64,000 bases of DNA from Balanoglossus misakiensis (taxonomy: Eukaryota; Animalia; Hemichordata): the NCBI GenBank assembly GCA_040954595.2, contig CM082586.2:5752509-5816508 (forward strand), given 5' to 3'. How positions within the stretch are numbered: the first letter of the stretch is position 1; each line of letters begins with the position of its first letter. The notes under the pieces are model-generated. The model was given only the letters and a program-made list of their open reading frames with translations. It was not told the origin of the DNA and did not search any database. The position numbers were made by a program, and so were the translations under genes. Positions 1 to 64,000 of the stretch are shown here, piece by piece.

Positions 1-3000
1 TTTATGAATATGTGCAGATTGTATATGGGTAAATCAATACTTTAACTGAAAATACAATTTCAAGTTGACGAGAAATCTTTATTGGCAAAGGTCAAAGTAA
101 ATACGGTAACAAGTTAAATGCCTTGGAGATGAAATTAGGCTTATTATTTTGCATACGATGCATACGCCAGGTATAATGTTCACTTCTGGGACAAAACTTT
201 GAATTGAAGCTGTCAGCGATAATACTGCCATCCGACTAAAGTACTTAAGTGCAAACTTTCTCAACAGATCATATCAGACTACTTGGAATGGAAGTTTACC
301 AGAGAGTCGCCACTAATCAAAACCATCTGACGCCGAAGTCATCGATTCGCCCTAAATATCGACGGGGTGTAAATCCCACACCCACTGAAAAAGGCCTGAC
401 GCTTTTCCATCATCATTCAGTTGCCTGTTTATTGTCGTCGAGGGCAAATCACAGTTTTCAGGCACCGGTATTGACGCGTAAAGCATCGTCTTTCCGCATG
501 TAACGCCATGATGACACAGTCAGTGGGGTGGTTAATGCAGAAAGCTTGTTCGCCAAATCGTTAAATTGTACGGATAATAACCCACAGTGTAAGAGATTAA
601 AACACTAAACGGAAACCTAGCTTTACAGAGAAAAAGCTTTCGCACTATGTTATCTTTCCTGCACTGAATTTCATATATTACAAACATGTACCGGCACAGT
701 CAAAGAAAATCGCACAGAAAATTGATTTGTTGAATAAGTGCAAAGGAAGTGAACTACACTAATATTCTATCTATTAACAGTAGACATTTAAAAACAGATC
801 GCTCGCGAGTGAGAATACATATATGGGCACTTCCACGTCGCGCATGTTGATACATTCACATGGCCCCAATACACCAATAACTTTTCCAGTAACAAGAGGG
901 GATACATTTGCATTTCCCATTTCCGCACCTGCTACTCTGTAGGATTTTGTTCAAATGCAAATGAAACATCTAAACATCTAATGCTTTCACGGGATGAAAA
1001 TAGCATCGATTCAAGTTCCTGGGTGTATTACACGAACATTGCATCTGATCATCGTAGCTGAAAACCGAACAGCCATTTTATATTACAGAGTCTACTTCTT
1101 AATGGAACACACACCCATCATAATAATGGTATCCTTAAACATAAATATTCTTCTGGGAAGGACCGGTCAGTGAATTCACGATCGCTCGATATCTACCATA
1201 CCTTTAAAAATTGATTTGCTGTATCTTGAGAAAACGCTGCGAGATATTTCAAGCGGAAACGTTCGTGATGAAGAGATTTTGTCTCTCTCTTTAAGAATGT
1301 GTCGATGATATCTATCTCGCTCTAAGTATCTTCCACAAGGTCTCTGAGGTGTAAGATGACAAATCATTCGTCTGATTGTTGGTGTGAGATTTTGACGTCA
1401 GTATCACTATAACAGAGAACTTCATAGGTGTATGCTCCAAAATGACTCTTTGTCTATGCAGTGGGGCCAAGTGTGTGGGTCTATTTTTAATCGTTGTGAG
1501 TATGGACATGGGAAATGTTTCTAGTTTTACCCAATGTGAACCTGGTACATGATACTGCATCAACTAACTGGAAGCGGCTCAGTTGGTTTCGATGAATGTG
1601 TACGTGGGCTGCAGGAGCCGTAGGAAATTTCAATGAAACTTTCATGTCAAGGGCAACATGACGCATACAGAAGGTTTCAAATGAAAATAATTTAGTTCTA
1701 ATAGTAAAGTCTCCTCTCCATTTGGACCTTCACGTTTTGTCTAATTACAGGGACACGCCGTGAACGGTTCCATTACTTTTTACGTGACAAAAATGCAAGG
1801 AAGCTTAATTGGGGTATGCATGTCAAGACATCTAAGCATGTACATTATAAGAATTCTATAAATATTATATTATCTCGTTTGGGAGTTTACTGTTATTGTT
1901 ATATTAACCACTTTGGGAGCTCAACTTCAAATCAGAAAAAGAGCTAAAAACAATTTTCATATCATCTTGGTGTATCAACTTATCACCTCCAGTTATAGCG
2001 CGGTGTCGCGTGTCTTTCCCGCGTAATTATTGGATAATTATCAACTCGTTTATTTCATACTCGTGCTGAACTGGGCAACGTCACGCATGTCGATGGATAA
2101 CAACTGTATCCAACGGCCTTTTATAATGAGTTCACTTGATAATAATGAAAATGCACCGTGCGAGTGTTTTGAATTTGGAAACAATTATAAGTACATGTGT
2201 ACTTTGGCGTTTAAAAATAGCCACTGTATGACCATGTACTCAGAGACACCATTTTATCTGCAATGGAACATATGCCATGAGCGGCTACGAAGGCTCTACG
2301 CGCCAGCTTCGAATTCTCTTGAAAACAATGACTCAAATCCCTCTCTGCTATTAATATCCAGCGTCCAGCATACTTGATAGAATCTCGAGGGAGACTCCTT
2401 GGCAGGGAAGACTTTATGGTGCATGACTGTATGTAGTATAAGATCGAGGTTCGATAAGCCCTGTCTGCATGCGAGACATTATAGCATGTTAAGAGAAATC
2501 AAACATGGCAGTCGGTAAGCTGGCTCGGAGGTTTGAGTGAACCACCATTTAAACTTGGCAAACACTAAACCGTACGGCAACTATGTCACAGTACTTAATC
2601 CCCGGCATTACTAGGGTGCAGGTGCTACAATTTCATCGATAAGATAAAAGAAGAAATATGAGATGAACACGCAGTTGTTCTCTTCTTAAATTATGTATCT
2701 TTCTTTACATCATAACGGATTGGATGTTGGATTTATGCTGAGGAAAAATGTCATATTGTTAACACCACCGGGCTACAGTTATTCAGATCCTTCGATATGT
2801 ACCTACAATCAAGAAGCAGGAAATGACCTATGTTGTGTGCGGTGCTATAAGATTTAATAAGCAGCCTCTAGCTTACCAGGTTTTAAAACCACAGTCGATT
2901 CCTTTAGTCATGTCGGTGTGACTGTTATTATTTTTAACATGGAAGCTTATAAACAAATACAGTTCCAGACCTGCAGAAGTTTACATCACAATTTGATTGT

Positions 3001-4508
3001 TTAGACAGACTCAGTGTTACAATCAATACAGTAAAATTATACGTTACTGCAATATCACAGATATTCATTAACGTCAAGTCTTGGTCGTTTAAAATAGTAT
3101 TTACCGGTATACGGAGACTGTCCTTCAATTATGTTCATAGCAAACTAAAGCATGGGGATAGGCATGGAGTTTTGATGGAACATAACCACCCGTCTTAAAA
3201 TGAGAAAATCTAAGTGTTGAGTAGTTGAACATGAGATAGAAGCGACGTTCTTAATTCTCAGTAAACAGTGGTTTGCATGTGAAATCAATGTACTCCACCA
3301 ATGGCAGAAAACTAAAAAGATTACGGCCTAATTCAGCCAGTTTCACAGCATGAGTTCCCCATAAGTGGGCACTAGTCCTCTATTCATGTCACGAGAATGT
3401 TAAAGACAGATACTGAATACAATTTTATACCATTGTCTATAGTAATTCACAGTGAGAATAGCGATATAATGCACGGTAGAAGACATTGAAGTGCGCCACC
3501 ACATAAACATCAGATATATGATTCAGTCATTTATCAACTTGGGCACTCCAAAACATTGGCGCTCTTCAGCATCTGATTTCGTTCAAACTTTGCCCGCTTT
3601 ATCATCATCATTTGATCATCTTTGTGTTGTGTTTTGTCAAAGCCATCTATCCTTGTCACTTCTACTTTAGTTTCACACTCACTGCAGCTAAATAACGGGA
3701 TGTTCGAGTCATTATTTGTCAGCATCAGACGAGGATCATGTCATTTTGGAAGGGTTCAGGAACGGATCATATCAATTAACCTGGGGAGTTCCATACAACG
3801 TGTAGGCGATATACCTCTTTGCAGTAAGTTTCTTGCAAATTCTCGTTTGGCCGCAAAACCCAGACTAGAATCCTAATGACCTGATTAGTAAATTCCATGA
3901 CCCACAAAAATGCCACAAGGCATTTATTAAAACACTACTTTCTCCAGACCCTGTTATCATTGTTCCATATATTGTGGAATGTACATCCTCAGACAGACAT
4001 GTTTACACTGAACACTAATTGGCAATAGGATATAATCACCACATCAAGCGATCTATCAGCTGTGCTTGTCCTCGTCTGTTACCGAGGTCATGTGTTTTTA
4101 CTCTGGGACGTCCTTCAGACATTTGGCCTGTAGGTATGCACACATGTTTGAAGCAGCTATATAAATTTTAGGGTGGTGAAAAGTGTGACCACTCTAAAGA
4201 TAGCCGTTAAATGACGTACACTGAGCATAAAGAAAAGAAACCCAGCCACATGGCTATTGTTTTAAGTAGAACTGCAGCATTCCATTTAATGAAATTGACA
4301 TGTACTCAGTGGCTACCAACATAAACATTTGAAAAACTTGATTGTACATGTGTGCTTTATGCAGAACACATGGTGGAAGTCAAATATTCCAAACCCCGTT
4401 TTATAAGAAATGTAAGGTTTTGGTTCTAATATTTCAAGTACCATAATGACGATGGGCATTGAAATGGGTGAAAGTGTTCAACATGCCAGAAGCTGTTACT
4501 TTTGTTCC

Positions 4509-4682
4509 ATGATGATGATGATGATGGCGGTGGGGGTTGTGGTGGTGTTGGTGGTTTTGGTGGTGGTGGCGGCGTGGGTGGTTGTGTTGGTGGTTTTGGT
4601 GGTGGTGGCGGCGTGGGTGGTGGTGTTGGTAGTTTTGGTGGTGGTGGCTGTGTGGGTGGTGGTGGTTTTGATGGTGGTGGTA

Positions 4683-4729
<47 letters not shown>
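4509..4729. repeat. Compound repeat: (GAT)n tracts flanking a GGT-rich 39-bp minisatellite
   Basis: A short (GAT)n tract, then about 3.5 copies of GTGGTGGCGGCGTGGGTGGTTGTGTTGGTGGTTTTGGTG, then a long pure (GAT)n tract. This explains the four low-complexity ORFs at 4434-4931. Confidence 0.95.
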
Positions 4730-7700
4730 AGTTATACAAGTTTGGTCTGTAGTAGGGCAAAACCGAGTAACATGAATAGCAGCATTCAAAATTAATGCGG
4801 ATGTGATCCAAAATAAGAGGAAGACATTGCAAAAAAGAATAGACAAAAAATACATACCTGTTGGTATGATGACAAGCACGACAGAACCCTTTATGGTCAG
4901 ATGGCACACGTTTAATGTTTTTATCAATCACACGAACAGCTGGACTTCAGAGGTGTGGTTTCACTGTAAGGTTTGAGATGTCCATGAAGTAAAATGCGGA
5001 TCATTCACAGTTGCGTTTCACTTTAGCTGTATGTGAGGTAGTATGGCTGAAGGACGCAGTGTCCTATGTATGATAGCCAGCATCTATAACCAAGCTTTAA
5101 ATATACCCAGCGAAAACCTCATGCACGATGTTATTGCACACCATATGGCGCCGCCAACTGAATCATGTGAGTTATGGCTGACACTGTGTTAGGAAATCCA
5201 TTTCTCATGAAAAAAGAATGCAATCCCTTAATTGGAAAAGAATGTTGATAATTTAGACGGCAGGTATGGCAACCGTTCTTACCTAGTATTTACGTCGACT
5301 TGTTCATAGTCTCTCGAGTATCAAAGTACATGATCTTGCTATGTATTCCACCAGTTACCTTGCGGCGCCACAACTTTGGTAAAATGATTCACCTCCTTAC
5401 GGAAACTGACAATGCAATCAGTCGCAACAAGAAGCTGTCGTTTATCCCTGACGAGGGCGTAGTGTAAGAGTCGCACGCACCGCCAGAACAAAGATTGACC
5501 GAGGAGTCACTCAACTGATAGATAGATAGATATCAAGCCAGTTTCTCTGACTTAAAAATTACGATTTGTTCTTGCTGTAGCAAAGTGTCAAATTGCCCCA
5601 AGGAAAGAACGTGGGAGGTTTCTTAAGAGCCGATCGAGTCTGGTTTGATGGGATGAAATGCTGTGTCATTAGTATGCAGTCCAAAAGACTGTATGGCGTA
5701 GTACAAGTACATTTACAATTACACTTGTTTGAAGCAGCCAATTAGTGACTATGGCCAATTGTCTGCTCGTCACAAAACATTCATTTTTTGATGTTAACTG
5801 CCACCAAACAATCCACCAACAACTGGTTGACACCAGTCGACACCATTATAAATTTTAATCAGGGAATGGGAGGAAACTTGCAAAAGCCAGTAGCAGCATG
5901 ACAATTTACTCGAGTCGTCAAGTTATTTTGTGAACAACAGCACAACACAGGCAACCAGCAAGGCGCACAGTACAAAGTCAAGTCCATGAAGGAAAGATTC
6001 ATGGACTTCCTGAAAACCAGGAAGTGATACTGTGGATAAAAGGGATTATTTTTGCAATCCCATGTGATATATCAAAGTGACCAATGACAGTAATGAGTCA
6101 ATACTAATCAACTGTAATGGAACTGTTATCATCAAACTGTATTTCTGGAGATTAAAGTTTACAGCTTTTAAGCTAGTAAATCTTGGCATAATAAACCAAA
6201 GCCTGTAATGAGATCATAAATGAAATCAAAACCGAATACTGAAACTCCGGAGGCTGGCTTTTGCGATGTATGGAAATAAAGATCATCCAAATTAGACTTG
6301 TGCCGGCTGGCCTAGTTATATTGCATCTCAGATTAAAGTTTTTTTTATTATGAAGGAGCCATCAAACTCTGTGTTATTAACATCTCACATACTCCAAAAT
6401 TACTCAGCTAATGAGTACGCATACTAATAGAAAGAATATGTTAATCACAAGAATAGTTACTCTAACTATATCACATCCTCCTTGATGGTGTAATTAACAG
6501 TCATCTGGCAACCTCACTTCATGCATACATGTTGATAAACTGCACCCTTATGGTACGTCACCTGTTGTCACCATCTGTATTGACGTCACCAGAAACCACT
6601 GTTGACCATGAATCTTACAGTTGCCAACGTACAGTGACGTATGTTTTAACGTTTGATGTGGTATCGAAGGACGAAGCTTTGATGATATCAAGAGAATGGT
6701 ATCAACTGGGTATAGTTTGGACATGAGAACAGAGGACAAATGTATCCTACTTCTCCGCTTAATCGAGAATACTTTCAAACAGTTTGCATCTCATGTTTTT
6801 GATTGGGCTTCAGATAGCCTCGGGGCCAGTCCTGTCCACCAGCAGGACTACTAATTATAGAATGGCGTGCACAAATTCTAGTTGCATCTCCAAAGGCATG
6901 TTTAGAAAATCACAATTGTGTGGTCATGGCCTAGTACGGGTTCACGTGTAACATAGATGTATAACTATTTCATCTTGCAATTGAATGGGCATACATGTTA
7001 TGAACAGCTTATCTTTTGTTTCCCCAATAAACATTTCTATGCATAGATAAAGAGTACATTGTATGAATCTTGTTAGATTTGGTCCAAAACGACTCATAGC
7101 GATGGGCAAAAAGATAAGGGTCCCCTTTCTTGAAGAAGATAGACAATGTTGTGTCAATCTGGTTTTGCACTTGCTCAAGCAATATAATCCTTCTCTTGTC
7201 AAAAAAATAACAAAAAAACTCGTTTATTTTATCAAAATATGTTTTATTAAATAACAAATTGTGGTAAGATCGATTAGGGAGGTTCTCAATGGAGTGTATG
7301 AGCTTAAATAGTAAACATTTTACTTTACAAAATTGTTCATTTCAATTATTGCTGAAAAGTGTTCAGAAACTATTTGGTATCAGGGCAAGGAAATTCCACT
7401 CTCAGAAGGAAAGTCTCAGAAGATACAAATTGACATTTCTCACGGTGACCAGGCGTAGCACGAAAATATTTTAGTGCATAGGTATAAGACACAACAAGTA
7501 GATAATAAATGAAACAGTTGGTACAAAAATAACATTGCTTTTTACGAAAAATAAGTCAATCTTTATCAAATTCAGTTCAGTTTGAAATATTGAAAGCACG
7601 CGCAATAACATTCTGTTTGCGAACAATACCCTGAAATCTTATCATATCCATTACAGGAGTATGAAATATGGCTTCCGTGAGATAGTATTCTATATGCAAT

Positions 7701-8397
7701 CAATTCAGCTGTCACGCCACCTAAACTCTGCAATATAATCATACATGTACTAATATTCAATGCAAGGGTATTTACATCTGGGTTACATGCAAAGGTTCAT
7801 TAAATATTTAAATACTTTACCATCATTATGACTAATGATCTTTGACTCATTAGATGCTCTAATTAGTCATGAGACGTAGTTACAATCATCCATGCATAAC
7901 CGAGAAGCCATCAGCATTACTTAAACACTCTTCTATTATCACTGTGTCTCCAACTTTATACTTCTATAGTCAAATTCTATTGTTGTTATGCACTTAATGA
8001 GTAAATGATGTTATAAATATATTGGACACCAAGGAAGACGTCGTCAGGATGATTAGACATTACTGTAACCATTGTATCTCTGAGGTTAGGTCAATTTGAG
8101 CAATGTTATTGTGATCTATATCTTAATTGCCAAACAATAAGCTAATCACATAGTTATTTCTGACAATTAGTGCTTAAGAGTTACCAGGCAAATTTTCCAT
8201 TTGCATCCGAGTTGGATGGCACAAATACAGGAATACTATAGCAACATAGAACCAAGAGTGTTCTGACAACACAGTACAAAAGAGAGGTAAAGGTAATGAC
8301 AACCATTCTATACATCTACCCTATATTAAGTCCATGTGCATGCATATATGGTGCTATGCATTTTAATAGCTATATTTCCTCATAAATGTCTACTGAG

Positions 8398-11300
8398 CTA
8401 ACTCTTTGGTGAAATGGGGTAAACGGACCAGTAAGATATGCAGAATATAAGGAAAACTAATGGAAGAAAAACCCGACTAAACCTGTCTATTGCTAGAGCT
8501 ACACACAGATAATCCATCTGCTCATTGGATGAGTACATCAATTCAGCTGTTGTTAGTACGTGCGAATCTTGTCGTTTAAGGTATGGCCGATAAACTTTTG
8601 ATCGCACTCTGTTCCTCCGATTCGACAATTTAGGATGCTCGCCCGCCACATTGTTAGCCTGTCCATCTTCTGCATGTACATTTTGAATACTTGATGTTTT
8701 GTTAATCCATTCTTCACTTACAGGGTCACCTTCCTATAAAGAAATTCGGTGTAGATGAATGACTATTTATGTTATGCGATACAGTATATTTTGTATCAGA
8801 ACTATTTTATGATTATAAGAAATCCAGAAATATTGTATAAATTTTCTGTTGACTTACCTGATGATTTCCTTCGTTGTTGTCTTCTTTTATGGAATCTCTC
8901 ATTTTGATAGTTCTTCTGAATTCTCGCCTCTTTCTCCTCTCAGCATATTGTCCCTTTTCAAAGGAATACAAGTAATACACCACAGAGTATTCCAGCAATG
9001 CTGCGAAGACCAGTATTTGACATGCAACCATCCACACGTCGATTGCCTGTAAAAACAAACAGACATAAGTCCATTTTTTTCGTTGTTAACTTCTGTCAAA
9101 TAGAATAACTATGAAAAGATAATTAGTTTGATATACTGGTATAGATAGACAGAGAGGAACGTAATAATATACAATATGTCTACTGTTATACTTGTAAATT
9201 GTAATTTACGTCTTCTGTATTTGCAATTCTGGTACTCACTGTTGCGTAAGCTACTTTCGGTAGTTGACTTCGCAGCCACGTTGCCTGGGTTACCAATGCC
9301 AACACGGTTGTAACACCGAGGGCCACACGCGCCGGGGCTGCCGAAATTTCGACCCACACTGACAGCCAGGAAAGCGCCACCAAGAGAGAACTTGGAATAT
9401 AGGCTTGAAGTACGTAGAATCCGAGACTTCGAATTAACATGAAATTGACACTTAGGTATGAGAAGTTGCCTGTGGGATGATAGTGGAGAGACAAGTTAAA
9501 ATTTTTGTATTACTTAGGCATTCAATTAGGCATTCAAAAAAAAACAATGATATAAAGAAGGGAGATAAAGATGTTACAAAATTCCATCTGATGTAATGTC
9601 TATGTAGAAAGGTTTGATTGATAACCAGAAGCTTCAATAATACCTGTGATATATTTGGTTTTATCAGCATGAAATGTAATGTTGTCGATATAATACTGTG
9701 GCAGTGTCACATTCTTATCTATTTCAACTGGGTCGCTGCTATTCCACCAAGCCAGAAACATATCATCCATGCTATAAGAGTCTGAAAAGAAAATAATAAC
9801 AATAATGAATGGCTCGAGTCTATACACAACCATGTTTTCAAAAAAAAATCAAAACTCAGATTACACTTTGGAAAATTGTCTGTGACTTTGAAGTAGTTCT
9901 GAGACGCAGGCCAGCCATCGGATTTTCAGAGTATTTAGGTCATTCGGCCTTTAAGGGACACTGGCATCAGAATAATAACATCAGAAGACCTAACAGCTGT
10001 GTCCACTTGTCAGAGAGTATAATCACATTTTGATGAATGATTCCCACGAGAAAGTCCCCTCCAAACAACAGCCATCTTTGAACAAATGATTCAAAGCAGA
10101 AACCCTTTTGGGAAATTCCAAACAGAGAATTTTTGTGAACGTTGTGTGCATATAATGCCTCCACAGGTGATCATATATATATATATACAATCATAATATG
10201 AATGGAAATTTTGCGCACGTATTAAAGCATTGGCTCATTGAAAGAATATGTAATTGTCTGTGGTAGGTGACAAATATTGGTTCTATGCTAAATTATAAAG
10301 ATTTTGTTTTTAAATTTGACATTGTCTGTAACTCAAAGGATGAGTGACAGTCCTCCTGGATTTGTGGTTTACTGAAACTGCATCTGTACTTGAACTCTTT
10401 TGGTTAGTTTTAACTGGTGAAACATATCAGAATATACCCTTTCTGGACACCTGGTATGTCATGATAATGATTATTGAACCTGGATTGTCTATCAGCACCC
10501 AGAATAAGCAAGTTCTCAACAAATATTTTTCAGGACCAGAATCGGTTGATAGGCAATTGCGGAAGGAAAACTTGGATGGAAAATAACATGCGTGAGCATG
10601 CAGACGGCTATGACTATACATACAAAATCTGTTTATATTGTGAACACTTTAGCTGACCCCGACAGACTACTGAATACACTGATTGTCAGAGCACGTTGTC
10701 CAGCATAATTAGACTGAGATATACTCACATGATTCTACCCGTATGTAGCATGCTTGCTCGTCCATTGGGAACTTTCCAAGGAACATGTAGCAGGACAAGA
10801 CCATACTTAATCTGAAAGTGAAAACAAAATGCTATTTATGTATTTCAATATTTATTTATCTGTTTCAATATTGTTCACTTGCTCTGTAAGCCACACTGAT
10901 TTGAAACACGTTGTGACTCTGCTCATGTACGGTGCATGTATGTTCATGTTTAGCTTGTATATCTGGAGATAATTTTCAAAAGCACGGCCCTCACTTAAGG
11001 ATAATAATATCACGCCTATTTGCACAATTACAAGAAACCCCGTGGCATACAATATCATGAATAATTATCTGTCTGTTTATGTTGGTTCTTATGGTCCATA
11101 CATCATGCTGTCAAAAGTAGACGTCATGTCAAGAGTTGTCGATAACATTTCCAGGGAATCTTTGCTTGTTCAATTGTTCTGATTACCAGGTATCCAAAAA
11201 GCTCCAGGGAAATTTGCTCAACCGATTTTCTTTGACGTCCTAATACTCTGTTGATAACACAACAGTAAATCTCACAGTCGTCAAGCGTGTCAGCATCACT

Positions 11301-14300
11301 CAGGATCAGTTGTGCTATAAACTTCGTTGTAATGTACCATGACAAATGAGTTTGTTCGAATTAGTTGGCTTATCGCACCTTGTATAACATCCGTAGTGTT
11401 AAGGTAGTATGAAATAGTATGAGAGAATTTCTTAGGTTAAATATAACACAGAACGCGGCACAAAGGGTATATACAGCCATCTTTGCAAATTTTAATAGCC
11501 ACAATTATGGATAGTTGAGGTTTAGCCAATCACAGATTTTCAGTGGGTGGCCACATGAAAAAAAAGTAGCTGGTACGTTACATGATGACATCAATATGCT
11601 TTGACCACGAATGATAGGACAGGCACGTTATATCATGTTGATTTGGAAACTGCCGTAATCGACATGCGCCATTGGTTCTGAAAAAAATCGAAGCATAATT
11701 ACCTCAGACTATACAAAATATCGCCGTTGGGATAAATTCGCAAGAGGAGGTTGTCCTTGGGTGCCTGGTGAAGTTTAATCTCTTTGGCATTGGTGAAAAA
11801 CAGGTCTGGCACCCAGACCAGATCCAAGATGTCGCCTCCACTGAAGACGATTGCGCCGGTGGAATTGTGGCAAAGGCGAGGATCGTTCCAGGCTTGACGC
11901 AGGAAGATTGTAACTTCGTAGTCCTTTGAAAATAACCAGAATATCAACTTTTGCAGGCATTGCAGCAATATTTGGAAAACATTTGTTGGTGCATCATTTG
12001 TTGGTGCACCAATTGATCAACAGATAGATATATCTATAGAATGATTGGTTGACCATGTAATAAGTCTCTGGAAAATGCAACTCTTACCATGCTACTTTCA
12101 GATACAGAGTCAAAGCTATTGATGTTGATATTACATCTTACTTCGGTGGGTTCGCCTGAAGAAAATATTCACATATCATCGTTAGTAAAATAAACACAAG
12201 TATAGTTTAAATTCTTATGTTTCTTGCTATTTAGAGTCTGGTTTGTTATTTATATTTTCAAGTTATCGATCAGAAATATGTGGATTGTAACTCAAAAGGA
12301 CACAAATACTGTAGCGAAGATGAAAACTGATTAGGTATTACGTACCAGTGACTGTTGGACGAATCTTACTTGCATAGGAATTGACCAACGTCTTCAGCAG
12401 TCGAAGATCTTCTGCAAATATGTTGTTTCCCGATCTGTCAGGATAGAAGATGGTATTGTAACTGTCTTATTCTATCTTCAGTTTATGTAGGAAGACTTTG
12501 GGTTCAGAAGAAGACATCCAATGTCTTATGACAACTTAGACGACAGGTACGACACGGAAATATTGTTAATGTTAGACACTATTCCATATGCACGTTAGAA
12601 TAAATTCATGAACATGTTAGAATGTGGACTAAAACACACTAAGCCTTATAAAACTGGGTTTAGAAATGACAAAGCGATAAATCATGCAGCAAAGGCATTT
12701 GAAAGCGTGCAAGGCACATGCAAAAAAATTAGCAAAAATAAATACTTGTAGCAACATCATATCAAAATATAATTTTGACATGCTACGAATGATAGGAATT
12801 TGATGCATGGCAATTTTCACTTCTAATACGTGATAGGGAGTACCTCTACAGGGAAGGCAGGGATAGGTAGGGTGTGGTTCCAAAATCTTGTCAAAATGTC
12901 ACACCCGGGTTCTTTAGTTGCAAAACTAGCGGCTGTGTAAGACAATCCCTATGCCAAATATATGTTTGCTTTTAAAAGGAACTGAAATTAAAGGTTGGAA
13001 AAATAATGAGAACAGCTGAGCAAAATGTTAAATGAAAATTAGTAATTAGTCCTGGATTGTTGCAAGTCATGGTCAATAAAGATTATTTAGTACTACTTAA
13101 ACGGGAAAAAATATCCAATAATATGTAGATAACATATATTCATATTCTTAGTCGACGTTTACATCAACAAATAGAATTCTACTGGTATCCCGACACCAAA
13201 ATGTAAAATATGACATAATTTTCAGTAGCAGATGTCTGAGAGAGTTTGCATCTTTTTCAAAATGGAGACTGCACTGTGATCCTGGTTCTGATCTGTATCA
13301 CAACTTATACAACACATACATCATCCTATAAACATTCTAAAAGAGATGGTGAATCTTAACATAAACCGATGATTGATGCCGTTCACATTCCATGTATGTG
13401 TGACAATGATGAATGTGGAATGATAAAAATAAAGACCCCACTGTATACGGTACTCCTATCAACTATCCGTATTACAAGCAGGTCACTATATTGCCATATG
13501 TTACAATATAACCAAGCAAGAGAGAGAGAGAGTGTGCAATTGTTATAAACGCCACAACGCTCAGAAACCCGCCGCCATCTCGAAACTGGTCAATCAGTGC
13601 ACAGACCAGATCGACGCCTCACATTTCAATATGGCTTGGGTCTGAGGTTGCTGCTTACCCTTCAAACAAGGTCGAGGCTGTTTCTAAATAATTGGGCAAC
13701 ATAGTCTCTGATTTGGTAGGGCCTATGCAATGTGACGTTCCCATACGGTTCAGTACACCTGTTCGCCCGTACCCCCTGTAATAAGAAAACGTTGGAATTC
13801 GTTTTATGGGTGCCTGTTAGGCATTTTATGCAAACCATGCAGACACACATGCTGTATTCGGAACCGGATGCAATTGTTTGAATTGCATCACGTACGATAG
13901 ACGTTGAGATAAAACATTTAAAATTATGTCTAGGCCGCCGCCACTTTGCTATTTCTGAACATTACTTCAACACAAATGCAATTTCAATGCCCGTTTTGCA
14001 AAATAGATATGATTCTTCTACTTAGCCAGAATAGGGTATTTTCACTGGTTGGGAGAGTGCTCGATGCAATTCTGCAGAGCGGTTTGTAGGTTGAGGTGAC
14101 CGGTGGTGTAGTTGTGATTCCGAGTTTCATGTGGCGGCGATCATCAGACCGGATTCTTCTACGTAAATAAGCTTCAGAGTACACTCACAGGAGCATGTTA
14201 AGTGGTACAGAGAGCTGTGCTCCCATTTGCATTCTATCTAATAGGATCTATTTTGGTGTACAAGTTTTCTGTCAACACTCAGTCGTGTATACATAAACGT

Positions 14301-17300
14301 GACACCCGTACATATACACAGCGAATGTATTCTTTGAACTCGGCCTGTGTAATGAATTAAAAAGCAGCAACATATGCTGCACAGAAGCTTTGGGATTTAA
14401 TGTACAAGGCCAATTTGAGTGTACAGTGAGAATTAAACATACATGGAATGCCAGCCAAGCTAGGTCATTGGGTCAGACTTAACACATATCGTGAAAGAGT
14501 TTGCCATCTGTCTTTAGAATTTGAACTTATACTTTACCATGGGAGTATACAAACTGTCTGTCGTATGAGCCAGTTGATGTTGCCTTAAGTTCAATTTACA
14601 GCAGTTTAATATGGAGTTTTACAATTTATTTCTCATTATTGGTTTGGTCAGTTATTGTTCAAATCATGATATATTTCCCACACCATAATCATGGCACTGT
14701 ATTGTCAAACCGATTGACAACTTTCATTTCTGAGTTTTCTTCCTGTTTTGTGCAGATGATCATATGACTCTGTGGTTGATCACGTAGAAATTCATTTCGT
14801 TAAGTTAGCATGTTGTGAGGTTCGCATAGGTATTTCCTTCGCAATTCCATGCAAATGTTCTTATTAGAAATGTTCAATTGATCAGTTGGGCATTTAGTCA
14901 ATAATATTAAAGGGACACTGAACACCTGATACCTGTCTTTGAAAAATTGTGTTGATGAGTATTTAAACTTTTTGGCACGTTTCTTTGCCTCTACATATTT
15001 GTAACAGGCAGTATACTGGGACCAGTAATTATTGCATCACATTAATTTGATGGGATTCTGATCCATGTACCAGTATACCTGTGTTGTGCGTTTTGCAGTA
15101 ACATGATGATTTGCATATCTAATGAACGTCTGCAATCAGCGGTATAAATCCAGAGTTACAAGTTCTATGGAGAGATATGCTTTGTACCAGTGTTATCATT
15201 TGCATATTCAATTACTGGGGATGTATGTACATAATTAACCAGGTCAAAATTAGCTGCAATTTGTGCAACAGATCATACAGCCTCATGTACTCGTTAAACA
15301 AGTTATAACAATTAACACAGCATGTATGTATATTTAGTTCACAATAGGCGTATATAATTTTAGTGATATTCAGCTCATGGACTTCCATTGGAAAAGCATA
15401 TTAGAAATTCTGTCTAGCTGCGTGAGATTATTATCATTCACCTAGATAGCAAACACAATTTAAAGCTTAAAATAACCATCCACAGCATCAGTGTGCTTGT
15501 TATAAATGATTTATTCCTAGTCTGAGAATACTTTGCAAAATTGAATCACGCTTATCTGGATATGTAAACCAGCCACACCCTCCAATATTAAATTTAGCTT
15601 GTCAATAGGTATCGGTATATAGATAAGACTGGTCCATTTGTATTTTATCTGATGTCAAAATAACCTTTCATTACCAAAACAAGCCCATCAGCTCCCAACT
15701 GTTATAAAAATTATGATTGTTCAGGATTACCATTGAAAACTCCCTTTCCTTCCCTTCACAGGGAGTTCTCTCTATTTTGTGAGAAACAATAATCACAAAA
15801 CCAAAAAAATATATGGGGAGTCCTCAGACAAACAGACTGCCAGATGCATATATACATTAAACATTTACATACATTTTGACAGATGCAAAAGTTCACGTAA
15901 ACGTTTTGAGCTTTATTACCCAGGAACATTTTACCTTCATCAGCCATGTCTAACCGACCTAAATATTTCACACAGCCCAACTTCCCTCTAACCCGCAGTC
16001 AGTTTGTTCTAATGCCAGCAGAAATAATTGTTCTCTATGCCAAAACACGCTTACAACCCTTGTGAATGCATATACAATGAGTATGCAAATGGTTACATGA
16101 TGAGGAAGCTTGATAGCTGTATTTTAATCATAAACATTTACATGTTTTGTGTTATCGTCTGCCTCAAAAGTAGATCACTGACTGAGCAATTTTAGTTTTT
16201 AATATTGAAAGTTGGTATGCAGTAAATAACAATCATCTCACAATGACAAATGATCATTTATAACTTAATGGATAGGTTTTCAGATCAATATTTCACATGA
16301 TCTGTGATGAACATACATGAGAAAATATGTCATTTCCCCAGTTAAATGCAATAAATCAGAATATATCTGAGGATATAACCTAAACCGTGAAATCATTACA
16401 TATCTACAGAATTAATGCGCTGCAAAATTTTAGCCTGACGAAGTGAACAGTACAATGAACTTGTCATAAATAAACTGTGTACTTTCAACTCTTTATTTTT
16501 TTCAATTTATTTTTTATCATTTTAATATAACGTGCTTTCCAGTGTTCATATTATGATACATGCATACTTTACTATGTCAATTGATGATAAAATAATTTTC
16601 CAATAACGAGATCTCTTCACTGGCAGTTGCCATGGAGACATGAGTTTGTACATACAGGCCACTGTGGTATTTCCTGAAACTTAGGCAATGGCGGCGTGTA
16701 CTGGGCTCCAGGACAATATATGTAGCCGTTGGGAATATTTTGTCAAGAGGTTTTTGAAAGGTTCTAATAATATCAACAAATGTACATGACATCTGCAGTC
16801 ATGTAACGGTAGTTTGGAGTGAATGCTGTGATGCTTTAATAATAGGATAATATATTTCCTTTGCTCCACCAGTTGAATACGACTCCAATGTTATATGAGC
16901 GGGCTGGTTAATTTTGTTAGACCTAAATATTTCCTTTGCTGTCAATGTATATTTTCTCCTGTTTGATGTTATCATGTTTCAGTACTGCAAAGGTGGAAAT
17001 GATTAAAATAATTTACATGTACTTGGACAGGAGTGGATTCGTTTGCTTCGTCAAATGCGTCCCAACCGACTCCTTTGTAAAGTGTGCTAATAATGGAATT
17101 TCATTCAAATGTTGAGACTTTGAAATTTGGGTGTTTTTCCAGAGGCCCACAGGACTTAATTGTCCAAGCATATGACATATTAACCAAAACCTTTGTAAAA
17201 TACATGTAAACCGCCTGAATCAAGGCACCCAGCATTCGCTATCACGTGAGGCACCGAAATGACAAGCCTTCCCCAGTGGTACAATGTATACTGACCCAGA

Positions 17301-18234
17301 ATCCAGGGTATTGGAATCACAGTGCCCCAACAGACATCCCCTCACTAATCAAGGATGTTGGGTATAAACAAATTGCAGGAATTGGACTATTTTAGGCACA
17401 TTTACTTAGAGTGAAGCATCCATCAGTGACCGTTTGACCTTTCTGTATACACCCAGTTTCTATTAGAGAGTGAATTTCCGTATGTTTGTGGCTGCCACTG
17501 ATTCACGAGGGCAGGTCCCATGGAAGGCGAAGTGTTTAATTTTCAGTTACCAATTTTATTCATATAACAGTGGCCTAAACAACCATGCATAGGCCCAAGA
17601 AAAGATTAGAAAAATTGTTGCTAATTGACTTGAGTGTCTGAAATTGGTACCATACACAGAATGCATGCTCAGTATAAATAAAACCTTGGATAACATTAAT
17701 TTCATATGATATTCTGATCTGTAATGTCATGTGACGGCTGGTACAGATGAAGAGGGATTTAAAAAAATTTCCTGGTGGTGTTAATTAATACTGGTTGATT
17801 TTGACAGATATACATGTACCAGTAGAAGTTAATGTTTACATAACAGTTTGGAATTTTAGAATTCTGTGCTCCGTATAGATGTTTTAGAAAATTAAGCATG
17901 CCTTAATTGCCAATACTTTGATGGCAAAAGTAGACCATTTATATTAAAACGATGGTAACGATCCTCTTTTAAAATTGTATCCTGCTAGACGTGTACCGTA
18001 TTAGGCCTTCACATCATTGCAAAATAGCATATTTACACTTATGACATTAGACAGAGAGGCATACGGTTAATAGTCAATGAAAGCCTAATTATATCAATCG
18101 TTAAACGTTCGGTTAACACAAAACGCAAAATGTTAACTAATCCATTGCAGAATGATGAAAAAAAATACTTACCCAACAATCACCACAGAGTGGAACAATA
18201 AAACACATGTTGATAATAACAGCTTTGTGTCCAT
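8398..18234 (-). CDS. Cys-loop ligand-gated chloride channel subunit, glycine receptor alpha-like (10 coding exons, about 510 aa)
   Basis: Exons in transcript order, all GT-AG and phase-compatible: 18234-18173 (signal peptide MDTKLLLSTCVLLFHSVVIVG), 13775-13659 (less certain), 12434-12346 (..YASKIRPTV), 12155-12088 (68 nt, PTEVRCNININSFDSVSESSM), 11923-11703 (DYEVTIFLRQAWNDPRL..VWVPDLFFTNAK..LRIYPNGDILYSLR), 10811-10729 (83 nt, Cys-loop CYMFLGKFPMDEQAC), 9781-9644 (138 nt), 9469-9240 (M1 and M2 AAPARVALGVTTVL), 9046-8858 (M3 AIDVW..FAALLEY), 8733-8398 (M4 IDRFSRVFLPLVFLIFCISYW, stop TAG). The 68/83/138-nt exon sizes are those conserved in GABA-A/glycine receptor genes. Confidence 0.93.
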
Positions 18235-21200
18235 TTTGATCACAGAATGTTGCATTGCTTCTATGTGTTGAAACAAACACAATTGTGTCTATGTCGCGTT
18301 CGCCTGATACACGTTGTTCACTGCCTACAGTACTTAGTCCATATATTCCGATAAGCATTTACAGCCCGTAGTGTGTACGAATCATTGGCGGACGTGTTCA
18401 TTACATAGTTCCAAATAAACCTGCAATGAGAAAAGATTGATTGTCGTATCAGAGAGAATGTAATGGTTTCACAATATATACGAGAATTCGTCATAGCTAC
18501 CGATGTTATGGCAGGGCATGTGGCCCAGTAGTCCGATCTTTGCTGGACTCTAATCACCAGTTCTGCATCTGATCCAGAGCAACCATTCTGGTTCACCAGG
18601 CCGTGCTATGACTACACGCTATTAAAGTTGACCTCGACAATACTGTACCATATGTAAACGTACGCTGGTCGGAATCAATTGATCAAATTGCCTCGAACAC
18701 TGGCATAGTCTACATTGTTCTTGATTACCGTCACAGTGCCTGTGTTACCGGCTGTACGTATGAATGTATGTTTGTTTGTTCTGTTTTCCTCAAGGCCTAC
18801 ATCACATACAATATTTCTCTTTGTATACCATGTATACACACACTTGTATGTACATTAAGAGCCGCACATTGAAAAAAAGTAAACTATCTGAACAATACTA
18901 CCATTACTGACGTGACCACAAATTGCTTTACAGTGTAAATCTGCCATGATGCCAATTGGGCTTAAAAGAGTAAAAAAAAATCATCTGCTGTTTCACGTTC
19001 TGTCACGTGCACTCGGGCTGTAACTGAAGCCCCTGATGACAAAGGGTCAACACATGTTGTGACAAATTGTGTATTAAAAAGTCACTTGTGGAAGAGTGAA
19101 CTCATGTCGACTGAAATCAACATTTGCTGGGAATGCCTCTATTTGTGATTTGGTCAACAGGAACCTCCGTTACTCATTGTAGCTTTATCATGATTTTAAA
19201 ATTTATGGGTTTGAAAAAGCAATATATTATTGCATGGAAAGATTATAGCAAATCGATTGTATATCATACTGGATTAGAAGATTGCTATTTATGCGATGAT
19301 GTCTGAAAAACTAGGTCGTTAACATGCATGCTGTCCAGCATACAACACTCATAACTCATCTCCCGTATAGTATAACAATGTGAGACGTACCGGTACCTGT
19401 CATTCACATTATAAACATATATATGTTTCCTAAAATATTCATGTGGCATGCCCAAATAACAAAAAAGACACCCAACATTTTTTATTTAGCTTTGAAATAG
19501 ATTTAATAAACCCTTAAGTCAAACTTATTATACTCAGACATTATTGCTTTATATTGCGACGCTGTCTATACATTCGGTGCTTTTGTCAAACCTTTTCATC
19601 GTCAAAACCTCAATGTTCAAGCTTATCAAGGCACCAGATCACTTGAAACTCTCTATTGCTACAGCTGGAATAACATATACATCTAATCACTCAAATCGCT
19701 TAAAGCTTTTAGGGCCAAGCGGCAATATCGTATGGCCTTTTTAGCTTTCACGGAAATATCATTCAATTTATCTGACACTATTGCAACTCCAGCCGTTTCG
19801 AATTACCTCGTCAAATTGCCTCTAAATGTTTTAACATTACATCCGGAAACTACATTGCAGTGTGCTAAATTCGGTTTTCAGTGTCTTTCAGCTTACAAAT
19901 TTTCCTCTTATGAGTACAAATCACTTGCACTCTGGGTGAAAGGAGAGCTAACCGGAGATAACATTTCTAGTTGTGATGTAATCTTGATAATTGGCAAAAT
20001 GTTGTTATTATGTCTGTTCGCAATAGGCAACTACAAGATAGTTGTACCCTGGTGTACTGGTTATCTATTTCCAAAAAATGTGGTTTGCCGTACTGCAAGT
20101 ATTTTGATTTGAGTTGTGGACAGGGTTAATACCACTTGATTATACAAAATAAGTCAATATCTGAACAGCACTCTGCATTTTCATAATGGAATTAGCATAG
20201 CCCCTCTAACAGGGCATTGGGAAAGACTAGAAGGATTATAGTTACCTGAAATTGTGTAAACCAAAGCTCGGCAAGTGTCCTCTGTGAAAAAAAATCTAAT
20301 TTGTGCTGATGTTACGGAGGTCAACGTAACAGCAGCAAGTGCCAGTACTCCGCGTATTTGAAAATGATGAGGCCTATACTTCCATCATTATAAACCACGC
20401 TGTAGGAATCTTCACATGGGCTTGAAAAAGCAATAAAATAAATCCTTGCGATCGTCTAGGATCAGACAGAATACCACAACTGGGAGATATACCGCTTTTA
20501 CAGTTTCTGATTGGAATGACAATCATGTAACTTAGTTTAATGACAAAAAGCTTTTTTATGAGACCCCTTAGCATATCTAACAATGTGATCACAGCTACTT
20601 GTCCAATACTCTACGTGGTTCAACATAAGTCCCAAACTACCAGTACAATGCTTGTAATTCGAATGGGGTAGGTACACCATACAGTAACTCTGTGGTAATG
20701 TTTATATGTATGGACTTGATTTTCCCTCGATTTCAAATATTTAAAGTATACCTAGACAGTTTGAATGTGGCGAGTACTAAAATGTGAACGACCAACTAGT
20801 CAGTGAGATGAAAAATGAGTCATAGTCTGTGTCTTGATTTGAATTTTAATTTCATTTTTCTTTCTCATTATCTCAGTGATAATGAAGAACAGATGGGGTG
20901 TCATTAAAAAAACAGAACATGTTTACACATTTCTGACAAAACATTCAGAACCTTTTAGCAAGATAGGTAGAATAAGTTGGAAAAAAAATTAAAGAAAATA
21001 TTTTATAAATGAAGTGCACGAAAAACACATATTTTCACTTGACAATTTGCAATTGAATAAATACAAGTGGGTCAAAAAGGCCAATGCCTTGTGTACATTA
21101 GCTGTGCAGCTAGGTGGTTCTTTTGCATGTAGACAATTAATGCAGTTTATTGATTCATCAAACAGAATTTTTATTGCTACATGTTTGAAACAACCGTGCT

Positions 21201-24200
21201 CCATTTGACGCAAATGAAGTAAATGGTATTTCCTGTCATATGAAGTGTTCAATTACGTAAGGCTATATAACAAGTAATTGCACTGGTTTCAATTTACACC
21301 ATGCATATGTATTGCCATGTTATCATTTGCGACAAATGAAAGGTTGAAGTACTTTTAACGGTATTCATGGTATTTGCCGTAAAGTGCTAAATATATGCGG
21401 AGGGACCATGACAAATTATCAATTCATTGAAGCTTCATTGTTGTTTTCAGTTGGACTTCATTATTTAGTGGTAAATGCTGCAATACTTTTTCTCCGGGAA
21501 ACAAATATGTCATTTGAGTCACCACGGTCGTATAAATAGACTTTAATGTGTGGAAAGACAGACAAATATGTCAAATTGTACTTTCAATTGACAGCTGTTT
21601 AATTCTCGAAATAGTTGTGCTCCAGCCAAATAGTGCATGCACACTTACTGATAATGATCGTAGCTATCTATACATGTACTTGGAAACTCAAGAACAAAAA
21701 AAGGTTTTTAATTTTCATTTGTTGAAAACAAAACACTTGAAATTGAATATGACAATTTTGCACTTGCCGTAAGTACCACCAGAAGTAGGTGGGTGGGTTT
21801 GTAGGTAGATATTAATGCAAGATGGTTATGTTGTCAGTAGGTATATTTGCATAATGTGATATCTGCATGCGTTATCTTTGCAATCGTTGTACACATTTCT
21901 GCATTTTTTGAAGAATTATTTTGGATATAATGGTTTTGAATATGTGCTTGTTTTGTAATTCTGGCAAATCGAAGTATGATTTTAAAAAATTACTTCAGCC
22001 TTGCCATTGAATCATCAAGAAGGTAAAGACGATGTGCCCGTCGGAAATGTAAATTCGTAGAGGGAAGAATAGAGGAATAAAACCACGTATGCATCTCCAG
22101 CGAGTCAACTGCAGGTGTGCTGCAGGATAGAATGGATTAGTTGTTGGTCACGTTGTTACCGACAGTGAAGTAGGTCTCTCCATCCGGCGCAGTTTGCACG
22201 TATGTTGTTCGTTAAAAGCCCCTAACTAGACAGACCTTGACTACCGAGTGTCTGCTTGCATGACGATATCCAAATACTTTCAGAACCTCTTATGTCCACA
22301 TTTATCGGCAACCTTAAACCACTGGGTCACACTAATGCGTGCAATTATGTTAAAGTTCAATAGAGCATGTAATTAATTAATCAAAAATTCAATTTCACTG
22401 GCATTCAGAATTTACGCTCTTAGAATTCCAATACACCGAGTGTTTTAATGCCTGAAAACATGGATAACAGTCAACTTGAAACATTTTTGTGAACTGAAGG
22501 AAATTTAAGAAAGTGTGGATGGTACCTAAGGGGTCAAGGTAATAGTAGGCAGTGACGCATTAATGAAAACATCGACAATATTATTCTCGGGTAAAGATTG
22601 TTTTGAGTAAACATGATACAAACAAAAAAGCTGCAAGGGCGCATGTAGTTCTCAGGAAATCAAGAAAAACTGTTTATATCTGAAAGGCATTATCAACTGT
22701 GCAGCGAAAGGATCATAAAAATATTGCATTTATATTTTGTATTGGTCGAGGTTGTAATTTTGTTACATATGCATAGGAAAGAATATTGATCATCTAAGGC
22801 CTATAAATCATATGTTCTTAGCGCGTCATAATTTAATTTTGCACTTAGCCGGCTGTTAGAATACCGTGTGACCTTGCCTCGAGTTATTTTATATCAAAAT
22901 GTGTTTACAACAGCAGCTGCGGAGATAGATACTTCATGTCTTTCCCTGTGGCAATAATACATCGCCTTTTATGCGGCAAAGCGGCTGCCAATATTCTGTG
23001 TCAATTTTTTCATTAAAATTCCAACAGTCCATCTATTTTGAAGTTTATTGGTAAAGCATTTAGGCCATCTGATGGCCAACCGTTGCACTATAGTTGTTTT
23101 CCAGGAGTAATTTTCGCCATAGGGCTACTAACCATTACTACAGTTGTGAACCTAGTACAATATCATAAAATTACAGTGAAATAGACTGCTGTATATTTTG
23201 GATTTGACCTGTCACTCAGTTGGATTTAGAGACTCATTATAATAATGATAACTTGAGGTAGGATCATTATGTATTTATTGCTTGGCTTCATGGAGTTAAT
23301 TCATATGCTGTAGTAGTTTGCTTGAAGCGTGTGATCAACCGACGGTTTTATTCACTGCAGAGAATTTGAACAAACTGTGGGGTTATCGACATGTGTCAGA
23401 CATATTGACGTCTGGTGGTCGACATGTTCATATAGTCCAGGGTGTCTTTCATCCTCATTAACTGAGCCCATGTTGTGATCAACACAGAGAAATAGATATT
23501 TGACAGCAGTGTTATGCTCCTCGGTTTTGAGCGATGATGGTGGTGTACAATCGGCGAAATAGTAGCAGAGATTTAACCTTGAAATCTCCCATAGTGCAAG
23601 AAGATATTACGCAAAATTATACTGCGAGAGATAACTGCAAACATTTTACATTTTAAATTTCAGAACAGAACAATGCATACACTATGATGAGAACGTCTAG
23701 TGAAAGGTATGAATAAAATGCCATTATTTTCAGTTCAAAGCACAAAGAACTAGTAACACCGGTGTGTGGCTCATAAAAGGCGCGTAGAATGACCATTAGA
23801 TTTTGCGAATAGGTAGTTAATGAACCATTGCACGAGAAACATTACATCCGAAGTCGACTGCCTAATTAGCTGTGACTATGCTGTATTATATAGTCAAGTG
23901 GCATGCATCAGTTTGGTGTGTAAGTTTACATGTTGTAGGCTTAGTAATACTGCCCAGACTCAATGAGGTAAATTTACCATTTCTATCTTCACTGTATTTG
24001 TAAATCAAACACCTACCCTGTTCCCTGATGTATCGTAAGAATTGACCTTTAAATACTGTAAATATATAGGAGAGTTGTCTGTTTGGAGCCACTTTCTTGT
24101 CTGTCTGTCTGTCTGTCAGTCAGTCTCCTCCTCCCCTATCGCTCAAAGCACATCATTACAGTCTCAAGTTTGATAATATGTTCATCTATCTTGCTTATTT

Positions 24201-27200
24201 TTGATGAACAAATATTTAAATGAATTACCCTGGGCAGATAATCCCTAGACAACTGTGCAGGGGTTCTCATATTACCAATGTTCCCTTGTGATTGAAATGA
24301 TAAAGACCTAATTTAGTTCTTTGTGGGTCATTGATTAATGCTTGTAGAAATGTAGATAAGTTTCAGTTAATTGATGATTTAGAGTTTTTTAACATAAAAG
24401 TATAAACTGTAACTCTCATGAGTAAATGCCGGAATCTATCCAATTATTTTGACAAACTAGCCTAAGTTAATTACCAAATGTTAAACAAATGTTGCCATAT
24501 TAACTTGACTGATAAAGTCAATCATCTTTCCTAAGACTCTGCTTCAAACCTGATCTGTTGTAAATTAATGGAAGTTTATGATTTAATTTTTGTTCCAATA
24601 CCCTATATACAAGGGGTTTTCTTTTTCTATTCAAACGTGCTGTACTCAATCCATGGTGTACAGTATCTTTGCATTGTGAATAAATCGTCTTCATGAGTAG
24701 TCTTCATACCACTTGCAGGTCTTTGATTCTTTAAGATGCTGACTCTGGGACTATATGAACACATTGTAGTTATGTGCATTGTGTACAAAAAGGAATATCT
24801 AGAAGTTGAAGTCTGTTGTCTACAGTGCAATCAACCAGTTGAACAGATGTATCCAGTTGAAGTCTGTTCTTGCAATTGTTATCAATCATGCCTACATAAT
24901 GACTGTGCTTGAAGTTCTGTAAGACTGGATTTATCTGTAATAATCCACGGTCATCAGTACATCACAAGATGTTCGTTTGAGCTGGTGAATGTTGTGGTAT
25001 ACCCCGGGAAAACCACAATTAGTAACCAATCAAGCGAACATAGCATTTGCTGCTTAGCCACATGGAAATGATAGATGTATTAAGATTCCAACCATAATTG
25101 CACTGCATTAGCAAAAAGAAACCATTAATATTGATTGATTGATTCGTACAGGTTCAAAGAGAAATCTATGGTGTAACCTCACAAAGAAATATGTAAGGAG
25201 TAATTAAGAGTTGTGAAGTTGAAGAAAACTACACAAAAGCCAGACGAGTATCTATAATACTTTTTATTGCTTATTTTTTGTGAGGAATCGATTTGACTGG
25301 ATGCAGGCAATTAAGGGTGTTCCCCATCAAGTTTGTGATGGATTGAACAATCTAGTTCCACAATGTTGAATAGAAATTGGTTTCCCATGCCACTTTTTCC
25401 TCTAAAGTGGAAATTGCATTGTGCACTATGGTAGAAATGAATCACATTATTACCAGTAAAAAAGGCCCATCATGATTGAGTTACTATCCCGGTTTATAAT
25501 ATGCCTATATACACCAATTAATTATTCATGGTCTCGATGATTTCTTGAAAGCAACTTAAGCAAAGGTCAAACTTATGAGAAGTGCAAAGGAAAATGCATA
25601 TTCTTTTCGCGAATTCGAAAAAAAACATACTTTGTTTTTGTTGCTGTGTTTACTATTAACGAGAGCAATAAAAATCTGTAATAATGTATACAGCAGGTTT
25701 TATTCTCCATATTCTGGGCGATTGACAGTAATATTGCCTCACATATGGCATGGCCTACATAATGTCGTATTTGGTGTATATTCGTGATATATATTTGATC
25801 ATTTTTTTACAATCGCTCTGCATCTGTAGAAAACAGCATATATCTTTCGCGTATCTTCTAAATATTTTATTTGTGACAAAAACACATGGCTATTTTCTTT
25901 TCTCTTGACATGATGATGACAGCATTTATATAGTCTCGTTTTTATTGTATGAATTACGATGTTTGGCTTGAGAGGCTCGGGGATTTCTTTTGAGATTTTA
26001 TCTCTCGGGAGCTTCTTCTAAGGAGGTGACTGGATGGCTACTTAAACATATAATTGGAAATGGTCCTTGTTTTGTAGGTGATGGAAACAATTTTATGGAG
26101 AGAGTCAAAGGTGAACGACGTGGAAAATTTAATGAGATTTGTGAATACGTTTTTAAGAGCTGTACAGATTTGTGGAAAAATCGTCACCCGATTTGAGACG
26201 TGAGACATCGGAGACGACCAGAGCCAGGTATAAACTACAGTCAATCGCTGATTACATGTTGTTTTATGTGCTTGAAAAAAACCCTCAAGTAATACTCCTC
26301 TGTAAAGAATCTTATTTCTTATTCATGGCGATCGCCCTTGGTTCTCTTAAAATGTCACGAAATTCTCAGTTCATGTCATCTGCGCTAAACCTTATCTTCC
26401 AACCATGCAATGACACGCTCAATAGCGCAACAGTATATAAGCCAAGCCAGTTCTGAGTAGTGTTACTCCCCATTCAGTTAGAATGACAATGTTTTCAAAA
26501 TGCATAGGGAATTGAAGGGCAATTCTGACAAAGGCCACAACGCGATAAACAACTCTTGACATTGACAGAATTTCTGGGTAATTTTATTTTCTAGTCATTC
26601 TCTCCCAATGTCATCTGTCAGTCGTGTTGAGGTAAAATGACGACAATACATACTACTAAAACCTTTGTTACGAACTATAACTAAAATCACATCTAAATCA
26701 AAGAGTGTGACACTATGAAATGTGGCGATTCACAAACTGGAAATAAAGACGTACTTTTTGCAGGATTTGTGCACGTCGTGAAAAAAGTATCACAGTGTCA
26801 CACGTAGTCAATTCAAGTTCAGATGTCCAGAGTAATTAACTTTAATATGTATGCAGATATTTCATACTAATACATACTGTCCAAACAGTGCATTCCAGTA
26901 TTACAGTTACACCATCTATGTAATTAATAATGTACCAGAATTATCTTGTGCTAGACACTTTTTATCTTTTAGAGAACGCGGCCTTTCTGATCACACACCT
27001 GGCGCCCAACTACATGAATAATTGCCAGTGGCGTGACATGAAACATTACACCCTACATACATCAAATGAAGAGCCTGATGAAATCAATCGGAAATGCAGA
27101 TTGTTTGAATTGCAATGATCGAATACACACAAGTGTTCGGTGGATGTGGGAACTGACAAGTTGTCAGATAATTATCACAGGATGATCGATTACAAATAAT

Positions 27201-29869
27201 GTTAAATATAAAGTCATATTCTGACATAATTTATTTTTGTCATCGCAGCTTAATGAAAGATGCCCATTAAATTAAGAAATATTGAATTATCTGTGGATGG
27301 AGACTAATTGTAGCCTGCATAGAGGCAGGTCAAATGGCCGAGTGATGTCTCAGCACACAAAATAGTTAAAAGAAAGTTGCTGCCATTTAGCCCTGAGGTA
27401 ACATATCCCAAAGAATATGCATATGAACCGGTCGTACTTTTCCTTTTATTGATTTACTGATTTTTATCTTCATATTACAATATTTCAAATCATTTACTCT
27501 GGGTGGCAAGTTCATGCTCTCCATGTAAGACTCGCGACAACAAACAGTGATGCAAATCAAAAATGGCGACACAAATAATTATGTACATGAATAATTTAGA
27601 CCTCAAGCAGTCTGAAAGTTTAATATTGAGTTGTCTGTATCGTGACCCAATAATATAAGTTGAATTAAAAATTCATGGAGCATTTGCGTGTGGCTTTCAA
27701 AATTAGTCTTGACAGCAGGAAGATTGTGGATTGCCTGATTCCGTCTGACATTTTTGTAATAAGTAAGAGCAATCTGCAGAGTGCCAAAGTATTTCAATCA
27801 ACAGGTTTACCTATATATTCACCAAAAGTTGAATATATACTTCTGTCTGTGTTTTTTTCTGCTTGTTGAAGTTGTTCATGTTATTTTGCCCAGAAAAAAA
27901 GCATTGATGTCAAAAACATCTGTCCGAAATTACATCAGGCATAAATAGCTGACTAAGACTTCCTTGCCCCTCATATTATGTTTGTCAGGAAATTAAGACA
28001 GTTAGTTAATTATATCTATTTGTGGTCTCAATCTCTGATGGGTTTGCTGTACAACTCTGATATAATGCCAGCAAGATGGTGATTGCTTTTACTCTTTGAG
28101 CCATGCCCCCGATGACAAGTTACTTCACTTACGAAATCGTCCCCGGTGACTATCTGCATTATGTGACCAGCATTGACAACAAATCATGATTCATTCCAGA
28201 AATGATTTCGTGTCTCTTGATTATCTCCAGACACGAAGATCATCCCTGGTGTATTACACTCGAGCGACGACAGGAGAGAAGGAGGTCGATCGTTTCTCCA
28301 GAACACACATGCTATAACCTCCTGCGGGAAAACTTTTCAAGGACCCTCGATGGCTTGCTGCTCATGCTGGAATACTCCAAATTGTCATCTTAAATAAATG
28401 TTATTCAAATGGAGCATTTCCATCCAATGCATGTCTTTTTCTTAAAGGGCCCAGTGGATTTCAGACAAATTGGCAGCAAAATGAGTTGACATATGAAAGG
28501 TGTTCTCACAAAAAGCCTGTTACTCGCATGTACTTGTCAAGCATTACTATGCTTTGAAGAAATAGAGGAGGATATACCTGTTTGTACATGCAAAAACTCA
28601 AGTTGGCATGGAAACATTTTACTCAATGATCAAAATTACTTGAACTCTACTGGAGTGACATTATAATGGCTAATATCAGATTTTTATTGGGAAAACACTC
28701 TTTATATACCCAATTTTGGAGTTTGGTAAAAGGTCTATTTCGATATCACATGTGTACTGTTACGGCTTAAAATGTCCACTGCACTGCACATGTTGAAATA
28801 ATCATGTCACGTTACTCTTTGCTTTATCTACCACTGCAATTCCGGAACCCTGGTGACTCCTCATGATTCTTGTCTAACGAACACATTAATAATAGTTTTT
28901 TCAAATAGAAATAGATGCGATGTCAGAAAATTTACGTCAGAGTCTTATATGTTGGCCGACCATGTTCTGTCTCTTTAACCTATACTGGTACAGTCATCAA
29001 TATGCTCAGTAAGAACTTAGCCCCATGCTGTGTCTGTATCTAGTCGCGATACAATTACAACAACGTGTCATTGAACTGTCTTAAACTTGAATATCGCACA
29101 CCGCATCACGGTGTGCAAATTATAAGCTGTGTTTTATCACGAAGACTATTCTGAAATGTATAAAATTATGTGGTCTGAATCCAACGAAACATTCACGTTC
29201 AGAAGATTACAATGACATACGTTTGTGATAAAGGTTCACAATCCAAACCACAAAATACGGTTGACTCAAATCGAAAATGACATTTAGCCTTTTGAACATC
29301 AGCCAGCTTTAAGGCAGATAAAGCTGTCAAGCAGAAATCATTTGCTGAATGATATGGGACTTTACGTATGTACACTAGAAAAACCACATCTTATCAGATT
29401 TGTAAGGAACATGTGTTTTGTTTTCATTCTTAACGATCTTGTGTGCTGGATTAAAGTGATAAACGTTATTTTTCTTTAATAATTTGGAGATTTTATGTCA
29501 TTGATATGCGGCTATAATTCAAACATAAATACACCAGGATTGAAATAATGAGAAAAAAATCGTTGACTGCCAAGTGATGTTGTGTTCCTGAAGTGCCCAA
29601 GGTTTTCACTCAGTGGACTGCTTTAAGATACCTTGATTCTTTAAAATGGCCTTGGAATTTGTTGAAACGCAAACAAGCAATAGTCATTCCAACTGAGGAT
29701 CGTTTTATGAGAAGTGAATGTAGCTGCGGTAGATAATGCAATGTATTTATCGAAACATTGGGACGTCTGACATAATATTGTAGTGACTATTGCTTAGTTT
29801 TATCTGAATCGATGCGTAGGGCTGTGTGTGTGCAACAACGTGAAGTGCTAATATTCTCACTAACCTTAC

Positions 29870-30001
29870 GCTTCGTTCGGTGGCTGTCTATAGTGAGCAC
29901 AGCGTTTTGACTGTCGCCTCTTCTCACTAATTGTTAAAGATGTTGCTCTTCCCGTCTCCTTGCGCTGGCGACGTCGTCAATCTTCCCTCGCTTCTGATTG
30001 G
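29870..30001 (-). promoter_or_regulatory. Putative promoter and non-coding first exon of the Cys-loop receptor gene
   Basis: Locally CpG-rich patch with CCAAT (30001-29997 on minus) followed by an ATG-free stretch ending at a strong donor GTAAGG (GT at 29869-29868). The receptor's ATG exon has an upstream acceptor (AG at 18262-18261), so an upstream exon is implied. The link between them is inference. Confidence 0.3.
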
Positions 30002-31669
30002 TGAGACTAAACCAGGAAAAGAATCAACAAGCAAACTGAACTGACAATCTCTGCACATCCGTCAAATAGAGATACACTAGACTCAGTGGCGCATTCGCGT
30101 GTCATGTATAGTCATATAGATGTAGGTGTTGTCATTCGCCAAACAATCCACATGGTAATTAATGAATAAATCAACGTTCCAATTGATGTTTCTTTAGCTC
30201 TTCGTCAATTCTATACACAACGTGGAATAAATTATGTTATGTTACCTTGAATAAGGTCAGAGGCCGAAACACAAATACATTGTACTGCCGAAAACAACTT
30301 AGTTCGGAAGATCCAACTGACATTTTAACATCAAGCTTTAGGCTACGATGATAGTGTACATTCACCTTTACTCCTTTTCACAAGTGTTTAGGAGACGTTT
30401 TAATGTATCACCCGACACAAAGAAACAATTTCTTTTAAAATTGGATGTAACAACAATGAAGACAGGTCGTGGCAAATTTCTGTACATGTATACAAGGATA
30501 TGAGGGTATAAGGGTTAGGGAATTCACGGTATCAGCTTTGAATGATGGATTAAGACTCAATCACTGAACAGGGTTGATCTATGCGTTAAGAAGACTTAGT
30601 CTACTCCATACGTAGGTCAACCGCATGTGCCAAATGGGTCAGCGGTTGAGAGAACCACAGACAACGTTCTGCAATTGTCGAGTGGAGGTCGAAACACCTT
30701 CGACGAAGACAAATTGCAATTTGCCAGCATGGAACGTTGGATGGCAAATGCATGAGTTGAATAACGGAAATCGACGTGTGCAATGTTTTCTGTGAATGTT
30801 ACTCTGAAAAGGCAGAGCCGTTTCACTTCACTGCAATCCATAAGGAAGTAACACACAGATGTGTTTTATATAATGCTGTAGGAGTGATTCAAACTTCTAT
30901 TAGGCCTGCAGCTTTCATGTTTTGCACGCATGGTAGTCACAGTGAATGAGCTCAACGTCGGTCGTCATCAATTTTAGTGAGATAGATGTGTCGACGTTCT
31001 CAGAAGACAATTCTTGTTCAGCACTTTCATATTGATATTTAGAACGTGACGCCATGTTGATGTACGGTAAAAGACATGTACGCAAATTTATGCAACTAGA
31101 TCAGGCCTCTTCGATTCCATCAAATAATGCTGTAAAACAGGTACATTTCCTGCAATTTGGCATAATTGCTTTCAAGAAACATCTTGCGCTGAAGGAGGAT
31201 AAATTAAGTGCAGTTGTGCAACATCTAATGAACATGTGTACCGTCCTAGGAGACTGTTAGCATTATTAACTCCCTCATTTTACAAGGTCCTTTGTAATTT
31301 CTAATTTATTACTGTGATAATTGTATCATAATTGGAAAGGAATGGAATGATGTACCCGAGGCAAAAAGTCACACATACAGAACAAATGAATGATTGAGTG
31401 GGCAGTGTGTACTAAAATTAATACATAAAAATGCAATTTTCCAATCCCTGGTTTTCGCATTAGTTCTTGTTGACACCAAATGCGTGTATGGAAATTAAAA
31501 TATTCATGACTTTAATCTATTTGTTGCTAGATATAATATGCTAATAAGGATCACAGTATGCCTTGGAGGAAGAAGGTGCAAGATACAATAGCTGTACACA
31601 ATACGTGCTCAGGCTACGTACGTGAGATATTGAGCTTGCCTCCGGGAAAAGTGAAGGTCATATACAAGG

Positions 31670-31762
31670 ATAACCCTTTCACTCGTGTTTTTCTCTTTCA
31701 AGGTCCAACTATACCAATGAAAACTATGGATATGACCCAAACCATGGGGGTAAAACGGTTAA
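31670..31762. mobile_element. About 90-bp MITE-like element with (T)TAA-CCCTTTCAC...TTAA ends (piggyBac-type termini)
   Basis: Begins TAACCCTTTCAC and ends AAACGGTTAA. The internal AGGTCCAAC..TACCA..AACCATGG is shared with the copies at 39181-39272 and 35708-35745. Confidence 0.5.
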
Positions 31763-32837
31763 AAACACTGGGAGCAAACTCAAAAATTAAGTTTCACCTA
31801 TAGGAGATTTAACGTCACGTATGATGTTTGCATAATATCGACTGGTTTTATATGACCTGCTCAGAACATTTGCAACGTCTCTTATAAGATATCGAAATGT
31901 AGCTAGGCTACAAATAAAACGATGTTCACTGATAAAAGACGCGTGATAAAGAATCCCCCAGACGCTGGAATACTGGGCTTATCACTGAGTTTCTAGAATA
32001 CAAAATGAAGACATTAGATTCATCTTTGCATTAATCCCCAAGGATACTCCTCTTAAACACGAATTGTGGCTTTGCTCGCTGTTCTTCAGCGTCGGCAAAT
32101 ACTGCAGATATCATTTGAGGTAGTCTTTTAGCATTTTAGGTAGTCTTCTATCATTGTTTCAAATGATTTCATCCTATGGTGAAAACGACTTGTATATTAG
32201 TGTTTTATTTCTAAGACCATAAGATTCATCACGTGGCACGTCAAAAACACCTGAGTAAATAAAATGTGCACATTGGTAAAAAAACGTATAAGATCCATCA
32301 GAGTCACTTAAAAATATCCTTGAGTAAATACGGTTTAGAGGATTTAATTTGTGACATTGCTGTTATGTTTAAAAAGCAATTTATTCCCACAGTATAGCTT
32401 TCTGTTCTTCATTTTGACAGTTTCTTGGATTAAACAGCTGTGTACGTACTCGTTGACAGTAAGCCTAAGCATTTCTGAAAATGGCATTGTGAAAATTGCA
32501 TGCACAGTTAAGATTACATTTGATGTAAATGGATCATGGTTTATTTTGCTGTTAATCTCCCTGGGGAGTGATACTTTCATTCTCCTGGGCTTAATGAACA
32601 GTGACTATCAGGGTTTATACTGCGTGCGTGAAACAAGGACGTGAATAGTGTTTGTTTTTTTTGAAAATGACACAGGAATGTACTATTGAACACTATGTTC
32701 AGTGTCCTGAAGGAGAGGAAGTTGAAGGTTCTTGAATTCTACTGTAATGATTTGCCTCTGTATGGTTTGTGCACAGCAGATGTGCTGTATATTTTCATTG
32801 CGTACGTAAAAAATCGCACATGACAATGTATTTTCAT

Positions 32838-32860
32838 TTCTCTCTCTCTCTCTCTCTCTC
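32838..32860. repeat. (TC)n microsatellite
   Basis: Perfect TC dinucleotide run. Confidence 0.9.
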
Positions 32861-35800
32861 GTGACAGATTATGCAATGCCAGCATTTCTCTCAGTGAAAG
32901 TAATCTGCCGGTACTTGCAGCAGGAATTCACCTGCTAATTTGCATAAGCTTTTAAGTCATCCTGTCACTGCGGAAGCTTTCAGCTGTCGTCGCGGCCGTA
33001 TAGCTTCAGCGATGACTGTCGTGTACGAGTCACATCTCGATTCGTCCCGCTTGCCTTGGTTCAACAACAAGGTTTGCTCCCAGGATATTCTGTTGTGCTT
33101 CAGTGCTCCGCTTAGATTTGCTTGGCTTGTGCATGGATGACTCCCAAGAGATTCCTTGTACTGTTGTATATGTTTGTTTGCCTCTTGGGAGTTGGCGAAC
33201 CTAAAACGTACAACTTCAATCTGAATTCTCAAAGCCTTAGGGTGAACTATCTGAAACCCAGTAAGGGGGCAGGGGGATTTTCAAAAGGGAAATTCTACTA
33301 GGCAACTGAGAGAAAAAATGTGTGTGTCTGGGGGCATATGGTAAATGTTGAAACGACCCAAAACGTTTGCTGATTGCATCTACACTTGGTTTTCGTGTCT
33401 TTCTTCAAAAAGCAATTTAGCAATCTCGCCATCAGACTCCCTATTCCCTCTGATAAGGATCTGCTTCTCTGGTAGACATGTGGAATTTTGTCCAGGTTAA
33501 TTTCACATTCCCATCTTCATAGCTTTGTCTGTCCCTGTGGCATTTAGTTTCCCTCTTTCTGTGAACTCATCGATATCATTTAGAGTTGAGCAGAACTCCT
33601 TTCTGGGTACATACTGAAGGCACGAGTTTTTCCAGCTACATTTGTGCCATGGTCAAATAAACTATGCGGATTAAAAATCTGATTGTAATCACTGAATTCC
33701 ATCACTGTCTATATATATGTATTGCCATTTTTAGAAGGAAATCACAGTAATGATGGACTTGCTTTCGACAGGTGGCATGTGACACTGTCTGCACAGATGA
33801 CGTTGTTTATACAGGCCATCTGTTTATTTAAGCTATCTATTTCATCCGAATAGCTGGATATGGCCCGTTCTGTCGCCGGTCTTCCCCAGTATATTGTTTG
33901 TTTGACATTTTATGTGATTTAATAAGTGCCTTAATTCTCACAGTGACTAGCCGTAGATTAAACCATTCTGTGAAAGGGGTGAAAGCAAGCTGGCACAATT
34001 TCGATGTGAATCAGGGGTAATACTGTCTAATACTAACTCTGTCTACAAGGATAAATGAAGAAATTTGCTTTATAAAGATTAAAAGAACAAGTCGTCGTAT
34101 TGCCTTGAAGTCTAAGTGTTGCGCAGCAGATCCCATCCATGACATGTGTGCTCGTACTCTCGATGCTTAACTAGTCATGAACAAGTACTCTTCATGCAAT
34201 GCCCACACAAACGATCGATATCAAAGCAATTTCTGCTTTGACAAGTGAGGTGATCAGAGCCGTGTTCTGCTTTTTCTCCAAAGACGTGCTATGAATCATT
34301 GACTGTCAGACTGTCAATGGCACAACCATTACCAAGGGTAATATACACATACATATGTATGCATTGAGGTTTTGTCTAAGGAACCTTTTATAAAATTCTA
34401 TCTGACAAGTTTTTAGCTCCACCATGAACTTTATATATTTCAATTTGACCCTTGACGATTGTTTGTATAAAACTCTTTTGTCACCAGAAAATTAGGCCAA
34501 TTATAGACTTTTGATTGTTACTCTCCATTTTGCTTTTGTGCAGAGTGCGTAGCATTCCCATTTTACACCTTCCTTCACTAAATGTTCATTTTATGTCACC
34601 TATAATACGAATAATAATGGTAGAATTCTATGCTGTTTGACTTCAGGTAGTCTTGAAGTTGGACTACTGTCCACGCGGAACAGCCAATCGTATAAAATAC
34701 GGCTTTAGCTGTCTTCAAGCTGATATTTGTTATCCAACAGTATAATTTGACTTTAAAGCGCCACGGTGGTGACATGTGGGTTGACACAAGGTCATGTCAG
34801 TGACCTGAATTGACACGCAGTGTATGCGCCACCGTGCGGTCACAATTAGAAATCCACAACACCGTGGGGATCAAAGTTCAGTACTTTGAGGAGTTCGTGG
34901 AAACCAACTTCAGTTGGCAATGGCGGAGTATTGGAGGGAAGGACTCGTTCTCACCTGAAATGGCACAAAACTGCGTAATTCAGGACACCTTGATTCGGAG
35001 GATGAAATATTAAGGTAATATACATGCTGTCGTTGCCAAGGCGGCATGCATAGGGACAACTAGGTTCATTTAAGGACAAGCAACAGTATGCACTATACTG
35101 AACACGCTGTCGCACCCGGAAGTAAAATTTTGGCCTTGTAATCTGTTTTTCGGTACTTGTAGTAGTTTCTGATATTGACATGAAGTGACTGGGTTGTCTT
35201 TACTTGTGACTGAACCAGGTTACACCATTCATTGAGCCTGCAAGGCACACTGCAGGTAAAAATTAATGGAGTTGCAAACCTTCGCTTCGGTCAAAGAAGT
35301 TAATGTTCAACTACCTTCATGCCATGTGACGATTGGCATGGTATAATATATGGTCTCTGTAACGCACGTGTTTAAGGTAGCAATTGCAGTACATTTCATG
35401 ACTTATTTCAGTACATTGCAAGGTACTAAATGGGACCCCACCCCCACGCAAGATGTTTCAGTGACGCAGTCAAAGTCAGTCAGTCAGTTGTAGACTGTTA
35501 CAAATAGCTCAGTGCAGTACTTTAGCTCAAGGTTTTGCCTGGTGTTGGATGTGGATAGGGTTATGGAGGCCAAACCACAGAGGTTTTACTGTTTACACAC
35601 AACACAAGGCAAAACATCGAGCTCCAGTCATGCAATTATGGCAGTACAACGCATCATTATGATATTGTTGAAAATTATCCAGGCCAATAGAAATATAAAA
35701 TTGTGAGTGGGTTTGGACTGAACCATGGTGGTGAAAAGGGTTTAAGCAATGTGACAATATTGTGACAAGTTGCAGTCCAGCAACTACGCCATCCACACCA

Positions 35801-35895
35801 TAGTATATACACTATACTGTTTTTATGTCAAATATATAAAAACATGCGTTCTGTACTTGTTTCTACAGAAAAGCTGTAAACTGTGATCTCTGACC

Positions 35896-38800
35896 ATGGT
35901 GTCTGGTGCTCTGATTGTAAGTGATAAATGGGGTCCCCTGACCGATGGCGACGTAGCGTCAGCCGTCCGACTTCTGTCCTATCAGATGCGTATCCTCGGT
36001 CTGGAGGCGCACTGCACTGCCATTAAAGTCAGCAGTGTCGAGTACGAGGAAGCCAATCAGCTCGGCGTGACGTTACACCTGCCGAACCCCGTCGGACGGC
36101 TGCGACTGAGAGAGCCGCATCCCGATTGGCTCTTGATGCACAAGCTGTACTTCCCCGACCTATCAGCTCAGCAGAACATCAAAGTGATCTTTGGATTCGG
36201 CTTGACAACGTGCGATGCCGCTGCAAAAATTCGCAAAGATCTCTTCCCCCAGGCCAGGCTGTACTTGGTCAATCTCTGGCCCTATGATATTTTGAGGCCA
36301 AGCTACATCAGATGCACTGGAGATGAATTCATGAGCCGCATCGAACGCACGATAATTGACTGCGTTGAGGCAAACGCCATATTATCGATAGGCTTTAACA
36401 CATACCTGTACCACTCTGGTCAATACCAAACAAGTTCTGAAATAGTCTCAAAACATTTCCAAGTACCTCCACTACCGGACGATCGATACTTTTCACTGCC
36501 GCGCGCGGACTTTGATCTTGACGATGTTGAACCCTATCGAGTTCTATCCTATTACGAAGACCACTTTATTAGGGAGTTCCACATCGTCAGCCGTTTCGCA
36601 GACGTCCTCCGCTCACTGAAAGAAACGTTGAAGAGAGCAGTGACCTGGAAGATCATCGGCGTACCCAGTGGCCTGGAGAAGAAACTGAAGGAGCTGCTGA
36701 CGCCCGACCTGCATTCCGTTCTGGAGACCGCCCCACCACTCCCCGTGGAAGCGGTCGACGAAGAAATGAGAAACTCGCGACTCATTTATGTCCCGAAAGA
36801 TGCCATCAACTCGCGGAGCCTGGCGCTCAACAGCATGGCGTACGGGGTGCCGTGCCTGGTGCCCGCGGAATCCGACGTGCACGTGATACTCAACCAGCAC
36901 GTGCGAAACATTGAGAAGTACATGGTGGACGAAATGCGAGACCTGCTGTCGGTCAAGAACAAAATACGTCGATTCATCCAGAAGCCGTTCAACCCCAGAT
37001 ACAGGGCTTCGGAAGTTCGGCGATTCCTTCACTCTTCGTCGACCCAAAGTAAACAGGATTTGAAGAGAGGGTTTATGAGACTGATAAGGCCTGACCAACT
37101 TGAAGGTGAGAGAGAAGAACTTGAATGTGATACACATAACACAATGGTCAAAATTACAGCTTATGTCCCCCTAAGGGACACTGCACGTTCAGTGCCAATT
37201 ACGGCCAAATCTATGATTTTTGTTTTTGCTACTTTGCGTTCTCTGACGCCAACAGTTATCATTGGTGCTTGATCTTCAAAACTTTGATTTGTCCTCTCAA
37301 CAGGTATCCGACTAACCCGTACCGAAGCTGCAAGCATTTCAGTGCGAGTTAAAGACCCCTTTAGCAACAAATACTTTCGCTACAAACTTAAAGCAATCAG
37401 AAAGCCTTGTAAGTACATATACATCAGTGTACTACCCAGAATACTGGATTGAAGGGTATATGGAATATGGCAAAAAAAGTCGCATCATTGTCAGATATTA
37501 AGGGGTTTTCAGTTGCAAAAATTCAAAAGCAGCTATTTCACATTTCCATGTTTTCCTTATTTAGTTTTCCTTTCAATGTTCATCCCTCAGACGAAGCTAC
37601 TGTCCACCTGAGCATCAAAAGCGGAATCCCGCTGCCTGAGCGAGGGATGGACGATGTAGACGACGACCTCTTTGGCAAGGACAGGCCGGAATTCAATAAA
37701 TGCATGGAGAAGATGGCGGGCCTGCATCCCAAGCTTGACGGCAAACACTTCCACCGGCCGACCACTCGCTTCATCATGCAGCCCAAAACCGTGGAGGCCC
37801 TGGACGCACTGTGGCGGGCATACGAGAAGAACACGCTGTCGGATATTGTGGACGAAGTCATACTGACGTATGAAATCATGGAGGAAATCGGAGCAATGTA
37901 CTTGAAAATGGAAGTGGCGCTGGACTTGAAAGAGTATGAACTTTGCCGGAAAGAGTTGATGTTCGAGAAAGGTGAGCGCGAGTGCTTGTGGCTGGCCGGG
38001 CATCAAGATGAATGTCATGTTTTGTACCCAAATGATGGTATTCCCACTTTGAATACATCAAGTTAAAGAATGCAAATATTTTCCTCACCCGAGGGCCCGC
38101 TTCAGTTAAGTATACAACCATATCCAAAAGTAACTTTCGCAGCCAAATATATGAAATTTCAATCTAGAAACTTGCTCATGATTGAAATAGTGAGATTGAT
38201 GAATGTCAGCAGATTTCATGATGCTAGGTTGTTTGTTTTTGTTCTGAAAATTGTGTTCTTGTCTCCGCCAGTGTCAAGATGGAAGTTTGAACGCCGACGA
38301 AGCGCATCCGACATGGATACCATTGTTATACCCAGAGACGCCCGGTACCGATGGTACTACCAAGAGGAGGAGAAGACGGGGTTGGAATCGGCGAGGTCCT
38401 TGACAGACGTGTACCTGATGTCGGCGAAGAGAAACGCGAAGCTCGCGCAGCTCACCTTCGAGGAAGAGCTGGAGATGATGAAGCATCCCATCCCCGACCC
38501 CAAGTACAACGTCTACGACATGATCAAGAAGAAGCTGATCGACGACAACCTGCGACTGCAGAAGGAGCTGAGGGAGCTGAAAGAAACCGAGAAGGTGCTG
38601 GAAGAGGAGGGTAAAGATATCGACGAGGAGATCGTGCAGATCAAGGCCAACATCAAGAAGCAGCGGGAAGACCACCGCAAGAGGGAAGAGAAACTGAAGA
38701 AGGAGATCGCCCAACTGAGACGGGAGAAGGCCGAGTACGAGAGGCTGGAGGCCGAAAACAAGCGACTGGAGAAGGAGATTGTGGTGCGCATCCAGGAGGT

Positions 38801-40155
38801 CCACGATATGGAGAACAGCAATGAAGACAGTGAGACACAGATTAAAAGACTGAAGGAGCAATTGGAGGCAAAAACAAAGGAACTGGAAGAGGAATTCATA
38901 GCAGCAGCATCAGTTCAACGTAAGGGAAATCGCATATTATCAAACCTAACATCTGTTTGTTCTAACCTGCTATAAAACAAACGAGAGTTTAGTCTACTTT
39001 TGTGGTTGCTGTTTGTCAAAAAATGATGAGAAGGGCACATATGACTTACAGGCTCATGAGCTTAAATTTGCTGTCCTCAAAATATTTTCCAATTTTCTCA
39101 GATAGTCTCTGATAGACTTTAACAGTGTTACAGTGACATTTATTCCCAAAAAATTACATGTAAACAATTTTCAGATATTCTTCACCATTTCACCCCTGGT
39201 TCCTTCTATAGAGGTCCAACCTTACCATAGACAATCGTGGATTTGCACTGAACCATGGTTGTGAAAGGGCAAAGGAAAGCTAATGGTAATTGTTTCTGTT
39301 ACAGGTGAACCTCCTATGCAGGGTGTCAGAAAGTTTGCCGAGGAGGGCTCGGAACAAAACCAGTATCGGGGCCCGAGTGGCATAGCGATCAACTACAACA
39401 ACGAAATCGTCATGGCCGACTACAACAACCACAGGCTGCAGATCATCGGCGCGAATTACGAATGTCGACACGTGATTGAGCCCAGCGGGTTTCCCAAGCC
39501 GATGACGCCTCGAGACGTGGCTGTATCCGAGGACGGTCGTTACTTCATCAGTGACGACAGCAACAAGCAGATAGTCGTGTGCATGGAAGACAACAGTGTG
39601 GTCGCCACCTTCGGTCAGGCCGAGGGACTCGACCCGCACGGCGTGGCGCTGACCAAGGACAACTACCTCCTGGTGGCAGATCCCAGCAAAGACTGCATCA
39701 GCAAGTACTCGCTCGAAGGGAAGCACGTGCTGGACATCGGGAAGTCGGGCAACGGCCGGTGCCAGTTCCGGTCGCCCAAGTCGATCGCCGTCACCAGCAA
39801 GAATTTCATCGTGGTGTCCGACTGCAAGAACCAGCGCCTGCAGCTGCTCAGCGCCGACGGCATCTTCATCACACTGCTGAACGGCGACAGCACCAAGGCC
39901 GGCTCGGCCGAGTGCTGCAAGGAGCAGATGGATCCCTACGGCGTGGCGGTCGACAGCCGCGATCAGATATACGCCGTCGACTACGCGAACAACATCGTCA
40001 AGGTCTACGGGCAGGAAGGGTCGCTGATCGAGAACCTGGGTTGGTATCAGCTCATCAAGCCGTCGTTTGTGGCGCTGCGGTACGAGAATCCTGAAACGCC
40101 GACCATGGTCGTGTCGGAGTTTGAGCGCAACAACTACAAAGTGTTCCTGTTGTAG
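35896..40155 (+). CDS. Multidomain protein: GT4-type glycosyltransferase-like domain + TRADD-N-like domain + coiled coil + NHL-repeat beta-propeller (5 exons, 1064 aa)
   Basis: Exons 35896-37105, 37304-37408, 37591-37971, 38272-38919 and 39305-40155, all GT-AG, phase 1, total 3195 nt. Exon 1 is GT-B/GT4-like (LIVSDKWG..; PDWLLMHKLYFPDL; SRLIYVP..ALNSMAYGVPCLVP). Exon 3 resembles TRADD-N-like domains (TVEALDALWRAYEKNTLSDIVDEVILT..MEVALDLKEYELCRKEL). Exon 4 carries an E/K-rich heptad coiled coil. Exon 5 has six NHL blades (GPSGIAIN..ADYNNHRLQI; TPRDVAVS; DPHGVALT; SPKSIAVT..SDCKNQRLQL; DPYGVAVD; KPSFVAL). There is an upstream acceptor at 35867-35868 and AATAAA at 40172-40177. Confidence 0.9.
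39181..39272. mobile_element. Second copy of the ~90-bp MITE, in intron 4 of the GT4-NHL gene
   Basis: TTCACCATTTCACC...GAGGTCCAACCTTACCA...AACCATGGTTGTGAAAGGGCAA aligns by eye with 31670-31762. Confidence 0.5.
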
Positions 40156-40171
40156 GCTCCTTCTGTGTCGC

Positions 40172-40177
40172 AATAAA
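40172..40177 (+). promoter_or_regulatory. Candidate polyadenylation signal AATAAA of the GT4-NHL gene
   Basis: AATAAA 16 nt after the stop codon, followed by GT-rich sequence. Confidence 0.45.
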
Positions 40178-40346
40178 AAAGCCAACCTCCGAAGTCTGGT
40201 TTGTGCATTCGAAGTCTGGTTTGTGCAGTCAAACTGTTGTAAACTTGATGATGATTCAAAGTCGACCCTACAACTTTGAACATTGGCAGTTGTGTTCGGG
40301 GGAGCTCACAAACTCATAAATCACCTCAAAGAAGGTGGTAGCTAGA

Positions 40347-40782
40347 GTGAACTTGAATCAAGTTTCTGCATGTGCTATCGTATTGTGATAGCCTTCATGG
40401 TGATTATCAAATACAGTGTTCTGTGAAGGTTCTTCGTGTTGTAGATATCTAGATCTAGATTTTTGGATGGTGAACTTGAATCAAGTTTCTGGTTTTTGTA
40501 CAAACCTACCAACTTGATGCAGTCAGGTCAGTGATTGATACTAGTGAACATACTCGGGTACATTAGGAGAGAGATATGTGCCTGGCAGGCAGAAAAGTGA
40601 AATCCTTCACAATCTGATAATACATCATTGTGTACTTAATATACAGTCATTACCAGGCACACATGACTGTGATGAGATACACTACACACGTGCTATCGTA
40701 TTGTGATAGCCTTCATGGTGATTATCAAATACAGTGTTCTGTTCTTCGTGTTGTAGGTATCTAGATCTAGATTTTTGGATGG
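40347..40782. repeat. Local near-identical direct duplication (~99/93 bp) with a 22-bp flanking direct repeat
   Basis: 40372-40470 matches 40690-40782 except for one 6-bp indel and one substitution. GTGAACTTGAATCAAGTTTCTG occurs at 40347-40368 and 40470-40491. Confidence 0.9.
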
Positions 40783-43700
40783 GAGCAAGCTTTTTAATCA
40801 TAGTGTGATGTAATCACGCAATATTTTTATACTCTTTTTAACATATCAAATGTGATGACTTTGAACTCAAAGGGGTCTTGTGAACATTCCATGAAGGTAC
40901 ATGTGAAGCTTTATCTCAGTTTGTACCAGGTACATGTAGATGATGAGTGTTGTTTACGTTAATAGATTTCAAACTGACATATACTCTAGTCAACCTTAGG
41001 AAATCAGGTTATTAATTTTTGTGAAATACTCATTTCCAATGTTAAATGTTTCGTGGTTCATAGGTATTAATCCTTTGAACTCTCACCCACTGGTGACCTA
41101 TGACCTTATAATTTTCTTGGTGGCCAGATTGAAAGGGTTAAAGGAACCAAGCTTTAGAATAGCATTTGTTTTTATTACAAGATTCATATCAGGCAATCAA
41201 ATCGTGATAGTACTTCAAGTATATATTTTGACACGTTTGTGATGTTATGCGTAGTTTCAGTTTGTGTCCACAGTTTTTTTTGTGTGTGTATGAGCCGTAC
41301 CCAGTTTGTTCTCAGGTCCTTCAGGGAAATGATCATGTGAATTGCATAGATCATAAATTAATTATAACAAATGTTAATTCAGGCTGGCAGCTATTGTAGG
41401 AACTGTGAATTCCAAAGAATATCATTTTTTGTCACTGCCAGTTTGAGAAAGCACAACAGCCTTTAGTAAAAACGAGACAAACTTATTTATTGATGATTGG
41501 TGTCGCTGTTTCTTTTGCCTAGAAAGTGCCTTCCCTGTTTGGTTGTTGTGTCGTCAGTGTGCTAGACCGTTCGAGTACACCATTAACCGGCGACACCTGT
41601 TATATTCAATCATTGACGCCAGCAACACCAGGTTATAGTGCATGATTGATTCTCTGTTGATTGGAAAACTCAACGTAAAAACTTAAGGTATTTGCAGGGT
41701 ACTGTGGATCCTGTAAGAAAAAGAGAAAAGATTCACTAGGTGTTAACTGTGGAATAAAGAAATGGAAATTTCGTTTTCTGAAATTATTATAGTTTATCTC
41801 GAGATGGACTGCCGAGAGTTTCATGTCATTTGGGGCAACGGTATCTTCAGATATAGAACAGCGCAACCAGCTGTAGGAAGAGTTAGGGGGTACATGTATA
41901 CCGTACACTCAGTGCCGATGGCCTCTGATTCGGATTCGCAGTACTACATCGACTCAGCGTAAGGGGCGCTAGCGTTAGCGCTGTTTCAAGGTGGATCGTC
42001 CGGTTGTTAATCGACAATGGCATCACTGATATCATTTAAGAAATATGTCATTTATGGTCTTATTGGAATTTAATGTCATAACTGCACTCAGCTCACTACG
42101 CTGAACATTTGGTATCCATGTTTTACTTGTTCAATGACGTCCCCCGGTAACGTTTATAATGATTGATTTGCTTATTTGGGAATCGCAAATAAAATTCGCT
42201 TCAGTCTTGACCGTACTTTCAATAATAATCGATGCATGAGCGTGCTAACGGGATCATACATTTATAGTTTTTTTTATACGCACGGTTCAGAAACCATTAA
42301 AAATGCGAGACGATTTTCTGGATGTAACGCTTCGCCATCTGTTGCTATGGCAGCCTCTCAACGTTCATCTTCCATTTCATTTAATTATTCATCAGGTTTT
42401 CTCATTTTATAAATGTACATAATAATTAACATGAACATTTTACTAGGTATATACGCATCTCTAGCATAAAACTGTGGTCTACCACTGATTTTGTAAACAA
42501 ATATTCCACTTTTTGTTCAAAATTGATCTGGTGGGTTTCGGGTGCAAACTGGTGTAAGGAAATTCTGAAATGAACGCGTTACGTTCTGAAGAGTTCAAGA
42601 ATAGTTTGTGTGTGTGTCTTTAGTTTAAATTCGCTCTTTGGTTTACGTGTTCGGCGATGGCCATTTGGGTCATTCCCTTTCATGTAATTGTCAATAACCC
42701 ACTTATGATTGGCCATTAAACGCAATTGAAATAGACAACGTGGCAACGACGAGACGCGTATCCGCGCAACAAGTATTTGCCGCTTTCCCAGTGGAGTGCG
42801 CCGTGACCTCGCTGACCCTAGCCGGGCCTCACTGCGGCCGTTGTCTCTGACGATGCAAATTAACAAGGCTCCGTTGTCTCAGTGAATCTCGGAAGGTATT
42901 AAAGTGATAAAATTCCAATGCACGCCTCAGATAGTTCAGCAGATACATTGTATTAGGTTTAAATCGACCAGCTTCGTTCACACAGACGGTTGCTAAATAT
43001 GCTAAAACCCAATCTACAACACGTTATGCGTTGTGGTTTGACCCCGCTCCCTTTAAAAAACGAAATGACAAGACTACGTTTTAATACCCAAAGGGACAAA
43101 AAAACAATGACCCGGTCATTGGAATACGTGACAACTTGAGATTTGCTTAATTGATGTTGTGGTCATTCTTTGGGAAACGTATAAATACCAATTGTTATCA
43201 GTTGCCGTGGTATGTATGATAGGATAGCCGTACAACAGCTTAGAAGATTTACTTAAACCGGGTAACAATGCCACCCTAGAAATCCAAGCAATCGACATTC
43301 AAAAGTTGTTTTGAGTGTTACTCTCCTCCAAGGATAGAAATAAACGTCCACACTGACCCGTGCTACGGTACTTGACAACCACGGCGTTGTCTGCAAATGC
43401 AGGTGTTTCTTTTCGAATAACCGTTACGTTTCGCCTTTTTGGTACCACGTGACACACATTTGGACGCCATCATTACTAGTATAGTGTTTTGCGTCCAGCG
43501 CATTTCATCTGACCCGGTAATTAACTACATATATACCCGCCCATAAGGACGATAATTACTGCAATTATGGTATAAAGTAATTAACCAGACGGCAATATTG
43601 CTGTCATCTGATCAGTTACCCTGGTTATGAGGGACCGCTCACCCAAATGGGCACTGAAATGATGATAGTGTCGTACGTTGAATGTGACACAGGCCCACTT

Positions 43701-46116
43701 GTATTGTTGTACACTGTGTACAGCAGTGGAGTAAAGGCGAACAAGGCTGGGGTCTCATAAAAGAAGATTTACTGCCCCATTGTAAATATATATACTGTCT
43801 GCGTTCTGCTCTATATCGCGAAGAACAAAATACAGGCATTATTTACCAACACAGTGTGTATACTTTGTTCAGTATTAAGAGCTCTGTCCGTTCTATGGCA
43901 CTCTGGGAACAAATATTACCTCTGAACTGCCATAAATTGAGATAATTGTGCGAAAATGTTTTGTTGTTGGCGAAGGTTGGACACTGTGGTCTGTAACTGT
44001 TTCACGGGACGATATATCACGCGTACAACTTCAAAGGGGTGTACTCTTTCTTTCTAGCGTTCAATGTTTAAGTGACCATATTAGTATGAAAGAAAGGTTG
44101 TACTTTTTTCTTTTACTCATATTTATTACTTTTTCCCCTTTGTATAATAACATTTAAAGCATTGTTTACATTTGCCTATTCTCTTCCATCGTGCCTTTGA
44201 CCTACTGCCGTCAAGGTGCCATAGTTGACCTTCGTCGTTCTGCCAATGTGCGGGTTTGTCTCTGGTTCAACATTTCCATGTCACACACGTTGGCGTGACG
44301 ACACTATTTGCCTGTTAAGTGAATCTATGATCTTTAATCATATTTAGATAAATACAATAAATTTGAAAAGCAAAAAAAAAATATATATATATATCTGGTT
44401 TGAATCGTGGCATTGAAAAAAAATCACGGTCGGACATTTTTTGGTATAAACTCGGACGACAAACACCGGCACGACATTCTCTGAGAAGTTGGCGGATTGG
44501 CCAAGTCCGTATAACACCTCACGAGGAGGAATGCAACTTTCGAAACCATGGCAACCGCCTCATTTACGTCATTGGTGGGGATTGCCACTAAATGTCGACA
44601 GGAATTGAATGCGCTAAACCATCAATTCAATTCGGACAACTCGGGTTCCATGGGAAGAATTTGTTGGTCCTCAGCTTTTTAATTGGACACTTTGTGGTAA
44701 AACTCGTTTCATTTGCCCCTCTTAACAATATTTCCCCCCGTCTTTATCCGAGGATTCACTGTTTTTAAGTGGCCCAGTGGTGCCTTACACAAATCAGGCT
44801 CGCCACGTCAACCTTTGGCAAGTTGAGAGGACAGTGATTTGAAAGGGCCTTTGTGCCCTAGAATGTCTCGGTATTAAAGCGAACTGCGCAGATCTATGAA
44901 CCGGTAGACGGGCCGATTTCTGGCTATTGTGTACCGAGCCTTTAGATTATGGCATTTCGATACAGTTAATTGAGAAGAATTCCACGGTCTGAGATAGGCC
45001 TATACTGCGCAGTGTAAACACGAGGAGCACTCAGATCGAGAAAGGGCGAGATTTCAATAGCCGTTTCTTTCACCGCAAAAAGTTAATCTAGCTTAAGAGG
45101 AGTGAACGGTCGAAGAAATTGAATTACTAAGTCCAAAAACCGGCGGGGTTTTTGGCCGCGGCAAGTGAATGCCTCGGTTTGTGGGGCTGTGTGTGTCCGG
45201 CGTCTGGCTATAGAAATTTATTTACTTCGGTTTATTCGCCGCTGGTCGAAACTTGAATGTTTGGGGAGGTATCGCCGTGTCAGATCTTGACACTTCGGGG
45301 TCACAACGCGGGACTCGTCGCCAGGAGATCTATGCAGACGCGCCGTTACTGGGATAAAGTAATGCAGGGCAACACAACGTCGAAATGTTGTGCGTTTGGA
45401 CTCTAGACACAAACCGTCGTCTGCGGTCCGGGCAAGGCGTCACTGGAAAGCTTGAACGTCGATATTAATTATACCTTCCGTCGTTAAGGTGAAATATTGT
45501 CAAATTTGAGACTAATTGACTGCGACCGATTCATGAGGTAGAACCGGCGTGTTCGCGGCCTGCATGCGAGTGGACCTGTGGAGAGAGAGAGGTATTCGAC
45601 CATGTCGCGGTATGAACGTCAATTTTTATTGTGCGCCAGCAAATAGATCCCGTAAAGCCCCCACGAGTACGTAACGTCGGTATCTAGGGAGTGAAGGAGG
45701 GTCTTCGTGTATATGCCATTTTTACACATGGATGTCTCAGGACTACAGACTGTTGGAGTACCTATCGTCCTTCACACCACCCAGGGACAGTTGGGGGTCT
45801 CCTGAGAGTCCGTGACTTTGGAAAGATCGTCATAGTTGGATGGTCGGCAACAGAGGGGGTCCGATTAGCGTTGAAACTCTATGCGGATTTATAGATAAAC
45901 ACCGGACCTTCGCATTGTAACGCACCTCAATGAGGCGCGGTCAACTTGTGCAGTACAGTATAAGATGTAATCGGTCCCTGCGGTGATAGGACACAGGTAT
46001 AACGGGACCCCGTTGTTTGTTAACGGTAACGTGATATAGTAGCCACGGGCCGCTCATATACAGTACCAACACAACGGAATACATGTATTGCAGTTTCTTG
46101 GTTTAAAGAAAAAAAA

Positions 46117-47145
46117 ATGGGCGACTCGGGTAACGCGGACGATGGCAGCAAGAACAGGAAAAACGGTGACAACCCCACAAATACGGTTGATTACTGGACG
46201 CGCGCCATGGTGCAGAACATGAAGGAGGAAGCGCTGCTCGACCGAAAGATCGGGAAAATCGAGAAGGAGCACTCGCAGATCATCATACAGATGACCTACA
46301 CCCACCGACAGCTCACCGACAGACTCAAGCTGGTCAACTGGTACCACGAGAAGAAGAAAGAGCGCGAACGCGAGTCGCGCTCCAGCAGCGACACGTCGTC
46401 CAGCAGCGGCGGCAGCAGCCAGAACTCGCTGGACTTCCGCGACTTCAAGTCGGAACTGCGGGAGTACTGGGAGTGGAAGGAGCGGGCGGAGATGCGGCGG
46501 GGCAAGAAGCACAAGCCCACGCTGGAGCCGGAGCTGCGAGAGCGAATGAAGCTGGAGATGAACTCCCTGCGACGGCCGCAGCCGCCGATACTCCCGCCGC
46601 TCATCAAGCCCAGCTTCATGTACCGGCAGTGGAAGAGGAAGAACAAGAAACTGATCAGGGCCAACCCGAAGTATCTGTTGGAGAAAAAGAAAATGTACCT
46701 CATAGCCGAAGATGCCGAGGAGAAACAAAGGCGCGCTCAGGCTAACCAGGACAAATCAAATCGTGGAAAGTCTACAGCCACGAAAAACAGCCAAGGCGAG
46801 ATTCAGTTGAAACGCCAACAAGTGCCTGCCGGGAAAGCGCTAAACTTTAATACAGAAAACAATAAGGGCAGATTGCCAACCCTGGAGGAAAATGACATGG
46901 ATGAATCGGACACCGAGGTGGATGGGATCCGGCGAAGCACGGTGGTGGCCGCGGGCGGAAGTGCGCGACGGTTCTCCGGCCACAAGACCGCGGCTCTCTT
47001 CAAAACTCGGGCCGAAGGAAGCCAGTCGCTGGCCATACCCAGACCGGCCAGTTCAACGGAGACAGTGACGGTCATCCCGTTGACTCCATCCAAAGACAGC
47101 AATCACGGTCTTAACGTGATTAGAGCCACGACTTCAATTACATGA
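46117..47145 (+). CDS. Uncharacterised 342-aa protein with a single coding exon; N-terminal coiled-coil motif weakly reminiscent of CCDC190, rest basic/disordered
   Basis: 1029-nt ORF with strong GC3 coding bias against the AT-rich background, start context AAAATGG, and a CpG-rich upstream region (about 44400-46050). Motif: NMKEEALLDRKIGKIEKEHSQIIIQMTYTHRQL. Confidence 0.75.
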   Translation: MGDSGNADDGSKNRKNGDNPTNTVDYWTRAMVQNMKEEALLDRKIGKIEKEHSQIIIQMTYTHRQLTDRLKLVNWYHEKKKERERESRSSSDTSSSSGGSSQNSLDFRDFKSELREYWEWKERAEMRRGKKHKPTLEPELRERMKLEMNSLRRPQPPILPPLIKPSFMYRQWKRKNKKLIRANPKYLLEKKKMYLIAEDAEEKQRRAQANQDKSNRGKSTATKNSQGEIQLKRQQVPAGKALNFNTENNKGRLPTLEENDMDESDTEVDGIRRSTVVAAGGSARRFSGHKTAALFKTRAEGSQSLAIPRPASSTETVTVIPLTPSKDSNHGLNVIRATTSIT

Positions 47146-48643
47146 TCTCTACACTTGACGACTTCAATCCGTCACCTTCGCAAAAAGTGTTGTATTTACC
47201 GCCAGTGTGGCTTTGATTGGGGAAATTGGGCACTGTTGAAATGTGGACAAAACCTCTGAAATTAGCACGACTCTGGTGTAATATCAGTTCAGTCATGCAT
47301 TTCATTTGTTTTCTTTGTCGTTTGGTCACTTGTCGCTTTTGATTCTGAGTCATGTTTTAAACTAGTGTCAGAGTACGACCCGGACATGGATGACCGCTTC
47401 GATTACAAAATGCTGTTACTGGTATTTGATTTTAGACTTTTGGAGGCAAGTAATCGGAGGAGGGTAATCTTTTCAAAATTAAAATGATGAAATCTTGTAA
47501 TGCTGACTGGGTCAAATCAGGGTTTGATTTCAGAGATTTTGTTCACATGCCAACGATATCCAATTATCCCCCAAGCTTTTTTCCAATAGCATGCTAAACG
47601 TTTTCTCTAAGTCACATTCTATGGAAACGGGGGACATATATATACAAGGTACGAATGTTAGTACATTGTTAAAGTGAGGCGTTTTGGCCCCGTGCCATAT
47701 CTGCAACCCTGATAGCCATCCACAGTATTGTTCATTCAAGAATTGTAATACCCGATTCATTACTGATGTGGTATATGATTGTTTTCTTGGCTATCGAACC
47801 TTTCTTGTTATATTTAAGAACCACGTACCGTTATTAACGATACAACAACCGTTTTAACACATTTACAATTTCTTATATCGATACCAAAGCCCTGTCTGTT
47901 CCAGCCATCTTTAATATTATCGCTTTTGTTTACCTCAGTCAGTTACATACACGTATAAGCTAGGAGTCTAACAACTGATATACCCACCTCTTATCATGTC
48001 AAACGTGTTATTACTCAACAATATATCAACACCCAGGGTTTTGTGTACACGTGCGATTAATAACCAATCTGCCCCATTCCATTGTGTGACAATAGTTCCG
48101 TGTAAAACGTCTGATTACAAGGCTGGCGTGTTGAGCTGGTAGTTTACATAAATCAAACATTCTTTATCAAATTTGCGAGAATTATAGCGGCGTGCTTGTT
48201 TTGTTCACATGTTGACATGTTGAGTACTGGGTAATTTAGCATGTTGTTTGGAGTAGAGCAAGACATTGCGTTTGATACACCGACCAAGAAAGCCAAAAGT
48301 TACAGCTATTGTACGTGGAGAAGCAAATGACTACGTTTGATTCGACAGACGAGGCTAACGTGTTATACTTGTACGTAGACGGAAGTAGTTCCGGGTTCGG
48401 TGACGCTTCACTATACCGTAGTCTAGGAAACTAATCCACACAAATCACACTGGACCGCAATAATCCTCGGATGTTCAAAATCAAATCAATGCAACCGTTT
48501 TGTGTGAAGAGTGAGAATGTACTAAACATGATTGTACATACTTTTATAAGAGTGTACGTTTGTTATTATATTAAAGAAGGGAATTTGTGTAATTAATTTG
48601 CAATGTCGTAAGTAAGACAACGTGGTTGACGTAAGCTTAGCTT

Positions 48644-48798
48644 ATCAATCAATCGGTTGATCGATCGATCGACCAACTAATCAATCAACCAACCAATCAA
48701 TCAATCAATCAATTAATCAATCAATCAGCAAATCAATGATGCAACAGTCAGTCGATTAGTTGTTCATTGATTCATCCATCCAACCATCCATCCATCCA
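48644..48798. repeat. Degenerate (ATCA)n/(CCAT)n tetranucleotide microsatellite
   Basis: Runs of AATC/ATCA, then CATC/CCAT. Confidence 0.85.
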
Positions 48799-49531
48799 GT
48801 TTTGCCAAGATCCCATATAATTGAAAAGTTCCCGAACAGTTTCTTACCTAAAGGGGGCGCTGTTTTTCATCTTTGAAGTAACATATTCCGCTGAGACGGT
48901 GGTTGAGTGCATCTTGGTCAAAACAAAGTCACATGAGACACGTGAATCAAGATATGGACCGTCTATCTAGGCAAATGCTTAATGCATACAAACTGGCCGA
49001 TTACAGTATCATCATGGTTGTAGATTGTGTTCGACATAATTACAACAACGTTGGGAGTTTTTTTTCCAGTTGATAAGGCATCGCACAGCAACATCGGATT
49101 ACCCGCTAACCTTGGAATGTTTTTTATACTTATCAAAAGAGAAACTTTGCTGCCCAACGACATTCCTATGGTTTACAATAAAAACCATGGTAACACGCGC
49201 GCAGAAGCCTTCCTGTGAGATTTGTGTAATGTTTTCACGTTTGTGTATGTAAAAGCACACCCGTCAATTTGAATCAATAGCAAAACAGTTGGCCAAATCT
49301 CCAAGCGTAGAAGCTGAATTTTAAAACACACTCGTAATTGTATTGTGTTGCTAAAACAGAACAGACTACAAGGTCATCAAATCAAGCTGATAGTCTGTCA
49401 GACAGTCAGACAGACAGATAGCGCACAGACGAGACAGGACACTGCAGGCGTTTGCGTTACTCATTACACCGTTTTGTCGACGCTCAACACGTAGCACCGC
49501 CCCCAACGACAGTCAACTGACTTTCTGTAAA

Positions 49532-50441
49532 GGATAATGTACGAGTGGAGTGCAATCGTTCAATATCTGAACGATTGCACGACACGAGTACATTATCCGG
49601 CTTACAACACGTCGCAACATCTGTGATCTTGATATATGCTAAACAACTTCTCAATCACATCAACCAATCACAAGCGTCGCAAAATACACCTGCCAGGGTG
49701 TATGACTCATTTCGATTGGATACTTGTCAGCCATGGCATTTGTCACGTGGTCATTGAGGTGCCACGTTTCCATCATCATTCGGAACTCAACCTTCGACAG
49801 ACAAACACCATGGCCGAAAGTAGCGACGAGCACGTGCTTTTCATTACCCAGAGCACGTTCCGACACCCAAACGAAAGCGAAGGTGATGACGGTGGCGATA
49901 TGGACTGGATTTTCCAAGATTTTGATAGCCTTATCGAAGATAGCGTACATAACCCAACGGTCACGGAAAGTGACTTGGCGAAAATGCAGCCCCCACTACA
50001 CACATCCTCTTCTGTAAGTAGCAGCTCTCTTTTCAGCGTACAAGTCTCGAGCAACAGTTCGAAGTCAGCAAAGTGCTTCAAGGAAGTTTTGGTACGTCGA
50101 AAAAAAATCAAGCTTTCAGGTGAATCCGTGTGTGAGGTAGAAACGAACCCCTAACCAAAGGTTGACCCCTGCAGCGCAGAGATCACGACAAAGAAAGATG
50201 GACGAACCAAGTGTGTGCACCTGGAAGCAGTTCTTCCCGCCGGAGGCAGCATATCCTTCAAAATGGATAACAACTAATTTGCTTTGTATTTTTTTTACCT
50301 CCTGTCAAAGCTATCTTGTTTGTTGTAGTGAATCTTATTATGTCAGGTGCAGTGCAATATCCAGATATTGCACTGGTACCAGTGCATTATCATAGATAAT
50401 GTCCCAAGAGAACAAAGAGTCTAGCACATGTAGTGTTGTAA
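49532..50441 (+). mobile_element. Palindrome-bounded non-autonomous element, possibly a Crypton (tyrosine-recombinase transposon) deletion derivative
   Basis: Left hairpin at 49532-49598 and right double hairpin at 50350-50401, both with GTGCAAT/ATTGCAC cores. The internal ORF starts at ATG 49810 (MAESSDEHVLFITQSTF..) and is interrupted by a stop at 50152-50154. The family assignment is inference. Confidence 0.4.
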
Positions 50442-50604
50442 ATCTAAGTATACACCCACCGTCTACCGACCACGCACGGTGACATATCAAATTAATATAT
50501 TATCCTCCCACAATATAATTTGTAATCTAAATGTTTATACCAAACTTACAAACCTGAGAATCAAGCGTTTGGATGTTGCCTTGGCAGCGGCATCCGTAGC
50601 CATC

Positions 50605-50673
50605 GTAACGGTGTCAGTTTCGTCAGAATGCGTCTTTGTACTAGAGTTTGATGCCGTGGGTTCGAGTCACACG
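50605..50673 (+). pseudogene. Degenerate tRNA-like sequence (tRNA pseudogene or SINE head)
   Basis: T-arm/B-box-like CGTGGGTTCGAGTCACACG at 50655-50673 with only a poor A-box-like stretch upstream and no intact cloverleaf. Confidence 0.25.
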
Positions 50674-51523
50674 ATGTATATATACTCATACATCACATTC
50701 TGGTTGTCTGTTAACGCCGCTATATATGAAGGCAGCAGCGTAGACTAGCCAAGGTGATTTATTGCACAGATCGTATTTCCAGGCATCGATTTGTCATGCG
50801 TTGACAAATCTGTCACCGCTGTAAAGACATGACAAATGATTGCCCATTGATGCCCTACCTTTGATCCAGACATCTATGAACCTGCCATGATCAACCTGTC
50901 TCTGTATCAATACCTCTAATCTGTTCGTAGAAGGTAAAATGATCTACCTAATTTCTTGTCAATACCTGCATTGTAACAATTTCCAATTATTTTCCTATTT
51001 CACGGTTTTGAAGAGACAGTAGCTGTAATTCTTGATCATTTGACATCAGACTGATATTTTTCTGTGCCAGTGTATGAATTACAGTTCCTCTACTTCCTAC
51101 CCTGAGAAAGAAGGTATTCTTCTTATCAAACAGTTTCTCTGTTTTCATTGCTGACATAATGATAATTATGCAAATAACATGCATGCTTCCAATTTCCTTT
51201 CCCCACCCTCTCCTCTCCTATGCATAGCCTTTTCTGGTTTTAGCTTCTGTTTTATACAATCTCTGTTGCCACTGGTTTCGTCCTTTCGCCGATCGGAATT
51301 ATGTCTCGACGCAAGATGTTTAGTATGTAGGTGATAGAAAAAGCGACACAATTTAAGAAAATGTTTAAAAATCTATTTAAATCACCAATATGTACATCAG
51401 AATCAAGAAAGCCTTGGGCTTCAAGTTCAAGTTGTTGCTGTCGTTCGGTGAACGTGGACGGATGTCTGTCGAGTGTCGGACGGTGTTTTACAAATGCATT
51501 GTTTTGATATCCCCGGCGGTTGC

Positions 51524-61426
<9,903 letters not shown>

Positions 61427-61792
61427 CTGAGAATGCAGGGACGCAAATCGAAAAGAAATAACGTTAACATGATAGGGATGAACCACTGTACACAACGTGA
61501 CGTGTCTATTGGCAACCTGCGCCAGCACAATATAGAACGTTTCTAGGTGCGCGGCCAATTGTCTAGCGTGTTCTTTTCTGCGCAACTCGTGAACAATGAC
61601 TATTTTCCGTAATTTAATTTGTTAAAAGAGATTATAATGCCATAGGCCTACTGTAGTTACATATTCGTTTTAACTTGATGAAAATAACGCAAAACTTTTT
61701 TTCAGAATGAAATTTCGCTATTGTTTTCCTTTATTTTGAAATGCTTTGACGTATATGTATTTACGCACGTATGCGTTATGCTTGTAATACCA

Positions 61793-61960
61793 ATGATGAT
61801 GATGATGTTTTTGTTGTTGTTGCTGCTGCTGTTGTTGCTGATGATGATGATGGTGGTGATAATGATGATGTTGTTTTTGTTGTTGTTGTTGTTGCTGATG
61901 ATGCTGATGATGATGCTGATGATGGTGCTGATACTGATGATGATGATGATGATGATGATG
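61793..61960. repeat. Compound (GAT)/(GTT)/(GCT) trinucleotide microsatellite
   Basis: Trinucleotide tract that becomes pure (GAT)n next to the LINE tail. It explains the ORFs at 61721-62061. Confidence 0.95.
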
Positions 61961-62080
61961 ACTTTTTTTTGACTTTTGAAAATAATCCTTTATTGCGTAA
62001 TATAAAAATTATTTACACTTTATTGAAATGCAAAAGAATTCAAAAATTCAGACTAAAATAATTCAAAGTGAACATTATTC

Positions 62081-62260
62081 CAGGGTTGAAGGATTTACAA
62101 CTGATACATAGTCCAGGGTTGACGGCAGAGAAGTATTGCAGAGTTGACGGCAGCTACATGTATGTACTGCAGGGTTGACAGCATAGATGTAATACAGGGT
62201 TGAAGGCCGAGATGTACTGTAGGGTTGACGGCAGAGATGTATCCTAGGTTAGACGACGGG
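62081..62260. repeat. About 25-bp degenerate minisatellite in the LINE 3' UTR
   Basis: Core CAGGGTTGACGGCAGAGATGTA at about 62081, 62114, 62139, 62170, 62195, 62220 and 62245. Confidence 0.8.
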
Positions 62261-62451
62261 AACGTTACAGCAGTAATGAGGCTGAAATGAGAAAAAAGTG
62301 TGTAACCCTCTGACGAATGGGCGAACCATGTTGGGATGGTTCCCGTGAGGAGTACGGAGCCCAATCCCAAACGTCAGCATTGTAGCCTATTGCTCCAATG
62401 AAAGCGTGTGTGTAAGTGTTTATCATTATTACACAGAACTAGTACAAGTGA

Positions 62452-63999
62452 TTACGATAAAATTGTAGCAATGTTTAAGTTTCCTTCATGAACTGAAGCC
62501 AAGGCATTATTGATGCACCACATGTTTATAAAGACGTCAGTTTTTGAGCAGTTTCTGTAGTAGGTAAATTCATTGATTAAACGAGAACGTACACGGACTT
62601 TAAAGAGATCGACAAGGGAAAAGCTTTGGTTTGAGATTCCTTCAGTAAGAGCTATGTGACGGGTAATATGAATTGAGAGTTTAGCAGTAACAAAAAGAAA
62701 CATTAAAAGGGGGCTGGTATGTTTTGTAACATCTTTGTTACAGACTGGCCCTAAAATGAACCACCAATAAGGAATTTTGCACACAGTACCCAGGATGCGT
62801 TGACACAAGGTACGAATGATCTTGAAAAGAGGATTTAACCGAATACACTCGAGAAAAATATGGAGCAAGTCGTCTTTGGTTTGACAGAAAACACAGTTTG
62901 GGGTGGGGGCATAATTACAACTAAACATAAAAGTACCGGTAGCATATGCGCCATGCAGTATGCGCCACTGCAGGTCACCGTGTGATTTTGGAATAAGTCT
63001 AGTGTAGCACAATTTAAAATCAGGTTTAATACTGTCTGGCAGGGACAAAACATCTCTCCAAACTGTATCCTGACGATTGGGGAGATTATTACACATAGAA
63101 ACATTAATGAGAAATTTGTAAATTTCACCTTTTTCACTTTTGTATAATGGGCAGTTGAGGAGGACATCGGGTTTCGAGTATACCAACTCAAACAAGTAAG
63201 AGTACTCGTTGGATCTAGTGTCTGAAATGCCCTTAAAAAATTTCCTAATTTCCTTTATCCAATTAATTGGTAAGGAGCTATGAATAGTTTGAAGAGTGCG
63301 GATGAAGATCCTCATAGAGTGAAATTGAACTTTGTCTTTAAAATAATCTGCAGTGTGCCACATCTTTCTGTCAATATTAATTAGGTCCGCGACCTTGGTA
63401 ATGCCAGCATCAACCAGATTTTGAACTATGGTAGTTTCATGCCCAACAGAAAGTTGAACCAGGTCATTATAGAAAAGAGGTTCGTTAAGAATATCACAAA
63501 TAGCTGTGGGATGATCTTTCCTAAGTCTTTTAATCAAATTCCATGTTTTGAGGAGATCACGATAAAATAAAGGCAAAGTTCCTGGTATCGAAGGAATTTC
63601 AATTGCAAGAAGTTGAGCGCCATAATCTAGAGCATGGACTGTTTTAAAATAGTATTCCAAGAAAGAAAACGAAGGATGATCCAGGGAGGAATGGAGAAAC
63701 CTCTGCAAACGTTGCAAACGGAAAGCATTGATCCGAACAGGAAGACAAACGAGGTTTTGACCCCCACTTTCAATGCGAGCATAAAGTAAGTGAGCTGGAA
63801 GCCAGTGCCGGCCTTGCCAGAAGAAATCAAGAAAAGTATTTTGAATATAAGAAATGATATCAGGGGGAGGAGATAAACAAACTAGTCTATGAAACAGTTT
63901 AGTAGCAGCCAGATGATTAATAACAATTACACGCCCCCGATATGACATAGCTTTTACAAACCTTGACCACCAAGAAAGCTTATTATTGATTTTGCGAAC
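62452..63999 (-). CDS. Tx1-like ORF2 polyprotein, post-RT region and CCHC zinc knuckle (5'-partial)
   Basis: Uninterrupted frame open to the window edge. Tx1 ORF2 motifs SYRGRVIVINHL, DFFWQGRHWL, ESGGQNLV and GDLQWRILHG are present, plus zf-RVT CVFC..DDLLHIFLEC. Confidence 0.9.
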   Translation of the reverse strand, partial: VRKINNKLSWWSRFVKAMSYRGRVIVINHLAATKLFHRLVCLSPPPDIISYIQNTFLDFFWQGRHWLPAHLLYARIESGGQNLVCLPVRINAFRLQRLQRFLHSSLDHPSFSFLEYYFKTVHALDYGAQLLAIEIPSIPGTLPLFYRDLLKTWNLIKRLRKDHPTAICDILNEPLFYNDLVQLSVGHETTIVQNLVDAGITKVADLINIDRKMWHTADYFKDKVQFHSMRIFIRTLQTIHSSLPINWIKEIRKFFKGISDTRSNEYSYLFELVYSKPDVLLNCPLYKSEKGEIYKFLINVSMCNNLPNRQDTVWRDVLSLPDSIKPDFKLCYTRLIPKSHGDLQWRILHGAYATGTFMFSCNYAPTPNCVFCQTKDDLLHIFLECIRLNPLFKIIRTLCQRILGTVCKIPYWWFILGPVCNKDVTKHTSPLLMFLFVTAKLSIHITRHIALTEGISNQSFSLVDLFKVRVRSRLINEFTYYRNCSKTDVFINMWCINNALASVHEGNLNIATILS

Positions 64000-64000
64000 A

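What the first reader, a model, noticed from the sequence alone, without database searches (positions are those of the whole stretch)
35896..40155. Modular glycosyltransferase-like / TRADD-N-like / coiled-coil / NHL protein: candidate invertebrate immune sensor-adaptor
Seen: splicing five exons gives one 1064-aa ORF joining a GT-B/GT4-like domain, a ~125-aa module, a long coiled coil and a complete six-blade NHL propeller. Established: GT4 'conflict' glycosyltransferases and TRADD-N-like domains co-occur in expanded immune/apoptotic proteins of cnidarians and basal deuterostomes, often with NACHT/Death/TPR partners. Coiled coil + NHL is the C-terminal half of TRIM-NHL proteins. Inference: this looks like a TRIM-NHL scaffold whose RING/B-box has been replaced by a GT4 + TRADD-N effector/adaptor head. 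Ligand binding by the propeller could then be coupled through coiled-coil dimerisation to TRADD-N-type signalling. The separate ORF calls in the track hide this architecture.
Basis: partly seen in the sequence, partly recalled or inferred. Interest (0 to 1): 0.8.

Follow-up and report, generated by a model that had tools for sequence, protein, structure and literature searches.

The report
Dead glycosyltransferase fused to NHL propeller
A gene likely from an acorn worm is predicted to splice five exons into one protein that joins a sugar-transferase-shaped domain lacking its usual catalytic residues, a likely TRADD-N adaptor domain, a coiled coil and an NHL propeller; a similar layout is already listed for amphioxus, and the protein likely works as a non-enzymatic sensor scaffold inside the cell.

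Summary
Five GT-AG exons, all joined in phase 1, give a 1064-aa ORF. RefSeq models of a Ptychodera flava orthologue (72% identical) and a Glandiceps talaboti orthologue match it; only the latter carries the NHL end. Exon 1 is a GT4-conflict domain (Pfam; GT4 fold, Z 28.6). Exon 3 is TRADD-N-like (Atlas 0.95, TM 0.74 on the orthologue). Exon 4 ends in a coiled coil and exon 5 is an NHL propeller. The layout is not unique: 13 of 56 relatives carry GT4 plus NHL, and Kaur et al. 2021 list GT4+TRADD-N+beta-propeller in amphioxus. The reading needs three corrections. (1) The GT4 is likely dead: its clade lacks the catalytic His (0 of 29) and the ribose-binding Glu (0 of 29) that a sister clade keeps (38 and 42 of 42). 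(2) The TRADD-N Gly-Ser signature, present as Ser/Cys in 46 of 56 family domains, is lost in this orthologue trio. (3) The GT4-TRADD-N head is the constant part and NHL is one of several tails, which fits poorly with a re-headed TRIM. An immune role is inferred only; no expression data were available. Verdict: new variant of a known kind, interest 0.4.

The parts
35896..37105 (+). Coding exon 1 (aa 1-403): GT-B/GT4-conflict domain, predicted pseudoenzyme (Leu127 at the His position; Asn305 and Asn312 at the acidic positions of the donor-binding loop)
   Evidence: Pfam PF20706 E 2e-11; AF2 pLDDT 89.3; GT4 structures at Z 28.6-27.5; residue columns
37304..37408 (+). Coding exon 2 (aa 404-438): 35-aa linker between GT4 and TRADD-N
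   Evidence: 83% identical to P0001 and 40% to P0007; GT-AG, phase 1
37591..37971 (+). Coding exon 3 (aa 439-565): TRADD-N-like (RRM/ferredoxin-like) domain; Gly-Ser signature replaced by Pro495-Thr496
   Evidence: Atlas on the orthologue 0.95 / TM 0.74; AF2 pLDDT 96.3; 1f3v rank 5, 1f2h Z 5.6; motif count
38272..38919 (+). Coding exon 4 (aa 566-781): conserved 85-aa segment with an RRxSxS-type motif, then a coiled coil of about 130 aa
   Evidence: 82% / 41% identity for aa 566-650; heptad test 1 of 1000 shuffles and motif in all three orthologues
39305..40155 (+). Coding exon 5 (aa 782-1064, stop): NHL beta-propeller with six blade motifs, of the TRIM-NHL type, without the LIN41 arginine crown
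   Evidence: PF01436 E 9e-27; TRIM71 E 3.9e-35, TRIM2/3 and Brat also match; blade motifs
40172..40177 (+). Candidate polyadenylation signal
   Evidence: AATAAA 17 nt after the stop codon
35869..35895 (+). Likely 5' untranslated part of exon 1 behind a pyrimidine-rich AG acceptor; upstream non-coding exon(s) not located
   Evidence: Sequence: acceptor-like site and an in-frame stop before the ATG; P0001 starts at the same Met

Best explanation
This gene, likely from an acorn worm, is predicted to encode one cytosolic 1064-aa protein in which a likely catalytically dead GT4-fold domain and a likely TRADD-N adaptor form a constant head, and a coiled coil plus NHL propeller form a likely swappable tail, so it would act as a non-enzymatic sensor scaffold, likely in innate immunity. 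Shown: exon structure, orthologues, domain folds for exons 1 and 3, and the missing catalytic and signature residues. Inferred, step by step: (1) the propeller face, which varies strongly among paralogues, binds the ligand, and probably not RNA in the LIN41 way; (2) the coiled coil dimerises or clusters the heads; (3) the head passes the signal by protein contact, through partners other than the classical TRAF2 site; (4) the dead GT4 serves as a binding, decoy or regulatory module rather than glycosylating a target; (5) tails were exchanged by phase-1 exon shuffling, since every domain is its own phase 1-1 exon.
For: Gene model and orthologues. GT4 fold. Pseudoenzyme: among 71 GT domains the tree splits 29 (this clade) from 42 (sister clade, P. 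flava) with support 100 in a quick tree. His column 0 of 29 against 38 of 42; Glu column 0 of 29 against 42 of 42; acidic column 4 of 29 against 42 of 42; loop Gly 0 of 29 against 42 of 42. The register of the two clades is confirmed by a profile-profile alignment. HMM alignments to glycogen synthase 4qlb and 9v0l place this Glu at the second Glu of EX7E (weak E-values 0.008 and 1.9). That Glu, the His and a Lys/Arg pair are described as needed in GT4 enzymes (PMC9883506, PMC8760489 passages). TRADD-N. Family: 13 of 56 exon-3 relatives have GT4 plus NHL, and 22 of 47 sister-clade rows do; 20 of 20 looked up are P. flava (12) or G. talaboti (8). Variable tails behind GT4-TRADD-N in print: ankyrin, TPR, DED, AIG GTPase, LRR, Bcl-2, propeller. 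Blade-flanking positions mostly 3.0-3.8 bits against a mean of 1.97 in 37 propellers. TRIM71 uses these positions for RNA; Arg precedes the blade Pro in 4 of 6 TRIM71 blades and 0 of 6 here.
Against: There is no functional or expression evidence for an immune role; the link comes only from the company these domains keep in print. This gene looks like a stable one-to-one orthologue across two acorn-worm genera with no second copy in the window, which fits a housekeeping role as well as an arms race. The P. flava model has no NHL and the G. talaboti model has only a short coiled coil, so steps 1 and 2 are not universal even among orthologues. The control clade is tighter (52% against 29% mean identity), comes from one species, was found with one query, and is itself non-canonical (Asp shifted by one, Gln where Arg is usual). 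Residue mapping rests on alignments and strand position, not on a residue-level superposition. PDB fold searches do not single out TRADD-N among ferredoxin-like folds.
Confidence: 0.55

Rival explanations
1. The same pseudoenzyme scaffold, but this conserved single-copy member has been co-opted to a non-immune job (for example a phospho-regulated cytoskeletal, ciliary or germ-line scaffold), unlike its fast-turnover paralogues.
For: One-to-one orthologue trio with support 100; 72% identity to P. flava; only P0001 was found as a close relative in two searches; blade P+1 residues are the same in 5 of 6 blades as in G. talaboti; a conserved RRxSxS-type motif; lost TRADD-N signature.
Against: All its relatives belong to the GT4/TRADD-N expansions that Kaur et al. 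interpret as immune; conserved members of immune families often stay immune (own knowledge). Both homologue searches warn that finding few relatives is weak evidence.
Confidence: 0.22
2. The GT4 domain is an active glycosyltransferase with a rebuilt active site, and the protein is a ligand-gated effector that glycosylates invader or host molecules, as the first reader and Kaur et al. propose for the family.
For: The two-domain GT4 fold is complete and confidently predicted. The glycine-rich N-terminal loop is partly kept (Gly18 in 21 of 29). The donor-loop segment is conserved among the three orthologues. One Glu is dispensable in some GT4 enzymes.
Against: The His, both acidic positions and the Gly before the usual Arg are all absent, and no conserved polar substitute stands in those columns across 29 domains.
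Confidence: 0.12
3. The protein descends from a TRIM-NHL gene whose RING/B-box was replaced, and keeps TRIM-NHL behaviour: RNA binding by the propeller and post-transcriptional control.
For: The best solved-structure matches of exon 5 are TRIM71, Thin, TRIM2/3 and Brat. The order coiled coil then NHL is TRIM-like. Death+TRADD-N+coiled-coil+propeller and TRIM-labelled TRADD-N+propeller proteins are listed in amphioxus and coral.
Against: No RING, B-box or filamin hit in any of the four large exons scanned and no CxxC motif in the whole protein. The LIN41 basic residues are missing and the propeller is net acidic (28 K+R against 36 D+E). Coiled-coil length is unstable. The head is the constant part in the family tables. 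Brat-type RNA binding uses other residues and was not tested.
Confidence: 0.08
4. The main product stops early in exon 5, as in the P. flava model, and the NHL is a minor isoform or a separate unit.
For: P0001 ends 8 residues after the last junction; a possible weak internal donor lies near 39321 (sequence).
Against: Exon 5 is fully open here, in phase, with GC3 0.83 and a poly(A) signal behind it. It has no start codon of its own before the first blade apart from Met787. The G. talaboti orthologue and many paralogues carry the NHL in the same chain.
Confidence: 0.05

Closest known systems
GT4-GTase + TRADD-N (DEDD2 clade) proteins of cnidarians, amphioxus and hemichordates (Kaur et al. [quoted passage not shown]
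   Same: Same domain order and nearly the same length; same lineage-specific expansion pattern; GT4 precedes TRADD-N with a variable tail.
   Different: The paper treats GT4 as an active effector, and the passages read do not mention dead GT4 domains. Here the GT4 lacks its catalytic residues and the TRADD-N lacks the uS signature. The amphioxus sequence could not be fetched, so its propeller type, coiled coil, catalytic state and orthology are untested.
TRIM-NHL proteins (TRIM71/LIN-41, TRIM2/3, Brat, Mei-P26)
   Same: C-terminal NHL propeller behind a coiled coil; TRIM71 E 3.9e-35.
   Different: No RING, B-box or filamin domain; no LIN41 arginine crown.
Vertebrate TRADD N-terminal domain (PDB 1F3V, 1F2H) and DEDD2
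   Same: Four-stranded RRM-like sandwich; Atlas neighbours are TRADD-like_N clusters including DED-TRADD-N proteins.
   Different: No Death or DED domain in this protein. The position of Ser67, the TRAF2 contact, is Thr after Pro.
Retaining GT4 enzymes (MshA, BshA, PimA, ManT, sucrose-phosphate synthase)
   Same: GT-B fold over the whole domain, Z 28.6 (6kih) and 28.2 (3c4q), rmsd 3.6-3.8 A over about 367 residues.
   Different: About 10% identity; conserved His, EX7E glutamates and the Arg/Lys pair not found at their positions.

Membership tests
GT4-conflict (PF20706) domain family | Pfam score above the curated cut-off over the whole model | tested here: met
   43.9 bits against 26, model positions 1-375 of 385
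GT4-conflict (PF20706) domain family | Two-Rossmann GT-B fold closest to GT4 structures | tested here: met
   AF2 pLDDT 89.3; top VIA rows are GT4 enzymes, Z 28.6
Catalytically competent retaining GT4 enzyme | EX7E motif, above all the ribose-binding second Glu | tested here: not met
   Asn312; 0 of 29 in the clade against 42 of 42 in the sister clade; mapping
Catalytically competent retaining GT4 enzyme | Conserved His after strand 4 of the N-terminal domain | tested here: not met
   Leu127 after strand E121-126; 0 of 29 against 38 of 42
Catalytically competent retaining GT4 enzyme | Arg/Lys pair after the first strand of the C-terminal domain | tested here: inconclusive
   The loop after E214-219 is acidic with no Gly-Arg, but the sister clade also lacks the Arg and no superposition was available
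Catalytically competent retaining GT4 enzyme | Sugar transfer activity | not testable with these tools
   Needs an assay
TRADD-N superfamily (DEDD2/TRADD-like) | RRM-like alpha+beta sandwich with a four-stranded sheet | tested here: met
   AF2 pLDDT 96.3, four strands; Atlas TM 0.74/0.81 and 0.73/0.78 to TRADD-like clusters for the 71% identical orthologue domain
TRADD-N superfamily (DEDD2/TRADD-like) | Profile match to PF20694 or PF09034, or a clear best match to solved TRADD-N | tested here: inconclusive
   No Pfam hit for exon 3; paralogue P0002 E 0.16; 1f3v E 0.022, rank 5, highest TMq 0.46; 1f2h Z 5.6, rmsd 4.4, 107 aligned, tied with other folds; Atlas feature score 0.95
TRADD-N superfamily (DEDD2/TRADD-like) | uS (Gly-Ser/Cys) motif in the beta2-beta3 turn | tested here: not met
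   Pro-Thr here, Leu-Thr in P0001, Arg-Asn in P0007; but Ser/Cys in 46 of 56 family domains (motif). The family is TRADD-N; this member is atypical.
TRIM-NHL proteins | RING and/or B-box | tested here: not met
   No such Pfam hit in exons 1, 3, 4, 5; no CxxC in 1064 aa
TRIM-NHL proteins | Coiled coil | tested here: met
   Period 3.52, 1 of 1000 shuffles
TRIM-NHL proteins | C-terminal six-blade NHL propeller | tested here: met
   PF01436, six blade motifs, TRIM71 E 3.9e-35; by sequence only, not folded
LIN41/TRIM71-type RNA-binding NHL | Basic upper surface with Arg before the blade prolines | tested here: not met
   0 of 6 against 4 of 6 in TRIM71
TRIM-NHL proteins | Descent of the coiled-coil/NHL part from one TRIM-NHL subfamily | not tested
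   No TRIM sequences were held for a tree; the Atlas did not hold the query

The most novel reading that the evidence does not exclude
Acorn worms have split their bacterium-derived GT4 conflict domains into a catalytically competent clade and an old, expanded pseudoenzyme clade, both mounted on a TRADD-N/coiled-coil chassis with exon-shuffled, hypervariable NHL or other tails. The dead GT4 is an integrated decoy or a nucleotide-sugar/glycan sensor that pairs with or gates active GT4 paralogues. That would be a sensor-executor immune receptor system built on a glycosyltransferase fold instead of an NLR.
Probability: 0.15. Interest if true: 0.8.

Novelty: new variant of a known kind. Interest (0 to 1): 0.4.

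Why it matters
It corrects a standing assumption. GT4 domains of invertebrate TRADD-N proteins are read in print as active effectors, yet a whole acorn-worm clade (29 of 29 domains examined) lacks the catalytic residues while a sister clade keeps most of them. That gives a ready paired test (dead against live GT4 from one animal) for what these widespread, never-assayed domains do. The one-domain-one-exon, all-phase-1 structure also offers exon shuffling as a mechanism for tail exchange beside the retrotransposition that Kaur et al. proposed. The layout itself is not new, and nothing here shows an immune function, which caps the interest.

Tried and rejected
No whole genome is held, so paralogues in this organism could not be counted. 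No RNA holder was listed. The first splice attempt was off by one base and was corrected. A word-based homologue search with the TRADD-N region found only the query among 272 candidates. tblastn of exon 1 and of a sister-clade protein against plasmids gave no match, and a scan of genome contigs gave 45 pattern matches, none confirmed; so no bacterial GT4-conflict control was obtained. The complex prediction of exon 1 with exon 3 gave no verdict (score 0.00, alignments not used). The Atlas did not hold exon 3 or P0007. Foldseek gave no match with E <= 0.001 for exon 3, and no Z >= 8 in the wide search. The careful tree did not finish; a quick IQ-TREE run is quoted. The NHL FastTree groups this gene with P0007 (1.0) and P0048 (0.91) but has no TRIM outgroup, so origin was not judged. 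Literature searches found no paper on a catalytically inactive GT4-conflict clade or on this family in Ptychodera: 3 listed; 20 of 44 listed; 9 listed; 0; 0. The library lacks most subscription papers. The S. kowalevskii poly(I:C) paper (PMC10210618) has no mention of glycosyl, NHL or TRADD in its main text or in the one supplement file held; its gene tables may not be in that file. Sequence and exact-word look-ups in earlier findings gave nothing. Rows dropped before counts: 7 isoform or cluster mates (P0004-6, P0063-66), GT hits under 330 aa, TRADD-N hits under 95 aa or 40 bits, NHL hits under 240 aa and P0082.
Full report
Observation. Exons 35896-37105, 37304-37408, 37591-37971, 38272-38919 and 39305-40155 join through four GT-AG, phase-1 introns into 1064 codons plus a stop, followed by AATAAA at 40172. 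Introns are 182-385 nt and 35-40% GC, while GC3 in the four large exons is 0.63-0.83. No genome was available and no RNA could be laid on the gene, so the junctions rest on orthologues. P. flava XP_070534350.1 (P0001, 787 aa) aligns at 72% through all four junctions, including the low-GC exon 2 (83%), but stops a few residues into exon 5. G. talaboti XP_077990569.1 (P0007, 927 aa) carries GT (44%), TRADD-N-like (52%) and NHL (60%) in one chain, but has only about 30 aa of coiled coil. The three form a clade with support 100 in a quick tree of GT domains. The window is therefore likely from an acorn worm closer to Ptychodera than to Glandiceps (inference from identity).

Domains. Exon 1 scores above the cut-off for GT4-conflict, folds with pLDDT 89.3 and matches GT4 enzymes over its length (Z 28.6 to 6kih, 28.2 to MshA 3c4q). 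Exon 3 has no Pfam hit but folds as a four-stranded alpha+beta sandwich with pLDDT 96.3. The 71% identical domain of P0001 has TRADD-like_N clusters as its nearest Atlas neighbours by features (0.95; ten of the ten best share the family or clan) and by structure (TM 0.74/0.81). Against the PDB the evidence is weaker: TRADD-N 1f3v is rank 5 (E 0.022, highest TMq 0.46), and 1f2h has Z 5.6, tied with many ferredoxin-like folds. Residues 650-778 are a coiled coil (period 3.52; 1 of 1000 shuffles). Exon 5 is an NHL propeller of the TRIM-NHL type (TRIM71 E 3.9e-35) with six blade motifs; it was not folded.

Family. A full HMMER search with exon 3 gave 57 relatives. Of the 56 new ones, 13 carry both GT4-conflict and NHL at E <= 1e-5; many of the rest are fragments or have other ends. 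All 20 that I looked up are P. flava (12) or G. talaboti (8). A second, P. flava clade, found with the second GT domain of P0047, has NHL in 22 of 47 rows and a more distant TRADD-N-like module by profile alignment. No second copy lies in this window. In print, Kaur et al. 2021 (PMC8195603) describe GT4 preceding TRADD-N in cnidarians, amphioxus and hemichordates. I read sections 8 and 11 whole, passages elsewhere, and term searches in the supplements; file 4 was cut when stored and I saw 30 of 176 GT4-GTase places. [quoted passage not shown] Behind the GT4-TRADD-N head they list ankyrin, TPR, DED, AIG-GTPase, P-loop, LRR and Bcl-2 tails. The layout is thus a known kind. The amphioxus sequence could not be fetched, so orthology and propeller type are open.

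The GT4 is likely a pseudoenzyme. GT4 enzymes use an EX7E motif (the second Glu binds the ribose), a His in the N-terminal domain, and an Arg/Lys pair; mutating them lowers or abolishes activity in ManT and TviE, though one Glu can be dispensable in some enzymes (passages of PMC9883506 and PMC8760489). Among 71 GT domains, this gene's clade (29) has His in 0 and Glu in 0, against 38 and 42 of 42 in the sister clade. The neighbouring acidic column is 4 of 29 against 42 of 42, and two loop glycines are 0 of 29 against 42 and 41 of 42. Here the residues are Leu127, Asn305 and Asn312. HMM alignments to glycogen synthase and to 9v0l put the sister clade's Glu and this clade's small residue at the second Glu of EX7E, but those matches are weak (E 0.008 and 1.9). 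Limits: the sister clade is tighter (52% against 29%), from one species, and itself off-canon; no bacterial control was obtained; no assay exists. Even so, no conserved polar residue replaces the lost ones. I put the pseudoenzyme reading at about 0.8.

Adaptor and propeller surfaces. The TRADD-N signature is a tiny residue plus Ser (sometimes Cys) in the beta2-beta3 turn, the TRAF2 contact in 1F3V. Ser or Cys stands there in 46 of 56 family domains, which supports the family's TRADD-N identity, but this gene has Pro-Thr and its orthologues Leu-Thr and Arg-Asn. Signalling through the classical contact is therefore doubtful for this member. In the propeller, the positions flanking the blade prolines carry TRIM71's RNA-binding residues (passages of PMC5908797, matched to the TRIM71 motifs). 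TRIM71 has Arg before the Pro in 4 of 6 blades and this protein in 0 of 6; it is net acidic. Across 37 family propellers, 10 of the 12 positions directly flanking the prolines have 3.0-3.8 bits of entropy against a mean of 1.97, while the residue after the Pro is the same in 5 of 6 blades as in the G. talaboti orthologue. Surface positions vary more in any family, so this is suggestive, not a test of selection.

Mechanism. Most likely (0.55) the protein is a cytosolic, non-enzymatic sensor scaffold. The chain starts directly in the first GT strand, with no leader. The propeller would bind a ligand, the coiled coil would cluster the heads, and the dead GT4 plus atypical TRADD-N would recruit partners or act as decoy. 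Each domain is one phase 1-1 exon, which makes exon shuffling a plausible way to exchange tails. The exon structure, folds and missing residues are shown; ligand, partners, dimerisation and the immune role are inferred. Rivals: co-option of this conserved copy to a non-immune job (0.22), an active enzyme with a rebuilt site (0.12), a re-headed TRIM-NHL that binds RNA (0.08), and an NHL-less main product (0.05).

Earlier notes of this scan. Two unreviewed AI notes on other pieces of the same genome (e1-10616732, e1-10616720) describe the same chassis with a dead GT4 and IFIT-like or ZU5-UPA-DED tails. I saw them after my own residue counts. They agree with my reading but are not independent evidence, and I could not check their loci.

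Verdict. A real gene with a correctly described architecture, and a member of a known kind of invertebrate GT4/TRADD-N protein. The added points are the predicted dead GT4 clade beside a more intact one, the lost TRADD-N signature and the shuffling-ready exon structure. I found none of these in the searches made, within a library that lacks most subscription papers. New variant of a known kind; interest 0.4.

Noticed in passing
P0001 (XP_070534350.1) C-terminus; window 39305-39330: The P. flava orthologue model ends 8 residues into the last exon, so it has no NHL. It may be an alternative isoform, a nonsense allele or an assembly error.
   Followed up: partly
P0067-P0112: A P. flava sister clade of GT4-conflict proteins keeps the His and an Asp/Glu-X6-Glu motif instead of EX7E, and many carry one or two extra 130-aa copies of the GT N-terminal part in front of the full domain; these are candidates for the active enzymes.
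   Followed up: partly
P0047 (1427 aa): One P. flava model holds a dead-clade GT4, a TRADD-N-like domain and then a sister-clade GT4 in one chain; either a true dead-plus-live fusion or two merged neighbouring genes.
   Followed up: no
window 38272-38520 (aa 566-650): An 85-aa segment after TRADD-N is 82% identical to P. flava and holds an RRxSxS-type basophilic kinase / 14-3-3-like motif kept in all three orthologues (the motif label is recalled, not from a call).
   Followed up: partly
P0014 (XP_077996817.1): A G. talaboti member has an N-terminal DED before GT4, TRADD-N-like and NHL, linking the family to death-domain signalling.
   Followed up: no
window 46117-47145 (+): A 342-aa single-exon, basic, low-complexity ORF in a GC-rich patch with no Pfam hit; likely a real gene of unknown family.
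   Followed up: partly
window 49633-50154 (+): A 173-aa open frame with a Ser/acidic-rich part and no Pfam hit.
   Followed up: partly
window about 61150-61390 (-): An exon of an arrestin-domain gene (PF00339, E 8e-9).
   Followed up: partly
window 40399-40460 and 40690-40780: A near-duplicated stretch of about 90 bases downstream of the gene, and a short tandem duplication at 40190-40230 (seen).
   Followed up: no
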